From Turneriella sp. (lineage in GTDB: Bacteria; Spirochaetota; Leptospiria; Turneriellales; Turneriellaceae), in contig CBDIID010000003.1 in NCBI GenBank assembly GCA_965279515.1, positions 1,568,001 to 1,632,000 of the forward strand: a DNA stretch of 64,000 nucleotides, written 5' to 3'. A program made the translations under genes and the position numbers. Below are positions 1 through 64,000 of this stretch, in pieces; the first letter of the stretch is position 1, and every line of letters starts with the position of its first letter. The notes beneath the pieces were generated by a model. That model saw only the letters and a list, made by a program, of their open reading frames with translations, had not been told where the DNA came from and ran no database searches.

Positions 1-2
1 AT

Positions 3-719
3 GACACTGACACCAACCCGCAGCTCTGCCGCAACGACGACGGCTCGGCGATTACCGCTACGGCAATACGCAGCCTTAAGGTCGCTGACCTCAAGAGGCT
101 CGATTGCGGCGCGCTGGGCAATGAAAAATTTCCCGAGCAGAAAAAAGTGCCGGGCACGCGGCTTATGACTCTCGACGAATTCTTCGCGAAGATGCGCGAA
201 GTCGAAACCAACGATGTCGCCAAACGGCGGATTACCTTCAACATCGAAGCCAAATTCCCGAAAGGGGTAAATCCCACCGAAGACGAATTGCGCGTTTTTG
301 CGGCCACGCTCACCGGTAAAGTGGCGAACGCTGGCATGGCGCGCCGCGCGACGCTGCAATCGTTTGAACTGAAGATTCTGCCGCTGCTCAAGGCCGGCAG
401 CCCGGAAAGTAAAACCTCGGCATTGTTCGAGCCGACATACTGGCAGGGGTTCCGTATGTACATGGGCATCGGTGAAGGCCCGCGCGGGGCGATCATCAGC
501 GCCGCACTCGAAGCGCGGGCCGACATTATTTCTCCTTATAAACTCTATGCCAGCGATGACTTTATCCACGCCGCGCATGCAAAAAAGCTCGCTGTCATTC
601 CCTGGACGGTGAATGAAAAGAGCGAAATGGTCGAACTCTTGCGGCGCGGGGTTGACGGCATTATCTCTGATTACCCCGACCGCCTCAAGGCGGCGTATGC
701 CGAAGTTTATGCGCGTTAA
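3..719 (+). CDS. Glycerophosphodiester phosphodiesterase (GDPD) family, 5'-truncated by the window edge
   Basis: Frame is open from position 3 (DTDTNPQLC...LKRLDCG). Motifs FNIEAK, LQSF, PWTVN and GVDGIISDYPD. Confidence 0.9.
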   Translation, partial: DTDTNPQLCRNDDGSAITATAIRSLKVADLKRLDCGALGNEKFPEQKKVPGTRLMTLDEFFAKMREVETNDVAKRRITFNIEAKFPKGVNPTEDELRVFAATLTGKVANAGMARRATLQSFELKILPLLKAGSPESKTSALFEPTYWQGFRMYMGIGEGPRGAIISAALEARADIISPYKLYASDDFIHAAHAKKLAVIPWTVNEKSEMVELLRRGVDGIISDYPDRLKAAYAEVYAR

Positions 720-1506
720 ATTTCTCGTAGCGGCATGCGCATTTTTGCCCTACACGGTTCTTTCAGCAGCTGAGACAGAACCGCAAAAGCTCCCGCTCGA
801 TTTTTCTCCCGAACCGGGAATCACGGTGAGCGTCGAAGAGCAAAAGGGCAAAATACGCCTGCGCGTCGGCAAAGAGAAAGCCATTGAAATCGGCGAACTC
901 GACCCCGCGAGTGAAATGACGGGCAACAAGCCTGTCATCGTCGCCGACTTCAATTTCGACGGCGCGGCCGATCTCGCAGTGCTCGACGGCATCGGCTACA
1001 ATGGCGTGAACATGTTTTACCGGCTCTACCTCTGGGAAAAAGGCAAACAGCGTTTCCGCGAAATCAAAGAGACGATCAGCAATCCCGTTCTCTATAAAGA
1101 CAAATCCCTGATCTTGAGCGCACAGCGCTCGGGGCCGCGCTGGTACCAGACGATATTCCGTGTTGTGAACGGCGAGATCTACCGCTTCGCCGATGCGCAG
1201 ATGCTGAACAACCCCACGCTCTGGGGTATCACGTTTTCGGACAGTGCAGGAAAACCGGGGAGACGCGCCGTCGTTGCAGCGGCATGGTTTGAAAAGCTGA
1301 CACTGCCGTTGCCGGTTTTCGAGGCAGATTACTCCCCCGCCCTCTGCAACGGCGACAAAGCTCCCGCAAAAGGAACGCCTAACAAAGACAAAATACGCGT
1401 CAAACTTCTCGATTTCCGCGAAGAAGGCGGAGAGGTGCAGATCGAAGCCGGCGCGGGAAAAAAACTGCGCTGGGTAAACGCCGACTGCTTTGCCGTTGAC
1501 GATTAA
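709..1506 (+). CDS. Exported hypothetical protein with an FG-GAP/VCBS-like DFNFDG motif
   Basis: Likely ATG at 709 overlaps the end of the GDPD gene. Signal peptide MRVKFLVAACAFL...SA; motif ADFNFDGAADLAV. Confidence 0.65.
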   Translation: MRVKFLVAACAFLPYTVLSAAETEPQKLPLDFSPEPGITVSVEEQKGKIRLRVGKEKAIEIGELDPASEMTGNKPVIVADFNFDGAADLAVLDGIGYNGVNMFYRLYLWEKGKQRFREIKETISNPVLYKDKSLILSAQRSGPRWYQTIFRVVNGEIYRFADAQMLNNPTLWGITFSDSAGKPGRRAVVAAAWFEKLTLPLPVFEADYSPALCNGDKAPAKGTPNKDKIRVKLLDFREEGGEVQIEAGAGKKLRWVNADCFAVDD

Positions 1507-1520
1507 TCCCCCAACCTGTT

Positions 1521-4500
1521 TCAGTCAAATTTAACGAATTGTGGTCTCGATTCCGGAAGCTTCTGGACCAGCGTTCGTCGGCCCTTTCCATTGGTGAAAT
1601 GGACACTCTGCGGGGCGGCCACAACGTCCGGTTTTTTTGCCGCATGCATAACCTGCTGATCAGACAGTTTAAAGGAGCTGATCGTCTCTTGCAATGTCGA
1701 AGCCTGCGCGCTCAGCTCTTCGGCCGTGCTGGCCATCTCTTCGGATGCCGAAGCATTGGATTGAGTGACCGAATCGAGCTGATGCATCGATTGTTGCATC
1801 TGCTCAACACCGATTTTTTGCTGCTGCGATGCGGCGTTAACCTCTTGCACCAGATCGGCCGTATTCTGGATCGTCGGGACAATAACCTGAAGGAGTTCGC
1901 CGGCCTTTTCGGATATGCCGACGCTGCGCTGAACCAACGCACCGATCTCCTGGGCCGCAGCACGGCTGCGCTCAGCCAGCTCACGGACCTCCGAGGCAAC
2001 AACGGCGAAACCCCGGCCATGATCGCCAGCGCGCGCCGCTTCGATCGCCGCGTTTAGGGCAAGCAGATTTGTTTGGTATGCAATTTCCTCCACGAGTTCT
2101 ATTTTTTTGGAGATATCGCGCATGACCTCCACGGTTTCTGTCACCGCCCTGCCTCCTTCGACGGCCTTCTTCGCGGCCTCGACGGCGATGCTGCTCGTAC
2201 GCATCGTATTTTCAGTATTCTGCACGATCGTCGCTACCATTTCTTCGAGCGAGGCCGAACTTTCTTCGACATTAGCGGCTGCCTCGGTCGCTGATTGGCT
2301 GATGGATTGCGCCGTCGCATTCACCTGTTGTGACGCGGATATCAAATTGCCGGCATTACTGGCAATGTTACCGATCAAATCGGAGAGCGTAACTGTCATT
2401 TTATTGATAGATACCTTGATTTCGCCGAACAAACCCTGGTAATCGGCCGTAATACTCTGCGTCATATCGCCCTGGCTCATGAACGCGACGACATTTGCCA
2501 GGTCGCGCATCGCCGCTTCGGTGATTTCGTTGATTTCATTGAGCCCCTGACTCAGAAGTTTCATGAACCCAACCTTTCCGGTTAAATCGATACGCACCGA
2601 ATAGTCGCCCTTTGTAGCGAGGCTCACCACCTCTTCGATCTCCTTTTGGATTTTCAGCTCCGAGGTGCGATCGATCCATTGCAGCGCTCCGCCCAGTCGT
2701 TCGCCGTTCTCATCGACTACCGGCGTGAGAACAAGATCAAAGGTCCTGTCACCCAAATGTATCTGTTTTTCGTAGGTCTTTTGCAGCGATTGCAATATGT
2801 TCCGTTGATTTTCAGGAACTTTATGGTACCCGTCCATTTTGCTCCCGAGAATAGCGGAGACCCGAAAGTTGGGCAACGTTTGCTGAATTTGCGCTTCGGC
2901 CTCGAGCATCATATTTTTCACGGCCTTGTTCATATAGATGATAGTTCCCTCTGCATCGGCGATCATAATATTCGCCGAAACATTGTCGAGGGCGACCTTG
3001 TTGCGCAGGGTTTCCTGCAGCAAAATTTTCGTTTCCGTCATATCGAGACCGAGTCGGTTTTTCATGCCGCGCAATTTGAGTACGATCGTATCCAGCTCGT
3101 CTTCTCCTGTTGCGGGAACGTATCCGGAAAAAACTCCCGATTCCATTTGTGATAAATCGTTTACCAGCAGCTGGCTACGCTCGCGTATGCCTCGTAGTGC
3201 AAGAAAGAATAAACCGCCGCATAGCGCGAGTATCCCCAAACTGAGCAGCATGATCAGGATAATATTCCGGAAAGCCGCGAATTCCCGCCCGCTCAGAAGT
3301 TGATTCAGATGCCTGAACATGTCACCCTGCAGCGCATACAGTGATCCGACGAGTTTCGTGGAACCCGCGAACACTTCCTCGGCATACACTGCTCCGCGTT
3401 TCTTTGCAGATATATCTCTTCTGGCCTGCGCCAGGAACGCGCCGGTGTCGCGTAACGTCTGCTCGAGGCGTTCTTTCAGGTCGGGCATAGAACCCTGATT
3501 ATGTTTCACGGCGTTTGCGATCGAAACGTTCAGTTCCTCTAAAATGAGTTCAACCTTGTTCATTTCAAACGCCGTATCGACGATTCTATGCGCATTGTGG
3601 TCATTGAGAGCATCGAAGGTTAATCCCGCACGCAGTCGCCCCAGTGTATTGGTCAACCTTGGCATGATTTGGGACGCCGGGATAATAAGATAATACGATT
3701 CCGGTTCCGGATCGAGATCCAGTAGCGATATCGCCTTTATTTCATCGATAAAGGCAATACCCTGATTTACGATATCGTTCAGATCCCCGAAGGATTGATT
3801 TCCCAGATCGGCTGTCGCGGCTTTGAGTTTTTCAAAGAAGGGTTTGAAGCTTGTTGATTCTTTTATCAGGCCGCGAAATTTTTCGGCCGATTGTTCTAAC
3901 GCGGCTGTATCGCTCTGGATACGGGTTTGCAGCTCGAGCACCTGCTTTCCGGAAAATCCGGGTGATGCGACATTTGCATAACGCAATCCCCGATAGCGCA
4001 GCAGCTGACGGAAACCTTCGTTAGTTTCAGAGATGAATTGCATGCCGCGCTTCTCGCTGCGTATCACGCTGATCGCCTTAAAATAGTCGACCAGCCACAA
4101 TGAACCGACGATGAAAGTCGGCAAAAGCAGCATAAGCGCCACGCTACCCAGTTTACCTGTCAGGCTGAATTTCGCTATGACATTCATTCTTTCAAGAAAC
4201 GGGGAAGTATAAAAGCGCCCGTTCTTGATGTATAATTTCCCTACGGCAATATTCCTGTATGCCTCTTCTGCCTCGCGTTTTTCGGCGTCGCTGATCGGGT
4301 ATCTCACAGACAAATAACCGGTCATAACGCCGTTTTCAACAATGGGAGAAACATTGGCGCGTACCCAATAGTGATCGCCGTCCTTGCAGCGGTTCTTCAC
4401 GCACTGCGCCCATGGCCGGCCGCTTTTTATGGTGCTCCATAAATCCGCAAATACCGCGGATGGAACATCGGGGTGGCGGATCACATTATGTGGTTGCCCC

Positions 4501-4646
4501 ATCAGTTCATGGGCCGGGAATTTTGCGGCTTCTGCGAAATCCTTATTTACATAGGTGATGATTCCCTTTAAATCGGTCTTGGTAACCAACTGGGCGTTTT
4601 CGCGAATCCTGAATTCGCGGTTTGTTACGGGTCCGTTATTTTTCAT
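1521..4646 (-). CDS. Methyl-accepting chemotaxis protein: Aer-type PAS, two TM helices with a periplasmic domain, second (Aer2-like) PAS, HAMP, MA domain
   Basis: N-terminal [35 protein letters not shown] (Aer PAS); [22 protein letters not shown] (Aer2-like PAS); [38 protein letters not shown]. Confidence 0.95.
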
Positions 4647-4948
4647 TTTTCTCCTTTTCTCTCAAAAAAAACTTTCTCATAACCGGCGGGCAAGCTGACC
4701 GGAAAAGGGAAGCCCGGCAAAACATGCCACGCGAGTCCGACTCTCGTACAGATAACGAGACCTTTTTATATTTTATTAAGCGTGCCATACAACTATCTCC
4801 CCTTTCAGGTCAATGTTTAGCAGATTTTGTGGCGGAAGTCAATTCGACTAACAGTAGAAAAAATTGCGTGAAAACACGGAGGGTTACACGATTCCCGGAC
4901 GATGGTTTGTATTAAAAAAGGCGCGCGCTGGTTACGAAACCGCCGCGA

Positions 4949-5794
4949 TTATTTCACAACGAGATAATTCACACGGCCATAGACAGGGTGAATGCGGCTT
5001 TTTTTTGTCGCGACTGTTTGTTTCAGCTTGCCATCCACCCGGTACAAAAACGTATATTCACCCGGGGGAATAACCTTGCGTAGTTCAAAAAAGCCGTCTT
5101 CGCTGCGCGCTAAGAAATCCCGCTGCGGATTCCACTGGTTGAAATCGCCGGCAATACTCGCCGTCTCGGCCTCGCCCGCCGGAATGCGGAACAGGACCTC
5201 GCGGCCATGATTCACCGGTGTATCGAGAACAAAAACACCGGTAGAAGAGGCAAAGTGGTCGTGCAGCAAATGGAAGACCGAAGCCATCTGGCCACCGGTA
5301 TCTTTCTCGTGCTGTTCATGCGTGTCGTCGACTGTGTAGAGGCCGTCGACCCAGAATTTATAGCGCATCTTTTTCGTGGGTGACGAGTGCACAATCTCGG
5401 GCGGCACATAGAAATAGATCCAGACGCCGTATTTGTTGCGGCGCATCGCCTGGTGGGGAAAACCCGGGATATCGGCGACAAAACGCACTTCGCGAGCCGC
5501 GCGGTTATGGTATGAAAAAAGCACACCGCGCGTCGCCATGCCATTGCCGCGCGCATACTGGAAGGAATCCATTAAGGTGATAAAACGCGGTTTTTCCGGT
5601 GCCCGCATGGTATCGAGCGTATTGCCGTAAACCATCGGTTCGCTCGCCGCCTGGTTCTGCTCGAGTTGCTCCGAAGTCAGGTCAAAATCTTCGCTGGGGC
5701 CCGGGGTCGCGCCGAGGGTCGTCGCCGCAACGACAAGCGCGAGATATCCCCATATTTTGGTTGCTGGACTGTACTTACCGGTTGTAGGTGACAT
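4949..5794 (-). CDS. Exported protein with two glycogen-binding (CBM48/AMPK-beta-like) modules
   Basis: N-terminal hydrophobic segment. MRRNKYGVW..YKFWVDG and SIAGDFNQWNP..GEYTFLYRVDG are CBM48-like motifs. Confidence 0.75.
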   Translation of the reverse strand: MSPTTGKYSPATKIWGYLALVVAATTLGATPGPSEDFDLTSEQLEQNQAASEPMVYGNTLDTMRAPEKPRFITLMDSFQYARGNGMATRGVLFSYHNRAAREVRFVADIPGFPHQAMRRNKYGVWIYFYVPPEIVHSSPTKKMRYKFWVDGLYTVDDTHEQHEKDTGGQMASVFHLLHDHFASSTGVFVLDTPVNHGREVLFRIPAGEAETASIAGDFNQWNPQRDFLARSEDGFFELRKVIPPGEYTFLYRVDGKLKQTVATKKSRIHPVYGRVNYLVVK

Positions 5795-5801
5795 AAATCC
5801 C

Positions 5802-5836
5802 TCAAATTATTTTCGGAAAATCCGATAAATACTTTA
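5802..5836. promoter_or_regulatory. Overlapping divergent sigma28 (FliA)-like promoters
   Basis: Plus strand TCAA-N15-TCCGATAA (5802-5828). Minus strand TAAA-N15-TCCGAAAA (5836-5810). Confidence 0.55.
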
Positions 5837-5859
5837 GGGATAAACCCCCCGGAAAGCGC

Positions 5860-8800
5860 ATGGCTGACGAGCAACCAAAACCTGAAATTACTTACACTCC
5901 CGAAGAGCTCGCGACCATTAACGACCTCACGAGTTTTTTCCTCAAAGCGCCCGGCCAGGTCGATCTCGACCAGAATGAAGATGTACCCGAGGGCGAAACA
6001 GGCCCCGATCTCGGCGATGCCGCCGTCGATGCAGCGGCGCCCAAGCGCCCCGTAGCAGACCTCTCTAAATTCGACGACGTCATGAACATGGACGTCGATA
6101 ATTTTGACGCCCCGGCGGCGGCCGACGAACCACAAGATGTGCCACTGGCGGATGAACCCACGGGCGACGAACCGGCCATGGATTTCGGCGATTCACCCGA
6201 ACTCCCGGGCGCAGATCCCCTGGTCGCAGCAGCAGATACCGGTGACTTTGCCCTGCCGGGAATCGACGAACCAACAACCGCACCCACCGACGATCTCGCG
6301 AGTGATTTTACTTTCGATGAAACACCGGCTGCAGAGACGCCTGCGGGCGGTATGGATTTGGGCGACCTGGATCTGCCACCGGCTACATCCGCTGCGCCCG
6401 CGGGCGATGATTTTACCCTCCCCGATGCAGGCAGTGACCTCGACTTCCCGGCTGCTGAGCCCGCGGCCGAGGCGATGGATTTCGGAACGGATTTGGCCGC
6501 ACCGGATACTGCAACCGGTGATACAGCCTCTTTAGACTTTGATCTGCCCGCAGAAACAGCAGCGCCGTCGCTCGATGATTTTGCGCTGCCCGATACTGCC
6601 GCTCCCGACACGGGCAGTGATTTTAATTTCGACACACCTTCCACAGACGGCCTCGACACCGTTGCTCCCGCCGCCGACGCGGGGATGGACTTCGGTGACG
6701 CTCCGGCTGCAGCTCCCGATCTCGGAGATTTCGATTCAGCGCCGGCATCACAACAGGACGATTCCTTTAACTTTGATTCTGCCGCGCCGTCGCTCGACGA
6801 TCTCTCACCCGAAGTGGCGCTCGGCGCCGGTGCCGCAGCGGGAGCTCTTGCCGGTGCCTCGCTTTCTTCTGACCTGAGTTCACTTGCAGCCGAAGAAGCG
6901 GCGACAGTGGACCCCGCGACGCTGCGCCGCGTGCGCGAAACGCTGCGCGCCTTCCCCGCGCCGCTGCGCCGCCGCCTGAGCAAAGCACTGCTCGACGAGA
7001 ACATGAAGGCCGCGGATTCGAACGAGCTGATGCGGCTGCTCTCCGAAGGGGCATCCGCCAATGAAGTCAGCGCGTGGCTCGATTCGAAAAACGTCGAAGA
7101 AATTCCCGAAGAGGCAGCCGATGGTCAGGGCCCGCGCATCATCATGGCGCGCCCCGAGTATACCGACGAGGGGCTCGCGCGGCAAGAACGTCTCATCAAG
7201 CTCACGCGCTTCGGTGCGATTGCTGCCTTCGTACTGATCGCCGTGGTGGGCGGCGCCTATTTATCCCTGATTAAACCCTACTTCTACCGTCAGGCAGTCG
7301 CGAAAGGCCGTGACATGATTCTGCAACGCGGCAGCGCGGCAATACCAGACGCCGAGCGGCAGTTCGAAAAAGCCCTCAGCTATTACGATAAAGACACCTA
7401 TGCCTTCCTTCAATATGCGGATGCCTACCGGTACAAAGGCCTCTACGCCGACGCATTCGCGAAACTTTTTGCCGAAGTGAAGCTGCCCGGTATGGCTGCG
7501 AAAGTCGGTGATAAAGAAGTGCGTTCCAGCGCAGAACTTTTCGGCGCATTAAAACGTGTGCCGGTGGTCGCCTATGCCGGCGGCGAAAGCATGGTGGCGG
7601 TTAACGGGACTCCCCTTGCCGTAGGCAAAAAAGGCGCCTATGTGATTTCTCACCTCGACAACCGTAAAGACGAGGCGCAGGTATTGCTCGCACTCGGTCA
7701 GTTCCATTCGAATCCTTCACGCCGCTTCGGCCGCGAGCCGTATAAGAATAATTTTCTCGGCGCCGACTATTACCGCCGCGTGCTGATGGCCAACCCGGCG
7801 ACACCTGCCTTCAAAAAAGAAGAAATGATGGACCGCGCCGTCATGGGTATCGGCGACATCTTCTATCACGAAAAAGATTATGACCGCGCGCTCGACTATT
7901 ATAAGAAGATTCTGGATAAAGAACCCGACAACGTTACGGCACATGCAGGCGTGTTAAAATCACTCATTAAGCTCTTTCATCTCAACAACGACCCACGCAT
8001 GGTGATCCAGCATCACACAATGGTGCGCGGCAAGAAGATCGAAAATAAATTGCCGATGTACATCAAGGCGCGCCTGGCAGCGTTCTATATCGACCTGCCG
8101 GCCGACAACGAGCTGCGCGTGAAATACAACATTTCCCCTTCGAATATGCTGACGGGTCAGCAGCTCAAGACGCGCACCGACGACCTGTTAACCTCGATCT
8201 TCAACTCGAGTGAAACCGATAATTTCGGCGTCAAACACGAGGGTGCCAAATTCGCCGAAGGTTATTACCAGCGTGCGCGCTCTTACGCCAAAGACAAAAA
8301 CCAGGTGCGCATGGCCCTGAAACAATTCGAATACGCCTACCACTATGACCAGCGCCACTTCATGGCGCTCAACGATCGCGCAGAACTACTCACAATGCTG
8401 AATGACTTTTCGGGTGCGACGGAACTTCTCCGCCTCGCCAAGCAGCTCAGCACACCGGACAAACTCGCCGACCTCGGTGAAAACGAACAAGACGAAACGC
8501 TGTCCGACGCCCCGGTCGGTATCATTTCTTTCAACATGGGAAAAGCCATGTACCTCGATGCCATACGTGACCTGGCGAATTCAGAGACATGGCTGCGTCT
8601 GAAAGAAGTGCAGAAATACCGGTCGCAATCCGACAACGGCGCCAATGCACTCCTGGCGCACCTCGACCGTATCGAACTCGAATTCAACGAAGCGAAAACT
8701 CTGGGCATCTCGGGCACAAAGGCTGAAAGCGAACTCATGTACTTCTCGGGCTGGTCAAAATTTGTGAAAAACGACCACCGGGGAGCGCTGACCGACTGGG

Positions 8801-9258
8801 AAAAAATCGACCCGGAAAAGACTTCATCGCTGCCGAACCTCAGCCTCGCGCAGTCGCATTGCTACTACCGTCTTGCCGTCGAAGAACCCATGGCAGCAAA
8901 ACGTGAAAAATACCTCGATAGCGCTTTAGGCCTGCTCTTCTATTCACAGGACCGCTACAATGCGCGCGTCGGCACCATCACGCGCATCGACGCTTCGAAC
9001 GAGAAACATGCGCGCCTGATGTCAAACCTCGCCATCATCGAAAATAATATCGGCGCGATCTATGAGATGCTCGACGACGAGCAAAAATCGCTGATGCACT
9101 ATTGGAAATCGATCGAAAACTCGAAGCGCATCGGTAAAGAGAACGAAATTGCCAACCTCAATATCCGCCTGAGCTTCAAGCGCAAGGCACTAGGCGAGGG
9201 GGAAAATTATCCCGTGATTATGGATTATGTACCCCCGCTGATTACCGACGAACTTTAA
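5860..9258 (+). CDS. flcA: Periplasmic-flagellum collar protein FlcA-like (acidic low-complexity N-terminus, one TM helix, TPR periplasmic region)
   Basis: About 350 aa D/A/P-rich repeat region, then TM FGAIAAFVLIAVVGGAYLSLI, then several TPRs (e.g. GIGDIFYHEKDYDRALDYYKKIL). Architecture matches spirochaete FlcA; sigma28-like promoter upstream. Confidence 0.7.
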   Translation: MADEQPKPEITYTPEELATINDLTSFFLKAPGQVDLDQNEDVPEGETGPDLGDAAVDAAAPKRPVADLSKFDDVMNMDVDNFDAPAAADEPQDVPLADEPTGDEPAMDFGDSPELPGADPLVAAADTGDFALPGIDEPTTAPTDDLASDFTFDETPAAETPAGGMDLGDLDLPPATSAAPAGDDFTLPDAGSDLDFPAAEPAAEAMDFGTDLAAPDTATGDTASLDFDLPAETAAPSLDDFALPDTAAPDTGSDFNFDTPSTDGLDTVAPAADAGMDFGDAPAAAPDLGDFDSAPASQQDDSFNFDSAAPSLDDLSPEVALGAGAAAGALAGASLSSDLSSLAAEEAATVDPATLRRVRETLRAFPAPLRRRLSKALLDENMKAADSNELMRLLSEGASANEVSAWLDSKNVEEIPEEAADGQGPRIIMARPEYTDEGLARQERLIKLTRFGAIAAFVLIAVVGGAYLSLIKPYFYRQAVAKGRDMILQRGSAAIPDAERQFEKALSYYDKDTYAFLQYADAYRYKGLYADAFAKLFAEVKLPGMAAKVGDKEVRSSAELFGALKRVPVVAYAGGESMVAVNGTPLAVGKKGAYVISHLDNRKDEAQVLLALGQFHSNPSRRFGREPYKNNFLGADYYRRVLMANPATPAFKKEEMMDRAVMGIGDIFYHEKDYDRALDYYKKILDKEPDNVTAHAGVLKSLIKLFHLNNDPRMVIQHHTMVRGKKIENKLPMYIKARLAAFYIDLPADNELRVKYNISPSNMLTGQQLKTRTDDLLTSIFNSSETDNFGVKHEGAKFAEGYYQRARSYAKDKNQVRMALKQFEYAYHYDQRHFMALNDRAELLTMLNDFSGATELLRLAKQLSTPDKLADLGENEQDETLSDAPVGIISFNMGKAMYLDAIRDLANSETWLRLKEVQKYRSQSDNGANALLAHLDRIELEFNEAKTLGISGTKAESELMYFSGWSKFVKNDHRGALTDWEKIDPEKTSSLPNLSLAQSHCYYRLAVEEPMAAKREKYLDSALGLLFYSQDRYNARVGTITRIDASNEKHARLMSNLAIIENNIGAIYEMLDDEQKSLMHYWKSIENSKRIGKENEIANLNIRLSFKRKALGEGENYPVIMDYVPPLITDEL

Positions 9259-10493
9259 GAGCGGCGTAACTCTTTCAGCGCGTCGGATTCATGCGCAAAA
9301 TAATACACTGCAATCGCAAACGCTAAGAACTGCATCAGCGCGCTGGCAAAAAACGGCATCCCTGCCTGTAGCGTGTTAATCGCGCCGGGCGCATGCGTGA
9401 ATTTCGAGAGGATAGTAAGGCCGATGAACGGCGCTGTGACCTGGCAGAGACTCGCAATTGAAGTGAGTGAACCCATGGCGATACCCTGCTTATCGGGTGG
9501 CACACAGCGCGAGACGTGGGCCTGCAATGACGGCCCGGCGGCGTTGGCGAGAATACATACCGCGAGAATCACATACATATAAAAGCCCTGCGGCGCCAGG
9601 CCCATGAGAACAAATTGCAGCGCGCAAAAGAACAATCCTATTTTTGCAAGGCTCACTTCGCCGAATTTCTTAATCAGCACGCCTAACAGGCCGCCCTGCA
9701 CGATCGCGGCAGAAATACCGACGCAGAAAAGCGCGATGCCGTTGTCTTTCGGCGTCCAGAAGAAGCGCGTCTCTGTGTAACGCACCCAGACCGAGTGCAT
9801 CATGAACTGCGCGAGGTTGGTGAGCGCAATCGCGAGAATAAACATGCCGAGGCCTTTCAGTTCGACGAGACCTTTAAGGGCTGAAAAGGCATTGGCCTTT
9901 TTCAGGGAGAATGGCGTGCGCAGCTTGTGCGGCAATGACTCGGGTAAAACGAAAAAGCCGTAGACGGCGTTCAGCAGCGAGAAACCCGCAGCCGCGAAGA
10001 ACGGATACTCCGCTTTATAGTCGCCGAGAAAACCGCCGAGCATTGGCCCCAGAATAAAACCGATACCGAAGGCCATACCAATCATGCCGAAACCTTTCGC
10101 GCGGTCTTCGCTGGTTGTGACATCGGCTATGTACGCGCTACCCACCGAAAAACTTGCACCGGTGATGCCGCCAAGAATGCGCGCCAAAAAAAGAACCGGA
10201 ATCGACCACGCAATGCCCTGCAAAATAAAATCGAATCCCAGGCCCACGATGGAAATCAGAATCACCGGCCGGCGGCCAAACTTGTCCGAAAGCGCGCCTA
10301 AGATCGGCGAGAAGAAGAACTGCATGATGCCATAACTCGCGGTCATGATCATGTACCAGTTGTTGGTCTCGACATCGCTCGAAGTGAACTTTGCCACCAT
10401 CTTCGGCATCACCGGAATGATGAGGCCGAAGCCGATAACGTCTAAAAGAATCGTAATAAAGATAAAAGAAGCGCTTGCTCGGGATGCTGCCAT
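9255..10493 (-). CDS. TCR/Tet-family MFS drug:H+ antiporter
   Basis: LLDVIGFGLIIPVMP, GALSDKFGRRP (motif A), YIADVT, FILGPMLGG, LPES. Confidence 0.92.
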   Translation of the reverse strand: MAASRASASFIFITILLDVIGFGLIIPVMPKMVAKFTSSDVETNNWYMIMTASYGIMQFFFSPILGALSDKFGRRPVILISIVGLGFDFILQGIAWSIPVLFLARILGGITGASFSVGSAYIADVTTSEDRAKGFGMIGMAFGIGFILGPMLGGFLGDYKAEYPFFAAAGFSLLNAVYGFFVLPESLPHKLRTPFSLKKANAFSALKGLVELKGLGMFILAIALTNLAQFMMHSVWVRYTETRFFWTPKDNGIALFCVGISAAIVQGGLLGVLIKKFGEVSLAKIGLFFCALQFVLMGLAPQGFYMYVILAVCILANAAGPSLQAHVSRCVPPDKQGIAMGSLTSIASLCQVTAPFIGLTILSKFTHAPGAINTLQAGMPFFASALMQFLAFAIAVYYFAHESDALKELRRS

Positions 10494-10690
10494 GCGGCGA
10501 AAAAAAACATCGGAACAGGAAGTCGAAATGTTTTAAGGTCAGTTATCCAGCAAGCGAGCGGAAACCGGCGGCACAGGAGACCATTCCACGCCTCTCAAAT
10601 TTTAATCACGCATACATATTATTAACTTTACACACCAAGATGGTTTGATTTTCTCCCGATTCCGATGCACCCGCTAAGAGAACTATAGAT

Positions 10691-11752
10691 ATGAAAACTT
10701 ATCATGTAAAAAAATTGTTACTGCCGATTATTTTTGCCCTCACCGGTGGCCCCGTCGCAGCCAAGTTTGCAGCGAGACAACCTTTGATCACTTCAGGTAG
10801 TCCTGTGCCAACAAAACAGCCCCCCACGTTTGAAACACCAAACACCGAAAACGGCGAAGTGAAAAAAACCAAGGATGAAGGCCCTAAATTACACATGGCG
10901 AATCCTTTCTATTTACCCTACGACGGTGAGTGGCAAATTTCTATCAAGGCTTCGCATGTAAAAAACCGGGTACGCACTGACATACCGGCACAAACTTTTT
11001 TCGGCAATCCCCAGGCGGCGATGTTTTCTGATTCGGAAAGGCGCAGCTATGCTTTGTCTGTTTCAATTCTTTATGGTATCGCAAACCGATTTAGCCTGGG
11101 TATCGGTACAGATTTCTATTTTTCCGAAGAACCCACAACCACAAAGAGCGGCAGCACATCCACTTTTGCGTCGCCAACTGCCCTCAGCGGCTCTACCGGG
11201 CCTGAACTTCGGGCTGCCGCCCGCTTCGCAGGCATCCGCCCCGGACAGGTTTATCTCGATCTGCTGATCTCGGCGCGGCCCGGTATTGGTGCCAGCGATA
11301 GCAATTTTATAAGCGTCGGCCGACCGATGGCTACGGGCACCCTGGCTACGGGAATTAATTTCGGGCTTATTACACTGGGTATCGCCGGAAGCTTCTCTTA
11401 TGCCCCGGCGGCAAGCGGAACGAAGGGCGGCGTGCCCAGTGCCACAACGGCCACGGGGGCAGCTGTCGGCCAATTTGAGTGGAAATACGGCTATGTCCGG
11501 GGATCCTTCGGACTGTCTCGCAATATCGACTCAACGAATGCCTCGAATGGCTTCGGGAAATCCAGCATCCTGACATATGGCGCCGGCGGAGGAATCAAAT
11601 TTACAGACGCAACATTATTAGATTTCGATTTTGCCATAACTCCCGAAATCCGTGGGGATGGATACAATACAGGGTATGGAAATGCCATCTATCAATATAA
11701 CACAGTCGGCCCGATAACACGTTACGCCTTAACATTCTCTTTTAAGCTATGA
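10691..11752 (+). CDS. Putative outer-membrane beta-barrel protein
   Basis: Signal peptide, Gly/aromatic amphipathic strands, C-terminal YALTFSFKL. More AT-rich than its neighbours. Confidence 0.6.
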   Translation: MKTYHVKKLLLPIIFALTGGPVAAKFAARQPLITSGSPVPTKQPPTFETPNTENGEVKKTKDEGPKLHMANPFYLPYDGEWQISIKASHVKNRVRTDIPAQTFFGNPQAAMFSDSERRSYALSVSILYGIANRFSLGIGTDFYFSEEPTTTKSGSTSTFASPTALSGSTGPELRAAARFAGIRPGQVYLDLLISARPGIGASDSNFISVGRPMATGTLATGINFGLITLGIAGSFSYAPAASGTKGGVPSATTATGAAVGQFEWKYGYVRGSFGLSRNIDSTNASNGFGKSSILTYGAGGGIKFTDATLLDFDFAITPEIRGDGYNTGYGNAIYQYNTVGPITRYALTFSFKL

Positions 11753-13084
11753 TCTTATTTTTATCCCGAACATCACCTCCACCCGCACCCCACCCTCGCG
11801 CCTGTTGACAATATGAATATTACCGTTATGCAATTTCATCACCTGCTCGACGAAGGCGAGGCCCAACCCCGTGCCCTTGCGGCCGGTGTCGGGGCGCTCG
11901 AGGGAATAAAATTTCGTGAAAATTTTAGCCAACGCATATTCGGGAACTCCCACGCCATTGTCATCGATGGTCACACGGATACCCCCTTCTACCCGCCCGG
12001 CGGTGATGCTGATCTTTCCGCCCTGCGGTGAAAAATCCACCGCATTCTGCAACAGGTTCGAAAACGCCTGATAGAGAAAGAAATAATTACCCTGTACGGG
12101 AAGCGCCGTTGCGGTCACTGCGACCACAATTTGTTTTGCGGCGAAAACTTCGGCAAAGTCTTCGCTGAGTGTTTCGAGAAGCTCATTCAGCTGAATCCAC
12201 TCGAGGTTCGACAGCGTGCGCGTGTTTTCGAGCGTCGCAATAGTGAGCAAGCTTTCGGTGATGCGTTGAATGCGCCCGGCTTCGCGCGTGATGTTGGCAA
12301 GAAAGCGTTTTCGGTCGTCGGGGGGCAGCTCGCGTTCCAGAATTTCAGCGGCGCCGAGAATGCCGGCGACCGGCGTTTTGAATTCATGCGTCAGCATCTG
12401 CACAAAGTTCTCGATATATTTGCGCGCGTCGAGCTCGGCCTGCATGCGCGGTATCGGGCGGGTAATCCAGAAATTCAGCGCAAAACCAATGAGGATAAAC
12501 CCCGCGAAGACAATCACAATCGTTGCGAGTATCTTTTCCTTCGTCGCGTCGATGGCCTGCTCGAGCGTCACCGCCGGCTTTCCCGTGGTGAGCACGCCAA
12601 TGATCTTGCCGCCCGCGCGTATCGGCGCCGCGATGTATTTCACACTGACTCCCGGAAAACGCGTATCGTCGCGGCTCGAACGCGCACCGTAACGGCCGCG
12701 CAGCGTCAGGTAGACATCGTTCCACCGCGAATAATCCCTCCCTGTCGCAAGGTAGGCGGAATCAAAGAGCACGATACCTTTTGCATCCGTGATATAGACG
12801 CGCAGTTGCAGGTGTTCCTTCTTTATACCATAGATCTCGACGTTCATCGCGCGGTTTAGGGCCGAATTGATCGCACGCCCTGTCTTCACCACATCGATGC
12901 GCGTGCCGCCCTCGAGGTTCTGCTCGACACCGGCCGCGAGCAGGTGTGCCGTCTCAGCCAGCGAGTCTTCGAGCACCTGGAAATAGCGCGCCTTGACATC
13001 GCCCATGAGTGTGCGCGCGAGGAAATAAAACGCCACCGCCGCGGTTACAAAGAGCGCGATGAGCAGGCGAAGGCGTATACTCAC
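11747..13084 (-). CDS. creC: Two-component sensor histidine kinase CreC
   Basis: CreC signature LRVYITDAKGIVLFDS..GRDYSRWNDVYLTLRGRYGARSS; H-box THEFKTP; KFYSLERP..GTGLGL. GTG start overlaps the creB stop. Confidence 0.93.
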   Translation of the reverse strand: MSIRLRLLIALFVTAAVAFYFLARTLMGDVKARYFQVLEDSLAETAHLLAAGVEQNLEGGTRIDVVKTGRAINSALNRAMNVEIYGIKKEHLQLRVYITDAKGIVLFDSAYLATGRDYSRWNDVYLTLRGRYGARSSRDDTRFPGVSVKYIAAPIRAGGKIIGVLTTGKPAVTLEQAIDATKEKILATIVIVFAGFILIGFALNFWITRPIPRMQAELDARKYIENFVQMLTHEFKTPVAGILGAAEILERELPPDDRKRFLANITREAGRIQRITESLLTIATLENTRTLSNLEWIQLNELLETLSEDFAEVFAAKQIVVAVTATALPVQGNYFFLYQAFSNLLQNAVDFSPQGGKISITAGRVEGGIRVTIDDNGVGVPEYALAKIFTKFYSLERPDTGRKGTGLGLAFVEQVMKLHNGNIHIVNRREGGVRVEVMFGIKIRS

Positions 13085-13779
13085 CAGTTTTCCCTGAGCG
13101 CATAACCGAAACCGCGCTGCGTCTCAATCGCCTCGATGTCAGGCTTGATTTTGCGCAGCTTCGCGCGGATGCTTTTAATATGTGCATCGATGGTGCGGTC
13201 AAAGGGTGCACTCATCTGCCCCATCGTGTGGTCGATCAGCTGGTCGCGGCTAAAGACCCAGCCAGGGCGGCCGATGAGCGTACAGAGAATAAAATATTCA
13301 TATCGCGAGAGTTCAAGCTTTTCGCCAAAGAAAGAAATCCGGTTACGTTTTTCGTCGATCTCGAACGGCGTTTTGGCCTTACCTTTCGGCGCGTCTGGTA
13401 TAACTGCCTTCGTCTCGCTGCGCTTCAAAATCACGCGGATGCGCGCAATCAGTTCGCGCAGGCTAAAGGGCTTCATGAGATAGTCGTCGCCGCCGATCTC
13501 GAGGCCCACAACCCGGTCGATCTCGTCTTGCCGCGCCGAGAGAAAAAGAATCGGCTTATCACTGAGCTTGCGTATCTCGCGGCACACGTCAAAACCCGAC
13601 ATATCGGGCAGATTGATGTCGAGAATGATGAAATCCGCACCTTCGTCTTTGAGCACACCCACGGCGTCGCCGCCCTTCGAAACCCATTTTACGGCAAAAT
13701 GTTCGGCCTTGAGTGCATAGACAATGTTTTCGGCGATCGGCCGTTCGTCTTCGACGAGTAAAATTCTGCGCTGCTGCAT
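13081..13779 (-). CDS. creB: OmpR-family response regulator CreB
   Basis: Likely start MQQRRILLVEDE at 13779. Receiver plus winged helix, LSRYEY..PGWVFSRDQL..DRTIDAHIKSIRAKL; coupled to creC. Confidence 0.9.
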   Translation of the reverse strand: MQQRRILLVEDERPIAENIVYALKAEHFAVKWVSKGGDAVGVLKDEGADFIILDINLPDMSGFDVCREIRKLSDKPILFLSARQDEIDRVVGLEIGGDDYLMKPFSLRELIARIRVILKRSETKAVIPDAPKGKAKTPFEIDEKRNRISFFGEKLELSRYEYFILCTLIGRPGWVFSRDQLIDHTMGQMSAPFDRTIDAHIKSIRAKLRKIKPDIEAIETQRGFGYALRENW

Positions 13780-13852
13780 CGATGTATCTCTCAGGCAAAG
13801 AAATAACGCCAACCGGAAGGTGAAGTCGTTTTTCGCCGCGCCCGCCGCAAAA

Positions 13853-13879
13853 TTCACATAAAATTCACAAGACCTTCAT
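13853..13879 (+). promoter_or_regulatory. Cre-tag (CreB binding site), three repeats
   Basis: TTCAC-ataaaa-TTCAC-aagacc-TTCAT, about 34 nt upstream of creD. Confidence 0.85.
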
Positions 13880-13912
13880 CGGGAACATCCTGCCCCTTGG
13901 TATATCTATGCA

Positions 13913-15109
13913 ATGCGAAAAAACAAACTACGAAATCAGATTCTTTGGGTCTCCCTGCTGACCCTCGTGCTGACCATGCTGGCATCTTTGGTGCTGCCGC
14001 TGGTGAGCGAACGCGCCGGGCGGCGCGAAACCGTGCTGCGCGAGATGGCGCGCATCTGGGGAGCGCCACAGGTGATTGCAGGCCCGGTCGGCATCGCCGG
14101 GGAAACAACCATTGAACTCAAACACCTTATTGTCGAAGGCGAGCTCAAAGTCAGCCTGCGGCGCAAAGGCATCTACAAATTCCCCATCTATGCCGCGAAA
14201 CTGGAATTCAGCGGGGATCTCAAAAACGCGGGGGCGCAAAAAATCCTCATGAAATCGCGCGCACGCCTGAGAATCGAAGCGGCAAGTTTAGGCGGCTCAT
14301 CCTTAGCGTTCAGTGAAAGCATGGAGAACGGCATCTTTCTTTATAAGGCTGCTGTATATGGCGACAGCGATCATCCGCACCTGATCATGAAAATCTCGGC
14401 CGAGGGTTTGCAGAGCTTTAGCATGCTGCCCGTCGCCGCCGAAACGGAATTGCGCCTGCGCTCTGACTGGAACGACCCGGGCTTCTTCGGCGATTTTTTG
14501 CCGCTCGAATATGAAATCGGCAAGGCGGGTTTTTCCGCCGTCTGGAAAGTGCCCGGCATCAGCGCGCGCAAGTGGGGTGAAATCTTCGGTGCCACCGACC
14601 GCGGCGAGCGCGGCTTCGAGGCATCGCCCTCAGGCGCGTTCGGCGTCGCGTTCTACCAACCGACCGACATCTATCTCGTCACCGAACGCTCGGTGAAATA
14701 TGCGATCCTTTTTATCGCGCTCACGCTCTTGACGCTCTTCCTGTTCGAGATGATCAGCAGCGCCGAGATTCACCCGATGCAGTATTTTCTCGCGGGTCTG
14801 GGGCTTGTGATCTTTTATCTGCTGCTGCTTGCGCTGTCAGAATTTGTGGGATTTACCCCAGCCTACCTCATTGCGGCCGCGGCGAATACGGCTCTGCTCT
14901 CGCGTTACTGCGGCGGCTTTCTGCTCAGCCGGGCGCATGCCGTGCAGTTCACGCTGATCATTACTGGCCTCTACACCCTGCTCTACGTGATACTGCAACT
15001 CGACGAGGCTGCGCTTTTGTCGGGGGCGGTAACACTCTTTGCTGCGCTGGCGCTGACGATGTACCTGACGCGCCGCGTCGACTGGTACAGTATCGGCGAA
15101 GTGAAGTAA
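13913..15109 (+). CDS. creD: Inner membrane protein CreD
   Basis: W..PQVIAGP, RRKGIYKFPIY, SDW.DPGF.GDFLP, ERSVKYAILFI, IHPMQY, LLLALSE, MYLTRRVDWY. Divergent from creBC. Confidence 0.92.
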   Translation: MRKNKLRNQILWVSLLTLVLTMLASLVLPLVSERAGRRETVLREMARIWGAPQVIAGPVGIAGETTIELKHLIVEGELKVSLRRKGIYKFPIYAAKLEFSGDLKNAGAQKILMKSRARLRIEAASLGGSSLAFSESMENGIFLYKAAVYGDSDHPHLIMKISAEGLQSFSMLPVAAETELRLRSDWNDPGFFGDFLPLEYEIGKAGFSAVWKVPGISARKWGEIFGATDRGERGFEASPSGAFGVAFYQPTDIYLVTERSVKYAILFIALTLLTLFLFEMISSAEIHPMQYFLAGLGLVIFYLLLLALSEFVGFTPAYLIAAAANTALLSRYCGGFLLSRAHAVQFTLIITGLYTLLYVILQLDEAALLSGAVTLFAALALTMYLTRRVDWYSIGEVK

Positions 15110-15180
15110 TATTGACCAAACCCTTGACGGGGTGATACCTAATCACAATCGCTTGCCCACGCATTAATTCGTGGGCAAGC

Positions 15181-18141
15181 ATGCAGAATTGCTTTAGATT
15201 ATTTTTGCCTTTATTGCTGGTCATCCCCCTTTCTGCCGCACAGAAAATCAACTGGGAAGAAATCGACTGGCAGCTGCTGAAGACCGAGCATTTCGATATC
15301 TATTTCCCCAAGGGTTATAACCACCTCGCCCAGAAGACGCTGCAGTACGCTGAAGAGGCAAACATACACCTCAGCCGCAAGCTGCACCACCGCCTCAGCA
15401 TGGTGACGCCGATCTTCGTCTATCCTTCGCATGGCCACTTTCAATCGACCAACATCATTCCCTTCGCCATCGACGAGGGCACCGGCGGTTTCACGGAACG
15501 CATTAAGCGCCGCGTTGTCGTGCCGTACCTGGGCAGCGGCGACGACTTCCGCCATGTCGTCGTGCACGAACTGGTGCATGCCTTCCAGTACGACATTCTG
15601 CTCGGGCAAACCATGGGCAGCACCTTCTCGCTGGTGCAAGGCGGGCAGCCGCCGCTGTGGTTCGTCGAAGGTATGGCGGAGTATTTTTCATTAGGTTGGG
15701 ATTCCAGTGCCGATATGCAGATGCGCGATGCCGCGCTCACCGACACTTTGCCGACACTCGAGATGATGAACGAGTACCGCGTGCAGACGGGATTTATCTT
15801 TTATAAGGGCGGGCAGTCCGTCATGCAGTACATCGCCGAAACCTATGGCGAAAACAAGATCGCCGAGATGCTGCGCGACCTGCGTGACCTGCGCGGTATT
15901 GAAGACGCGGTTAAAACCAACCTCGGCCTTCCATTCGAAGAATTCGACGAGGGCTGGCGCCGCTGGATAAAGAGAAAGTACTTCCACCTCGTGAACAAGA
16001 AGTACGACGCAGAAGAAGGCCCGCTCATCAGCCGGCACAACGATGACGAATCGCTGATCAACCTGCACCCGTCGATTTCACCCGACGGTACGAAGGCCGT
16101 CTATCTCACCGCGCGCGGTTTTTACCCCGTGCTGGTCATGCGCGACATCAAGGATTTCAAAGCTGCGAAGGATTATTCGCTACAGAAGAAAAAAGATCTC
16201 GGCGATACCGAAAAAATACTGTTAAGGAGTTCGGATAACCCGACATTCTTTCAGCTGCACCTGTTGACCAACCGCATCTCGTTTTCGCCGGACTCGAAGC
16301 AGATTTTTTTCTCAGCGCGCAGCCAGGGCAAAGACAGGTTGATTCTCTTCGATATCGAAAAACGCAAGATTATGCAGCGCCTGACGCCGCCCGTGGATAT
16401 GGTGATGCATCCGCGCCTTTCGCCTGGGGGCACCCATGCGGTCTTTGTCGGCGTCACGCTGGGTGTCACCGATATCTACCGTATCAACCTGGCGACGGGG
16501 CAGACAGAAAAACTCACGCACGACGCTTTTTCAGAAAAAGACCCTGCGCTTTCGGGCGACGGCAAACTGGTCGTCTATTCATCCAACGCGAATGCGGCAG
16601 GGGATATCGAAAATGCCGAATACCACCTCTATGAAATGGACATCGAAACGAAAAAAATCCGCCAGCTGACGTTCGATGCGCAGAAACAGATTTCGGCGCA
16701 GTTTTACGACCGCAAGTCAAACGATAAAGTTCTCTATGTTTCGAACCACACCGGCATACACAACATCTATCTGCTCGACCGCAAATCGCTGTTAAAACGC
16801 AAGTTTACCGACACAGGCGGCGGCGCACTCGATGCCCAAGTTACCTACCCCACTGCCGAGCCCGGCAAAAATACCGAGCCTGCGAAACGCATCATCTATA
16901 CCCAGTTCCGCCAGCAGGGCTTTGACATTGCGCTGCGCGATGTAACGCCGGGCGATGAAAAATTTTACGACGACGACAAGACAGTGCATACGTACAAAGC
17001 GTTCTCGCTGCCGCGCTACGACTCGCTGGGTAAACCGATGAGTATGGAACCCTACCAGGCGCGCGTGGGACCCGATTTTATTTTTTTCCTTTTAGGGTAT
17101 GGTGCATACTCTGGTGGCAGCTATTTTGCCGGCATGGTCGCGCTGACGGGTTCTGACCTCACAGGCAACCATAGCTTCAGCGCCGTGGCAAACTTTCTCA
17201 CCAACGGTTTAGGCATCTACCAGTTCGATTACGGTTACCTGAAAAAACGCGTCAAGATGCACTTCGGCGCGTACCGCACGACATTTGCCATCTCGCCGGT
17301 GAATCTCATTGATTTGCAATCGCTGAACGGCCTGTTCTGGTATCCGAACTATGTCGGCTCTGTGCTAAAGATCGGCGGTTATTTTGGCATGGAATATCCC
17401 ATGACGCCCTTTGATTCCCTGCTGTTGCAGTTTAACGTAGCGCGGGCCGAAGAAACATTTCTCTTCGACCGTTCTGTGCCTGATACGCGGCTGCAGCCCG
17501 ATCGTTTCACGAACATGTATACGGTGCAGTACGGCATGCAGCACAATAATGTACTTTATTCCGTCATCGGCCCCATCAAGGGCTGGTCGGCGTCGTATGT
17601 CGGCGAACAGAGCATCAACATCTCGGGCCGCGACTATATGTTCAACCGCAACAGTGTCGACGGCCGTTTCTACTGGCATATCTGGCAGCGCTATATTTTT
17701 GCCAGCCGTTTTTATGCGGCTACGACCAATGGCCCCGATGCGAAATATTTTCCCTGGATCATCGGCGGTCCGTTTAACCTGCGCGCGTATGATTTCTGGT
17801 CATTGCGCGGCCAAAGCGCATTTTATTTCAATCTCGAATTCCGCTTTCCGATGCTCGACGCGCTGGCATTCGGCTTTCCGGCGCCCTGGGTCATCCGCGG
17901 GTTTTCCATGGTCATGTTTCTCGACGGCGGCGGTGTGTTTGATAATCCGAAAAATTGGCGGGCGTATGATCCCGGTAAGGGACAGCTGCAGGATCTTCTG
18001 CTGTCTTACGGTCTCGGTGTACGTTTTATTCTGTTTCCCGGCGTCATGATCAAGCTCGACTGGGGCACGCCGTGGAACTGGAAAGACAGTCGCCCAATCG
18101 GCGACTGGAAAGGTTTTTTCTCCATCGGCTACGAATATTAA
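15181..18141 (+). CDS. Omp85/BamA-superfamily protein with N-terminal HExxH peptidase (MA-like) domain and TolB/PD40 beta-propeller
   Basis: Signal peptide; HELVHAFQY...PLWFVEGMAEY; SISPDG/FSPDS/LSPGG/LSGDG repeats; GGPFNLRAY; EFRFP; C-terminal FFSIGYEY. Confidence 0.85.
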   Translation: MQNCFRLFLPLLLVIPLSAAQKINWEEIDWQLLKTEHFDIYFPKGYNHLAQKTLQYAEEANIHLSRKLHHRLSMVTPIFVYPSHGHFQSTNIIPFAIDEGTGGFTERIKRRVVVPYLGSGDDFRHVVVHELVHAFQYDILLGQTMGSTFSLVQGGQPPLWFVEGMAEYFSLGWDSSADMQMRDAALTDTLPTLEMMNEYRVQTGFIFYKGGQSVMQYIAETYGENKIAEMLRDLRDLRGIEDAVKTNLGLPFEEFDEGWRRWIKRKYFHLVNKKYDAEEGPLISRHNDDESLINLHPSISPDGTKAVYLTARGFYPVLVMRDIKDFKAAKDYSLQKKKDLGDTEKILLRSSDNPTFFQLHLLTNRISFSPDSKQIFFSARSQGKDRLILFDIEKRKIMQRLTPPVDMVMHPRLSPGGTHAVFVGVTLGVTDIYRINLATGQTEKLTHDAFSEKDPALSGDGKLVVYSSNANAAGDIENAEYHLYEMDIETKKIRQLTFDAQKQISAQFYDRKSNDKVLYVSNHTGIHNIYLLDRKSLLKRKFTDTGGGALDAQVTYPTAEPGKNTEPAKRIIYTQFRQQGFDIALRDVTPGDEKFYDDDKTVHTYKAFSLPRYDSLGKPMSMEPYQARVGPDFIFFLLGYGAYSGGSYFAGMVALTGSDLTGNHSFSAVANFLTNGLGIYQFDYGYLKKRVKMHFGAYRTTFAISPVNLIDLQSLNGLFWYPNYVGSVLKIGGYFGMEYPMTPFDSLLLQFNVARAEETFLFDRSVPDTRLQPDRFTNMYTVQYGMQHNNVLYSVIGPIKGWSASYVGEQSINISGRDYMFNRNSVDGRFYWHIWQRYIFASRFYAATTNGPDAKYFPWIIGGPFNLRAYDFWSLRGQSAFYFNLEFRFPMLDALAFGFPAPWVIRGFSMVMFLDGGGVFDNPKNWRAYDPGKGQLQDLLLSYGLGVRFILFPGVMIKLDWGTPWNWKDSRPIGDWKGFFSIGYEY

Positions 18142-18145
18142 AAAA

Positions 18146-18799
18146 TTACGTTCTTAAGCCCAGCTTTCTATCGAGCCAATTGGCCCAAAATAGCACCGGC
18201 ATGAGCGCCAGCGAGCTGATGGCCAGTACCGTCTGGTTATTCGGCGGTGGCGGCCCGAAAATGAAGCCGGCGTACATAATGAGAAAGAACACAACCATCA
18301 GCAGAAAGTGAATGCGCCCCGATTTTGAAAACTGCGGCGCCATCTTCGCATAGACAAACACACCGATGGCAAAGAGTGAAAGCTCGGCGATGAGCGTGCC
18401 CGCAAGCGAATTCCACAGGCCGAGACCAACTTTCTCTGCATGCGGCGCGAGCGGCATGTCAGGGCGGTGCGTGATATAGTCCAGAATCCAGTGACTGAAG
18501 ACGGCAAACGCAATCCATAGAAATGCTTTTGCAGTACGGATGCGCAGCCATACCACAGCGGCAAAAACCAGCGACCAGACTACAGCCATCATCAGGCTGT
18601 GCGACCAGTGCACAATCTCGAGATTTAAGGGAGTGACGCGGGTAATGCCGGGAACAATACTCGCCTTCTCGATGCCGACGAGCAGAAAGATCGGCCAGAG
18701 AATGTCGAGAAAGAGCGCGGCGGCGAACCAGATGCCGAGCGGCACCTTAGGCTCGGCCTTCTTAAGCGCGAAGCCGACTGCAAAATGTCCGATGAACAT
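18146..18799 (-). CDS. Membrane-bound metal-dependent hydrolase (YdjM/LexA-binding-like)
   Basis: MFIGHF, WSHSL, VFSHWILDYITHRPD; several TM helices. Confidence 0.75.
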   Translation of the reverse strand: MFIGHFAVGFALKKAEPKVPLGIWFAAALFLDILWPIFLLVGIEKASIVPGITRVTPLNLEIVHWSHSLMMAVVWSLVFAAVVWLRIRTAKAFLWIAFAVFSHWILDYITHRPDMPLAPHAEKVGLGLWNSLAGTLIAELSLFAIGVFVYAKMAPQFSKSGRIHFLLMVVFFLIMYAGFIFGPPPPNNQTVLAISSLALMPVLFWANWLDRKLGLRT

Positions 18800-18847
18800 G
18801 GCACTGGGGAAATCCCCCTGAGTATCAGGTCAAGTCGATTCGCCGCT

Positions 18848-19258
18848 TCAGCGCAGTACGTAGATGCCGAGAACCGCGATGCCGGTATACATCGCAATCG
18901 TCGCAGCGCCGGGATAATCTTTCGCGATGCGCTGCCCGGCAAAGAGCTGAAGGAGCGTCGCGCAGGCGAGCACCAGCCCCCAGAATGCGGCGACAGTTGA
19001 ACCCGAGAACAAAATCACTAGCGCGCCCGCCGCGCAAAGCAGCGATGCCAGAAGTTCCATGGCTGTGATGGCGATGAGCGAAGGTTTTACGACACCTTTA
19101 AGAATCGTTTTACTGAAATGCCCGGTCATCCAGCTGAGGTTGCCCTTAAAATCGAAGACCTTGTCGAGCCCCGACTGCGCGAACAGCACCGCCATCAGCG
19201 CGGGAATAATCACGCGCATGACTTTAAGTTGCAGATTCGGATCGATGAGTAAGTCCAT
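18848..19258 (-). CDS. DoxX-family membrane protein
   Basis: LFAQSGLDKVFD..GNLSW..HF, GQRIAKDY.GA; four TM helices. Confidence 0.8.
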   Translation of the reverse strand: MDLLIDPNLQLKVMRVIIPALMAVLFAQSGLDKVFDFKGNLSWMTGHFSKTILKGVVKPSLIAITAMELLASLLCAAGALVILFSGSTVAAFWGLVLACATLLQLFAGQRIAKDYPGAATIAMYTGIAVLGIYVLR

Positions 19259-19285
19259 AGACTCAGATTTCAGGGGCAGACAGAA

Positions 19286-20113
19286 TCACAAATTCTTTTT
19301 GATGATGCCGAGCGTGAGCGATCGGTTCTCGAAGGGCAGCAGATGCCCCGAACCGGGTACACGTTCAAGCCGCGAGCGGGGATGCCCCCCGGTGATGCGG
19401 CGGGCAACCCAGGGCGCGCAAACATTCGAGCGCGGCGGCAAGATCAATTGCACCTCGCCGCGGATACGCCCGAGCTTAAACAGGTGTGAAAACTCGGTCA
19501 GCGAAAAGATACGGCTTTCGACTGCGGGATCGCAGCAGAGCTCGGCGGCGCCGTCTTTTTCCCGGATACAGTATTCCACATAGGCTTTGACAGCTTCTCT
19601 TTCCCAGCTTTTGTTCGCGGGATGGCGGTCAAAAATCTTCAGCGCCTGTTCCTTATTTTTGAAAATCGCCCGGCGGCCGAGCGCCACACGCGCCATGGGA
19701 TTACCCAAGAGCTTCACGTACGCAATCGATAAAAAGCCCAGCATCACCGGGTCAAAGGCGATGATTTTTTCGAATTTGCCGGAATCTTCGATCGCCGCGC
19801 GCAAGAGACTGCCGCCACCCAGCGAATGCCCGATCGCCGCGCAGGAGTTCCAGCCTTTATGGGAAAGAAATGCCAGTACCTGGTCGCGGAAAAAGTTCCA
19901 TGAACTGAAAGCGAGTGTACTCTGCGACTCACCGTGGCCGGCAAAATCGAGCGCACAGACATGGTGGTCATCACTCAACGCCTGGATGATATAATCATAA
20001 CATCCCGCGGCATAACCATTCGCATGCGCAATAAAAACTTTCTGCGGGTTCGCCTCGCCTGCTTCGAGATAGCTCAGGCGTAAACCGTTGAAATCGAATG
20101 AAGCGCGCCGCAT
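19286..20113 (-). CDS. Alpha/beta hydrolase
   Basis: HANG oxyanion motif, DFAGHGES, GHSLGG nucleophile elbow, GHLLPFE. Confidence 0.9.
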   Translation of the reverse strand: MRRASFDFNGLRLSYLEAGEANPQKVFIAHANGYAAGCYDYIIQALSDDHHVCALDFAGHGESQSTLAFSSWNFFRDQVLAFLSHKGWNSCAAIGHSLGGGSLLRAAIEDSGKFEKIIAFDPVMLGFLSIAYVKLLGNPMARVALGRRAIFKNKEQALKIFDRHPANKSWEREAVKAYVEYCIREKDGAAELCCDPAVESRIFSLTEFSHLFKLGRIRGEVQLILPPRSNVCAPWVARRITGGHPRSRLERVPGSGHLLPFENRSLTLGIIKKNL

Positions 20114-20148
20114 ACGGCACTCTGGGGGGATCGATCACGGCGCAAACA

Positions 20149-20673
20149 TCACAACACTTCGTAGCGGGATTGAACGAAACCGTTGGGCCAACTCTGGGTC
20201 TCTGTGTGCCTCAGCAAAACGTCGCGATCCAGCGCGCCGAAGAGCGGCAAGCCCTCGCCGATCAGCACCGGCAGACGCGTGATCGTCAGATCGCTGACGA
20301 GTTTCTCCCGCAGAAATGCCTGAATCAGGCGGCCGCCATCGAGGTAAATTTTGCGGCAGCCCTGGGCACTGAGTTCGTGCACGAGCTGTTGCGGCGTGAG
20401 TGCTGAGACTTCGACGCGGTCATCGGCAGCCGCAAGTGGTTTGTGCGTCATCACCACCACGCGCTGCGCCGGGTAAGGCCATTTCTCAAACTCAAGGGCT
20501 TTGTCATAGCTGCCCCGCCCCATGACCAGTGCATCAACATCCTTATTAAAGTCGGCATAACCATAATCTTCGCCCTTGAGTTCATGGCGCGCATCCAGCA
20601 GCCAGTCGAGGCCGCCACCAAGGCGCGCGATAAAACCATCGAGACTCACCGCGATAAATACTGAGACCTGCAT
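20149..20673 (-). CDS. Dihydrofolate reductase / RibD C-terminal family protein
   Basis: FIAVSLDGFIAR, MGRGSY, YLDGG, PVLIGEGLPLF. Confidence 0.92.
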   Translation of the reverse strand: MQVSVFIAVSLDGFIARLGGGLDWLLDARHELKGEDYGYADFNKDVDALVMGRGSYDKALEFEKWPYPAQRVVVMTHKPLAAADDRVEVSALTPQQLVHELSAQGCRKIYLDGGRLIQAFLREKLVSDLTITRLPVLIGEGLPLFGALDRDVLLRHTETQSWPNGFVQSRYEVL

Positions 20674-20679
20674 TCTACT

Positions 20680-20728
20680 CCTTATATTCTACAATGTAGA
20701 ATATAAGGCAATCTTTCTACGCCGTAGA
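20680..20728. promoter_or_regulatory. Two TetR-type operators (TCTAC-N3-GTAGA)
   Basis: Perfect 14-bp-arm palindrome CCTTATATTCTACA-A-TGTAGAATATAAGG (20680-20708) and TCTAC-GCC-GTAGA (20716-20728), between the divergent DHFR-like and tetR genes. Confidence 0.8.
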
Positions 20729-20774
20729 CTTTGTAAAGCCGTTTACGGAGCACGGGCCTTACGGAAACGGGGCG

Positions 20775-21323
20775 ATGCCGAAAAAAGCAGGCAGGCCCGC
20801 AAAGGCGCGCCTCACGCAGGACCAGATTCTGCGCGAGACCATCGCGCTATTGCGGCAGGGCAAAGGCGAGCTCAGCATGCGGGCGCTTGCCGGCCACCTG
20901 GGCGTCGACCCCATGGCGATCTACCATTACTTCCCCAACCGCGAGGCACTCTGGCAGGCGGCCCTCGAAACGGTATTTGCCGATCTCCCGGTTGCAGCTC
21001 AGGGTGCATCGTGGCAAGACTCTGCTATGGAATTCCTCATCGCATACCATGGTATTGCGCTGCGTAATTTTCACCTCACGCACTTTCTCGTAACGCATGC
21101 TGAAATGCGCATAACCGCGATCGATACCTTCAACGCTCATCTCTTGAAGACACTCAGCGCCTCAGGCTTCGGCAGTGAACGCACTGAACTTATGCGCGAC
21201 CTGCTCATCGATTACCTGCACGGCTACCTGATGGCTGAGGTGCATTATTCGCCCAAAGAAAAAAAGCAGCGCGCGCAGCAGGTGCCGGTGACGCTGCGCT
21301 GGATTCTCACGTCGCTGCGTTAA
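20775..21323 (+). CDS. TetR/AcrR family transcriptional regulator
   Basis: HTH LSMRALAGHLGVDPMAIYHYFPNREAL. Confidence 0.93.
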   Translation: MPKKAGRPAKARLTQDQILRETIALLRQGKGELSMRALAGHLGVDPMAIYHYFPNREALWQAALETVFADLPVAAQGASWQDSAMEFLIAYHGIALRNFHLTHFLVTHAEMRITAIDTFNAHLLKTLSASGFGSERTELMRDLLIDYLHGYLMAEVHYSPKEKKQRAQQVPVTLRWILTSLR

Positions 21324-21362
21324 TTTTTGCCGCCGGGCATATCTGAAGTTATATTTCCCTTC

Positions 21363-21454
21363 GCAGCATCCGCTGCCTCTATGCGCTAATCCGCTCAAAC
21401 CTCACCAACCATTATTCTGGTCATTTCTATTGTTTTGTTTAAGGAGCGGATATG
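21363..21454 (+). promoter_or_regulatory. Candidate translational attenuator leader: MR-stop uORF plus anti-SD sequences
   Basis: ATG CGC TAA at 21381-21389. ATCCGCTC (21389-21396) and ATCCGCT (21368-21374) are complementary to GAGCGGAT (21444-21451), which overlaps the AAGGAG SD. Confidence 0.55.
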
Positions 21455-22879
21455 CATTCCATTCAATTGTCACAGGTTTCCTTTGCCTTTCCGGGATCGC
21501 AAACGATTCTGGACGAGATTAATTTTTCAATCGCTTCGGGCATTGTCGCCCTCGCCGGCCCCAACGGCGCAGGCAAGACAACGCTCATGCGCCTCATGCT
21601 GCGGTTGCTTCACCCGCAGCAAGGCCATGTCATCTGGCATGGTTTTGATGAATGCGGTTGGTTGCCGCAGAACCTCACCGCGGCAACGCGCAGCAGCGGC
21701 GAAGAGAAGATGCGTTGTCTTGCGGGCTTGTTGCGTGACGGCAACAGCGTCGTTTTTCTCGACGAACCCGAAACGCATCTCGATCACAAAAACCGTGAGT
21801 GGTTACGCAAGTCACTCGCCCGGCACCGGGGTCTCGTCGTGATCGCCTCGCATGACCCTACGCTGCTTGATGATGCCAGCGTAATACTGCATACCGAGAT
21901 GCGGCAGGTCGTCGTCTACCGGATGCCTTACGCGGCCTACCAGGCTGAGATCGAAAACAAAAAAGCCAACCAGATCGCGAACGTTAACCACGCCGAACAC
22001 GAACTCAAAAAGGCCGAACGGGCGCGCCGCGCCGATTTCGAGCGGCAGTTGAAACGCAGCCGCAACGCCGCGGCGCGTGCACCGCTCGCGGGCATACCCC
22101 GCATCGCGCGCGGCATCATGAAGCGCAACGCCGAGCAGACTCTCGGTAAAATTATCCGCAAGAATAAAAAAAAGGGCGAGGCGGATATCGCGGCGCTCGA
22201 AAACCTGCGCGCCAAAAAAGGTTCACGCGCCGAATTCACTTTCACGGCGATGCATCCGACTGGGGGGCCGGCGCCGTATCTTGAAGTGCACGACCTGCAA
22301 CTGTACCGGGCCGATGGTACAGTGCTGTGGCAGAGACCGGTTTCGTTTTCAGTGAAAGCCGGTGAGCCACTGCAAATTGCCGGAGCCAATGGCAGCGGTA
22401 AGAGCATGCTGCTGACAACTCTGCGCGGCGAGGGAGAATTCCAAAGCACGGGAAATATTGTTTTGGGGCCGGGGCAAATCCGCCTCATGGATTCTGCGCA
22501 CACCGCTATTGCCGCCGACGCACAGGTTTTAGAGCTCACCAGGAATGCAGGCATCAGCGATGACCCCGGTGAAGCCCGGCGCCTTCTGGGCGCGTACGGC
22601 TTTCCCGGTGATGCGGTGTTTCGCCCGTTTCACAGCCTCAGCGCAGGGGAAAAAATGCGGCTGCGGCTCTTCTGGATCAGCCATGCGCCCCGCCCCGTCA
22701 CCGGCATCTTCTCTGACGAAGCCGAGACCGGTCTCGACACAGAGGCGCGCCGCCTCTATGCCGATTTTCTGAATGCGTTTCCGGGGCTTGTCGTTGTCGT
22801 GAGCCACGATGTAAACTTCGTTCGATCGCTGCAGATACGAAACCGGGTTGTGCTTGACATGAGCCCTGTTATGGAGTAA
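21452..22879 (+). CDS. ABC-F family ATPase (two NBDs, no TM), first NBD shortened
   Basis: GPNGAGKT / LDEPETHLD / SHD; helical interdomain linker; GANGSGKS / LSAGEK / SDEAETGLD / SHD. Confidence 0.82.
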   Translation: MHSIQLSQVSFAFPGSQTILDEINFSIASGIVALAGPNGAGKTTLMRLMLRLLHPQQGHVIWHGFDECGWLPQNLTAATRSSGEEKMRCLAGLLRDGNSVVFLDEPETHLDHKNREWLRKSLARHRGLVVIASHDPTLLDDASVILHTEMRQVVVYRMPYAAYQAEIENKKANQIANVNHAEHELKKAERARRADFERQLKRSRNAAARAPLAGIPRIARGIMKRNAEQTLGKIIRKNKKKGEADIAALENLRAKKGSRAEFTFTAMHPTGGPAPYLEVHDLQLYRADGTVLWQRPVSFSVKAGEPLQIAGANGSGKSMLLTTLRGEGEFQSTGNIVLGPGQIRLMDSAHTAIAADAQVLELTRNAGISDDPGEARRLLGAYGFPGDAVFRPFHSLSAGEKMRLRLFWISHAPRPVTGIFSDEAETGLDTEARRLYADFLNAFPGLVVVVSHDVNFVRSLQIRNRVVLDMSPVME

Positions 22880-22887
22880 AAAAAGCC

Positions 22888-24226
22888 ATGCCCGCAATTG
22901 CAATCGTCGGCCGACAGAATGTGGGCAAGAGTTCCCTCTTTAATAGCCTGCTCGGCCACCGCAAGAGCATCATCTACAACCAGCCCGGTGTCACGCGCGA
23001 CCTCATCACCGAGAAGGTGCCCTGGGGCGAAGGCTCGTGGACGCTCACCGACTTTCCCGGTTTCGAGAGCGAAAAGGTCGTGCGCGGCGACGAGCTGACG
23101 CTCGCGGCGATCCGTTCGGCAGAGAAGCAGCTCGATAAGTTTCACCTGCTCTTGTTTGTCGTGGCACGGGGGGGATTAACCCCGTACGAGGCCGATTTGG
23201 CCGAACGCCTGCGGCGCATGAAAAAACCCGTGTGGCTTGTGGTCAACTTCATCGACGACCCGCAGCTCGAAGCCGAGGCGTCGGAATTTTTTGAACTCGG
23301 CTTTCCCGAAACCGTGTTCGTCTCGGCGCTCAACCACCGCAACATCGGCAGTTTACGCGAAATGATACAGGCGCAATTCGCCGTCGGCAAGAGTAAAAAG
23401 GGCCGACGCGGAAACGGATGAAACGACCGAAGGCCCCAAGGCCGATCTCAAACTCGCGATTCTTGGCAAACCCAATGCCGGCAAGAGCACGCTCTTCAAC
23501 ACCATGACCGGCAAAGAGCGCGCGCTCATTTCACCCGTTGCCGGTACGACGCGCGACAGCATCAACGAGATCTTTCACTTCGAAGGCAAGCTCATCGAAA
23601 TTGTCGACACCGCAGGTCTGCGCCGCCAGCGTAACGTCGTCGAAGATGTCGAATCGATCAGCGTCAAGCGCGCGAAAGAGGCGCTCGAGGTCTGTGACGT
23701 CGTTTTTCTCGTCATGGACCACACCGAGAATCTGGACAAACAGAACAAAACACTCTTCGCCCTCATCGCCGAAGCGGGCAAACCCCTCATCGCGCTCATC
23801 AACAAATACGACAAGTTCCGCGATGACGCCGAAACCAAATCTCAAATCGCCGCAGACCTCGCGGACTCACAAAAAGCCTTCTGGCACTTCCCGTGGTTTT
23901 TTATCAGCGCTTCTACGGGAGAGAACTGCATCAAGGCCCTTGCCAAGGCCTTCGATTTGCGCGCACAGGTATTCGAAAAATTCAGCACACCAAAACTGAA
24001 TACGATTTTGAAAGATTTGCAGCGCAACCACATTCTAGCCAACCAAAATATCAAGCTGAAGTACATCACCCAGGGAACTCCACTCAATCGTTTTATCCTG
24101 TTCACCAACAAACCGGTGACGATGCCGATCAAGCGCCACCTCAATAACGAGCTCAGAAAAAGACTCAACATGACCGAAGTGCCGATTCTGCTCACCGTGC
24201 GCACGGAAGAACGGAAAAAGAAGTAA
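22888..24226 (+). pseudogene. der: Ribosome biogenesis GTPase Der (EngA), interrupted by a +1 frameshift near 23400 (probably a sequence error)
   Basis: GD1 GRQNVGKSS..PGVTRD is in frame 1. GD2 LAILGKPNAGKST..AGTTRD..DTAG..NKYD and the KH-like tail are in frame 2. Removing one G from AAAAAGGGCC restores one ORF. Confidence 0.88.
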
Positions 24227-24231
24227 ACAGA

Positions 24232-24364
24232 CAAGCGCGCGGAAAAATCTCCGAAAAAAAGAAAAGCCTCGCCGTTTGCAAAGCCAAACGGCTGCTAAAG
24301 CGCTTCGCTGCTTTTCTTTTTTTCGGTTCCGCGCGCTTGCTCGCGTTTTCCTTTCGGAAAACGC
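24232..24364. repeat. Large nested inverted-repeat element plus an adjacent hairpin between convergent genes (bidirectional terminator, REP/MITE-like element or structured RNA)
   Basis: Perfect pairings 24232-24244/24327-24339 (13 bp), 24251-24267/24310-24326 (17 bp), 24271-24278/24285-24292 (8 bp) and 24343-24351/24356-24364 (9 bp). Confidence 0.75.
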
Positions 24365-25429
24365 TTAGTTAAACATCACATCCTGCCCCGGCGGTTCGTC
24401 TTTCGGTTTCGGATCGGAAATCTGAATCTGCAGCGCCGGCCTGTCAAATACCCGCGGCATCTCGGCCTTCATCAAAAGATTTTTCTGCAACACTTCGGCC
24501 TCATGCGCAAGCTCCCTGTCAAATAACCACTCAGTCGCGGTCATGCGCACCGCGAGGTCATGTGTTTCGACCAGCATCTGTTCGCGCGCATGCATGAATT
24601 CATGGTAGGCCTTGTCTTGCAGCATCTGGAAAGCGTTCTTCACATCGGCCAGGCCCAGATAGGCCGAGGGCCTGCCCGTGTACGTCGCCTGCGAGAGGCC
24701 CGTGGCATTGCCAGCCTTGAGTTTCCACGTTGCATGGCTGACATGAAAATCGCAGAGATAGTTGCGGATGAATTCGAGAAACTCAGACGGCGACAACATC
24801 GCATTCGAAACGTCTTTCGCGAGCGTCGTCATGTCGCCGAACAGGCTGCCCTGGTCGAAATCCTTGATGATCAGAACCGCGAGCTGGCGGTGCTGGCGCC
24901 GTTCGCTGCGCAGGAGCGAAAAAATTTTTTCTCGGCTCTCATGCACACGGTTCTTGAGCACGGGCATGTCCTGGTCAAAGACGACAATACCCGCCCCGTG
25001 TTTGAGTTCTTTCAGCAAGCCCTGTGTCGAATCGACCGCGACGGGATTAAAACCGAATAAGGAAAACATCCGCATCGCCTGCACGCGCAGAAGATCGGGT
25101 AAAAATGCCAGCACGACTTCGCCAAAAACCGCCGGCGATTGCAGCTGCAGGGTATGCGCGGCATGCGTCTGAAACTGTGCGAGCGTCATCGCCGTAATAT
25201 GCCCGGCTGAGAGCGCATGGCGGTAGGCGCCCGCCAGCGTATCGCCGCAACAGACAAGCAAATCACCCGGCGCCAGGTTCTCGAGTTCGATACCGCTTTC
25301 GGCAAAATGGATACGCGCGGGTTTCAGGTTGGGGTAGAGAATCTGTAGCGCGGCAACGCGTTCGCGGTCAGCGGACGAGGCCTGGAAAAAGACAAAGCGC
25401 TCGAACGCATACGCCATGAGATGTGACAT
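24365..25429 (-). CDS. Hypothetical protein, possibly with a degenerate receiver-like domain
   Basis: 354-aa ORF with typical codon usage; segment GIVVFDQDMP resembles a receiver beta3 strand. Confidence 0.6.
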   Translation of the reverse strand: MSHLMAYAFERFVFFQASSADRERVAALQILYPNLKPARIHFAESGIELENLAPGDLLVCCGDTLAGAYRHALSAGHITAMTLAQFQTHAAHTLQLQSPAVFGEVVLAFLPDLLRVQAMRMFSLFGFNPVAVDSTQGLLKELKHGAGIVVFDQDMPVLKNRVHESREKIFSLLRSERRQHRQLAVLIIKDFDQGSLFGDMTTLAKDVSNAMLSPSEFLEFIRNYLCDFHVSHATWKLKAGNATGLSQATYTGRPSAYLGLADVKNAFQMLQDKAYHEFMHAREQMLVETHDLAVRMTATEWLFDRELAHEAEVLQKNLLMKAEMPRVFDRPALQIQISDPKPKDEPPGQDVMFN

Positions 25430-25508
25430 AATTCCGGAGCGTTTTTCATGGTGTCAAATGAATTGCCCGATGTCGTTTACGCCCCAGCCCCTGAAATGAC
25501 TGACAGGA

Positions 25509-26450
25509 ATGCACCGCCTCGCTTCGTTGCTTGCCGTCTTACTGATCCCGGCATTTTCGATCGAAGCCGCGATGGTCGTGACGGCAAAAGAGCGCATTGT
25601 CTGCACCATCATCAGCCAGGACGATAAATCCCTGACGCTGCGCCTCGAGAATCAGCGCGAAATGAAAATTGCCCGCGACAAGGTTTTGCAGATTTTCGAC
25701 GATGCCGGCGATCTTACCTGGCAGGGCGCGCTGCCGCCCGAAGAGCTACGGCCAGAACCCGTGGAACAACGGCCTCCCTCTTTTGCCAAACGTTCCGTAC
25801 TGCTCGATTTTTATCTCGGTTCCGCATTCGGCGGCCTTTATGCAGACGAAAATAAACTGGTCGACGATCTGAAGATATATACACAGTACAGTGACGGCTC
25901 GGTGCAGTATGCAAAATCTTCGATGCTGTCCCTGGGCGGCGGAATCAGCTACCAGAATTTTGACTCCGACCGCTGGTCGACGCTGATCTCCTATCTGTAC
26001 AAAACGACCTCGCAGTCGGTGACAATCGGCGAGAATGCAAGCTACGAAAAGAGTTCGCTGGCAAATCTGGTTGTAACACGCCGGCATGCTCTCTTCTACG
26101 GCAAGGAAGCGCATTTTTATCCAGCATCCGACGTATCGTCGCTCGACATTATCGGGCAGATCGGCTATGAGCTCGGCAGCTATGCTCCCCTGACAACCTA
26201 CAATTCTTACCGCACCATGCTGACACCTATGCCAGCGGCCTATACCGGTGCCGCATCCATAATTATCCATGGCCCTACAGCCCGTCTCGGTACCGGGGTA
26301 ACCCTGCGCGGTGAAAACTGGCAATTCCGTTTGCTGGGTTTTTACCAGCTGACGACGCTGTTTCTCGCCGCGACGACGCCGCTCACGAATTCCCAGAGTA
26401 CTATTGTGCATGACCTCTATGGCGGCGTCTCGCTCGGGTATGGCTGGTAA
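25509..26450 (+). CDS. Exported protein: small N-terminal beta domain plus putative outer-membrane beta-barrel
   Basis: Signal peptide (..SIEA), Pro/Glu linker, amphipathic strands, C-terminal GGVSLGYGW. Confidence 0.6.
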   Translation: MHRLASLLAVLLIPAFSIEAAMVVTAKERIVCTIISQDDKSLTLRLENQREMKIARDKVLQIFDDAGDLTWQGALPPEELRPEPVEQRPPSFAKRSVLLDFYLGSAFGGLYADENKLVDDLKIYTQYSDGSVQYAKSSMLSLGGGISYQNFDSDRWSTLISYLYKTTSQSVTIGENASYEKSSLANLVVTRRHALFYGKEAHFYPASDVSSLDIIGQIGYELGSYAPLTTYNSYRTMLTPMPAAYTGAASIIIHGPTARLGTGVTLRGENWQFRLLGFYQLTTLFLAATTPLTNSQSTIVHDLYGGVSLGYGW

Positions 26451-26534
26451 TATCTTGAAACCGTTTTTGCCGGCTCAACAACACGATTATGTACGAAAGC
26501 CCGGTTTCCGATAATAGAATGTCCACTACCTGAT

Positions 26535-26888
26535 ATGAGCCTGAATCCCGAAAGACCCAAAGAACACAAACGGGAACACGGCCGCCTAAAAGTCACCGTC
26601 GACGGCCATTACCGCTTTGCCGGCGACGAAGACTGGATGCCTTGCAGCCTGATCGATATCAGCACCAGGGGGATGGCCCTTGTCGGAAAAAAATCGTTCT
26701 ATGTCGGCGATAAAATCGAAGTACGTTTCGGACTCGAAAAGCGCACTGTCTTGGTAGAGCTGGAGATCACGAACCTGATTGGCAAGAAGGCCGGCGGCAA
26801 AGTCACCGGCATGACCGACGCCGATCGCCTGGCCATTCAGGATATCCTCAACCGCGACCTGCTTTCCGGTAATACGCCGCTCTCTTAA
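26535..26888 (+). CDS. PilZ domain protein (c-di-GMP receptor)
   Basis: RxxxR (KREHGR) and DxSxxG (DISTRG) motifs. TCCGATAA at 26507-26514 is a sigma28-like -10. Confidence 0.85.
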   Translation: MSLNPERPKEHKREHGRLKVTVDGHYRFAGDEDWMPCSLIDISTRGMALVGKKSFYVGDKIEVRFGLEKRTVLVELEITNLIGKKAGGKVTGMTDADRLAIQDILNRDLLSGNTPLS

Positions 26889-26904
26889 CCAATCGTGCCG
26901 GCTG

Positions 26905-29900
26905 TTATTCCCGCTCGCTCTGCAACCACTGGTAGAAAGCGGGCAACAGGAATAATGTCATCAATGTCGCTGTCACAAGGCCACCGAGCACCACAACCGC
27001 CAGCGGTTTTTGCACCTCGGCTCCGATGCCGCTGTTGAGCACCATCGGCAAAAAACCCAGGCTCGCCACAGAGGCTGTCATGAGCACGGGCCGCAGGCGA
27101 CCGAGTGCACCGGTATGCACTGCCTGCTTCACTGTGTGCCCCGCGGCAACCAGCTGGTTCAGATAGCTCACCTTTACAAGACCGTTCAGAATCGCAACGC
27201 CCGAAAGCGCGATGAAACCGACGGCGGCCGATACCGAGAAAGGTATGCCGGCGATGTATAAGGCGACCACGCCCCCCGTCCAGGCAAAGGGTATCGTCAT
27301 AAAAATCAGCAGGGTCTGCTTCACCGAGCGGAACGTGCGCCAGATAAGATAAAAGATTCCGAGCAGGATAACCGGCACGATAATCGCCAGGCGCAACCGG
27401 GCACGTTCGAGATTTTTGAACTGCCCCTGCCATTGCAACCGGTACCCCGGCGGCAGGCCGGTGTTCAGCTTGAGCTCTTGCTCAATTTTAGCCTTGGCTT
27501 CCTGAACAAACGAAAGCGTGTCGCGATTACCGAGGTAGATGGCAACGCCGGCATAGCGGTTGAGACCGCTGCGTGCAATGGCCGTCACGGTATCGCGCAC
27601 TGAAAAATCGACAAGATCGGCCAGGGGAATCGTGCCCCCCGCGGGCAATGCAATGGGGATTTTTTTGATCAGCGCAGTATTGGCGCGGCTGGCATCGTTC
27701 AATTTGACGACGATGGGAAAGCGCCAGTCCTCTTCATAATAGTTGCCGACGCTCCGCCCGACCATCGCCATCTGAAAACTTTCATTAACCTCGGCCATCG
27801 AGACGCCATAGAATGTAATGCGGTCATTCTTCATTCGGGCTTCGAGCACCGAACTGCGCCGCAGCGCCGTCAGCGAATCGAGCGTGACATCTCTCGCGCC
27901 GGGAATACTTTTCAGAATCTCCACCGCACGCTCCTGTAATTCAAAGAGCGTTTCCAGCTCTTTGCCATAGATGCGCAATGACACATCGGCGCGGCTGCCC
28001 TCGAGCATTTCGTTAAAACGCATCGCAATGGGTTGCGTCTGCTCGAGTTCCGATTCTTTCAGGTTCTCCGTTTTCGCGAGAACGGGCCTCAGATCGTTTT
28101 GTATGAGACCGAACAATTCATCCTGTGAAATCGTTTTACCTTTGGTATTCTTGCGCCAGGTAGCCTGGTCTTTTTTGAGGATAACAAACAGATCTGTGAG
28201 ATTCACTCCCATGGGATCGGTCGCCGCTTCGCTCGTGCCAATACGGCCGAAAACGGTTTCCACCTCGGGGTATGCGGCAATAATCTGCTCGGCCTTTTTC
28301 TCTCTCGCCAGCGATTCGCTGAGCGACATGCGCGCATCGTGCAAAAGGTTGAGCGTCATGTCGCCTTCGTTCAAAGCCGGCATAAAATCAGAACCCAGCT
28401 TCCGGAACAGATAACCGCAGAGCAGGAAAATCACAACGAGCGGCAGCACAAACTTTCGGATATGCCTGAGCGGAAAATTCAGCAACGGTTCATAAACGGC
28501 ATAGATTTTCTGAAAGACCGCCGTCTTATGGACTTCGCGTTTGGCCGCGACATAAACACCCAAAACCGGCATCAGCACAACGCCCACCAGTAAGGCGCCC
28601 GCGAGGGCAAAAAGCACGGTAATCGCCATGGGGTAATAGAGCTTACCTTCGACGCCCTCCAAAGTCAGAATGGGGAAATAGACTGCCATGATAATGATCA
28701 TGCCCGTCACCATGGGACGCATGATTTCGAGAGTCGCGGCACGCACAGCGCTTAGGCGCTCCGCAAGGTTCCGGGGTGGGTTGGCCTCCATCTTCGATAA
28801 CAGGTTCTCCAGCATGACGATGGAGCCGTCGACGATGAGGCCAAAATCGAGTGCGCCGAGACTCATGAGATTTGCCGAGATTCCGAACACCTTCATACCG
28901 ATGAGCGCAAACGCCATGGATATGGGAATAGCCAGCGCCACGAAGATCGCCGCGCGCAGATTGCCGAGAAAGAGTAACAGGATAACAACGACGATGCCGG
29001 CACCTTCCGCAAGATTTTTCACAACGGTCTTGACCGTCGCATTGACGAGAAAGCTGCGCGAATAGAGCACGCGCGTCTCGACATCTTCAGGCAGCGGCAC
29101 ATTCTTCAGCGCCGCCTCCGCGCTCTGCGCCACCGCGCGGCTGTTTTGCCCCGAAAGCATCAGCACCGTACCGAGTACTGTCTCATTGCCGCGGTAGGTC
29201 GCCGCGCCGATGCGCTGCGAATGGTATTCGCAGATTTCGGCGACCTGTTTCAGGCGTATCTTTGAGCCATCCCAGCTCATTTTCAGCGGCACTTCATTGA
29301 GCTGACTCAGGCTAAGGCCGCCGTTGGTGCGCACAATCAGCTGCTGCTGGCGGTTCTCGATATACCCACCGCCATAATTTTCACCGACCGTTCTCAGGCT
29401 TTGCCGTATCTGGTTGAAGGTGATGCCATACTGTTCGAGTTTTTCAGGACTGACCTCGATGTGCACCTGGCGTTCATAACCGCCTAATGAATCGATCTCT
29501 GCGGCGCCGGAAATATTCGACTTCAGGTAAGGCCTGATCACAAAATGCTGGATAGTCCGCAGGTAGACGAGTTGTTCGCGTTCGGTTTTTTTAGCCAGTG
29601 CACTGCCCGGCTTCGGCAAAACGGTATACATCAGCACTTCACCGAGCCCGGTGCTGATCGGCGCCATCCCGAGACTGACCCCCATCGGTAAATTTACGGC
29701 GCTCTGTATGATCTTTTCGGCGACCTGCTGCCGCGCCCAGTAAATATCGGTACCATCGGCAAAAATGATCACGGTCTGCGAGAGACCGAAACGTGAAAGC
29801 GAGCGCACCTCTTTCACATGGGGTAATCCCGCCATCTCGGTTTCGACAAAATAGGTAACGGATTTTTCGACCTGTTGCGGGTCGAGCCCCCCGGTCTTGG

Positions 29901-30051
29901 CATTGACAATCACCTGGACATTGGTGATGTCGGGCACCGCATCGACCGGTAAATTTAAAGCCACGAGCACAGCTGCGGTGAAGATCGTGAGCGCCGACAA
30001 AACGACTGTAAGCCGGTGAGCAAGTATGAAATCGATTAATTTACTGAACAT
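26905..30051 (-). CDS. CusA/CzcA heavy-metal efflux RND permease
   Basis: LPVDAVPDITNVQV, ANLMSLGALDFGLIVDG, AAVGFIALSGVAILNG, RLRPVLMTASVASLGFLPM. Confidence 0.96.
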   Translation of the reverse strand: MFSKLIDFILAHRLTVVLSALTIFTAAVLVALNLPVDAVPDITNVQVIVNAKTGGLDPQQVEKSVTYFVETEMAGLPHVKEVRSLSRFGLSQTVIIFADGTDIYWARQQVAEKIIQSAVNLPMGVSLGMAPISTGLGEVLMYTVLPKPGSALAKKTEREQLVYLRTIQHFVIRPYLKSNISGAAEIDSLGGYERQVHIEVSPEKLEQYGITFNQIRQSLRTVGENYGGGYIENRQQQLIVRTNGGLSLSQLNEVPLKMSWDGSKIRLKQVAEICEYHSQRIGAATYRGNETVLGTVLMLSGQNSRAVAQSAEAALKNVPLPEDVETRVLYSRSFLVNATVKTVVKNLAEGAGIVVVILLLFLGNLRAAIFVALAIPISMAFALIGMKVFGISANLMSLGALDFGLIVDGSIVMLENLLSKMEANPPRNLAERLSAVRAATLEIMRPMVTGMIIIMAVYFPILTLEGVEGKLYYPMAITVLFALAGALLVGVVLMPVLGVYVAAKREVHKTAVFQKIYAVYEPLLNFPLRHIRKFVLPLVVIFLLCGYLFRKLGSDFMPALNEGDMTLNLLHDARMSLSESLAREKKAEQIIAAYPEVETVFGRIGTSEAATDPMGVNLTDLFVILKKDQATWRKNTKGKTISQDELFGLIQNDLRPVLAKTENLKESELEQTQPIAMRFNEMLEGSRADVSLRIYGKELETLFELQERAVEILKSIPGARDVTLDSLTALRRSSVLEARMKNDRITFYGVSMAEVNESFQMAMVGRSVGNYYEEDWRFPIVVKLNDASRANTALIKKIPIALPAGGTIPLADLVDFSVRDTVTAIARSGLNRYAGVAIYLGNRDTLSFVQEAKAKIEQELKLNTGLPPGYRLQWQGQFKNLERARLRLAIIVPVILLGIFYLIWRTFRSVKQTLLIFMTIPFAWTGGVVALYIAGIPFSVSAAVGFIALSGVAILNGLVKVSYLNQLVAAGHTVKQAVHTGALGRLRPVLMTASVASLGFLPMVLNSGIGAEVQKPLAVVVLGGLVTATLMTLFLLPAFYQWLQSERE

Positions 30052-30109
30052 AACCCTCCTGTAACATAAACTCCAGGGATATTACTCCCAAACCCAATGG
30101 GCTGAATGT

Positions 30110-30511
30110 TCAGGCTACAGGAGGTGCTCGCGGCGATGCAGGAACAAAGAATAAGGATAACGGGTCGTCGTCATGGAAATCGCGCAAGGCATATGCAGCG
30201 ACGATGATTTCGGGACCGGCAGTGATCGGTGTGACTACTGCAATGGAAACGGGTAAAGAGATAATGAGTATGGGCGCGGAATTTTTGCGGATGCCATTTT
30301 CGAATGTATGCTCAAACAGGGATTCTTCACCGCCATGCGCTTCATCGTGTGCATGCGGCAATTCTGCATGGCAGCGTGCGTTAATTTCATTTGTGCAGAC
30401 AGTCTCGTGGCTACCGTCGTGGTCGACGTGGACGGCAGAAACCGTAGACGCCGTCAGCAGCGTCAGGTAGAGCAAGTTGATGATGGCGAAGATGCGCATC
30501 CGCTGCCGCAT
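30110..30511 (-). CDS. His/Cys-rich leader protein with signal peptide and C-terminal RAPP arrest motif (DUF2946/CruR/CutF/CzcI-like)
   Basis: Start at 30511 or 30499. Signal peptide ..TVSA; HVDHDGSHETVC..CHAELPHAHDEAH; ends SPRAPPVA*, 58 nt upstream of the RND gene. Confidence 0.7.
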   Translation of the reverse strand: MRQRMRIFAIINLLYLTLLTASTVSAVHVDHDGSHETVCTNEINARCHAELPHAHDEAHGGEESLFEHTFENGIRKNSAPILIISLPVSIAVVTPITAGPEIIVAAYALRDFHDDDPLSLFFVPASPRAPPVA

Positions 30512-30584
30512 CGCCCGGCAAGCGAGTTGGGCCGTCAAAAATAATACGGTTTCACTGGCTTGTTGAAAAAACCGTATGGGGCAC

Positions 30585-31622
30585 TTAAGCTCGAACAGCG
30601 AATAAATCGATGCCGTCGGCCTTTCCCCGCAAAACAACCGGTCCGAGATTCGTTACCTGAAAATCGGGCATTTGGGTCAGGGAGCGATGCAATGTTCCTG
30701 AAATAATCAAATTGTGACCGCATTCACGGCTGTACGCGGCAATGCGAGCCGTTGTATTCATGACATCGCCGATCAGTGCAATCTCGCGTTTCAAGACGCC
30801 GACTTCACCGATCACCAGCTCACCGATGTGAATGCCCGTGCGAAATTCCGGCACATATCCATAACGTTGCCGGTAAATTTCGGCGCGGTCCGCAAAAAAT
30901 TTTTCGATCAACAACGGCAGCCTTAGGCAATTGGAATTTTTTATACCGCGCGGCACAGGCCAACTGAGAATAATTTCATCGCCTACGTACTTATAAATTT
31001 CCGCTTCCGTCGCAATAATTGCCTCCGTCATATCGGAAAATGTCTCCGACATAAAATCCAGGTATCTTTGATCGCCGAGTTTTTCAGTGAGAGTTGTTGA
31101 GGATTTCAAATCCATAAATAGGACGATCCGTTTCTCATAGATCGGGTTATGGTAACGGCCCGTGATAAAATTCGCGAGCACTCTCGGCCCTAAAAGCCGG
31201 CTATTTTGCAGAAGAAAATTTAAAAGAAGTGAGAAAATCAGGGCAGCTCCCAGGGCCTGATAAAAATGCTGTCGGGCTACATCTGTGCCTGTCGGCAACA
31301 GCACAAAATGCTCGTACTCCATGATAAAACGCCCTAAGGCCCGACCAAACAAAATGAGAAAACTGTAGGCGATGGAGTTGAGCAGCAGCGTTCGCACAAA
31401 GCTGAGCCGCACGAAAAAACGCCGCAACAGAACGTCTGAAACAATCAGCTTATAAGTGCTAAGAAAACCTACTATCAAAAAACCATCCACAAGACCGTTC
31501 GCAAAACTGTGCCAGCTCATATACCCGTTGGAACTATAATTCTGCCACGAACTAATACCGGTAGCAAACAAGGCAGCTATACCCGTAAGTTTTGCCGCAA
31601 GAATGGCGTTGCGTTTGAGCAT
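30585..31622 (-). CDS. Membrane-anchored class III adenylate/guanylate cyclase
   Basis: Four N-terminal TM helices; FMDLKSST, KYVGDE, GDVMNTTARI, LRGK. Confidence 0.92.
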   Translation of the reverse strand: MLKRNAILAAKLTGIAALFATGISSWQNYSSNGYMSWHSFANGLVDGFLIVGFLSTYKLIVSDVLLRRFFVRLSFVRTLLLNSIAYSFLILFGRALGRFIMEYEHFVLLPTGTDVARQHFYQALGAALIFSLLLNFLLQNSRLLGPRVLANFITGRYHNPIYEKRIVLFMDLKSSTTLTEKLGDQRYLDFMSETFSDMTEAIIATEAEIYKYVGDEIILSWPVPRGIKNSNCLRLPLLIEKFFADRAEIYRQRYGYVPEFRTGIHIGELVIGEVGVLKREIALIGDVMNTTARIAAYSRECGHNLIISGTLHRSLTQMPDFQVTNLGPVVLRGKADGIDLFAVRA

Positions 31623-31623
31623 G

Positions 31624-32733
31624 CTATTTCTGAATCCTCTCTAAAATCGTTACAACTAATGCCAGAGTCTTTTTGTCAATCTCGGGGTCTTGGGCAAAAA
31701 AATGATCGGTTTTAGGTGAGAGAATGGACAGACTATGGGGAGCAATAATATCGGGTAGCAGAGTCAAGCCGTCGTTTGGGCCGTCATCCATCATCATCGA
31801 ATATTTATCGCGGCCGTATTTTGATATGTCGCCGGACAAAGATAGGCCCAGATAATTATAGATTTGAATGTGCCTCGGAACAGAGAGGGTTTCAAAACGC
31901 TTGCGGCTCAATTCCGCATACATGCTCTCGAAGCTATAACGCTTCCAGCCTTTGAACCAGATGATGGTCGAGAAAAGCCAACCCTTTGGTCCAGTTGCGA
32001 ATTTATCCAAAAGTGGAGACCCTCGTAAAATGCCGCCCAAGTTTAACCACGCTTTTACATTCTTCGTCTCTTGAGGAAACAACAGCCTGCCCAGAGCAAG
32101 GTGAATGGCGGGACCGGCAGAGCTGGCTCCCGCCACTGCTATCTTTCTGTGTTTTTGTTGTCGAATGCGCTGGCTGAGATAAGCGGCATTTTCCTCTACA
32201 CTTCCGATCGGATCAATATCGACGAACGCCACTTCATACCCGGATTGCTCCAAAATTTCCCGTGGTTTTTTTAAGTCTGCTCCGGTGATATGGCCGTTTT
32301 CTACATAATCATAGCCCGGAACCAACACAATGAGGATGTCGTTGCGCGGAAATTGAATTGTTCGCGACCTTATCTTTTTCAGGTTACTGAGATATTGCTT
32401 CTGCAATTCTGGATTACCGGGCTGAGATAGAAGACGATGCACGAAATGTAGCGCCGCAAAATCGACGGAAAAATCATTGGAAATTGTTTTTAAATCATCG
32501 CGTGTCGGCAATGTTGCAGGCTTTGTTTGTTCCAGCACTTCAATCCTCCGTTGGAGTTGCGAATCCGTCGTTTTCCCTGCGAGATAGTTTTCAAGGTAAT
32601 ATTTTGCACTCTCGCTATCGACCGTTGTTGCAATCGGATAACCATGAAACTCTGCCTGTGTAGGAATTTTTTTTATCGACCACATACAACCGACTCCTGT
32701 TAATGAAATTGTGACCAGCAGGATGCGGATCAT
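31624..32733 (-). CDS. Putative lipoprotein with an alpha/beta-hydrolase (lipase-like) fold
   Basis: Lipobox-like GVGC; LVPG; GASSAG elbow; NDGL and DH near the C-terminus. Confidence 0.6.
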   Translation of the reverse strand: MIRILLVTISLTGVGCMWSIKKIPTQAEFHGYPIATTVDSESAKYYLENYLAGKTTDSQLQRRIEVLEQTKPATLPTRDDLKTISNDFSVDFAALHFVHRLLSQPGNPELQKQYLSNLKKIRSRTIQFPRNDILIVLVPGYDYVENGHITGADLKKPREILEQSGYEVAFVDIDPIGSVEENAAYLSQRIRQQKHRKIAVAGASSAGPAIHLALGRLLFPQETKNVKAWLNLGGILRGSPLLDKFATGPKGWLFSTIIWFKGWKRYSFESMYAELSRKRFETLSVPRHIQIYNYLGLSLSGDISKYGRDKYSMMMDDGPNDGLTLLPDIIAPHSLSILSPKTDHFFAQDPEIDKKTLALVVTILERIQK

Positions 32734-33353
32734 TTGGCCTCAAAAACCGTGAAACTCTGCAAAGGCAGGTATTCCTCGGTCTGCACGAGCTTATATCCTG
32801 CCGCATCCATTTCCTTGCGGATAATCTCCGGCGGCGTTTGGTGGTCGCTGCTAACAAAAATGCGCAGTACCAAGCCCATTTCCAGATGGTGGTCTATCAC
32901 CGCAATGCGACCGCCGGGAGCGAGATGGGGTTTCAATTTCTCAAAATATTTGACCTGCTCTGGCAAATGGTGGTAAACATTTACCGAGAAGATCATATTC
33001 ACCTTTTGGCCCTTAAGATCGATCAACGTACCGTCATAAACGGATGCGTGCAGGTTCAGGATCTTGCTCTCCGCAACTCGCCCTTGAATCTTGGCGATGG
33101 CTTTCTCATCGACGTCCACGGCAAACACTTGGCCTGCAGGCGCTATTTTTTCGGCCAGGGCAAAGGTGAAGTAGCCACTGCCGGGCCCCAATTCCAGCAC
33201 CTTATCATCTTTCTTGAGGTTAAGGGATTCAATAACCCTGTCGCGCCATTGCCAGCCATCGCGCTTATAGATGCGCGAATACTGGAGTTTTGAGAAATTT
33301 GCGCACGAGATTGAAAAAAGCATAGTTGCGCATATAAGTATTCTGATTTTCAT
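32730..33353 (-). CDS. Class I SAM-dependent methyltransferase with lipoprotein signal
   Basis: Start MKIRILIC..ISC with AAGGAG SD; VLELGPGSGYF, AVDVD, YHHL, LAPGGRIAVID. Confidence 0.88.
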   Translation of the reverse strand: MKIRILICATMLFSISCANFSKLQYSRIYKRDGWQWRDRVIESLNLKKDDKVLELGPGSGYFTFALAEKIAPAGQVFAVDVDEKAIAKIQGRVAESKILNLHASVYDGTLIDLKGQKVNMIFSVNVYHHLPEQVKYFEKLKPHLAPGGRIAVIDHHLEMGLVLRIFVSSDHQTPPEIIRKEMDAAGYKLVQTEEYLPLQSFTVFEAK

Positions 33354-34261
33354 TTTGATTCTCCTTGAAGGCTCTTTGTTTGTTTTGCGCCAAAGAAAGA
33401 ATTTGGTAGCAGCGGAGCGAAGAGCTGCCACAACCAAAATTTAGGATAGAAGTCTTCGGTAATCCCCGGTTGAATTGATCTGTTTTCTTTGGGAAGACGC
33501 AATGTTCCGAAAATAATGTCCATGAAAGTGAAAGCTCCCGAGAAGTTCGAGTTGCGAAACTCCGGATCGATGGCATGGTGCGCATGATGCACGAGCGGGG
33601 TTACAAAAACATAGTGCATGAAGTGCGGCAGTTTTACGTCAATATTGGCGTGTCCTAAGTTACCCAGCGTATTAGAGAATATCCCATAAGCGAAGACTAA
33701 CTCCCCCGGAGCGCCCATAACGACGAACGGCAGGTTCAGAACCAGAATACGCACCATGATTTCGCCCGCATGCAATCTGCCCGACTTCAGAACGTGCATT
33801 TGCTCCGCGTTGTGGTGTAGCGCATGGAATCGCCAAAAGAAACCCCAATGGTGCATGCGGTGCTGCCAATAAAATACAACTTCTGAGATAAGAGTAACGA
33901 GAGCAAACTGCCACGCGATATGCCAGTGCGTCGGCCAGAGACCTGTGATGTTTTTCTCTGAAAGGTAGGCCGTGAGCGAGATAGATACGGATGTGAGAAT
34001 CAATCGTGGTATTCTACCTGCAAATTCTGTCGAAAAAATCGCATGCAGAATATCGTTTGGTGATTGCCAGTCTTTGAAGAGCGACCACTCTTTGCGCAGC
34101 GGGATCGTTATCTCCGTCAGACCAATCAGCACCATATTGACGACGCTTGCAAGGAAGACAGATAATCCCGCAGAAAGTCCCGCTTCGCGCAAATGCGCAT
34201 ACGCCACGAGACTCAATACGACGATCAGCGGGTATGCCACGTACCGAAGCACCGTTTTCAC
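33350..34261 (-). CDS. Sterol desaturase / fatty acid hydroxylase superfamily protein
   Basis: His boxes YWQHRMHH, FHALHH, GHANI, HHAHH. GTG start overlaps the upstream TGA. Confidence 0.92.
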   Translation of the reverse strand: MKTVLRYVAYPLIVVLSLVAYAHLREAGLSAGLSVFLASVVNMVLIGLTEITIPLRKEWSLFKDWQSPNDILHAIFSTEFAGRIPRLILTSVSISLTAYLSEKNITGLWPTHWHIAWQFALVTLISEVVFYWQHRMHHWGFFWRFHALHHNAEQMHVLKSGRLHAGEIMVRILVLNLPFVVMGAPGELVFAYGIFSNTLGNLGHANIDVKLPHFMHYVFVTPLVHHAHHAIDPEFRNSNFSGAFTFMDIIFGTLRLPKENRSIQPGITEDFYPKFWLWQLFAPLLPNSFFGAKQTKSLQGESK

Positions 34262-35028
34262 TTTGGCGCTCCGATAGCGTTCTGACGAAACCTTTCCGCA
34301 TACTCGGGATGTTCTGTTTTCAGCCAGCGATCCCACCATGTAAAGTAAAGGGAATAGTTGTAGTTGAATGTCTCGTGATGCAGGTCGTGGTGTGTCGTCG
34401 CGGTACTCCAGAATGTGAATCGGCTTTTCGCAAACCAGCGGGGAAAGAGTTCATAGCCCATATGGCCCCAAATATTCCGGATGATCATAAAAATCAGATA
34501 GCCGAAGAGAATCGTCGGATTAAACGGAATTGTGAACACCATAATGGTGTAAAAGAGCGCCTGCACTACCGCTTCGGGTGGCGCAAAAGCATACGCAGCC
34601 CATGGCGAGGATTGTTTGGAATAATGGTGCACCTTATGGAATAATTTGTACAGCAGCTTGGTATGCATCAAGCGGTGCGTCCAATAAAAGTATCCGTCAT
34701 GTAGCACCATCAGCAGAAAGAAACTGAGATAATAATACACTAACCCGTATTGAAGACGATCCGTGTAGATCTGCGTATATCCGGCTTTGATGCCAAAGAA
34801 AAGCGCCGTGCCGATAATCGAAAAAACAAAGGCGGTGCTCAAAGAGAAAACAATCTCCCGAATATACTGTTTTACCCTCCAAGGTGTCGCCTGAATGCGA
34901 TATTTTTCCAGTATTTTCCTGCCCAGCCAGACAAAGCTAAAAATAGCCGCCGCCGGAATCAAATAGCGAAACAGGTCGATGGCAAGGACCGCCAACCAAA
35001 GCTCCCCTAAACTTGAATTTTCGTTCAT
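34258..35028 (-). CDS. Sterol desaturase (ERG3-like) family protein
   Basis: HDGYFYWTHRLMH, HKVHH, GHMGYE, HHDLHH, NYSLYFTWWDRW. GGAGG SD. Confidence 0.93.
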   Translation of the reverse strand: MNENSSLGELWLAVLAIDLFRYLIPAAAIFSFVWLGRKILEKYRIQATPWRVKQYIREIVFSLSTAFVFSIIGTALFFGIKAGYTQIYTDRLQYGLVYYYLSFFLLMVLHDGYFYWTHRLMHTKLLYKLFHKVHHYSKQSSPWAAYAFAPPEAVVQALFYTIMVFTIPFNPTILFGYLIFMIIRNIWGHMGYELFPRWFAKSRFTFWSTATTHHDLHHETFNYNYSLYFTWWDRWLKTEHPEYAERFRQNAIGAPK

Positions 35029-35066
35029 AAATCCTCCTGCAAAACCGGAATTCTCGGCGCCTTGCT

Positions 35067-35188
35067 AGCTATGGAATTCCATAGCTGCCTCTGGGCAACG
35101 GCCTGTCCTGCGAGGTGTTTTTTACCCGAAAAAAAAAAAAAAATCTACGTGATTGCAAAATGGACTGATCGATTTCGAAATCGATCAG
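35067..35188. promoter_or_regulatory. Desaturase-operon control region: two perfect palindromes flanking an A15 tract
   Basis: AGCTATGGAATTCCATAGCT (35067-35086); 15 A (35129-35143); CTGATCGATTTCGAAATCGATCAG (35165-35188). Confidence 0.6.
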
Positions 35189-35201
35189 GAAAAAGGTTGA
35201 T

Positions 35202-36269
35202 TCAGGCTGAAATTTTCCGGAATTCGGTGGGCGTCATGCCCTTGCGCTCTTTAAAAGCCCGGTTAAACGGGGCCAAAGACCCGAACCCCAAATCCATCGC
35301 AATACGGATAACCGGCAGCGCGACATTGCTTTTATCGGATAACAGTTGCGCCGCTTCTTTAATACGCAGTTCATTCAGATAGTCGTTAAAATTCCGGTAA
35401 CCGAGACCGGCATTGATGAGCCGCCTGAGCAGATATTCATGAACGGCCAAATGCCCCGCCAGATCGCGTATCGTCAGGCTCTCCTGCGTATAAACGCGGT
35501 CCCTGTCCATGGCCAGCTGCAGTTTTTTCAGCAACTCCTGATCGACAGACATAACATCCGCCGCATCCGCATTTCTGACCTTTTTGTCGGGAAAGCCGCC
35601 CAGCACATTCTCACTGACAGAGAAAATCCGCGCAGAAAAGTAGAGCACAGTCCCAAGCACGCCAGTCGTATGGATGATTTCAATGAGTTGCGGCGCCTGC
35701 TGCCCCTGCAGCGCCAGCTCTGAGATCAGTACAATCACCATATAAGCGCTATTGATCAAAATAAAACGCAGGCGAAATTTGTTGCGCTCTTCGACCAGGT
35801 CGTACCGCCGCCGTGAAAAAGTCTTGAACAGCGCTGCGAAAATGTAAACGAGCGCCACGGTCTTGGGAATCGCGCGCAGAAAACTGATATAGGCCGCATT
35901 CCGGCCCGGAATATTCAGATCATAAAGCCTCAAATACGTAATCAGATAAAAATGCACAGCTTCGATAAACAGAAACATCCCCAGGTGAATCCAGCGAAAA
36001 CGGAACCGGTCTTCGAACAGCGCATCGTTCATCAGGTAAAAAGCCCAGGGTACCATAAAACATCCGACGTGGATGAGGTAGGTCACCCAGGGGGCCGAAT
36101 GCAGCAGATGGCAAATCTGGCAGCCCAGGTAACCTGCGACCGAGAGCGTGAAGAGCGCAAAGGCAACGGACCGCCCGGCAAAACGGCCGTCGATCAGGAA
36201 TTTTGCCGTGACAAACAGCAGGAATGCAATCGCGATAAATTTAAGAGTAAGCGGATAATCCGGCATCAT
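35202..36269 (-). CDS. Membrane-anchored AraC-family transcriptional regulator
   Basis: About seven TM helices, then YLLRRLINAGLGYRNFNDYLNELRI..IAMDLGFGSLAPFNRAFK..GMTPTEFR. ATG overlaps the MFS stop (ATGA). Confidence 0.92.
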   Translation of the reverse strand: MMPDYPLTLKFIAIAFLLFVTAKFLIDGRFAGRSVAFALFTLSVAGYLGCQICHLLHSAPWVTYLIHVGCFMVPWAFYLMNDALFEDRFRFRWIHLGMFLFIEAVHFYLITYLRLYDLNIPGRNAAYISFLRAIPKTVALVYIFAALFKTFSRRRYDLVEERNKFRLRFILINSAYMVIVLISELALQGQQAPQLIEIIHTTGVLGTVLYFSARIFSVSENVLGGFPDKKVRNADAADVMSVDQELLKKLQLAMDRDRVYTQESLTIRDLAGHLAVHEYLLRRLINAGLGYRNFNDYLNELRIKEAAQLLSDKSNVALPVIRIAMDLGFGSLAPFNRAFKERKGMTPTEFRKISA

Positions 36270-37435
36270 AATACTTTTAATCTGAATGCGCCGATGAACA
36301 CCACCAATAATACCAGAGGGATCGTGGCAATATTTAACCACTGCCAGCCCAATGTTTCATGTAGTTTGCCGGTGAAAGCGATCGAGAGCGCGATACCTGC
36401 AGCGATGAAAAAATCATTGAGCGCCTGCGCAGCGCCCTGGTGTTCCGGTTCAATATTCGATACCAGAAGCTGACTGGCCGACACGAAGAGAAAGTTCCAG
36501 CCGATCCCCAGCAAAATGAGCGAGCTCATGAATTGCCAGTAGGTCACCTGCGGCGAGTACCCTGTGCCCATAAAATTAACCGCAACGCAGATGCCGTAAC
36601 AGATGGCGCCCACGACGACAATCGTCCGTACGCCGAAGCGCTGTATCAGGTGACCGGTAAAAAAAGACGGTATAAACATGCCGAGCATATGCGCGCGGAT
36701 AACCTGCGTCGTCGCTTCGAACCCCATATGGTGATGGTGCATCGCCAGCGGCGTGGCGGTCATGATCATCGCCATGATGATATAGGCACCCGCACCTAAA
36801 AGAATCAGGCTCAGCAGCGGGCTGTGCCCGAGCAGGTATCTGAGCGATGCGACGAGCGAGATATGACGCCGTGCCGGCATCGGAAATCTAAGGCCTGCGA
36901 GAATTATAACAGCGAGCGTAGCAAGCGGCAACCACAGCAGATACCCGCCGGCGAAGGGAGCCCCCGTAACAAGATTTAATCCCCATTTGGACAACGACGG
37001 CCCGAGGAAGGCAGCGATGACACCGCCGGCGAGCACGAATGAAATAGCGCGCGAGCGCCATGAAACGTCAACGAGCTCGACGGCGGCAAAACGGAAATAC
37101 CCCGCGAAGCCCACGAGAAATCCGATGAGGCCTGTACCCAGCAAGAACAAGGGAAAACTGTTTTGCACAACAGCAAGCGCGGCAACGGCTGCACCGGCAA
37201 TGCCGGCGGCGAAAGCAAAGATAAAACCTGTCTTGCGGCCATAACGACCCATGAAGATCGACGCAGGGATTGTCACCAGCAGCGTAACGACAACGGAAAG
37301 CGAGGCCGGCCACGTCGACATCGTATCAGAGCCGGTCAGGGCGAGACCGATCAATGCACCCGTCGTCGTCAGGTGTATATTGCCCGACTGTGCGATCGCC
37401 TGACAAAGCGCAAGCAGGCTGATGCTGAGTTTCAT
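36266..37435 (-). CDS. MFS transporter
   Basis: 12-TM pattern; MGRYGRKTGF, YFRFAAVE, HMLGMFIPSFFTGHLI, LLGIGWNF. Confidence 0.9.
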   Translation of the reverse strand: MKLSISLLALCQAIAQSGNIHLTTTGALIGLALTGSDTMSTWPASLSVVVTLLVTIPASIFMGRYGRKTGFIFAFAAGIAGAAVAALAVVQNSFPLFLLGTGLIGFLVGFAGYFRFAAVELVDVSWRSRAISFVLAGGVIAAFLGPSLSKWGLNLVTGAPFAGGYLLWLPLATLAVIILAGLRFPMPARRHISLVASLRYLLGHSPLLSLILLGAGAYIIMAMIMTATPLAMHHHHMGFEATTQVIRAHMLGMFIPSFFTGHLIQRFGVRTIVVVGAICYGICVAVNFMGTGYSPQVTYWQFMSSLILLGIGWNFLFVSASQLLVSNIEPEHQGAAQALNDFFIAAGIALSIAFTGKLHETLGWQWLNIATIPLVLLVVFIGAFRLKVL

Positions 37436-37529
37436 GTTGCCCTGCAGGTTTTTGAATTTGCGTCAAAGGGTAAAAGATTCTTTGTTGCACTCGCTTGACG
37501 ACGTGTCAAAACTGCATTGTCTTCCAGCG

Positions 37530-38645
37530 ATGCACAACCCTATTGAAAACCTGGAAAAAAATGTCCTCCCGAAAATCCGCGAGGCAGCGCTTGATGTCGA
37601 CAAAACGGGAAATTTTCCGCAGCAGTCGCTCGATGCATTAAAAACAGCAGGCTTCTTCGGGTTGATCGCAGCCAAAGAGCATGGCGGCGCGGGCATGGGC
37701 CCCGATGTCGCCGCGCAGGTCATTGAAAAAATCGCCGCCGAATGCGGTTCGACGGCAATGGTGCTGACAATGCATTATGCAGCCAACGCCGTGATTGAAA
37801 AATTCGGCAGCGATGAACTGCGCAAAAAGACCGCGTCGAGTGAGCTCGCGACGCTGGCATTTTCTGAAATGGGCTCACGTTCACACTTCTGGGCGCCGCT
37901 TGGCACCGCAACCGCGTCGGGTTCTGATATTAAACTCAACGGCCATAAGAGTTGGGTGACTTCTGCCAACCATGCGGTAAACTATGTCTGGTCGGCGAAA
38001 CCCATCAAAGCCGAAGGGGCAAGCAGTATCTTCCTTGTCCCGCGTACGGCTCCGGGGCTTAAGCCGGGTGCTGCGTTCGACGGCCTTGGACTCAGGGGAA
38101 ATGATTCGACAAGTGTGGAAGCGGCAGAGGTTATTATACCGGCGGCGAATACGCTGGGTGCAGACGGCGCAGGCCTGGGTGTAATGCTCGAAACGGTGCT
38201 GCCGCTCTTCAATTTACTCAACGCTGCATGCTCGACCGGTATCATGGCAGGCGCCGTAGCCGCCACGATTGCCCACGTGACAAGAATCAAACACGAACAT
38301 CTGGGCACGGCGCTCAGCGACCTGCAGACTATCCGCTCACTCATTGCCCAGATGCAGATTGAGACAGATAAAACCCGCCTGCTCGTTCAAGACACCGCCG
38401 CAGCCATGCTTTCCGGCCGCGCCGATACCATGCTGCGCGTGCTGGAATCCAAAGCGGCCGCCGGCGAATCGGCTGTCAAAGTTACCCAACTCGCGATGCG
38501 TGTCTGCGGTGGCGCAGCTTTCCGCAAAGAGAGTGGCATTGAACGGTGCTTCCGCGACGCGCATGCCGCCATCGTCATGGCACCGACGACCGATCAGCTC
38601 TATGACTTCATCGGCAAAGCGCTCTGCGGGTTGCCGGTATTCTGA
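37530..38645 (+). CDS. Acyl-CoA dehydrogenase family flavoprotein
   Basis: CGSTAMVLTMH, AFSE, LNGHKSWVTS, GLRGNDS, VCGGAAF, IERCFRDA. Likely start MHNPIE at 37530. Confidence 0.92.
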   Translation: MHNPIENLEKNVLPKIREAALDVDKTGNFPQQSLDALKTAGFFGLIAAKEHGGAGMGPDVAAQVIEKIAAECGSTAMVLTMHYAANAVIEKFGSDELRKKTASSELATLAFSEMGSRSHFWAPLGTATASGSDIKLNGHKSWVTSANHAVNYVWSAKPIKAEGASSIFLVPRTAPGLKPGAAFDGLGLRGNDSTSVEAAEVIIPAANTLGADGAGLGVMLETVLPLFNLLNAACSTGIMAGAVAATIAHVTRIKHEHLGTALSDLQTIRSLIAQMQIETDKTRLLVQDTAAAMLSGRADTMLRVLESKAAAGESAVKVTQLAMRVCGGAAFRKESGIERCFRDAHAAIVMAPTTDQLYDFIGKALCGLPVF

Positions 38646-39496
38646 TGGCGCGCCCCTTTACGCTGGCAGCCGTCGCCTACGACGCCAAGGTTGTGACGAT
38701 CTGGGAAGGTTTTAAAGCCTTCTTTGAAAAACATCATCTCGCCTTTGATTATGTGCTGTTCTCAAATTATGAAGCGCAGGTCGCTGCACATTTCGCAGGC
38801 ATCGTCGATGCGGCGTGGAACTCACCGCTCGCCTGGCTGCAATCGCTGGAGATCGCAAAACGGAAAAACCTCACCGCCGAGGCGGTCGCCATGCGCAACA
38901 GCGACTGCGACCTGAAGTCGCTGATTATTACGCGCCGCGATTCCGGGATCAATACACTCGCCGATCTTCAGGGTAAACGCGTTGCCGTCGGAGCCAAGGA
39001 TTCACCGCAGGCGACACTGATTCCCCTGGAAATGCTGGCGCAAGGCGGCCTCATTGCCGGAAAAGACTTTGAGGTGGAATATTTTGACATACTCGCCGGC
39101 AAACACGGCGACCATATCGGCGGCGAACGCGATGCCGCGCGCGCGCTGGCGCAGGGGAAGGTTGCCGCGACGTGTATGATCGACGGCAACTATACACTCT
39201 TCGGTTTCGAGGGCACCATGAACCCCGCGGCGACATTCATTCTCGCAAAATCAGAAAATTACGACCATTGCAATTTTACCGTGCTCAAAGAGCGACAGCA
39301 TCCTGAAACGGAAAAATTTTGCCGCCTGCTGATGGCGATGGATTATGCCGATGCGCAGGTGCGGCCTCTGCTCGATATGGAAGGCCTCAAACAATGGCTG
39401 CCGGGACGCACATCGCACTATACGCTGCTCGATGCGGCTGTGCGGCGCTTCGGCACCATCAGCGACTTTGTCAGTGAAATCGCCTCAAAGAACTGA
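38645..39496 (+). CDS. PhnD/SsuA-like type 2 periplasmic-binding-fold protein without a signal peptide
   Basis: SNYEAQV, DAAWNSPLAW, LADLQGKRVAVG..DSPQATLIP, KHGDHIGGE. ATG overlaps the ACAD stop. Confidence 0.8.
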   Translation: MARPFTLAAVAYDAKVVTIWEGFKAFFEKHHLAFDYVLFSNYEAQVAAHFAGIVDAAWNSPLAWLQSLEIAKRKNLTAEAVAMRNSDCDLKSLIITRRDSGINTLADLQGKRVAVGAKDSPQATLIPLEMLAQGGLIAGKDFEVEYFDILAGKHGDHIGGERDAARALAQGKVAATCMIDGNYTLFGFEGTMNPAATFILAKSENYDHCNFTVLKERQHPETEKFCRLLMAMDYADAQVRPLLDMEGLKQWLPGRTSHYTLLDAAVRRFGTISDFVSEIASKN

Positions 39497-40670
39497 AACC
39501 ATTCTCGATCTGGGCGATCTGCCTGTAACAGAGGGCGGATTACTCCTTGTGGACAGAGCTCTGCGCCCCCTGGAAGCCGGCAGTTTTCTGAAAGTCGTAT
39601 CCCGCGAGCCGGATTTCTCAATCCACCTTGCTGCGTGGTGCAGGCAAAAAGGCTGTTCCTTCGAGGCGCGGGGCGACAGTGCATTTCTCATCGAACGACC
39701 GGTAAACTTTACAGCCGGCGCCGCAACCGCCGAATATGCAGGCGCAACCGATACACCGGTTGCTCACGCCAAAGAAAACTGGGGTCTCGCGGCGCGCGGT
39801 GCCCGGGTCGAACAGGGGATTGCCGGTTTCTATTTTCCACTGAACGATGGCGAAATGTTTTGGACGAAGCGCCTCCGCGCTCTTTATCAGCGTGCCGCCG
39901 CCGCGCAGTGGAACCCTGATACCGCGATCGACTGGCAGCAGAAGACAAATAATAAACCTGAAATCGAGGATGCCGTTGTGCAGGTGATGACGTACCTGAT
40001 TGAAAACGAAACGGCAGCGCTGGTCATTCCCGCGCGTTTTGCTTCCCAGGTGCATCCGCATTATTATGAGGTGATGCAGCTTTTGGTGATTCAGGCTGCG
40101 GATGAAGCGCGGCACATCGAAATTTTTTCGCGGCGGGCCAGGCTCCACCGTACCATTCTGGGGCTTTCCACAACAGGGGGACAGGCGTCTTTGAAGACGC
40201 TCATCGACGAAAGCGATTTTTCACTCGCCACGCTTTTGCTCTCAGTTCTGGGCGAAGGGAGTTTTTTAAGCCTGTTGCACTTTCTGCGCAACTTTGCTCC
40301 CGACGCCGTGACGCGGCAGGTTTGCGCGTTGGCGGCGAAAGACGAAGCGCGGCACGTGATTTTTGCCATGGCGCATTTGACGGCAGCGGTAGACCACAAG
40401 CCTGAGATCAGGCATGATTTCGCCGCAGCGATAAAAAGGCGCCATCATGAACTCACCGGCACGGCGGGCTTAAACGAAGACGTCTTTCAATCGCTGACGA
40501 TTCTTGCAGCGGGCTCGCTTGAGCCCCAGGACATCGCCCGGGGACATAAAGCAGTGAAGCGGCTCGAACATTTTATGAACGCCGGCCGTGTACGCCGCTT
40601 GCAGCAACTGGGCTTCAGCATCGACGAGGCGCAGGCGCTGTCACAGCTGCACACGCGCAATTTTATGTAA
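39474..40670 (+). CDS. TusA-like domain fused to a ferritin-like di-iron domain
   Basis: GTG start at 39474. N-terminal LDLG..L..G..LKV..EP...LAAWCRQKG (TusA/SirA fold). Di-iron ligand pattern ENE..., DEARH, GEG, DEARH. Confidence 0.8.
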   Translation: MKSPQRTETILDLGDLPVTEGGLLLVDRALRPLEAGSFLKVVSREPDFSIHLAAWCRQKGCSFEARGDSAFLIERPVNFTAGAATAEYAGATDTPVAHAKENWGLAARGARVEQGIAGFYFPLNDGEMFWTKRLRALYQRAAAAQWNPDTAIDWQQKTNNKPEIEDAVVQVMTYLIENETAALVIPARFASQVHPHYYEVMQLLVIQAADEARHIEIFSRRARLHRTILGLSTTGGQASLKTLIDESDFSLATLLLSVLGEGSFLSLLHFLRNFAPDAVTRQVCALAAKDEARHVIFAMAHLTAAVDHKPEIRHDFAAAIKRRHHELTGTAGLNEDVFQSLTILAAGSLEPQDIARGHKAVKRLEHFMNAGRVRRLQQLGFSIDEAQALSQLHTRNFM

Positions 40671-41835
40671 GGCGGGACCGGGTCAGGGTTAAGAAATACA
40701 CAGCGACCAGCAACGACACAAGGCCGGTTGCCGCGAATGTGATAACCGGTCCAAAACGTAACCAAAACAATCCCGTCAGCACACTTGCCAACAGCAGGCC
40801 GACGCTCTGCAATCCGGCAAAAGTCCCGATCGCTGTGGCGGTATCTTCCCTCGCTGCGATATTGGAAATCCACGCTTTGGAAATCCCCTCTGTTGCTGCC
40901 GCGTAAAGACCATAGAGAAAAAACAACCCCGCAATGGTGTAGAGGTCTGAGCTGACAGCCATACCGAAATAGACGACTGCGAACAGCACAAGGCCTGTCA
41001 CCAGCATCGTTTTCAGACCTAAGCGGTCTGCGAGTATGCCCAAAGGAAATGCAAACAGGGCATAGACGAGATTATAAAATATATAAACTCCGATGACGGC
41101 GGTATCATCGAGCCCTGCTTGTTTTGCTTTCAGCAGCAGAAACACATCGGAACTGTTGAACAGCGTAAAAAACAGCAAACCGGTCACGACCCGGCGGTAA
41201 GCGACGGGGCTTTTTTGCCAGTAACCTATAAAGGAAAAACGGGGGGGCGGGGCAGCAGCGCTTTCACGGATAATCTTTTTATCTTTCAACAGAAAAGAAG
41301 CAACAACGGCGAGCAATCCGGGGACAAAAGCGATGTAGAAGAGCGTAACATAATCCCCTGGAAAATAATACAGATACACCAGGGCAAGTGCCGGGCCGAT
41401 GACCGCACCTACAGTATCCATGGAACGATGGAAACCGAAAACGGTGCCCTTGCTCGCGGGTGTGGCTTCGTCCGAGAGCATTGCATCCCTTGCTCCTGTT
41501 CTGATGCCCTTGCCCATACGGTCAATCGTCCGCGCGAAGAAAACCCAGAGCGGGTAAATAAAAGCCGCCATCAGGGGCTTTGAAACTGCGCTCAACGCAT
41601 AACCGATGCGCACAAACGGCACGCGCCGGCCTGAAAGATCAGAAATTTTTCCGAAATAGCCTTTGCTGAACCCCGCTGTGGCCTCAGCAATGCCTTCGAG
41701 TATACCGATGAGCAGCACGGAGAAACCAATCTGTTTGAGATAAATCGGTAAAATGGGGTAAAGCATTTCACTCGCGGCGTCGGTAAAGAGGCTGATGAGA
41801 GATAGGATCCAAACCGTGCGGGAGATATTCTTCAT
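40663..41835 (-). CDS. MFS transporter
   Basis: SLFTDAASEM, GKISDLSGRR, DRMGKGIRTGARDA, FGFHRSMDTVGAVIGP. Confidence 0.93.
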   Translation of the reverse strand: MKNISRTVWILSLISLFTDAASEMLYPILPIYLKQIGFSVLLIGILEGIAEATAGFSKGYFGKISDLSGRRVPFVRIGYALSAVSKPLMAAFIYPLWVFFARTIDRMGKGIRTGARDAMLSDEATPASKGTVFGFHRSMDTVGAVIGPALALVYLYYFPGDYVTLFYIAFVPGLLAVVASFLLKDKKIIRESAAAPPPRFSFIGYWQKSPVAYRRVVTGLLFFTLFNSSDVFLLLKAKQAGLDDTAVIGVYIFYNLVYALFAFPLGILADRLGLKTMLVTGLVLFAVVYFGMAVSSDLYTIAGLFFLYGLYAAATEGISKAWISNIAAREDTATAIGTFAGLQSVGLLLASVLTGLFWLRFGPVITFAATGLVSLLVAVYFLTLTRSRLT

Positions 41836-41868
41836 ATATAATGCGGGGCATTAAACCTAATCCACCAT

Positions 41869-43227
41869 TCAAACGAGCTCAACCTCCTGCAGATACTCCG
41901 GAACGCTTGCATTCCATTTTAATTCCTGATGAATTCTTTCCGCAAGTGCCCGCGCCGATTCCGGTTCGCCATGCGTGACAAAAGTCATGCGCGGTGGTTT
42001 TTTGCAGAGCGAAAGCCAGGCAAGAATCTCAGGCGCATCGGCATGAGCGGACAGGCTATGGATCATTTCGACCCGCGCCCGTATCGGCACTTCTTCGCCG
42101 TGGATGCGAAGGGTTTTAGCGCCCTGCAGCAGAGCTGCCCCGCGCGTGCCGGCTGCCTGAAAACCGGTAAAAAGAATGATATTATTTTCATGCGGCCCGA
42201 ATGCCGCCAGGTGATGGAGAATGCGCCCACCCGTCGCCATACCATTCGCCGAGATAATCACCATGGGCCCTGCCGTCTGGTTGAGACGTTTCGATTCCTC
42301 CGGAGTCCTGATATAGATGGCTGCCTCACAGAGCTCCGCGCACGCCGCGGCGCCAAGACGGTGATCACCCTGGTGATCGCGGAATATTTCCGTGGCGTTG
42401 ATCGACATCGGGCTGTTCAGGAAAACAGGAATTTCAGGAATACGGTTTTCACGCCGCAGTTTGGCGAAATAATAAAGCAGCAACTGCGTGCGTCCCACCG
42501 AGAATGCCGGCACAAGTACAACAGCTTTTTTGTTCGCAGCCTCGGTGATGATATCGGCTAAGGTATCTTCGGCGGGCTTGTGATCGTGTATGCGGTTTCC
42601 GTAGGTTGACTCGACGATAAGATAATCCGTTTCTGCAACCGCATCCGGCGGAAAAAACAAGGGATCATTGGGTCGCCCCAAATCACCTGTAAACGTCACA
42701 GTCTTATTTCCGGCCGTCAGGCGCACGAGGGCCGAGCCCAGAATATGTCCCGAATTTTCAAACCGGCAGGAGATATTCCCGGGCAGCGTGAAATCCTCAC
42801 GATACTTTTTCGCGGTAAATTTCCCGAGCGAAATCAGCGCGTCATCCTGCGTATAGAGCGGTAATGCCGGGTGGTGTTTCGAAAATCCGCGCTTGTTGGC
42901 AAAGCGCGCTTCTTCTTCCTGCAGCCAGCCGCTGTCGGGTAAAAGGATTTCGCATTGCGCCCGGGTGCCCGGTGTGCAATAGATTTTTCCCTTAAAACCA
43001 TTCTTCACAAGCAACGGCAGATATCCCGAATGGTCGATGTGCGCATGCGTGAGCACGACGGCGGCAATCGAGGCGGGCCTCACCGGCAGCGGATCCCAGT
43101 TTCTGAGCCGTAACTCCTTGAGTCCCTGGTAGAGACCGCAGTCGACGAGAATGTGCGTCTCGCCCTCTGTCACCAGGTATTTTGAACCGGTTACCGTACC
43201 GGTTCCCCCTAAGAATTGAATTTTCAA
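41869..43227 (-). CDS. Metallo-beta-lactamase beta-CASP ribonuclease (YSH1-like)
   Basis: FLGGTGTVTGS, THAHIDHSG, GHILGS, ESTYG, SAHAD, HGE. TTG start overlaps the copper oxidase TGA. Confidence 0.93.
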   Translation of the reverse strand: MKIQFLGGTGTVTGSKYLVTEGETHILVDCGLYQGLKELRLRNWDPLPVRPASIAAVVLTHAHIDHSGYLPLLVKNGFKGKIYCTPGTRAQCEILLPDSGWLQEEEARFANKRGFSKHHPALPLYTQDDALISLGKFTAKKYREDFTLPGNISCRFENSGHILGSALVRLTAGNKTVTFTGDLGRPNDPLFFPPDAVAETDYLIVESTYGNRIHDHKPAEDTLADIITEAANKKAVVLVPAFSVGRTQLLLYYFAKLRRENRIPEIPVFLNSPMSINATEIFRDHQGDHRLGAAACAELCEAAIYIRTPEESKRLNQTAGPMVIISANGMATGGRILHHLAAFGPHENNIILFTGFQAAGTRGAALLQGAKTLRIHGEEVPIRARVEMIHSLSAHADAPEILAWLSLCKKPPRMTFVTHGEPESARALAERIHQELKWNASVPEYLQEVELV

Positions 43228-44531
43228 TCGTTCACCTTCGCTGCCACCGTACCCTTCGGATACTTGTACCAGCCAGGATCGGCATAACCCTTGAGTTTGT
43301 CACGCACCTTGAGCACGGTAAACATTCCCCCCATCTCAATCGGCCCGAACGGCCCCTGCCCCGTCATCATCGGCAGCGTATTTTTCGGACGGCTCATCTC
43401 CATCTCAGCCATTTCACCCATGCCTTCATTGCCCATCTCCATGTAATCCGGCAATTGTTTGCGCACTTTCTTTTCATGCGCTTTGTCGCGTTTAACCCCG
43501 ATCATGTTAGGAATATCATGCGCCATCGCATTCATCGTGTGGTGCGACTTATGGCAGTGGAATGCCCAGTCGCCGGGGTTATCGGCGATGAATTCGATGT
43601 CGCGGGTCGCGCCCACAGGCACATTCACCGTAATCTCAGGCACCCATGCGGTTTCCTGGATTGGCCCGCCATCGGTACCCGTAACGTGAAAATAATGCCC
43701 ATGCAGATGTATCGGATGCGAATCCATGCTGAGATTGGCGAGCCGAATGCGCACGCGGTCGCCGGTTTTTACGACGAGATGGTCGGTGCCCGGAAAAGCA
43801 CGATGGTTAAACGTGAAGATGTTGAAATCCGTCATCACCAGTGGATTCGGCCGTGACGTACCGGGCTCAATCCGCCATTCCTGCAGCATGATCGCAAAGT
43901 CGCGGTCGATCTTGCGCTGCGCTTTTTTCGGATGGATAATAAAGAACCCCATCATGCCGAGTGCCATCTGCACCATCTCGTCAGAATGCGGATGGTACAT
44001 CAGCGTCGCCGGCTTTTGCCGTATCTGAAACTCGTACTTAAACGTCTCACCCGGCATAATGTGTTTCTGGTTCAGTCCCGCGACGCCGTCCATGCCCGCC
44101 GGCAACAGCACGCCGTGCCAATGGATGGAAGTTTTTTCCGGTAGTTTGTTCGTGACATAGATGCGCACTTTGTCGCCCTCCGTCACTTCGAGCGTCGGTC
44201 CCGGCGCTGAGCCGTTATAACCCCAGCAGTCGACGAGCATGCCGGGCGCAAACTCACGCTTCACAGGTTCGGCGGTCAGGCGAAAGGTTTTGAAGCCATT
44301 CTCGATCGTGTAGCCGAGCGACGGCACATTCGGCGTGATGACGCGGTGGGATGTACTCAGGCCTGAAACGATTTCATCGTCTGCACGGCCTTTTTCCTTT
44401 GGTCGCTCTGCTTTTTTAGCGCCATGATTTTCATGATCCTGCGCGCCCAGCATGCGGCCCGCCGCAAGGGTGGCCAACAGCGCCGCCGCCGATTTTTTTA
44501 GAAAATTTGTACGTGATATTGTGTTTTCCAT
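43224..44531 (-). CDS. Tat-exported two-domain multicopper oxidase
   Basis: Tat-like SRTNFLK; HWHG, MYHPH, HPIHLHGH, HCHKSHH; Met-rich C-terminus. Confidence 0.93.
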   Translation of the reverse strand: MENTISRTNFLKKSAAALLATLAAGRMLGAQDHENHGAKKAERPKEKGRADDEIVSGLSTSHRVITPNVPSLGYTIENGFKTFRLTAEPVKREFAPGMLVDCWGYNGSAPGPTLEVTEGDKVRIYVTNKLPEKTSIHWHGVLLPAGMDGVAGLNQKHIMPGETFKYEFQIRQKPATLMYHPHSDEMVQMALGMMGFFIIHPKKAQRKIDRDFAIMLQEWRIEPGTSRPNPLVMTDFNIFTFNHRAFPGTDHLVVKTGDRVRIRLANLSMDSHPIHLHGHYFHVTGTDGGPIQETAWVPEITVNVPVGATRDIEFIADNPGDWAFHCHKSHHTMNAMAHDIPNMIGVKRDKAHEKKVRKQLPDYMEMGNEGMGEMAEMEMSRPKNTLPMMTGQGPFGPIEMGGMFTVLKVRDKLKGYADPGWYKYPKGTVAAKVND

Positions 44532-44537
44532 ATTTCC

Positions 44538-45905
44538 TCACTGTAGGGCGGCGAGATTCATGCCGGTCGCCTTGCCGAGCTCGGCGCGCGCGGTAAAATA
44601 GTCGCGGTGTGCGTCGAGATATTCTTTTTCGGCCCTGAGTTCATTCTGCCGCGCGGTCAGCAGGTGAAAAATACCGGCGAGCATCGCATTATATTGTACC
44701 TGCATGAGCTGCGTGGCGCGCGCGCGCTGCGGCAGAACCTGTTTGTGGTAGAAGGCGACGCGTTGCCGCGCGGCGATCATCTTGTCGCGTGCGACGCGCA
44801 CGTCGGCGCGTACCTGAACCGCCAGGTTTTCGAGTTCACGCAGCCGCATGCGGTAGAGGTTGACGATCCTTTCAATGCGCGCGTCGCCCTGATCGAACAA
44901 CGGCACTTCGTACTGGATATGCGGCCCGATTTTGTAGGCATCTTCTTCGAAAGCCGCGTCGACGCCGAAATCGAGCTGCGGCACCCAACGCACGCCCGTC
45001 ACGGCCTTCAATTGGGCCCGGTAAAAATCGAGGCCCGCCATCAGCGCCTTGATATCAGAACGGTTTTCGAGCGCTTTATTCTCGAGACCGGCAAAAGCGT
45101 TTTCACCGGCGGGAATCGCCGGCACCGTTTCCGGTATTTTCCAGCGCAGGTCAGCGCCCCACAGTCCCATGAGCCGGTTGAGGTTCTCGCGCAACAGGCG
45201 CACATCGATCTCAGCCTGCTGCAGCGCCAGGCGAATCTCTGAGAATGCCGCCTCTTCAGTGGCCAGCTCAAGTTCGCTGATATTTCCCGCGCTGTGCAGG
45301 CGGCGGTGCATGGTGATCGACTCTTCGGCGGTTTCAAAATTCAAGGACTCGATACGAAACTTGTGCAGCCCGGTCTGCAAAGCGACATAGCTTATGCGCG
45401 TGGCCAGCGCGAGGTTCTGTATCGCCTGCGCGGCGCCGTGCTGCGCTTCGAGTGCCTCGGCTTCGGCCATACGCGTGCGCGCCGCCCTCAGGAAAAAATC
45501 GAGCAGATTGAGGTCTATCCCACTTTCAACCGTCGGCGTGCCCGACTGCAGGGAAAAGCGCGGCGAAACAACAATCGTCGGATTTTTCAGCAGCCCCGCC
45601 TGCCAGACGTCAGCCACGGCTGCACCGAGACGGTCAAACTGCGCCTGCAGTTCGGGGTTGTTGAGTAGCGCGATTTTGACCGTATCATCGACGCTGAGTG
45701 GGTGGCTGAGCGTCTGCTGAACGACTTTGCGGATTTCTGCATCGGCCTGGTCATTGGCCCGCCAGCGCACGCCGGTACCGAGACGTTCCTGCGCCAGCGC
45801 ATCGAGCTTTGCCATATCGTCGCGTTTAGGCGCCGAACTGCATGCCCCTGTAAGCAGCAGCGACAGGGCGGCGCTGGCGATAACCACCCGTTCAGTGGTG
45901 CTCAT
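44538..45905 (-). CDS. TolC-family outer-membrane efflux lipoprotein (copper cluster)
   Basis: Lipobox TGAC; ALLNNPELQA, AGLLKNP, VPLFDQG, YNAM. Confidence 0.9.
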   Translation of the reverse strand: MSTTERVVIASAALSLLLTGACSSAPKRDDMAKLDALAQERLGTGVRWRANDQADAEIRKVVQQTLSHPLSVDDTVKIALLNNPELQAQFDRLGAAVADVWQAGLLKNPTIVVSPRFSLQSGTPTVESGIDLNLLDFFLRAARTRMAEAEALEAQHGAAQAIQNLALATRISYVALQTGLHKFRIESLNFETAEESITMHRRLHSAGNISELELATEEAAFSEIRLALQQAEIDVRLLRENLNRLMGLWGADLRWKIPETVPAIPAGENAFAGLENKALENRSDIKALMAGLDFYRAQLKAVTGVRWVPQLDFGVDAAFEEDAYKIGPHIQYEVPLFDQGDARIERIVNLYRMRLRELENLAVQVRADVRVARDKMIAARQRVAFYHKQVLPQRARATQLMQVQYNAMLAGIFHLLTARQNELRAEKEYLDAHRDYFTARAELGKATGMNLAALQ

Positions 45906-46236
45906 GGTTACCGCCGGTTTTTTCCCGCAATTGTAATTTCATGCCGCACTGGGGACATTTGCCCGGTTTGTCGCTCTGCACTTCGCTGTGCATCGGGCAC
46001 ACGTAAGGAAGCTCCGTGGCAGAACCATGGTCGTGTTTATCTGTCACGGCCGTGCTTTGGTTTTTTGTTTCGGCGATCTCCAGTACTTCTGAAGTGTAGT
46101 GTGGTTCTTCAGCCGAAGCCAAAAGAACGGGCGAGCTGTCAGCAGCGGGCAAATGCGCGGCTGAGGCGCACGAAGACAGACCGGGCAGAACCACGGCGGC
46201 CACCGCAACACAGGAAAAAAATTTCAATAATTTCAT
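45892..46236 (-). CDS. Heavy-metal-binding domain lipoprotein
   Basis: Lipobox LSSC; YVCPMHSEV..PGKCPQCGMKL; His-rich segments. GGAGG SD. Confidence 0.88.
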   Translation of the reverse strand: MKLLKFFSCVAVAAVVLPGLSSCASAAHLPAADSSPVLLASAEEPHYTSEVLEIAETKNQSTAVTDKHDHGSATELPYVCPMHSEVQSDKPGKCPQCGMKLQLREKTGGNHEHH

Positions 46237-46285
46237 AGATCCTCCTATAAGTTAAAAAAGCCTGGGGCCTGAACTTAGGGGATTT

Positions 46286-46669
46286 CTAGATGAGAATGCG
46301 GTGGAGGGTAATCGTAATCTGCGGATCGGGAACGCTCTGGGCAGCTCTGGCCAAATCGTGTTTTAAAACTACATGCCCAACAGCATGTGGAACCGCTAAC
46401 AGACATGGCGCCGTGAATACCGATTGTTTCAGGGCGGCGGTAGTTTTCGCCGTACCCATGGGCAAAGCGCTGCGTTCGAGGCAATGGGTGCACGGCAATG
46501 CGGCACTGGGGGTAAAAGTGATTTTTTTCTGAAAACCCGGACAGCAGCTATGGCCAGCCGCCGTGCTAAGAGAAGTCCTCTTACATACGGTATGCGCAGA
46601 GAGCGCACCCTGCAAGCCCGCAATCAAACCAGCGGCAAACACGAAGATTTTGATGCTTTTTTTGGTCAT
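46286..46669 (-). CDS. Cys/His-rich exported leader protein upstream of the copper operon
   Basis: Signal peptide ..ALSA; HTVC, HSCC, CTHC; ends PDPQITITLHRILI*. Confidence 0.6.
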   Translation of the reverse strand: MTKKSIKIFVFAAGLIAGLQGALSAHTVCKRTSLSTAAGHSCCPGFQKKITFTPSAALPCTHCLERSALPMGTAKTTAALKQSVFTAPCLLAVPHAVGHVVLKHDLARAAQSVPDPQITITLHRILI

Positions 46670-46781
46670 ACCTGGTGAATAGACTGCGGCTACCCTGTTA
46701 TATTACACCGGGTGCGAAAAAAAGGCGATTTTTTGGACCCACAACGGTTTGACCGCGGCGGCCATACGGTGAGCATGGACG

Positions 46782-47555
46782 ATGGCCAAAGCAGCACAGC
46801 GCAGGGTTTTGATGCCTTTGCCCGCATATGATTTTGACCCGACAGAGGCTGCCATCACCTGGCAAGTGCTGACGTCAAAGGGTGTCGAGGTCCATTTTGC
46901 GACGCCCGACGGCAAACCCGCAAACGCCGACCCGCGCATGCTCTATGGCACGGGACTCTCCGTTTTCAAAAGAATTCTGATGGCCCGGCAGGACGCCGTC
47001 GATGCCTGCCTCGCGATGTATGAGAATGCGCATTTCAGGAAACCCATTGCCTATAAAAAAGTTAAGGATGCCGGTTTTGACGGACTGGTTCTGCCGGGAG
47101 GCCATGCACCCGGCATGCGCGTCTATCTCGAATCGCTGGCGCTGCAAAATCTCACCACCGCATTTTTTGCGAAAAAGAAACCCGTCGGCGCGATCTGCCA
47201 CGGCGCAGTGCTTGCAGCGCGTTCAAAACGCAAAGACGGTAAGTCGGTGCTATTCGGCAAAAAAACCACGGCGCTGCTGAAAAAACAAGAGCTGGCCGCG
47301 TATAACCTGACGCGCGTATGGCTGGGTACATATTACCGCACGTACCCTGAGACTACAGTGCAAGACGAAGTGACTGCGGCGCTGGCCTCGCAGCAGGATT
47401 TCCTCAGCGGCCCCACGCCCGGCCTTACCCGTGATGCACCTGATAAAATGAAGCGCGGGTTCACTGTCACCGATGGCAACTATATCTCGGCGCGCTGGCC
47501 GGGCGATGCCTACAATTTCGCGAACGGTTTTCTGAAGCTCATTCATAAGTCTTAA
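46782..47555 (+). CDS. DJ-1/PfpI (type 1 glutamine amidotransferase-like) protein
   Basis: DFDPTE, LPGGHAPGM, GAICHG, SARWPGD. Confidence 0.9.
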   Translation: MAKAAQRRVLMPLPAYDFDPTEAAITWQVLTSKGVEVHFATPDGKPANADPRMLYGTGLSVFKRILMARQDAVDACLAMYENAHFRKPIAYKKVKDAGFDGLVLPGGHAPGMRVYLESLALQNLTTAFFAKKKPVGAICHGAVLAARSKRKDGKSVLFGKKTTALLKKQELAAYNLTRVWLGTYYRTYPETTVQDEVTAALASQQDFLSGPTPGLTRDAPDKMKRGFTVTDGNYISARWPGDAYNFANGFLKLIHKS

Positions 47556-47685
47556 CCACTAAGCCTTTGGGCTGATAAGCCTAAAACCGCCGCTTTGGCA
47601 TTTAAGGTTGACCGGTGGAGCCCTTGGTACCCTGATAAGCCGCCATCGCTTGGCGCAGTTGATTTTTGAGTACACCGGAGAACAT

Positions 47686-49545
47686 TTGAATAAAGAATTT
47701 TTGAGGTTACTTTCCGCAGAAATTCCTGATGCAGTCATCCTCCTCTCCCCTGATGGCAAGATCATCCAATGGAATAACGCGGCTGAATCTATTTTTGGTT
47801 ATTCCGAATCTGAGGCAGAGGGCGTCATCCTGAGCGACCTCGTAGTGCCCCCTGACAAGAGAGAAGAAGACCAGCGGATGACAAACGAAGCCGAACTCAC
47901 AGGGTTGTGCGTGGGTGAAGCCTTGAGACGGCGCAAAGACGGCTCTCTGGCCAACGTCAGTGTGTCCACGAAAGCCATACGCGATGCGACTGGAAAACTT
48001 TTATATTTTCTGACGACCAAAAAGGACGTTACACATCTCAAAGTATTGCGCGACGCCAAACTCGTTGAAACCCGCTACGGTGATCTGCTCGAATCTACAC
48101 CCGATGCGATCGTGATGGTCAATATCACGGGCCGGATTGTTCTGGTTAACTCGCAGGCCGAAGAGGTTTTCGGCTGGAACCGCGGCGAACTCATAGGCCA
48201 GCCGGTAGAGATGCTGCTGCCCCACCGGCTGCGTACTGAACACGTCGGCTACCGCGCGAATTTTTTCAGGCAGCCCCGCACGCGCACGATGGGTGCCGGT
48301 GTCGAGCTCTATGGGCTGAGAAAAAACGGGGAAGAGTTTTCCGTGGAAATCAGTCTCAGCCCGCTGCGGACCGAAGAAGGAACGATGGTAATGAGCGCGA
48401 TCCGCGACATTACCGCGCGGAAAAAGGCGGATCAGAAATTCCGTGATTTGCTCGAGTCGGCCCCCGACGCTATGGTCATCGTCGACCGCGAAGGCAAAAT
48501 TGTGCTCATTAATTCGCAAACTGAAAAGCTCTTCGGCTGGAAGCGCGCGGACCTTTTGGGGCAGGCTGTCGAAGTATTGGTCCCAAAACAGTTTCACACC
48601 GTGCATCCCGGCCACCGTAACGCTTTCTTCGCGCAACCGCGCGCGCGTTCGATGGGTGCGGGTCTGGAACTCAACGGGCTTCGCAAAGACGGGACCGAGT
48701 TTCCGGTGGAAATCAGTCTCAGCCCGCTGCAGACCGAAGACGGTATGCTTGTGTCGAGCGCGATACGTGATATTACCGACCGTAAGGTCTTTGAACAAAC
48801 CTTGCGCGAGGCGAACCGGCTGAAGAGCGAGTTTCTCGCAACTATGTCACACGAGCTGCGCACGCCTCTCAACGGCATCATCGGCTTCTCGCAATTTCTC
48901 GCAGATGAAAAGCCCGGCAAGCTGAACGAAAAACAAAAGGAATATCTCACTGATGTCCTAACCAGCGCGAAACACCTGCTGCACCTGATCAACGACGTGC
49001 TCGATCTCTCAAAAGTGGAGGCTGGAAAAATGGCGCTTTTCCCCGAGGAGATTTCACTCCGCGCAGCAGTTGCCGAGATTTGTACAACAATATTGCCATT
49101 AGCCGAAAAAAAAGGTATTGTCCTAAGAGCAGATATCTCTACTTCCCTCGATAGCGTATTTCTGGATCCCCAGAAACTCAAACAGGTATTTTATAACCTG
49201 TTATCGAATGCAGTGAAATTCACCAACGATGGCGGCAGCATCGGTATTATCGGTATACCCTGCGGACAAGACAGATTTCAAATTCAGGTGACGGATAACG
49301 GCATCGGTATCCTCAAAGAAGATTTCCCCCGCCTGTTCCGCGAGTTCGAACAGCTCGACAGCGGCGCGGCGAGAAGATTTGGCGGCACTGGTCTCGGCCT
49401 TGCACTGACGAAAAAGATCGTCGAATTTCAGGACGGCAGCATCAGCGTTGAGAGCGAACCCGGCAAGGGCAGCAAATTTACCGTAGAGTTACCCAGGAGA
49501 ATAAATAAAAGTCATGAAAAAAGCGGACATTCTGGTGGTAGATGA
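47686..49545 (+). CDS. Cytoplasmic sensor histidine kinase with three PAS domains
   Basis: TTG start with GGAG SD; three PDA..WN/VN PAS repeats; MSHELRTPLN; NLLSNAVKFT; GGTGLGL. Confidence 0.93.
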   Translation: MNKEFLRLLSAEIPDAVILLSPDGKIIQWNNAAESIFGYSESEAEGVILSDLVVPPDKREEDQRMTNEAELTGLCVGEALRRRKDGSLANVSVSTKAIRDATGKLLYFLTTKKDVTHLKVLRDAKLVETRYGDLLESTPDAIVMVNITGRIVLVNSQAEEVFGWNRGELIGQPVEMLLPHRLRTEHVGYRANFFRQPRTRTMGAGVELYGLRKNGEEFSVEISLSPLRTEEGTMVMSAIRDITARKKADQKFRDLLESAPDAMVIVDREGKIVLINSQTEKLFGWKRADLLGQAVEVLVPKQFHTVHPGHRNAFFAQPRARSMGAGLELNGLRKDGTEFPVEISLSPLQTEDGMLVSSAIRDITDRKVFEQTLREANRLKSEFLATMSHELRTPLNGIIGFSQFLADEKPGKLNEKQKEYLTDVLTSAKHLLHLINDVLDLSKVEAGKMALFPEEISLRAAVAEICTTILPLAEKKGIVLRADISTSLDSVFLDPQKLKQVFYNLLSNAVKFTNDGGSIGIIGIPCGQDRFQIQVTDNGIGILKEDFPRLFREFEQLDSGAARRFGGTGLGLALTKKIVEFQDGSISVESEPGKGSKFTVELPRRINKSHEKSGHSGGR

Positions 49546-49894
49546 TAATGCGACGAACCTCAAGCTCGCGGGCGACCTGCTCGAGTTCGAGGGTTATACC
49601 GTGCTGCGCGCGCGCGACGCAACAGAAGTTCAGCAAATACTGGAAGGCGTTCAACCGGCGCTGATTCTCATGGATATCCAGATGCCAGGCATGGACGGCC
49701 TGACGCTGACGCGCCTCATCAAAAGTGATGCTGCAAACAGCTCAATCCGCATTGTGGCGATGACAGCTTTTGCGATGAAAGGAGACGAGGAAAAAGCCAT
49801 CGCCGCGGGTTGCGACGGCTACATTACCAAACCTATTGATACCCGGCAGTTTCCCGGTCAAGTTGCGGCCATTCTTGCGAGTGCGCGCGCATGA
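49514..49894 (+). CDS. Single-domain response regulator (DivK/CheY-like)
   Basis: ILVVDD, ILMDIQMPGMDG, TAFAMKGD, GYITKP. Confidence 0.93.
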   Translation: MKKADILVVDDNATNLKLAGDLLEFEGYTVLRARDATEVQQILEGVQPALILMDIQMPGMDGLTLTRLIKSDAANSSIRIVAMTAFAMKGDEEKAIAAGCDGYITKPIDTRQFPGQVAAILASARA

Positions 49895-52665
49895 AAATCC
49901 TCAGTGCCGATGACCAGCCCTTAAACCTCAAGCTCTTACGCATAACGCTGGAGGCTGAGGGGCACGTCGTACTCGATGCGGCTGACGGCGTCGAGGCAAT
50001 GGCGATTCTTCGCGACGAAAATATCGACGTCATCATTTCGGATATCCTGATGCCGCGGATGGACGGCTACCGGTTATGCGCTGAAGTGCGGCGCGACACC
50101 AGACTGCAGAAAATCCCTTTTATCTTCTATACCGCCACCTACAATTCACCGGCGGATGAAAAACTTTGCTACGATCTGGGTGCCGACAAATATCTGCAAA
50201 AACCCGCTGCTACGGAGATTATCCTCGAAACCCTCCGGGCTGTCACGGGAACTCCCCTGCGGCCTAATCCATCAAACCCGCTTCTATTCGATGAATCGCA
50301 GGTGATGAAGCAGTACAGCGAACAACTTGTGCTCAAACTGGAAAAGAAAAACCACGAACTACTGGCTGCGGTCGCCCAGCTTGAACAAGCCGAAGCAAAG
50401 TTTACCGACGCCTTTCATTGGAATCCGGCAAGCATGACGATAACCGATCTCCATAGCGGACGCCTGATCGAAGTCAATGAAAGATTTATAAGCATCTTCG
50501 AATTCACGCGCGAAGAAGTGATTGGCCGAATAGCCGCAGAGCTTAATATTATTCCAGCCAGCGAGTGGGATAAAATCGCGGTGCGGACAAAAGAGCAGGG
50601 ATATCTGCAGTACCAGACAATTGAAGCGAGAACGAAGACCGGAACTCAACGGTTTATACAGTTCTCCTCGACGATTATTGAGTTCGGCGGAGCCCCGTAC
50701 CTGCTCATGACTGCGCTCGACATTACCAACAGCACGATCGCCGAACAAAAGTTAAGATCCCGCGAAGTGGAACTGGAAGAAGCACAGAGAGTCGCCCAGA
50801 TCGGCAGCTGGGAGGCCGATGTCCTGGAAAACCATTCAGTCTGGTCTGACGAGCAATTCCGGTTACTGGGTCTTGAACCATCTCAAGGTAATTTCAGCTT
50901 TGAAGACTACCTTGAGATGGTGCATCCCGAAGACAGGGAAAAGCTCAGGGAAGCCGCGGGTAAAGCCGTGTCTGATGCGGGATCATTCACCCTCGACTAC
51001 CGGATCATCAGAAAAGACACTACTATGCGTTGGATGCACGGGCGCGGCGAGACCATTACCGACGGGACTGGTAAAGTCGTGCGCATGCGGGGTATAAACC
51101 AGGATATCACGGAACGAAAACGCTCCGCGGATTTGCTGCAGGAAAGCGAAGGGCGTTTTCGTCAGTTGGCCGAAAACATCCGTGAAATTTTTTACCTTAT
51201 CAATCCGGAAATCACGCAGATGTTCTACATCAGCCCCGCCTACGAGGAAATCTGGGGGCGCAGTTGTGAAAGTGTGTACGAAAATCCGCGTTCCTGGGCC
51301 GAAGCAATCCATCCAGACGACATAGAACGGGTATTTGCTGAAATTACCCCTCGGGGAATTTTGGTTCCCGGAAAATTTGAATTTCGGATCCTGCGCCCTA
51401 ACGGGGAGGTTCGTTTTATCCGGGCTCAGGCTTTCCCCATTTATAATGATGCCGGAGAAATTTACCGGTTCGCCGGGACAGCAGAAGACATTACCCAACA
51501 CAGACAGATTGAAGCACAACTGCGCCAGTCCCAAAAAATGGAAGCGATCGGCCAGCTCTCAGGCGGCGTAGCCCACGATTTTAATAATCTGCTGACAGTA
51601 ATTCTTGGACACGCCAATATTCTCGCCGAGCAAAATGTCAGCGGCGAAGCGGCAGAGTCCATAGCGGAAATCCGTCACGCCGGTGAGCGGGCGGCGAATC
51701 TCACACGGCAACTTCTGCTCTTTGCGCGTAAGCAGGCCATGCTGATGAAAAACCTCGATCTGAACTCGGCGGTCGCGCACACGATCAAGATGCTGACAAG
51801 AATTCTCGGCGAAGACATCCAGCTGGATTTCTGTCCGGCGCACGGGGAACTAACCGTGCAGGCGGACGCGGGCATGTTTGATCAGATACTCCTGAATCTT
51901 GCCGTCAATGCCCGCGATGCGATGCCCAAGGGTGGGCGGCTGATCATTGAAACAGCCCGGGTGGAATTCGACACGGAAACGGCCGCACAATCAGCGCAGA
52001 TCCGCGCCGGCACTTTCGCTGTCATTACGGTCTCTGACTCGGGTTCAGGTATTCCGGCCGACGTACTGCCAAAAATCTTCGACCCCTTTTTCACCACCAA
52101 AGATGTCGACAAGGGTACCGGACTCGGGCTTGCCACGGTCTTCGGGATTGTACAGCAACATTCGGGCTGGATCAACGTCTACAGCGAAGAAGGTTCTGGT
52201 TCCACATTCCGCATTTACCTGCCACTGATTCTTGAATCTTCGCTCCCGGCAGATACGAAGAAGGCCGCGCAGGAAATGAAAGGCGGAACTGAAACGATTC
52301 TCTTTGTGGAGGATGATGCGGCGATTCGCCGGATGGCCTCAAAATACCTGGGCCAGCTCGGTTATAGGGTAATTACGGCCGAAAATGGACCTGACGCTGT
52401 CAGAATTTTTACGGAGCGTGAGAAAGATATCCACCTGGTATTCAGCGATCTTGTCATGCCAGGGGGGCTGAGCGGCATAGAGCTTTCGCGTATTCTGCTG
52501 CAAAAAAAACCGGCGCTCAGCTTCATATTCTCGAGCGGTTACAGCAATATGTTACTTGCCGGAGAAACAAAACTAACCGAAGGCCTGAACTTTCTCGCCA
52601 AACCTTTTAGTCTGGCGAATGTCGCTAAAATTATTCGATTACAACTGGATATGAAAGAAACCTGA
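49891..52665 (+). CDS. Hybrid histidine kinase REC-PAS-PAS-PAS-HisKA-HATPase-REC (CckA-like)
   Basis: [45 protein letters not shown]; receiver domains at both ends. Confidence 0.94.
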
Positions 52666-52670
52666 TACCG

Positions 52671-53462
52671 CTATTTTCCGCGGTTGCAATCCTTATGGCG
52701 GCGACCGCCGCTGAATGACTTCGGCCCGCGCGGGCCCTTCTTGCCGCCATGGTCACGCGCGATGGCATCGACGTCGACAGATATTTCGCGCACTTCGACT
52801 GCATCGAGAAATGTACCGAAAGTATCTCCGTCACCGGTATCGGTGAATGCAATAGTCGTGACGGACGAGGTCGCCTCGATATAGACGGTCACGATCTGCC
52901 AGGCATCGGCAGCGGGTGTGATGTCGAGAGTGTATCCCTGCCCCGCGTTGACGTTGAGGCCCATCTTATGTTCCGCGTCACGGCCGCGCACCCAGAAACT
53001 CAGACGGTAAATGTGATTCACCTCGCTCGCAAATGATTGCATGAGTTTGATGCGCGCATCTGCAGTGCAGGCGTTGTCGGCGTCGAGTTCCGTGTATTGA
53101 TCCTGGTCGGGAGATGTGGAAAATAGATCCTTATTTTGCAATTCGATGAGCGGCGCCGTCGTGCAGGTTTTATCGACCCAGCTCGACTGCCATCCCGGAA
53201 CGGCGTCGTTTGTATACGTTGCCCAGGGTGTGGTCAGAACGGGATTTTCAAAAGAGCCATTGATGAGCAGGTTATCCCCGGTTTTCAGGTATTGCGACGG
53301 CAATGCCGCAGCCCCTGCGGGTGCCTGGCTCAGCTCTTGTTTATAAAGCGCAACCTTATCGAGCTCATTGGCTGCGAAATCGCTGGTATCGTCTGCCCCC
53401 TGGTTCGTGCGGGCGCATTGCAGGACCAATGCGAGAATAAAAACGACTGCGTATTTTGTCAT
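52671..53462 (-). CDS. Lipoprotein with a DUF642/galactose-binding-like domain
   Basis: Lipobox-like VLQC; NLLINGSFENP, VPGW, ELD, GTFLDAV. Confidence 0.7.
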   Translation of the reverse strand: MTKYAVVFILALVLQCARTNQGADDTSDFAANELDKVALYKQELSQAPAGAAALPSQYLKTGDNLLINGSFENPVLTTPWATYTNDAVPGWQSSWVDKTCTTAPLIELQNKDLFSTSPDQDQYTELDADNACTADARIKLMQSFASEVNHIYRLSFWVRGRDAEHKMGLNVNAGQGYTLDITPAADAWQIVTVYIEATSSVTTIAFTDTGDGDTFGTFLDAVEVREISVDVDAIARDHGGKKGPRGPKSFSGGRRHKDCNRGK

Positions 53463-53539
53463 AACAGGGGGATGTATCCCCGCGGAAAACAGGACATCGT
53501 TTTCGGACCGCACGCTAAGAGCTGTTTCGGCTTGACATC

Positions 53540-53569
53540 ATATGTATACATATAATACGTACACATATT
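53540..53569. promoter_or_regulatory. Tandem MarR-type operators
   Basis: ATATGT-AT-ACATAT (53540-53553) and ATACGT-AC-ACATAT (53555-53568), between TTGACA (53532) and the GGAGG SD of the SRPBCC-marR operon. Confidence 0.6.
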
Positions 53570-53586
53570 AAATAGAGGGAGGATTT

Positions 53587-54012
53587 ATGTGGACTAAAAG
53601 TTTTTCAATGACAACAACAAAGGTAACAGCAAAGCAGATGTGGCAACTTCTGGCCGATGTGAACAACTGGCACACGTGGGATGAGGGTATCGAATACGCG
53701 CAGATGACGGGTGCTTTCGAGCAGGGAAACCATTTCATCCTGAAACCCAAGGGCGGGCCGAGGGTGAAAATCCGGCTCATTGAAACCGTCAAGAACCGGA
53801 AGTTTACCGATCTGACGCAATTTCCGCTGGCAAAAATGTACGGCGAGCATACCTTTGAAGAAACCGCCCAGGGACTCAAGATCACAACGACCATGAAGGT
53901 CGAGGGCATTTTGGGATTCCTGTGGCGTAAAATCGTCGCCGAAGGTATCGCCCATGCGCTGCCCCAGGAAACCGAGCGCCAGATCGCGCTTGCCGCCGCA
54001 TTGCCCGTCTGA
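53587..54012 (+). CDS. SRPBCC / polyketide cyclase family protein
   Basis: W..LADVNNWHTWD, FTD.T.FPLA.M...HTF. Strong SD. Confidence 0.85.
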   Translation: MWTKSFSMTTTKVTAKQMWQLLADVNNWHTWDEGIEYAQMTGAFEQGNHFILKPKGGPRVKIRLIETVKNRKFTDLTQFPLAKMYGEHTFEETAQGLKITTTMKVEGILGFLWRKIVAEGIAHALPQETERQIALAAALPV

Positions 54013-54023
54013 TCAAGGCAGCG

Positions 54024-54479
54024 ATGCCTAAACCCTTCGGTTTCGAGCGCGCCGACGACAGCCCGGGTTTTCTGCTGTGGCAGGTGACAAGCCTGTGGCA
54101 GCGGGAGATCCGGCGCGCGCTGACGCCGTTTGACCTGACGCATTCACAATTTGTGCTGCTCGCGAGCATCTACTGGCTGACGCTGAGCGGCGCTGAAGTC
54201 ACCCAGACGGCGCTTTCAAAACATTCGAAGATCGATGTCATGACGGTTTCCCAGGTCTTACGAGCACTGCAGGCGAGAAAACTTTTGCAACGCCGCGAGC
54301 ATAGTACCGACACCCGGGCCAAGGCCGTCGAGCTGACCGAAGCGGGAAAAAATGTCATTCAGCCGGCTGTCAAGGCCGTGGAAAAATTCGACGGCGAATT
54401 CTTTGCTGCGCTGAAAGGTAATCCCCTTGCCGACTTCAATACAAAGATGAAAAAACTGATTGCTTCCACCGGCACTTAA
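54024..54479 (+). CDS. MarR-family transcriptional regulator
   Basis: SPGFLLWQ, LTHSQFVLL, DVMTVSQVLRAL, DTRAKAVELT. Confidence 0.93.
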   Translation: MPKPFGFERADDSPGFLLWQVTSLWQREIRRALTPFDLTHSQFVLLASIYWLTLSGAEVTQTALSKHSKIDVMTVSQVLRALQARKLLQRREHSTDTRAKAVELTEAGKNVIQPAVKAVEKFDGEFFAALKGNPLADFNTKMKKLIASTGT

Positions 54480-56248
54480 CCCGGTGTTTTTTTACTGATG
54501 ATCACGCGCGCGAACTGCGCGACATTTTCGATGATCGTATCAATGTCGCGCGCTTCGACCGCATACTCTTCGAGCGTCTGCTTCAAGAGCCCCGCGACGG
54601 CATTAAAATGCTGCATGGTGATCGGCAACCCGGCATGCGCCACGCGCAGCACATCAAAATCGTAAGGTATTTTTGCCCCCATCACGACGGCAATAAACCG
54701 GGTCTGGTGTTTGCGCAGGCGGTTCATATTCACCGAGCGAAAAAATTCGCCGACCATGGGGTTTGCGACAATTTTTTCGTAGAACGTCGCCACGATCTTT
54801 TCAATCGTCTGCCGCCTGCCGTATTTTTCATACAGGGTCAGCGTCGAATGGTCGAGGCCCAGATGGCGGAGCGCAGTCTGCAAATGAAATTTCGCCACGT
54901 AATCGGTGGGCGAATTTGCCAGGTATTCCTCGAAACCCTGCTTTGCATCACGGAAATCCCCCGCACGCAGCGCCTGCAATGCGAGAATGAACTGGCCGCG
55001 GTAAATCAGCCGCTCGTCTGCCTCTACGTCGGTATTGGCCGGCAATACCTCGTGGATTTCCATGACCTCTTTGCGCCCCCGCAGCAACGTCAAATCGACC
55101 AAACGGTGCAGCGGTTTCTTTTCGAGCTTATCGAGCGCGGTCTTTGAGATCAGAATCTGCGTGAGGTATTTTTTATTCAGCTGCTCGATGCGCGAGGTGG
55201 TATTGACCGCGTCGCTGATCACGGTATTTTCGAGGCGCATGCTTTCACCGATCGTGCCCAGCATGATCCTGCCGGTATGGATGCCGATACCGATACTGAG
55301 CGGATCCATACTGGCAGAGGCAAGGCTGTCGTTGAAGGGTTTCAGGCGCTGGTACATCGCCTGCGCCGCGGCGAGCGCGCCGTCAGCGGTTTCGAAAAGC
55401 CCCATGATCGCATCGCCGATATACTTGTCGATAAACCCGCCGTGTTCGCGTATCGTCGGGCCCATCACACTCAGATACTGGTTGATGAAGGTAAAATTCT
55501 CCGCCGGGGATAAACTTTCAGAGATTGCGCTGAAATTGCGGATATCGGAAAAAAGAATCGTCATCTCGCGCTCGGTACTTTCGCCCAGCCTGACATCATC
55601 AATACTGTCTTTTTTCAGAAAGCGCAGAAACTCCATCGGCACAAAACGCAGCATCGCCTGGCGCGCCGACTCGACCTTTTGCAGGGCATTGTCCATGATT
55701 GTGCGCAAAAGAAAGAGCAGAACTGTAACGAGAACCAGTGAAATGATGCTCGCCATAAAACCGACCTGCCCTGCAATGAGGAGATCCCCCTCGAGCTTTT
55801 CACGGATCAGAGAAAAAAACGCGGCATTACACAGCAGCAGAAACGCGGCCAGGGGAATAATAAGATACTTGCGGCCGAAAAAACCCATCACGAGCACAGG
55901 CACCGGAAAAAGATGGATGAAGCTGCTGTAAGCAGTGGCGTATTCACCGGTAATCTTTCTCCCCTGCGCCAAAAGCAGAATCACCGTCATCGCCAGCGAA
56001 AGCAGGTGCCCCGCGGCAAAGAGCATTCCATGGCGGAGCAAAAATTGCCCGGCGAGGGCTACAACCCAGGTAGCGATCATGGGCGGCGCAGCGACATGCA
56101 AGCGGTGCGGCAACCAGACGATATAGACCGCCAGGAAAACCGGTAGTGCGATCAGTAGTACGAGATTAAAATAATAGAGCGTCGCCGCGCGGCGGCCGGT
56201 AACATAATCGGCTTCGCGAAATTTGTTTAGTACATACCGGTGGGTCAT
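54476..56248 (-). CDS. Membrane class III adenylate cyclase with a TPR-like linker and a C-terminal group I truncated haemoglobin
   Basis: About six TM helices; FSDIRNF, DKYIGDA, DAVNTTSRIE. C-terminal TLYEKYG..FYEKI..FF..HQTRF..AHAGL.IT..HF is a 2/2 globin pattern. Confidence 0.88.
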   Translation of the reverse strand: MTHRYVLNKFREADYVTGRRAATLYYFNLVLLIALPVFLAVYIVWLPHRLHVAAPPMIATWVVALAGQFLLRHGMLFAAGHLLSLAMTVILLLAQGRKITGEYATAYSSFIHLFPVPVLVMGFFGRKYLIIPLAAFLLLCNAAFFSLIREKLEGDLLIAGQVGFMASIISLVLVTVLLFLLRTIMDNALQKVESARQAMLRFVPMEFLRFLKKDSIDDVRLGESTEREMTILFSDIRNFSAISESLSPAENFTFINQYLSVMGPTIREHGGFIDKYIGDAIMGLFETADGALAAAQAMYQRLKPFNDSLASASMDPLSIGIGIHTGRIMLGTIGESMRLENTVISDAVNTTSRIEQLNKKYLTQILISKTALDKLEKKPLHRLVDLTLLRGRKEVMEIHEVLPANTDVEADERLIYRGQFILALQALRAGDFRDAKQGFEEYLANSPTDYVAKFHLQTALRHLGLDHSTLTLYEKYGRRQTIEKIVATFYEKIVANPMVGEFFRSVNMNRLRKHQTRFIAVVMGAKIPYDFDVLRVAHAGLPITMQHFNAVAGLLKQTLEEYAVEARDIDTIIENVAQFARVIISKKTPG

Positions 56249-56308
56249 GGAAGAAACTCAGGAGGCGCCGCATGCTGCAAAGCAGAATGTGACCGCACGG
56301 CGCAAAAA

Positions 56309-57175
56309 TCACGGATTCAAGAGACCGAGAAAATTTCCCGAGAAGATTTTTTGTTTTTCGCCGGCTGAAACCGGCAGGCGCTCTATCCAACCGCGGATCT
56401 CTGTGTAATCATACCCGCGCTGCTCGTCGGAAAAACCGTAGGGCGCATCTGTGCCATAAAGGCAGCGATCCGCGCCCATTTCTTTGACTGCCGCGCGTGC
56501 GAGATTTTCGTCGATATAGGGACTCGAAAGATCGACGTAGATGTTGTGTTTCTTTGCGAAGTTCCACATATCCTGGTAAAAGGGAAATCCGGCATGTGCG
56601 GCAATGATCTTCAGGCGCGGAAATTTTTCGGCGATGGCGCGGTAATCGCCGCGCTTACCGAACCCCAGGTGAATGAGCGCGGGCAGGTTCAGTTCCTGCA
56701 TGCGTTCGAACAGCGGGTAAAGCAGGTCGGTGGTGTAATCATGCCAGTGCGGATGCAGCTTCACACCGATCATTCCCCGCTCGTTCCGCCATTTTTCGAG
56801 ATCGTCGAGAACATTCGGGTTATCGCGGGGGTTCAGGAATGCCCAGGCGAGAAAACGCTCAGGATATTTTTTTACCAGGGAAAATGCGGCGGCATTATCA
56901 GGAAAGGGATAGATCGCATACTCCTGCCCCGCGAGTTTCAGATTGCCTGTGTCTGTCAGCGTGAGCCGGTGCGCCAGCTCTGCCAGCGGGCGCGTGATAT
57001 TCGTCTGCATCATAAAACGCGCCGCGCCCAATAGGTACTCGGGTACATGCGGCAGGGGATCGTTCATTGCGGGAATAATGGCAACTTTGTCGACGCCGGC
57101 CGCATCGAGTTTCGCAATGAGATCGGTCTCCCCCAACATGCGGGGTTCAAAGTGGGCGTGCGAGTCGATGATCAT
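56309..57175 (-). CDS. Amidohydrolase_2 family protein
   Basis: IIDSHAH, GVKLHP, IHLG, AHAG, YGTDAPY. Confidence 0.9.
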   Translation of the reverse strand: MIIDSHAHFEPRMLGETDLIAKLDAAGVDKVAIIPAMNDPLPHVPEYLLGAARFMMQTNITRPLAELAHRLTLTDTGNLKLAGQEYAIYPFPDNAAAFSLVKKYPERFLAWAFLNPRDNPNVLDDLEKWRNERGMIGVKLHPHWHDYTTDLLYPLFERMQELNLPALIHLGFGKRGDYRAIAEKFPRLKIIAAHAGFPFYQDMWNFAKKHNIYVDLSSPYIDENLARAAVKEMGADRCLYGTDAPYGFSDEQRGYDYTEIRGWIERLPVSAGEKQKIFSGNFLGLLNP

Positions 57176-57254
57176 GAACGAGACTAAGGCAATGACGCCA
57201 GCTGCCTACCAGTTTTTTTGAAAGCCCCGGTATGGCTGCATTGCAGTTGGGCGT

Positions 57255-58427
57255 GTGGCTAAAACCATCGCGATCATCGGCAGCGGCCCTGCGGCGCTCA
57301 TGGCTGCATCTGTACTCGCGGCGCACGGCCATGCACCGGCGATCTTCGAAAAGAATAAAGGCCCGGGGCACAAGCTGCTCATCGCCGGCGGTTCGGGCCT
57401 GAATATCAGCAACGAGCTGCCCCTCAACGAATTTATTGCCGCCTATAGCGGTGCGGGCATCCGCTGGATAGAACTCTTCGGAAAATTCTCTGCCACCGAC
57501 TGGCTGGACTTCATACACAAGCTGGGCCTCGAAACTTTTGCGGGTACCAGCGGCCGTTATTTTGTACGCGAGATGAAGGCTTCGGGACTGTTGCGGTCAT
57601 GGCTTGCCGAACTCGAAAGGCAAAATGTCAATTTCACCTACAGCCGAGAATGTGTGGGCTTTGACAGAAATGCGGGACAAATCAAACTGTTTTTCGCGGA
57701 CGGGTCAGAATTTGCCTGCGCTGCGGTCCTGTTTGCCCTCGGCGGGGGCAGCTGGCTGAAAGAAGAAGCGCTCTGGCCCCGGATTTTCAGGGCTCACCAT
57801 ATAACCGTGAATCCTTTCATACCGTCGAATGCCGGTTTCCAGGTGGCGTGGCATGAAAAGTTTATCGCCGAGGCTGAGAACCGGCCGTTGAAGAACATCG
57901 AATTTATCTCCGGTCTCGGCCGTAAAAGGGGCGACCTCATGATCACGCGTTATGGTATTGAAGGCACACCGGTCTACACTCTGGGCCGCAGCGAGACCTG
58001 CTTCATTGACCTGAAACCCGATCTTTCAGAGGCCGAGCTTCTCGAAAAACTCGATCGCGTTCCGGAAAACCTGTCGCCCCTGCGCCGCGCAAAACGTAAC
58101 CTCAACCTTGCGGATACCGCGCTCGCGCTGCTCTACCATGAAGCCCCGGCCGGCGCCCTGGAATCAACCGCCGCATTGGCGCGCACCATGAAGAACTTTC
58201 CGCTGCAGCTGGGCAGCAGGCAACCCTTGAGCGAAGCGATTTCTTCCGCCGGGGGTTTAGATCTCGCCGAGCTCGATGGGGATTTTATGCTGAAGAAAAT
58301 CCCCGGCGTTTTTGCCGCCGGCGAGATGCTCGACTGGGATGCGCCGACGGGTGGTTTTCTGATACAGGCCTGTGTCTCACAAGGGTTTGCCGCCGCACAC
58401 GGTATTTTAAAATACCTCCGTGCGTGA
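57255..58427 (+). CDS. HI0933/BaiN-like flavoprotein (TIGR03862-type)
   Basis: IGSGPAALMAA, AGGSGLN, GTSGRYF, ALGGGSW, AISSAGG, GEMLDWDAPTGGFL. Confidence 0.9.
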   Translation: MAKTIAIIGSGPAALMAASVLAAHGHAPAIFEKNKGPGHKLLIAGGSGLNISNELPLNEFIAAYSGAGIRWIELFGKFSATDWLDFIHKLGLETFAGTSGRYFVREMKASGLLRSWLAELERQNVNFTYSRECVGFDRNAGQIKLFFADGSEFACAAVLFALGGGSWLKEEALWPRIFRAHHITVNPFIPSNAGFQVAWHEKFIAEAENRPLKNIEFISGLGRKRGDLMITRYGIEGTPVYTLGRSETCFIDLKPDLSEAELLEKLDRVPENLSPLRRAKRNLNLADTALALLYHEAPAGALESTAALARTMKNFPLQLGSRQPLSEAISSAGGLDLAELDGDFMLKKIPGVFAAGEMLDWDAPTGGFLIQACVSQGFAAAHGILKYLRA

Positions 58428-58692
58428 AACGAAAGCTCCGCTGCTTTCGCTGCGTTGCGCCTGCAACCGCAGCGTCTTCAACGCGAATACATTCGCGCGC
58501 GCCATCTACAAGCGCCGCGACCGCTTTCTTCTGGCACTCGGCGCGACGCGGCGGCCGATACGCGTCGAAGTGCGCTGTGCCGTCTGTGAATTTCTGTTCG
58601 GCGTCAGCACCGACATCCGCCTCAGGGAAAAGAACTGCGCCGTCGACTCGCTGACGCTGGCTGACCTGGAAACCATCGATGGCATGCGCTGA
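58420..58692 (+). CDS. Small Cys-containing hypothetical protein (CxC...CxxC)
   Basis: GTG start overlaps the end of the flavoprotein gene; LRCAC and RCAVC; fills the intergenic gap. Confidence 0.45.
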   Translation: MRETKAPLLSLRCACNRSVFNANTFARAIYKRRDRFLLALGATRRPIRVEVRCAVCEFLFGVSTDIRLREKNCAVDSLTLADLETIDGMR

Positions 58693-58737
58693 GGTTTATT
58701 GACATTGACGGCAAGACATCGCAAAACGCTTTCCCAT

Positions 58738-59130
58738 ATGGTCAGAACCCTTGTGTTCCTGTTTTCTCTCACCGCTTTCCATTGCCTGAACAACGGAAAA
58801 TCGTTTAATGAAGTCGAACCCAATGCGCTGCCGGCAACCGTCACCTGGACAGAGCATGCCTTACCGACGCTGAAAAAACATTGTAATGAATGCCACTCGA
58901 GCGGGCCCGAATCAAAATATGGCACGGTTTCGGGAATCGATTATTCTCTCTACGAAAACGCAATCCCCGTAGCAACAGCTTCAAATTCAAGCCAGAGAAA
59001 AAATGGTTTCCAGAATATACTAGGCACAGCTATCAATTCGAGCTACATGCCGCCGGGCAACAAAGAGCGGCTCAACCCGTATGAACGCGCTCTGCTGCTG
59101 CGTTGGCAAGAACAGGGGTTTCTGAAATGA
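58738..59130 (+). CDS. Monohaem c-type cytochrome lipoprotein
   Basis: Spirochaete-type lipobox AFHC; CNECH; distal ligand motif YMPP; L..W..QG end. Confidence 0.8.
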   Translation: MVRTLVFLFSLTAFHCLNNGKSFNEVEPNALPATVTWTEHALPTLKKHCNECHSSGPESKYGTVSGIDYSLYENAIPVATASNSSQRKNGFQNILGTAINSSYMPPGNKERLNPYERALLLRWQEQGFLK

Positions 59131-60632
59131 ATCTGCGCGCACTGATCTGCCTCACGGCGCTCTTTGGGGCAACACAGCAAATAGCAGCATTGCCGATCTA
59201 TTCTTTCGGTGCCACGCGCACCTGCGACACATGCCATGCGACGCCCTTTGCCACCGACAAAGAAACAGAATGGAAAAATCCGGAGCTCAAATCGCGGAAA
59301 TGCAATATGTCGTGCCAGAGCTGCCATGTAAACCCATCGGGAGCCGGCATCCGTAACGGCCCGGGTCGTTATTTTGCGCAGGCTGCATTGCCGGTTTACA
59401 ACAAACAGGCCCGGCCATACCATGATCTCAACCGTAACCTGACTGATTACATCTCCCGCCTGACAGCAAAACCAGCACCTCAGGCAGCGCCAGAGCCAGC
59501 CACGAAACCGGCTGCGAAAGCTGTAGCGGCACCTGAAAAAGCCGACGCGGAAAAACGCTCCGACGCAAAACTTCCCTGGTTCTACAGCGGCGACTGGTTC
59601 AGCTGGGGCCATCCGCTCGATGCCCCCACAGTCGCAGAGCAGAGTGAATATGCTTTTCGCGGCGATCGTTATGGCACCATCAACGCCGATCCGTTTCTCA
59701 CCATCGGCGGCGATGTGCGGCTTGCAGCGTATAACACACCGGGAAACCCCATCGCCGTGTTTCCGATGCAGTTTGATGTCGGTACGGCTATCCACCCGAT
59801 CGAACACATCACCGTCTCGGCCACCGGCGGCGTGCAAGGCAGAACCTCGGGCTTTACAGATTCACTGCAAGATAAACGCAACAGCCCGGCAAAATTGCAA
59901 AACGCCTTCGTCATGATCCATGAACTCCCGTACCAGGCCTATCTGCAGGCCGGCGCGTTTTTGCCCGAGTACGGCATTCGTACAGAAGACCACACCGCCT
60001 TCAACCGTAAGCTCGTCGAGATGGACCCGACGCAACCTCAGAATGTTGTCTACGGTGTGCAGGCCGGTGCCGCGCCAAACTATCCCTACCTCAGCGCGAG
60101 TGGTTTTGCCACACGAAAATCAGATGGCACTCCCGATGGCGGCAGCGGTTATACCGCCAATCTCGCATGGCGCGATATTGCTTTCGGCGGCGGATTATCG
60201 CTGATGCAGAAATTCCGGCCGATGACGGGCACCCTGCCCTATGAAGTTACGGGCAATTTCACTACCGTAAGCGTCAACGCCTACTACAACCTGTGGGGAT
60301 TGTTCCCGTCGACGCGCTATACAGCGCCGATGATTATTCTCGCCGAATACAACATCGGAAAAATGCCGCGCACCACTTCGAGCGATCGTATCTTTAGTAT
60401 TCTCGCCATCGAATGGGATTGGCTCGCCTTCAACGGCTTTGTTTACCGCGCGGGCTACCAGATCCAGAATCAGGACATCGCGGTGATCTATTCGACACTC
60501 AACCGTATCAATACAGGTTTCGATCTGACGCTGGTTCCGGGCCTGCGCTTCACATTCGACGCACGCATGTATCTGGCTTCAGCGCGCAGTACCAGCACAG
60601 AGTTTATCTTATTTGCGCACGGTTATCTGTAG
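59127..60632 (+). CDS. Dihaem cytochrome c fused to an outer-membrane beta-barrel (Cyc2-like architecture)
   Basis: ATGA coupling to the upstream gene; signal peptide ..IAA; CDTCH and CQSCH; Pro/Ala linker; amphipathic strands; C-terminal FAHGYL. Confidence 0.75.
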   Translation: MNLRALICLTALFGATQQIAALPIYSFGATRTCDTCHATPFATDKETEWKNPELKSRKCNMSCQSCHVNPSGAGIRNGPGRYFAQAALPVYNKQARPYHDLNRNLTDYISRLTAKPAPQAAPEPATKPAAKAVAAPEKADAEKRSDAKLPWFYSGDWFSWGHPLDAPTVAEQSEYAFRGDRYGTINADPFLTIGGDVRLAAYNTPGNPIAVFPMQFDVGTAIHPIEHITVSATGGVQGRTSGFTDSLQDKRNSPAKLQNAFVMIHELPYQAYLQAGAFLPEYGIRTEDHTAFNRKLVEMDPTQPQNVVYGVQAGAAPNYPYLSASGFATRKSDGTPDGGSGYTANLAWRDIAFGGGLSLMQKFRPMTGTLPYEVTGNFTTVSVNAYYNLWGLFPSTRYTAPMIILAEYNIGKMPRTTSSDRIFSILAIEWDWLAFNGFVYRAGYQIQNQDIAVIYSTLNRINTGFDLTLVPGLRFTFDARMYLASARSTSTEFILFAHGYL

Positions 60633-60639
60633 GTTGGCC

Positions 60640-61491
60640 TCAGCCGGCCGCGTCTTTGCCCATGACGGTCCAGTCATGCTCGCCAAAACCTTTAGCGATC
60701 CACTGGTCCATGAGCGCAGCATAGCCCGGCACCATATTCAGGTGAGCGCCATGTTTTTCTGCCTCCGATAAAATCAGCCGCGCGTCCTTGCGGGCCATCC
60801 GCAGTTCCCACGACGGGTTTTCGTATTTGCCCGAAAGCATACGTTTGGCACGCGGCTGCACACTGGCGCCGGGGTTAAATGACTCAAACAGGTTTTCGAG
60901 TTCTTGCCGGGGGACATCCACCGCTTTTAAAAATGCCGCGGCATCGGCGAGACCCGTCGTGATCGCCATCAGCATAAGATTGCCTGCAAGTTTCATCGCT
61001 GCACCACGGCCCGCATCTTCGCCCAGGTAGACGAGCTTGCCCGTCATGGGCGTGAGAAAGGGGGATAACTTTTCGTACTGTTTTTTGTCGCCCGAGATGA
61101 GCATGACACCTGTGCTCTCGAGTGCATTTAACGGTGCCATAAAAACCGGCGCATGCTGGTACTGCACGCCGATACCGGCGAGATTTTTCACACGCTCTGC
61201 CGTACCGGAAACCGATGTCGTCGTATGATCAACGACAATGGTATCTTTGCCGAGCTCGGGCAGTATTTGCCTGATCACACTTTCCACAGCGTCATCGTCC
61301 GAAAGCACGAGATGCACGCGCCCGGCGCCTTTCACCGCATCCGTTACTTGCGGAAAAACCTTCGCGCCGTCTTTACCGAGCGCCGCGGCTTTGTCGAGTG
61401 TGCGGTTCCAGACATTCACCGTCTCGCCGCGCCTGAGCGCCGCGCGCACAAAGCCTGACCCCAGAAGTCCTGTTCCCAAAAAAGCGATCAT
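60640..61491 (-). CDS. NAD(P)-dependent beta-hydroxyacid dehydrogenase family (3-hydroxyisobutyrate dehydrogenase-like)
   Basis: FLGTGLLG, WNRT, HAPV, KLAGN, RKDARL. Confidence 0.9.
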   Translation of the reverse strand: MIAFLGTGLLGSGFVRAALRRGETVNVWNRTLDKAAALGKDGAKVFPQVTDAVKGAGRVHLVLSDDDAVESVIRQILPELGKDTIVVDHTTTSVSGTAERVKNLAGIGVQYQHAPVFMAPLNALESTGVMLISGDKKQYEKLSPFLTPMTGKLVYLGEDAGRGAAMKLAGNLMLMAITTGLADAAAFLKAVDVPRQELENLFESFNPGASVQPRAKRMLSGKYENPSWELRMARKDARLILSEAEKHGAHLNMVPGYAALMDQWIAKGFGEHDWTVMGKDAAG

Positions 61492-61492
61492 T

Positions 61493-62992
61493 TCAGAACC
61501 CAGGCAGGGAGCGGCTGGAAATCCCTGCGGCGCGCGTGCTCGCGCCGGCCTTTGCGAGTAACTCGGCGGTATCGAGACGGTTGAGTTTTTTGGCGATCAT
61601 GTAGGGTGTCCAATAATCGGCGAGCTTTACATCAAGCTGTGCCTTGCGGACGATCAGCATCTTCACGGCTTCGTTCTCACCCATATAAGCCGCATAGATG
61701 AGCGGTGTCCAGCCCTGGTAGTTGCCGTTGGGGTCTGCTCCCTGCTTCAAGAGTGAACGCACCTCGCTGCTATTGCGACCGATGATCGCATGGATGAGTT
61801 TATTGTTGAGCGCCGCATTTACGGGTATGTCACCTGCGAGATCGGCGTAATCGTCGACCGGAAGCGGCACTGGCGGCAACACCGCTTCACCGCCGCCCGA
61901 CTCTTCGCCACGATTGCGGTCGCGGAAGTGCGAGAGATGCAGAGCGATGGGTTTAATCGCACCACGCACGCAGGGATAACCCGTCTTGCAGGCATAACCA
62001 AATCCGAATGTCTTGCCATCGTCGAAATTAAATGTAAGTTCAAAATCCGGTGCCGTCACCTGAAAATCAATCTGCAACCTGTTTTTTTTACCTTTGAGGT
62101 ACGCATCTAAATCGAGGTTTGTGCCTTGGCCCGAGAGCGCACCCTCATGAAGTACCTGCCCGTCGATGCTGACCCGCGCAGTGCTGGATTTACCGTACAG
62201 CCGGAGCTTGCGGCCTGAGGCAGAATGGTAAAGGAAAACCGGGGCGCGATCAGCAGGCTGACTTCTGCCGGGATACAGCTGCGCGATGCCCTGCTTGTCC
62301 CCCTCGGAAAGATTGAAACGCATGCCGAGCGGAACTCCACTCTTAAAGAGCTCGCCCGGCAGATAATACCCCATCGTCGATTCGTGATCGAATGTAGTCC
62401 AGTTCTTGTAGGGATCGCTCTGTTTATTAAAAATCTCTTCATCTGTCTTCTGGCGGCTCCACTTGAATGTCTCCTGGAAATATTTGTAAGCTTTCTCTGG
62501 TACCCAATCAATACTACCGGCGGGGTTCTCCTGTTCGTGGTGCAGCCCCAGGGCGTGCCCAAACTCATGCTGTATTGTCGAGTCGCCCGAAATACCGGGA
62601 TAAAAACTCATGCTGTGCGCTGTCGTACTCTCCGTTCCATAGCCAACGATGGACCAACCGGCAACGCCCGGATCCTGTTTCTCGAACTTAATGAGGATGG
62701 TATGTTCTTTCTGTGTTTTGGGTTCCTGATGAAACTCAAACCTGAAATTACCGTACTTCTCCCATTCGCGCGCATAATGCTCCACCTCGCCGCGCTCTTT
62801 CTCGCTGCCGTTGACGAAATAGACTTTGATGACCTGACCCGCTTTCCAGCCGGTGGTTTTCGAAAAGATCGACCGTTCGCGGCCGCTGGCAAAAATCGGC
62901 ATACCACAAGACCGACGGTATTCGGGGGAGGTTTCCGCGGCCACGGGAAGCGACGCGAGCAATAACAGCATGAGCGGGATTTTCTTTTTCAT
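61493..62992 (-). CDS. Secreted M12 (astacin-like) metzincin protease with C-terminal ankyrin repeats
   Basis: Signal peptide; HEFGHALGLHHEQ; Met-turn STMGY; GADPN..GWTPLIYAA..TP ankyrin repeats. Confidence 0.88.
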   Translation of the reverse strand: MKKKIPLMLLLLASLPVAAETSPEYRRSCGMPIFASGRERSIFSKTTGWKAGQVIKVYFVNGSEKERGEVEHYAREWEKYGNFRFEFHQEPKTQKEHTILIKFEKQDPGVAGWSIVGYGTESTTAHSMSFYPGISGDSTIQHEFGHALGLHHEQENPAGSIDWVPEKAYKYFQETFKWSRQKTDEEIFNKQSDPYKNWTTFDHESTMGYYLPGELFKSGVPLGMRFNLSEGDKQGIAQLYPGRSQPADRAPVFLYHSASGRKLRLYGKSSTARVSIDGQVLHEGALSGQGTNLDLDAYLKGKKNRLQIDFQVTAPDFELTFNFDDGKTFGFGYACKTGYPCVRGAIKPIALHLSHFRDRNRGEESGGGEAVLPPVPLPVDDYADLAGDIPVNAALNNKLIHAIIGRNSSEVRSLLKQGADPNGNYQGWTPLIYAAYMGENEAVKMLIVRKAQLDVKLADYWTPYMIAKKLNRLDTAELLAKAGASTRAAGISSRSLPGF

Positions 62993-62995
62993 CGT

Positions 62996-63589
62996 TTAAT
63001 CCTTGCAGATGGTTTTCTTTTCCTTACTCTCGTAGATTTTTGTCCTACGTATCTCTCTGTTCAGCCCGTCGCTCCAGACCTGAACGACGATTTCATAGAC
63101 CCCGGGCACTTCGCATTGCCCCTGTTGCGGTGACGATTCGAAAATATTCACGCGGTACCCATCCCCGCTTTTGACCGCTTCGCTGGGTTTCAGCCTGCGC
63201 ACAAGCACCTTATATCCATCAGGAAGCGCCAGCGCAGCCATGGGCTTGGCGCGCGTGAAGGCCATCGCAATGACGAAGTACTCGTCTTGATTCTTAAGCG
63301 GCGCAAACCTGCGGCCGAACTCGGCGCGGGTTTTATATTCGCGCTGGCTGCCAGCGGCGACTTCGATGTAGCTCACGCGCTTATGCGTCAGTTCGGCGCC
63401 CTTGATGCATTCAAGCAAGATCGGATGGCCGCTGAGCCGCGGTGAAATTTCGCCCTCGATGAAGATTTGCGCACAGCCAAAACGGTTGCGTATGTCTTCG
63501 ACGGTTTTTTCGGAAAGCGCGTCTTGCCCGGCATAGGCAGGTAGATAAAAAAAGCAGCACAGGCAAAGGAATATTCGGGAAAAATACAT
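62996..63589 (-). CDS. Exported hypothetical protein
   Basis: Likely start MYFSRIF with signal peptide ..AYA; stop lies 3 nt before the protease start. Confidence 0.55.
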   Translation of the reverse strand: MYFSRIFLCLCCFFYLPAYAGQDALSEKTVEDIRNRFGCAQIFIEGEISPRLSGHPILLECIKGAELTHKRVSYIEVAAGSQREYKTRAEFGRRFAPLKNQDEYFVIAMAFTRAKPMAALALPDGYKVLVRRLKPSEAVKSGDGYRVNIFESSPQQGQCEVPGVYEIVVQVWSDGLNREIRRTKIYESKEKKTICKD

Positions 63590-63775
63590 GGTGATCGTAA
63601 ACATCCCTGCCTTTGTGCCAGCAACCGGAATATGCCTGGGAATAACCCAGGCAGGCTTTTCGCTTGACTTCGAGATGACCCATCGTCTCATAAAAGCGTG
63701 TCGCTCCGGCGCGCGTTTGAACCTTTCTCAACCTCGAACGCGGCGGCACATGGCGAAGCGATAGCAGGAGTGTAG

Positions 63776-64000
63776 ATGAATCAAAATAAACTCTATTGGT
63801 ATGGCTTCGGCGCAATCTGTGCCGGGTTTTTGTCCCCGTACCTCAGTGTGATGGCAGTTTACACGGTGCTGCCGCCGACATTTATGTTTGCCTTTTTCTT
63901 TGGGCTACCTCTTTATATCGCGGGCGTGGTACTCGTCTGGGTTTCAAAACAACGCACCGTGTTCAAAGTACTGCCTACAGTTCTGCCATGGCCGATTTTG
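63776..64000 (+). CDS. Membrane protein, 3'-truncated by the window edge (absent from the ORF track)
   Basis: AGGAG SD, ATG at 63776, open to the end of the window: MNQNKLYWYGFGAIC...GVVLVWVSKQ...; hydrophobic. Confidence 0.6.
   Translation, partial: MNQNKLYWYGFGAICAGFLSPYLSVMAVYTVLPPTFMFAFFFGLPLYIAGVVLVWVSKQRTVFKVLPTVLPWPIL

Follow-up and report, generated by a model that had tools for sequence, protein, structure and literature searches.

A His-rich RAPP leader upstream of czcA in Turneriella: a candidate CutF-like, metal-sensing translation switch in a spirochaete

What does a small, His-rich and putatively exported protein ending in SPRAPPVA do directly upstream of the gene for a metal pump? 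The question arises in a stretch of 64,000 nucleotides of Turneriella sp. (hereafter the window), where such a leader precedes czcA on the minus strand. An earlier note, made from the DNA letters alone, had taken it for an arrest peptide whose own codons sequester the czcA Shine-Dalgarno sequence (SD). On balance, and by a narrow preference, we read it as a cis-acting, CutF-like arrest leader, the form that a known metal-sensing switch of translation takes in a spirochaete. Between positions 22000 and 38000 (ORFs inspected by eye, five proteins scanned) no metal-regulator gene was recognised flanking the leader and czcA, which is a weak indication, as a regulator need not be encoded nearby.

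Table 1. Features of the leader-czcA locus and of a second leader in the window
Feature	Position	Strand	Basis or remark
czcA, CusA/CzcA-family RND, 1048 aa	26905..30051	-	TIGR00914, relatives
58-nt gap with the upper part of the stem and two small hairpins	30052..30109	-	no promoter-like or terminator-like site called
SD arm with AGGAGG, 3 nt 5' of the czcA ATG	30055..30065	-	fold
Leader ORF: signal peptide, His/Cys domain, variable spacer, RAPP	30110..30499	-	orthologs, alignment
Anti-SD arm, Pro-Pro-Val-Ala codons	30114..30124	-	fold, pair probability
RAPP codons CGA GCA CCT CCT	30119..30130	-	predicted stall register: P site, first Pro; A site, second Pro
Conserved domain rich in His and Cys (residues 24-66), with C-x7-C but no CxxC	30302..30430	-	alignment; metal binding inferred
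Putative Sec signal peptide, residues 1-21	30437..30499	-	sequence features, helix 2-21
TTGACG; probable -35 box of the leader gene, with an almost leaderless transcript	30533..30538	-	inferred; -10 box poor here
Anti-SD of the second leader, from 2 nt after its stop, pairing with 46253-46239	46272..46283	-	centroid structure
Second leader, 127 aa, signal peptide, CC + CxxC, ends RILI-stop	46286..46669	-	heads copper operon

Translation of the ORF at 30511-30110 (-) gives 133 aa and the C-terminus SPRAPPVA before the stop, as the earlier note had it. The end at 30110 stands, while the start probably moves from 30511 to ATG 30499, which leaves 129 aa; this start is preferred because orthologs align from there and because of the spacing to TTGAC. 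That element (30538) lies 39 nt upstream of ATG 30499 and 27 nt upstream of 30511, and TTGAC-to-ATG distances across this genome peak at 33-37 nt (61, 75, 33, 22 and 22 counts before long ORFs, with the background near 6); this suggests that the genome has many leaderless mRNAs whose -35 element is strong and whose -10 is weak. TTGAC recurs 36-39 nt 5' of the leader start in 9 of 13 loci, and is absent within 120 nt upstream of the downstream-gene start in all 13. A czcA promoter inside the 58-nt gap, which the earlier note had named among the things that would refute the switch, was found neither by consensus scan nor by TTGAC search, and the only consensus match is TTTTCA-17-TATTAT at 30569-30541, upstream of the leader (one found, 0.9 expected). 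An 8-codon ORF with its own GGAG (30067-30041, minus strand) overlaps the czcA SD and start. The leader's N-terminus follows the basic-hydrophobic-small pattern of a signal peptide, and residues 2-21 form a helix at pLDDT about 90 in an AlphaFold model that is otherwise of low confidence (pLDDT 62, pTM 0.30), with no metal site visible in it.

How widely is this leader kept? Nine of the 30 loci taken from the surroundings of czcA relatives (from 41 genomes) have a RAPP leader directly upstream, and a profile search found the full leader in 11 of the 14 genomes of the genus, one of which has two. The profile also gave one weak match in another genus, with the C-terminus RGPLPPP behind a masked stretch, and a scan of 1.84 billion representative proteins returned 12 matches, every one with RAPP within its last 10 residues. 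No NCBIfam family matched the leader. Wherever the neighbour was read, the gene order is leader-czcA or leader-czcC-czcA. RAPP or RPPP leaders also stand 5' of czcC in three more distant genomes, and in one more distant genome an RPPP leader is followed by czcC, a short His-rich gene and czcA. In all three leaderless genomes of the genus (77-86% complete, with a czcA about 52% identical), czcA lacks a GG-rich SD as well. These relatives are L062, L063 and L064, of which the first and last share their upstream neighbour with leader-bearing loci, which suggests that the leader was lost in these two. At a further locus, L010 (G009:C636), a frame change or stop breaks czcA near residue 320-330, either an assembly error or a pseudogene.

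Eleven residues are invariant in all 19 aligned rows: H24, D26, C35, C43, S60, E63, F66, R124, A125, P126 and P127. Residues 21-70 of the window's leader hold 8 His and 2 Cys. The roughly 55 residues between the conserved domain and RAPP are not conserved in sequence; counted from the end of the domain to the first Pro, this spacer measures 55-60 aa in 21 of 21 rows, some of them near-duplicates. That RAPP is invariant though the preceding ~55 residues vary speaks for the proposed switch. It also speaks against a plainer explanation, that the leader is a free periplasmic metal-binding protein resembling CzcI and that RAPP and helix are incidental, which we hold to be very improbable. A signal peptide and a His cluster would suit such a protein, and CzcI itself is described as preceding czcCBA, without a proline motif; RAPP, however, is strongly avoided in bacterial proteomes (PMC12992588), and the helix statistics that follow point the same way.

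How firmly, then, is the SD hidden? As the earlier note had stated, CCTCCTGTA (30124-30116) is the exact reverse complement of TACAGGAGG (30063-30055), and the pairing extends to 11 bp with one G-U pair (CCUCCUGUAGC/GUUACAGGAGG, 30124-30114 with 30065-30055), a helix present in the minimum free energy (MFE) structure. When 30150-30030 is folded, this helix has a mean pair probability of 0.996 and is continued by an imperfect upper stem; the fold reaches -39.5 kcal/mol (z -2.79), and none of 200 shuffles is as stable. Since Pro-Pro (CCN CCN) always partly complements a GG-rich SD, so that recoded nulls still average about 11 kcal/mol, three controls were used. Opening the czcA SD costs 18.9 kcal/mol, a value reached by 3 of the 613 SD-bearing genes of the genome (SD-like starts under a crude ORF rule), which places czcA about fourth, and the drop on removing the upstream RNA, 14.3, is second among the same genes. 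Synonymous recodings of the leader end match the observed opening energy of the ribosome-binding site in 2 of 150 cases when weighted by codon usage and in 6 of 150 when drawn uniformly. When the leader ends of 13 loci are swapped in, the window's own ranks first (18.9 vs a mean of 9.0). The SD-hiding helix of this genome is real and strong.

An 8-bp alternative had been proposed as well, between CTGAACAT (30113-30106) around the leader's stop and ATGTTCAG (30051-30044) at the czcA start. The complementarity is there, but the pairing is negligible (probability 5e-10). As a helix, CUGAACAU/AUGUUCAG costs 14 kcal/mol (-25.6 vs -39.5), and the czcA genes of orthologs begin with codons differing from its czcA-start arm.

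Placing a ribosome on RAPP in the model lowers the opening energy of the czcA SD from 18.9 to 4.6 kcal/mol. The claim that a stalled ribosome unmasks the SD holds in computation here, but under a strict mask it does not hold at every locus: with only the -12..+15 footprint covered, the SD stays closed in 5 of 12 loci (L031, L033, L038, L040 and L041). The partner of the SD shifts likewise. The Pro-Pro codons, which the earlier note had named as that partner, do fill this role in the window, but as a conserved anti-SD they serve in only 9 of 16 loci: the MFE partner includes them in 6 of 13 loci and in 3 of 3 further distant ones, lies 5' of RAPP in 5 of 13, partly outside the ribosome footprint, and 3' of it in 2 of 13. 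In the ensemble, SD pairing to the -12..+15 footprint is at least 0.4 in 10 of 16 loci, compared with 6 of 92 ordinary gene pairs, and CCT, the best anti-SD codon, encodes 13 of the 26 prolines in RAPP, compared with 13.3% of Pro codons genome-wide. At three of 12 loci (L031, L037 and L041) about 70% or more of the synonymous nulls equal the real sequence; the combined synonymous test over the 12 gives p 5e-4, which is overstated, as the loci are kin and the codon usage is that of one genome. What is conserved in the RNA is the position of the SD pairing and not its sequence.

The stem covariation that would be expected between leader end and SD did not appear: the swap test runs at chance, with a mean cognate rank of 7.0 of 13. 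Leader ends that work equally well when swapped would be explained if control were exerted on transcription, as in CruR, where a stalled ribosome would hide a C-rich Rho site and its release would let Rho terminate before czcA, the SD helix being secondary. CruR does rely on a C>G bubble within its coding region (PMC9426467), and over the final 90 nt of the leader C exceeds G by 10-18 in 13 of 13 loci, when the 95th and 99th genome-wide percentiles are 8 and 12. Ser, Pro and Arg codons and an anti-SD are C-rich anyway, however; the gap to the downstream gene, 33-86 nt across loci, is short beside the 162 nt of cruR, and the window's helix is among the strongest in its genome. We judge this explanation unlikely, though the weightiest of the rivals; it is also compatible with control through the SD, which we consider quite probable.

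Does the ribosome in fact stop at RAPP? By analogy with characterised peptides, a stall of the leader at this motif is highly probable. CruR is reported to arrest at RAPP, and from ApdA/ApdP and CruR the predicted register has the first Pro in the P site and the second in the A site (PMC12992588). The leader also has the features of the RAPP arrest peptides (RQH class): a small, putatively exported protein, a RAPP near the C terminus, and conservation before one gene class. Against the switch, most of the RAPP-like proteins of E. coli and B. subtilis tested are reported not to stall (PMC10987492).

The proposed switch would then operate as follows. Leader and czcA would share one mRNA, and as long as no ribosome occupied the 3' end of the leader, the czcA SD would be locked in the computed helix with the last leader codons. 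The leader would be exported while being translated, and a ribosome stalling at RAPP, as characterised RAPP peptides make plausible, would cover the anti-SD, freeing the SD, in line with the computed opening, for translation of czcA. At that moment the fixed spacer would set the whole His/Cys domain just past exit tunnel and translocon, where a periplasmic divalent metal may bind it and alter the duration of the stall; as with CutF, metal would prolong the stall and turn czcA on. What the analysis shows is the helix, the way the model opens it and how the leader is conserved; that metal is the input to the stall we regard as probable, somewhat less so than control through the SD.

The length of the spacer bears on this input. 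Some 55-60 residues are about the capacity of the exit tunnel plus the translocon. Such a length fits sensing on the periplasmic side, as in CutF, more than it does the 45 residues of CruR. An alternative without metal would be a secretion monitor or plain translational coupling, in which stalling or mere termination opens the stem and ties synthesis of the pump, a large membrane protein, to the translocon. SecM links SecA synthesis to translocon availability in this way. In the model a terminating ribosome opens the window's stem like a stalled one (7.2 vs 7.8 kcal/mol), the RAPP peptides ApdA and ApdP are described upstream of secretion-machinery genes (PMC12992588), and a second RAPP leader of this genome, poor in His and Cys, stands before a gene that is not an efflux gene. 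This alternative, on the other hand, gives no role to the invariant H24, D26, C35 and C43 or to the fixed spacer, and the leader family was seen before metal RND genes only; we find it unlikely, a little more so than control by Rho.

That second RAPP leader (G000:C3:1218466-1218828, minus strand) has 120 aa and a hydrophobic N terminus and lies 102 nt before an 855-aa ORF, with a membrane subunit and a SulP-like gene coming next; the 855-aa product presumably resembles the DabA/DUF2309 inorganic-carbon transporters. The MFE structure at this locus does not favour pairing of the SD to RAPP. Elsewhere on this contig (about 2253000-2266000, minus strand) two ORFs ending in RYPIPPP and a few further residues stand before an operon of OEP-MFP-RND type and a near-duplicate RND gene, and may possibly be polyproline leaders.

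Returning to the metal switch, which metal would be sensed, and in which direction? The czcA product scores 1017.4 bits against TIGR00914, above the cut-off of 701.45, and resembles ZneA more than CusA (541 vs 495 bits), with the DFG stretch of ZneA where CusA has AVGA. The ZneA-like pump and the His-rich leader site together favour a divalent metal, so that Zn, Co, Ni or Cd is more likely than Cu to be the metal sensed. As neither czcB nor czcC adjoins the gene, the window's pump must borrow partners or act otherwise. Among the window's czcA and loci L049-L068, most lack an adjoining czcB, and czcC is absent from most copies in the genus.

We lean towards metal turning czcA on, with less assurance than for metal as such, since the pump is an efflux pump. 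With the opposite sign, metal would fold the domain, pull on the chain and end the stall, so that czcA would be made at metal scarcity and the RND pump would not serve detoxification. This is the direction of CruR (PMC9426467), force release is given as a general rule for intrinsic arrest peptides (PMC12992588), and a pump without adjacent czcB and czcC could be taken in the same sense; yet TIGR00914 and the likeness to ZneA point to efflux, for which metal-off control would be counter-productive, and we hold this sign to be improbable.

How does the leader compare with known systems? CutF of Rhodobacter capsulatus is described as a Sec-exported leader with a Cys/His site, a C-terminal proline stall motif, a stem-loop hiding the SD of the next gene and a metal-detoxification target (PMC9973294, bioRxiv 10.1101/2025.02.05.636593), all of which resemble the design proposed here. 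CutF, however, carries the motifs CxxxC and PPP, and its target is a multicopper oxidase, whereas the window's leader has RAPP, is His-rich and belongs to a family with C-x7/8-C; and the stem-loop of CutF is described between the genes, where the window's anti-SD lies in the last codons of the leader. Within the survey of Ozturk 2023 for CutF-like proteins, whose model has the stall melting the SD stem (PMC9973294), ACR_tran (CusA/CzcA) and OEP neighbours and His-only clusters are reported, with scarce Spirochaetota (PMC9973294, bioRxiv 10.1101/2022.11.11.516240). The leader passes the CutF-like filter (under 150 aa, PP in the last 15 residues, a same-strand gene within 1000 nt) with its 129 aa, its RAPPVA-stop end and its 58-nt gap, and by computation a stem-loop hides the SD where the stalled ribosome could reach it.

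CruR (Bp2923 of Bordetella pertussis, DUF2946) shares a RAPP near the C terminus, a fixed distance from the metal site and the first place in a metal operon, but differs by a CxxC 45 residues before RAPP, relief of the stall by copper, Rho-dependent termination and an uptake target (PMC9426467), and by a signal peptide described as dispensable. Membership of DUF2946 (PF11162; CruR, CutF) was rejected: the score is 10.6 bits vs 23.7 (E 0.99, C-terminal stretch only), one of nine members of the leader family matches, at E 1.5, and in place of a CxxC some 45 residues before RAPP there are C35 and C43, eight apart and more than 80 residues before it. The C-terminal RAPP is shared with that family. 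By language-model features, the nearest clusters are DUF6769 (PF20558) and unnamed Bacteroidota leaders (0.96-0.97), and the Fujiwara table has DUF6769 proteins that bear His clusters and RAPP in front of CusA/CzcA (PMC12992588). None of nine aligned members, however, matches DUF6769 in Pfam at E up to 10, leaving the Atlas feature score of 0.96 only, and the resemblance is a likeness of design and not evidence of kinship. In SecM and uDF_RQH_Enterobacterales, too, a stalled ribosome disrupts a stem hiding a downstream SD, but these are described as monitoring secretion and not metal, and for ApcA, ApdA and ApdP no SD hairpin was predicted (PMC10987492, PMC7897499).

The earlier note had known of no such arrangement for a spirochaete HME-RND gene, a claim of novelty that does not survive. 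In the source data of Fujiwara 2025 (EMBO J), 50 RAPP against 7 AAPP uORFs stand before CusA/CzcA, a 28-fold excess (adjusted p 4.27e-25; PMC12992588); one row, TURPA_RS07045 of Turneriella parva (130 aa), carries all 11 invariant residues by eye and precedes CusA/CzcA, and Ozturk 2023 has both CusA/CzcA and Spirochaetota cases. The architecture is not new, being in print as a table row even for a spirochaete. The main text of PMC12992588, as searched, contains neither 'efflux' nor 'stem-loop', and no experiment on the RAPP-CusA/CzcA group. Neither a test of such a leader before czcA nor a description of the helix came up in a search of mainly open-access literature.

A second leader in the window raises a related question: it heads a copper operon (43224-46236: HMBD lipoprotein, outer-membrane efflux protein, multicopper oxidase) and ends with no proline motif but in RILI-stop. 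In Leptospira, an exported ORF containing Cys occupies the same position upstream of czcC-czcA as the RAPP leader (45 of the 86 genomes searched), and all 30 fetched leaders of this family end in RLLI-stop (12) or RILI-stop (18). No homology to the RAPP family was detected (HHalign probability 0.4%), and searching 69 candidates for homologs of the window's second leader gave no match at E 0.1. Its three counterparts in the genus (L105-L107) end in QILI-stop, RLLI-stop and RAPP...RLLI-stop; among these four copper-operon leaders, one with both motifs, anti-SD and SD change together.

In the Leptospira leaders the partner of the SD clusters 0-8 nt after the stop, and footprint pairing of at least 0.4 is found in 18 of 30 Leptospira-type and 3 of 4 copper-operon leaders, compared with 6 of 92 controls. 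Immediately 3' of the stop, a 14-bp helix is 99.3% paired across 11 close relatives (10 distinct) with one double change, and is not significant alone, as 55 of 500 shuffles reach it. The swap test among Leptospira-type loci is weak (mean rank 9.9 of 25, where 13 is expected), and the region of the second leader gives z +0.42, a helix weak by itself. Farther away, FRI-stop or FLI-stop leaders with CCUCC-like bases after the stop appear in 2 of 80 distant copper loci; under a crude automatic classing these 80 comprise 46 unclassified, 15 without a TolC-size ORF, 10 of PP type, 2 of LI type, 5 too short and 2 skipped, and several rows classed as 'none' end in HAPP. Exported Cys/His leaders ending in HAPP precede copper operons at L112, L114, L118, L136 and L151 (Verrucomicrobia, Planctomycetes).

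A tentative reading, in which our confidence falls somewhat short of our doubt, is that Leptospirae place two interchangeable stall modules before metal genes, elongation arrest at RAPP and termination arrest at R/Q-[IL]-L-I-stop, and that the position of the anti-SD follows the predicted stall site: within the RAPP codons or next to them in the first, and at the first nucleotides after the stop in the second. The LI-stop genomes are close kin, which counts against this reading, and the post-stop anti-SD is also explained by ordinary unwinding coupled to termination, with no arrest needed. The LI-stop ending, being hydrophobic, might instead serve as a protease tag. Termination-arrest peptides with other motifs have been described (NSP-stop, NAP-stop and DGMK-stop; PMC10987492). 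A description of LI-stop arrest was not found in the mainly open-access literature searched; published searches filter on proline motifs, which would let such leaders escape. R[IL]LI-stop is a candidate for an undescribed termination-arrest motif and, as such, more novel than the RAPP leader.

What would these leaders mean for the biology of metal control? The design in the window is unusually clean, for the two prolines held in the stalled ribosome are encoded by the very bases that hide the SD, so that stall and switch should be separable by synonymous and compensatory changes. The RAPP-before-CzcA group is already tabulated in print, and the locus offers a good first test case. LI-stop leaders, if they arrest at termination, would form a new arrest class controlling metal genes. 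The RAPP leader, for its part, would extend nascent-chain metal sensing, as in CruR and CutF, to the spirochaetes and to an efflux pump that is probably for divalent metals.

Follow-up and report, generated by a model that had tools for sequence, protein, structure and literature searches.

A two-haem cytochrome–porin with an unpaired fifth cysteine and a partner cytochrome, read as remote kin of Cyc2

Two overlapping genes in the window, i.e., the whole stretch of 64,000 nucleotides of Turneriella sp. DNA that was analysed, encode a small monohaem c-type cytochrome, P0001, and a two-haem cytochrome fused to a predicted porin, P0002. They are listed with their features in Table 1. On the evidence of its sequence, P0002 is best read as a member of a two-haem sister family that is remotely related to Cyc2, and not as Cyc2 proper. 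The extra haem of this family likely has a cysteine as its distal ligand. A dissolved donor would come into the pore, and the porin and the likely lipid-anchored cytochrome may together pass its electrons inward as a short relay, a proposal that we consider about as apt to be right as wrong. The motifs, the tie between Cys59 and haem site 1 and the gene pair were read from the sequence, the barrel comes from a model, and the relay steps are what we infer from these. A literature search found no description of a two-haem cytochrome–porin with a partner cytochrome.

Table 1. Positions of the gene pair and its features within the window.
Feature	Position	Strand	Remark
P0001	58738..59130	+	130-aa monohaem c-type cytochrome, likely lipoprotein, FoxE/PccH/PSCyt1-like fold
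P0001 signal peptide to likely lipidated Cys16	58738..58785	+	Cys16 codon 58783-58785
CNECH haem motif, haem 3	58882..58896	+	residues 49-53; invariant, 70/70
Met104, likely distal ligand of partner haem (His/Met)	59047..59049	+	invariant; MPP at 104-106
P0002	59127..60632	+	501-aa two-haem cytochrome fused to predicted 16-stranded porin
ATGA stop/start overlap P0001/P0002	59127..59130	+	likely translational coupling
Signal peptide of P0002, likely Sec	59127..59189	+	residues 1-21, read from sequence; homologs: AxA then LP
CDTCH, haem site 1 (extra haem)	59223..59237	+	invariant; Pro at -10 as in Cyc2
Arg57-Lys58-Cys59	59295..59303	+	Cys59: fifth cysteine, unpaired; probably ligates haem 1 on the distal side
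CQSCH (haem site 2) and VNPxGGGxRxxxGRY segment	59313..59375	+	site 2 common to one-haem relatives
Pro/Ala/Lys-rich linker	59463..59567	+	residues ~113-147; variable among homologs; low model confidence
Predicted 16-stranded beta-barrel	59697..60626	+	residues 191-500; AlphaFold2, structure matches
Met214	59766..59768	+	invariant; might ligate haem 2 in place of His289
His289, loop after strand 5 (constriction-loop position)	59991..59993	+	likely distal ligand of haem 2

The original prediction had described both ORFs, a dihaem cytochrome–porin fusion and, overlapping it upstream, a lipoprotein gene with CNECH and MPP motifs. All of these were recovered at the locus, the lipoprotein as a likely one and the barrel as a prediction that resembles the one of Cyc2. 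The proposed tight coupling of the monohaem partner to the porin was borne out as well, by the ATGA overlap and by related loci: the partner gene adjoins the porin in 72 of 80 such loci (69 upstream, 3 downstream), which are non-independent with several per genome. As the pattern used to select these 80 loci contained the extra cysteine, they do not count for the cysteine argument below. The stop codon forms ATGA or GTGA in 34 of 72 upstream haem genes of related loci, and a partner gene stands beside strict Cyc2 in 1 of 120 loci. In four of the eight partnerless loci, another redox carrier lies directly upstream of the porin, with L004, L038 and L058 having a small dihaem cytochrome there and L072 a Rieske-like protein; L213 likewise has another redox carrier at the porin. 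The conserved neighbours of the related loci include no inner-membrane partner, quinol dehydrogenase or metal transporter, nor any sulfur genes, signalling domain, regulator or FoxY/FoxZ-like gene. At the locus itself, promoter and terminator scans stayed at chance level and the GC content showed no anomaly.

The two CxxCH motifs of P0002 lie within residues 22–37 (LPIYSFGATRTCDTCH) and residues 59–83 (CNMSCQSCHVNPSGAGIRNGPGRYF). Among 20,000 shuffles of P0002, none contained two such motifs and 18 contained one. An alignment of 58 homologs shows no variation in either motif, two CxxCH motifs are present in 143 of the 159 non-truncated homologs, and a proline at -10 of site 1 is found in 137 of these 143 two-haem proteins. 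Searches of solved structures, with the whole family or with the haem region, returned matches at the level of CxxCH only, and a c7-like reading of residues 30–70 reached 20.1 bits against a cut-off of 24.8. Position -4 of motif 2 may correspond to the ligand histidine of c7-type HxxxCxxCH motifs.

The fifth cysteine, Cys59, stands four residues ahead of motif 2. It is the most distinctive feature of the family and was absent from the original prediction. Because it occurs in 141 of the 143 two-haem homologs and in none of the 16 one-haem homologs, Cys59 probably serves the extra haem 1 as distal ligand, giving His/Cys ligation. In a genome sample, the counts are 17 of 17 two-haem against 0 of 12 one-haem proteins. 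One of the two two-haem exceptions has a histidine at this position, and the cysteine is retained in two homologs whose site 1 reads CX3CH. In a barrel-only tree, made by a quick method from 79 of 156 rows and unrooted, site 1 and the fifth cysteine are gained or lost jointly at least three times. The residues ahead of Cys59 are basic: at least 138 of 143 homologs have Arg at -6, and 127 of 143 have either Lys or Arg at -5. Since 130 of the 143 have exactly five cysteines from the first motif onward, Cys59 has no disulphide partner in its own chain. A disulphide role was ruled out by this odd number and by the sequence of P0001, which holds no spare cysteine. A radical-SAM-type CxxxCxxC cluster was likewise discarded, given the Sec-type signal, the histidine after the motif and the second CxxCH.

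For the C-terminal region, which had been called barrel-like with its strands to be counted by AlphaFold, the AlphaFold2 model predicts 16 strands (mean pLDDT 81.8, pTM 0.81). Confidence is only 61–64 in the haem region (residues 31–70), because it was modelled without haem, and 58 in linker residues 121–140; the positions of the haems are thus what we infer. Both haem motifs lie N-terminal to strand 1, an end that is periplasmic in even-stranded porins. The model matches trimeric porins at Z 22–23 (rmsd ~3 Å, ~280 residues; Foldseek E 2e-10), among them OprO and OprP, which are the closest structures to Cyc2 (PMC8406198), and anion-selective porins are within the tied top matches. The haem domain is considered to plug a 16-strand barrel from the periplasmic side (PMC8406198), so that a substrate would need to come into the pore. 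His289, the likely distal ligand of haem 2, is conserved in 100% of the two-haem groups and 93% of the one-haem relatives, and aligns with a histidine retained in 20 of the 21 PxFAR[KQ]Y-type Cyc2 proteins. Met214, the alternative candidate, has the same conservation (100% and 93%) and faces outward in the register given by strand alternation. The same alternation places six conserved basic and six conserved acidic residues at lumen-facing positions, and the barrel has a median net charge of -8, equal to that of strict Cyc2. This balance gives no sign of an anion-selective lumen.

Cys16 of P0001 aligns with a cysteine in 66 of 67 partners, in a lipobox-like context in 62 of the 66. Position -1 of the lipobox is a histidine in P0001, which is atypical; by sequence, the protein is nevertheless likely a lipoprotein. 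The partner profile matches FoxE from Rhodobacter/Rhodopseudomonas ferrooxidans SW2 (PDB 5MAB) best, at E 1.3e-10 and in both haem domains, and PccH from Geobacter sulfurreducens (PDB 4RLR) at E 3.7e-5; P0001 also resembles the PSCyt1-like domains of Pfam. In the alignment, Met104 falls on the MP motif of each FoxE haem domain, and a passage on a Rhodoferax model gives methionine as distal ligand of the FoxE haems (PMC10654088). PccH is the best structural match to the P0001 model, at a Z of 6.4 that is within the range possible for a common arrangement (rmsd 2.8, 78 residues), and a Foldseek search with this model gave no match at E ≤ 0.001. Unlike FoxE, which is dihaem with two His/Met domains, is encoded in the foxEYZ operon and works with FoxY and FoxZ, P0001 has a single domain, a likely lipid anchor and a coupled porin. 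The partner profile also matches two unrelated genes of the same genome (E 3e-17 and 2e-9); the FoxE-like domain type is widespread and does not specify iron.

Cyc2 counts as strictly monohaem and serves as a marker of iron oxidation. Like Cyc2 proteins, i.e., Acidithiobacillus Cyc2, Mariprofundus Cyc2PV-1, Ghiorsea Cyc2TAG1_1 and Leptospirillum Cyt572 (PMC8406198, PMC7029218, PMC13692758), P0002 has a likely signal peptide, an N-terminal haem c site with proline at -10, a post-haem G-R-x-F/Y helix and a predicted C-terminal 16-strand OprO/OprP-like barrel, in a chain of 501 aa where Cyc2 exceeds 365 aa. It shares the constriction-loop histidine with the PxFAR[KQ]Y type. Unlike Cyc2 with its single haem site, it has two, along with an invariant cysteine that is unpaired and its own partner, a likely lipoprotein of FoxE/PccH-like type. 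The definition of Cyc2 moreover calls for AxPxFAR[Q/K][T/Y] ahead of CxxCH (PMC8406198). The corresponding position in P0002 reads ALPIYSFGATRTC, PxFAR[QK][TY] occurs in 0 of 161 family proteins, and only the proline at -10 and often an aromatic residue at -8 remain of this lead-in. The PxL that follows CxxCH by about four residues in Cyc2 is found within 3–6 residues in 0 of 161; a Px[LM] lies farther along, between the two haem sites, in 81 of 141. On Cyc2 profiles, P0002 scores at noise level, with -1.5 bits for PxFAR[QK]T and 3.4 bits for PxFAR[QK]Y, while the former profile scores the PxFAR[QK]Y set at 39–68 bits; these profiles were self-built from 55 and 21 proteins, respectively, and may miss part of cluster 3. 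By the published motif, P0002 is not a member of Cyc2.

The proposal that the Cyc2 haem signature is split over the two sites fared better. Against strict Cyc2, the PxF-type lead-in gives the family profile a weak match at site 1 (best E 0.004), and profile–profile alignment places the post-haem GRxF helix of Cyc2 at site 2 with a probability of 28.6%. Past the N-terminal motif, no significant direct sequence link was found to 56 strict Cyc2 proteins, and direct profile–profile comparison of the two-haem family with Cyc2 gives 28.6% and 57.6%. The P0002 group aligns with one-haem relatives by hhalign at 100% over 327 columns, and these relatives align with PxFAR[KQ]Y-type Cyc2 at 98.7% (E 4.5e-16, 317 columns) and with the PxFAR[QK]T type at 96.5% (109 columns). 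As far as profiles tell, a full-length link to the Cyc2 superfamily exists, and it is transitive, via the one-haem relatives only.

The family profile is matched at E ≤ 1e-10 by 771 representatives at 50% identity, of which the best 150 were inspected. The system is not specific to this lineage; the record titles of its carriers name six groups, i.e., Myxococcota, Gemmatimonadota, Eisenbacteria, Latescibacterota, Fibrobacteria and Spirochaetota. To our knowledge, none of these groups is recognised as iron oxidisers. An atlas search with P0002 returned unnamed clusters only (top 0.98), from Bdellovibrionota and Myxococcota. Of 13 other genomes of the genus, 5 carry the system, which makes for a patchy spread, and the flanks of the cassette are not common to the 80% identical L001. 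One genome holds up to six copies, which may indicate specialised substrates.

In the proposed relay, P0002 would be exported by the Sec pathway and then receive haem c on both CxxCH motifs; the genome encodes two cytochrome c assembly genes. Haem 2 would sit in the periplasmic mouth of the barrel, ligated by His67 and likely by His289 from the constriction loop. Haem 1 would have arisen by N-terminal duplication or insertion and, ligated by His37 and Cys59, would have a low potential because of this His/Cys pair. The His/Met partner would take the electron at the periplasmic face and hand it to respiration, for which cbb3 and CoxB-type oxidase genes are present above cut-off. Typical potentials are +200 to +380 mV for His/Met and -180 to -470 mV for His/Cys haems (PMC9562282), so that flow towards the partner would be downhill overall. 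In favour of the relay, PccH is linked to electron uptake (PMC13591261). The most likely single guess for the donor is Fe(II), chelated or free, as supplementary energy or for detoxification in a heterotroph. Fe(II) would face a steep uphill step to a His/Cys haem in the above range. The missing conserved inner-membrane neighbour, the patchy spread and hosts that we do not know as iron oxidisers also stand as counterpoints to the relay. Moreover, PccH itself is listed at only -35 mV (PMC13591261, Table 2), so the partner need not be of high potential.

An unlikely alternative is that haem 1 is catalytic: the pore would admit a small anion (thiosulfate, sulfite, polysulfide or similar), Cys59 would react with this anion, and the electrons would leave by way of haem 2 and the partner. 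The active sites of TsdA and SoxA are His/Cys c-haems in Arg-rich pockets (PMC9562282), and P0002 resembles them in its likely His/Cys ligation beside basic residues, paired with a higher-potential haem. The anion-selective porins among the fold matches agree with this as well. However, the lumen charges are balanced, the net charge is that of strict Cyc2, and the Arg-Lys pair occupies the R[QK] position of Cyc2 and may be inherited. Unlike these soluble periplasmic enzymes, P0002 has no common fold or sequence beyond CxxCH: its N-terminus lacks a TsdA fold, a SoxA match (E 0.01) spans CxxCH only, and the SoxA model scores 12.7 bits against a cut-off of 110. The conserved neighbours include no sulfur genes, and the genome holds no SoxA above cut-off.

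Rather unlikely is an outward reductase, in which periplasmic electrons would pass via the His/Cys haem to a soluble acceptor in the pore, such as a ferric or cupric chelate or a quinone, for metal uptake or redox balance. A haem of very low potential suits a reductant, PccH-type folds can be near -35 mV, and a value of -130 mV was measured for the Ghiorsea Cyc2 (PMC13692758), so potentials in the superfamily vary. The hosts also appear to be heterotrophs; the sole RuBisCO-family match in the genome has 350 aa and is far below every curated cut-off. Nevertheless, His/Met or Rieske-type partners usually have a high potential and would be poor donors to a His/Cys haem, and neither a quinol dehydrogenase nor a metal transporter is a conserved neighbour.

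We consider it improbable that the pair is non-respiratory, i.e., a channel gated by haem, a sensor of redox state or gases or a surface oxidant sink with the labile cysteine ligand as a switch. Thiolate-ligated haems with labile ligands do act in gas sensing (PMC9562282), and the changing context, patchy spread and copy number of the cassette would fit. Against this, no signalling domain or conserved regulator accompanies the genes, and the partner is swapped solely for one-electron carriers, which favours electron transfer.

Least probable is the three-haem wire across the outer membrane to minerals or electrodes that had originally been proposed from the three haem sites of the two coupled genes. 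In 4 of 80 loci (L012, L023, L026, L061), proteins with 10–13 CxxCH motifs close to the porin might add to this reading. Against it, MtrAB-type wires combine ten haems with 26 strands, a barrel of 16 strands was modelled as too small for a spanning cytochrome (PMC8406198), both haem motifs precede strand 1, and the genome has neither a surface multihaem partner nor an MtrB/PioB porin (PF11854). P0001/P0002 does share a single cassette of porin and cytochrome genes with MtrAB/MtoAB/PioAB, PCC3 and PCC4 (PMC8406198, PMC5566968). Those systems, however, have separate multihaem cytochromes and larger barrels, and PCC3 and PCC4 a conserved inner-membrane protein, none of which is present here.

The two-haem family thus keeps the architecture of Cyc2 and carries a further haem, whose ligand is likely a thiolate. 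As it lacks the Cyc2 motif and P0002 falls below all Pfam and NCBIfam cut-offs, the family is invisible to motif-based annotation; four strict Cyc2 proteins had no NCBIfam match either. The natural one-haem and two-haem forms and the swaps between cytochrome and Rieske partners offer a direct way to probe questions on Cyc2, i.e., its distal haem ligand, its periplasmic acceptor and the role of fused cytochrome–porins outside known iron oxidisers. Should the catalytic His/Cys reading be true, P0002 would be a pore-enzyme whose cysteine ligand traps a small reduced anion, such as a sulfur species, with a second haem leading the electrons to the dedicated partner cytochrome, and this would be an unrecognised surface redox chemistry in predatory and heterotrophic bacteria of many phyla.

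As the original prediction had it, two overlapping forward-strand genes are present here, encoding a predicted monohaem c-type cytochrome (P0001, the partner) and a cytochrome with two haem motifs fused to a predicted porin (P0002). Neither reaches a cut-off in Pfam or NCBIfam, and 0 of 20,000 shuffles produced two CxxCH motifs. The flanking genes, upstream an HI0933-like flavoprotein and downstream a converging 6-phosphogluconate-dehydrogenase-type enzyme, are unrelated to the cassette, of which the host genome (99.99% complete) carries one copy. The nearest named relative of P0002 (L001, Turneriella sp., 80% identity) has flanks unlike those in the window. The cassette is two genes in variable surroundings.

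Features of the cassette, its surroundings and related loci
Feature	Location	Strand	Description
P0001	58738-59130	+	130 aa; Cys16, CNECH, MPP
P0002	59127-60632	+	501 aa; CDTCH (33-37), Cys59, CQSCH (63-67), Pro/Ala/Lys linker, long beta-rich C-terminus
Small ORF	58420-58692	+	90 aa with CxxC, between flavoprotein gene and P0001; nothing above cut-off in Pfam; homologs (51-88% identical) in 7/13 other genomes of the genus, a set differing from the porin carriers
Metallopeptidase	61493-62992	-	499 aa, likely secreted; astacin-type domain, C-terminal ankyrin repeats
Membrane protein	54476-56248	-	Translation resembles an adenylate/guanylate cyclase domain with a truncated globin joined at the C-terminus
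Rieske-like protein	L072:841-1308	+	Small; directly upstream of a two-haem porin, replacing the cytochrome partner
Rieske-like gene	L213:8880-9362	-	Small; directly upstream of a two-haem porin paralog from the same genus (genome G011), replacing the cytochrome partner; Tat-like leader; CxH and CxxH visible, Pfam 16.8 bits, under the 20.3 cut-off; downstream gene lipoprotein-like with laminin-G domain
RuBisCO-like gene	L272 (G000:C3:4570689-4571741)		350 aa, far under every curated cut-off; neighbours apparent sugar-nucleotide and glycosyltransferase genes

The coupling of porin and partner recurs across the family. Of 80 loci, 72 have a partner homolog next to the porin gene: 66 were recognized by position and motif, and three upstream and three downstream by a profile built from these 66 and P0001. 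The same profile matched one of 120 loci of strict Cyc2, the monohaem cytochrome-porin iron oxidases defined by their published motif. Among the eight loci lacking a partner, two are cut short upstream, three have a dihaem cytochrome and one a Rieske-like protein, these replacements lying directly upstream of the porin, and in two none was found. In 12 loci from relatives the partner is present in seven, and contig ends cut three of the other five. A small dihaem cytochrome (CX4CH or CxxCH plus PSC[WY]xCH), which can also substitute for the partner, is the third member in 13 loci (L013, L015, L016, L028, L034, L037-L039, L042, L047, L051, L062, L078) and occurs also in L004 and L058. Apart from these two genes, related loci share no conserved neighbour; proteins with 10-13 CxxCH motifs adjoin or lie near the cassette in L012, L023, L026 and L061. 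The partner's CxxCH, Met104 and Pro105 are invariant (70/70). Against solved structures its profile matches FoxE best (E 1.3e-10), followed by PccH (3.7e-5), and its predicted fold (pLDDT 88) gives moderate scores with PccH (Z 6.4) and FoxE (Z 5.8); Foldseek returned no match for this model at E ≤ 0.001. The domain type is common, occurring in PSCyt1-like clusters and in other genes of the host genome.

Homologs of P0002 are widespread. A word-index search returned 74 proteins from 7,999 scored, and a profile search 1,690 representatives at E ≤ 0.001 (771 at 1e-10, 138 at 1e-30), the best 150 of which were inspected. A pattern search of species genomes gave 313 matches, of which 86 could be confirmed; 80 loci were retained, belonging by record title to Myxococcota, Bradymonadia, Gemmatimonadota, Eisenbacteria, Latescibacterota, Krumholzibacteriia, Fibrobacteria, Hydrogenedentota and Spirochaetota. 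Porin matches occur in 12 of 41 genomes of relatives, in 5 of 13 further members of the genus and in 0 of 7 of a same-class family, whose sequence is only partly searchable. In the phylum of G041, a genome with six porin copies, 34 of 151 genomes match, weak one-haem matches included. A long-branch subgroup of 37 proteins (P0072, P0138, P0152-P0156 and others) starts with PW[LI] rather than P[LM]Y; its members keep the extra Cys discussed below along with the two haem sites.

The barrel-like C-terminus of the original prediction is supported by modelling. AlphaFold2 (58 sequences) predicts 16 strands over residues 191-500 (pLDDT 81.8, pTM 0.81), and with Foldseek and VIA-align the model matches trimeric porins, including Omp32, OmpT, PorB, OprO and OprP, tied at Z 22-23. 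Cyc2 is likewise predicted to be an OprO/OprP-like 16-stranded porin with a single N-terminal haem (PMC8406198). Because the P0002 model contains no haem and reaches pLDDT 61-64 in the haem region, it yields no haem geometry.

The motif defining Cyc2, AxPxFAR[Q/K][T/Y] (PMC8406198), is absent from all 161 family proteins. Comparison sets gathered by this motif comprised 56 complete proteins from 120 loci and 21 long ones from 23; their two profiles score -1.5 and 3.4 bits on P0002, versus 39-68 bits between both sets. Profile alignment of the two-haem core with its one-haem relatives gives 100% over 327 columns, and of the latter with Cyc2 98.7% over 317 and 96.5% over 109. Judged from these alignments, the link of P0002 to Cyc2 is transitive, through the one-haem relatives. 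The proposed split of the Cyc2 signature was recovered, both halves weakly: the lead-in matches site 1 (CDTCH), and the GRxF helix comes after site 2 (CQSCH), the site common to one-haem relatives. Arg-Lys ahead of Cys59 occupies the position of R[QK] in Cyc2. Pro stands at +3 from the His at both sites. Tandem duplication of the haem motif would be the simplest account of the two sites; the extra one may also stem from an insertion.

A fifth cysteine accompanies the extra haem. Among 161 proteins of at least 340 aa with a haem motif, two N-truncated ones were excluded, leaving 143 with two sites and 16 with one. Position -4 to the last CxxCH is Cys in 141/143 two-haem proteins (His and Arg once each) and in 0/16 one-haem proteins; the search profile includes this Cys and favours carriers, although the same searches also returned the one-haem proteins, which lack it. 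Exactly five Cys from the first motif onward occur in 130 of the 143. In a phylum sample of 30 loci, one truncated, the extra Cys is found in 17/17 two-haem and 0/12 one-haem genes, and two homologs with CX3CH at site 1 retain it. On a quick barrel-only tree (79 of 156 rows) both forms interleave, with well-supported branches requiring at least three changes between them. Four one-haem relatives (P0070, P0071, P0143, P0151) have a His-rich insert at the position of site 1; they cluster with a two-haem protein, which suggests that site 1 decayed. Since Cys59 is unpaired and exported, co-varies with one of the two haems and gives way to His in a single case, it is best read as the distal ligand of haem 1. 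In TsdA and SoxA, His/Cys c-haems have potentials of -180 to -470 mV (PMC9562282), and a TsdA-like catalytic site is an unlikely reading of the protein.

His289, Met214 and Arg198 are kept in every group (93-100%), one-haem relatives included, which ties them to the shared haem 2. In the predicted barrel, strand 5 is followed by the loop that forms the constriction in 16-strand porins; His289 falls within it and is aligned to a His present in 20/21 PxFAR[KQ]Y-type Cyc2 proteins. Met214 has an outward register and its counterpart in PxFAR[QK]T-type Cyc2 is Gln. His289 is probably the better candidate for the distal ligand.

An inward electron relay by porin and partner has, in our judgement, an even chance, with Fe(II) as leading single donor holding about half of that. 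The CxxCH motifs would be loaded with haem (the genome has two assembly genes), and a two-haem plug, ligated His/His289 at haem 2 and His/Cys at haem 1, would sit in the periplasmic mouth of the barrel; the His/Met partner would take the electrons and hand them to oxidases of the cbb3 or CoxB type. A low-potential haem is, however, an awkward step for such a relay. A reductase working outward is a rather improbable alternative. Lumen charge is uninformative, with six basic and six acidic conserved positions and a median net charge of -8, as in Cyc2. The hosts of the two-haem family are not known to oxidise iron, which also counts against inward relay from Fe(II). A role as sensor or gate is improbable. 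The donor of the relay would be dissolved and have to enter the pore, as argued likewise for Cyc2 (PMC8406198, section 11); a wire to solids is the least probable reading.

A literature search, mostly outside subscription journals, brought up no account of a Cyc2-like porin with two haems; the supplementary Cyc2 alignments and trees (figshare) could contain such sequences. P0002 belongs to a real, widespread two-haem sister family of Cyc2, apparently not described before, that has a dedicated redox partner and probably one haem with His/Cys ligation.
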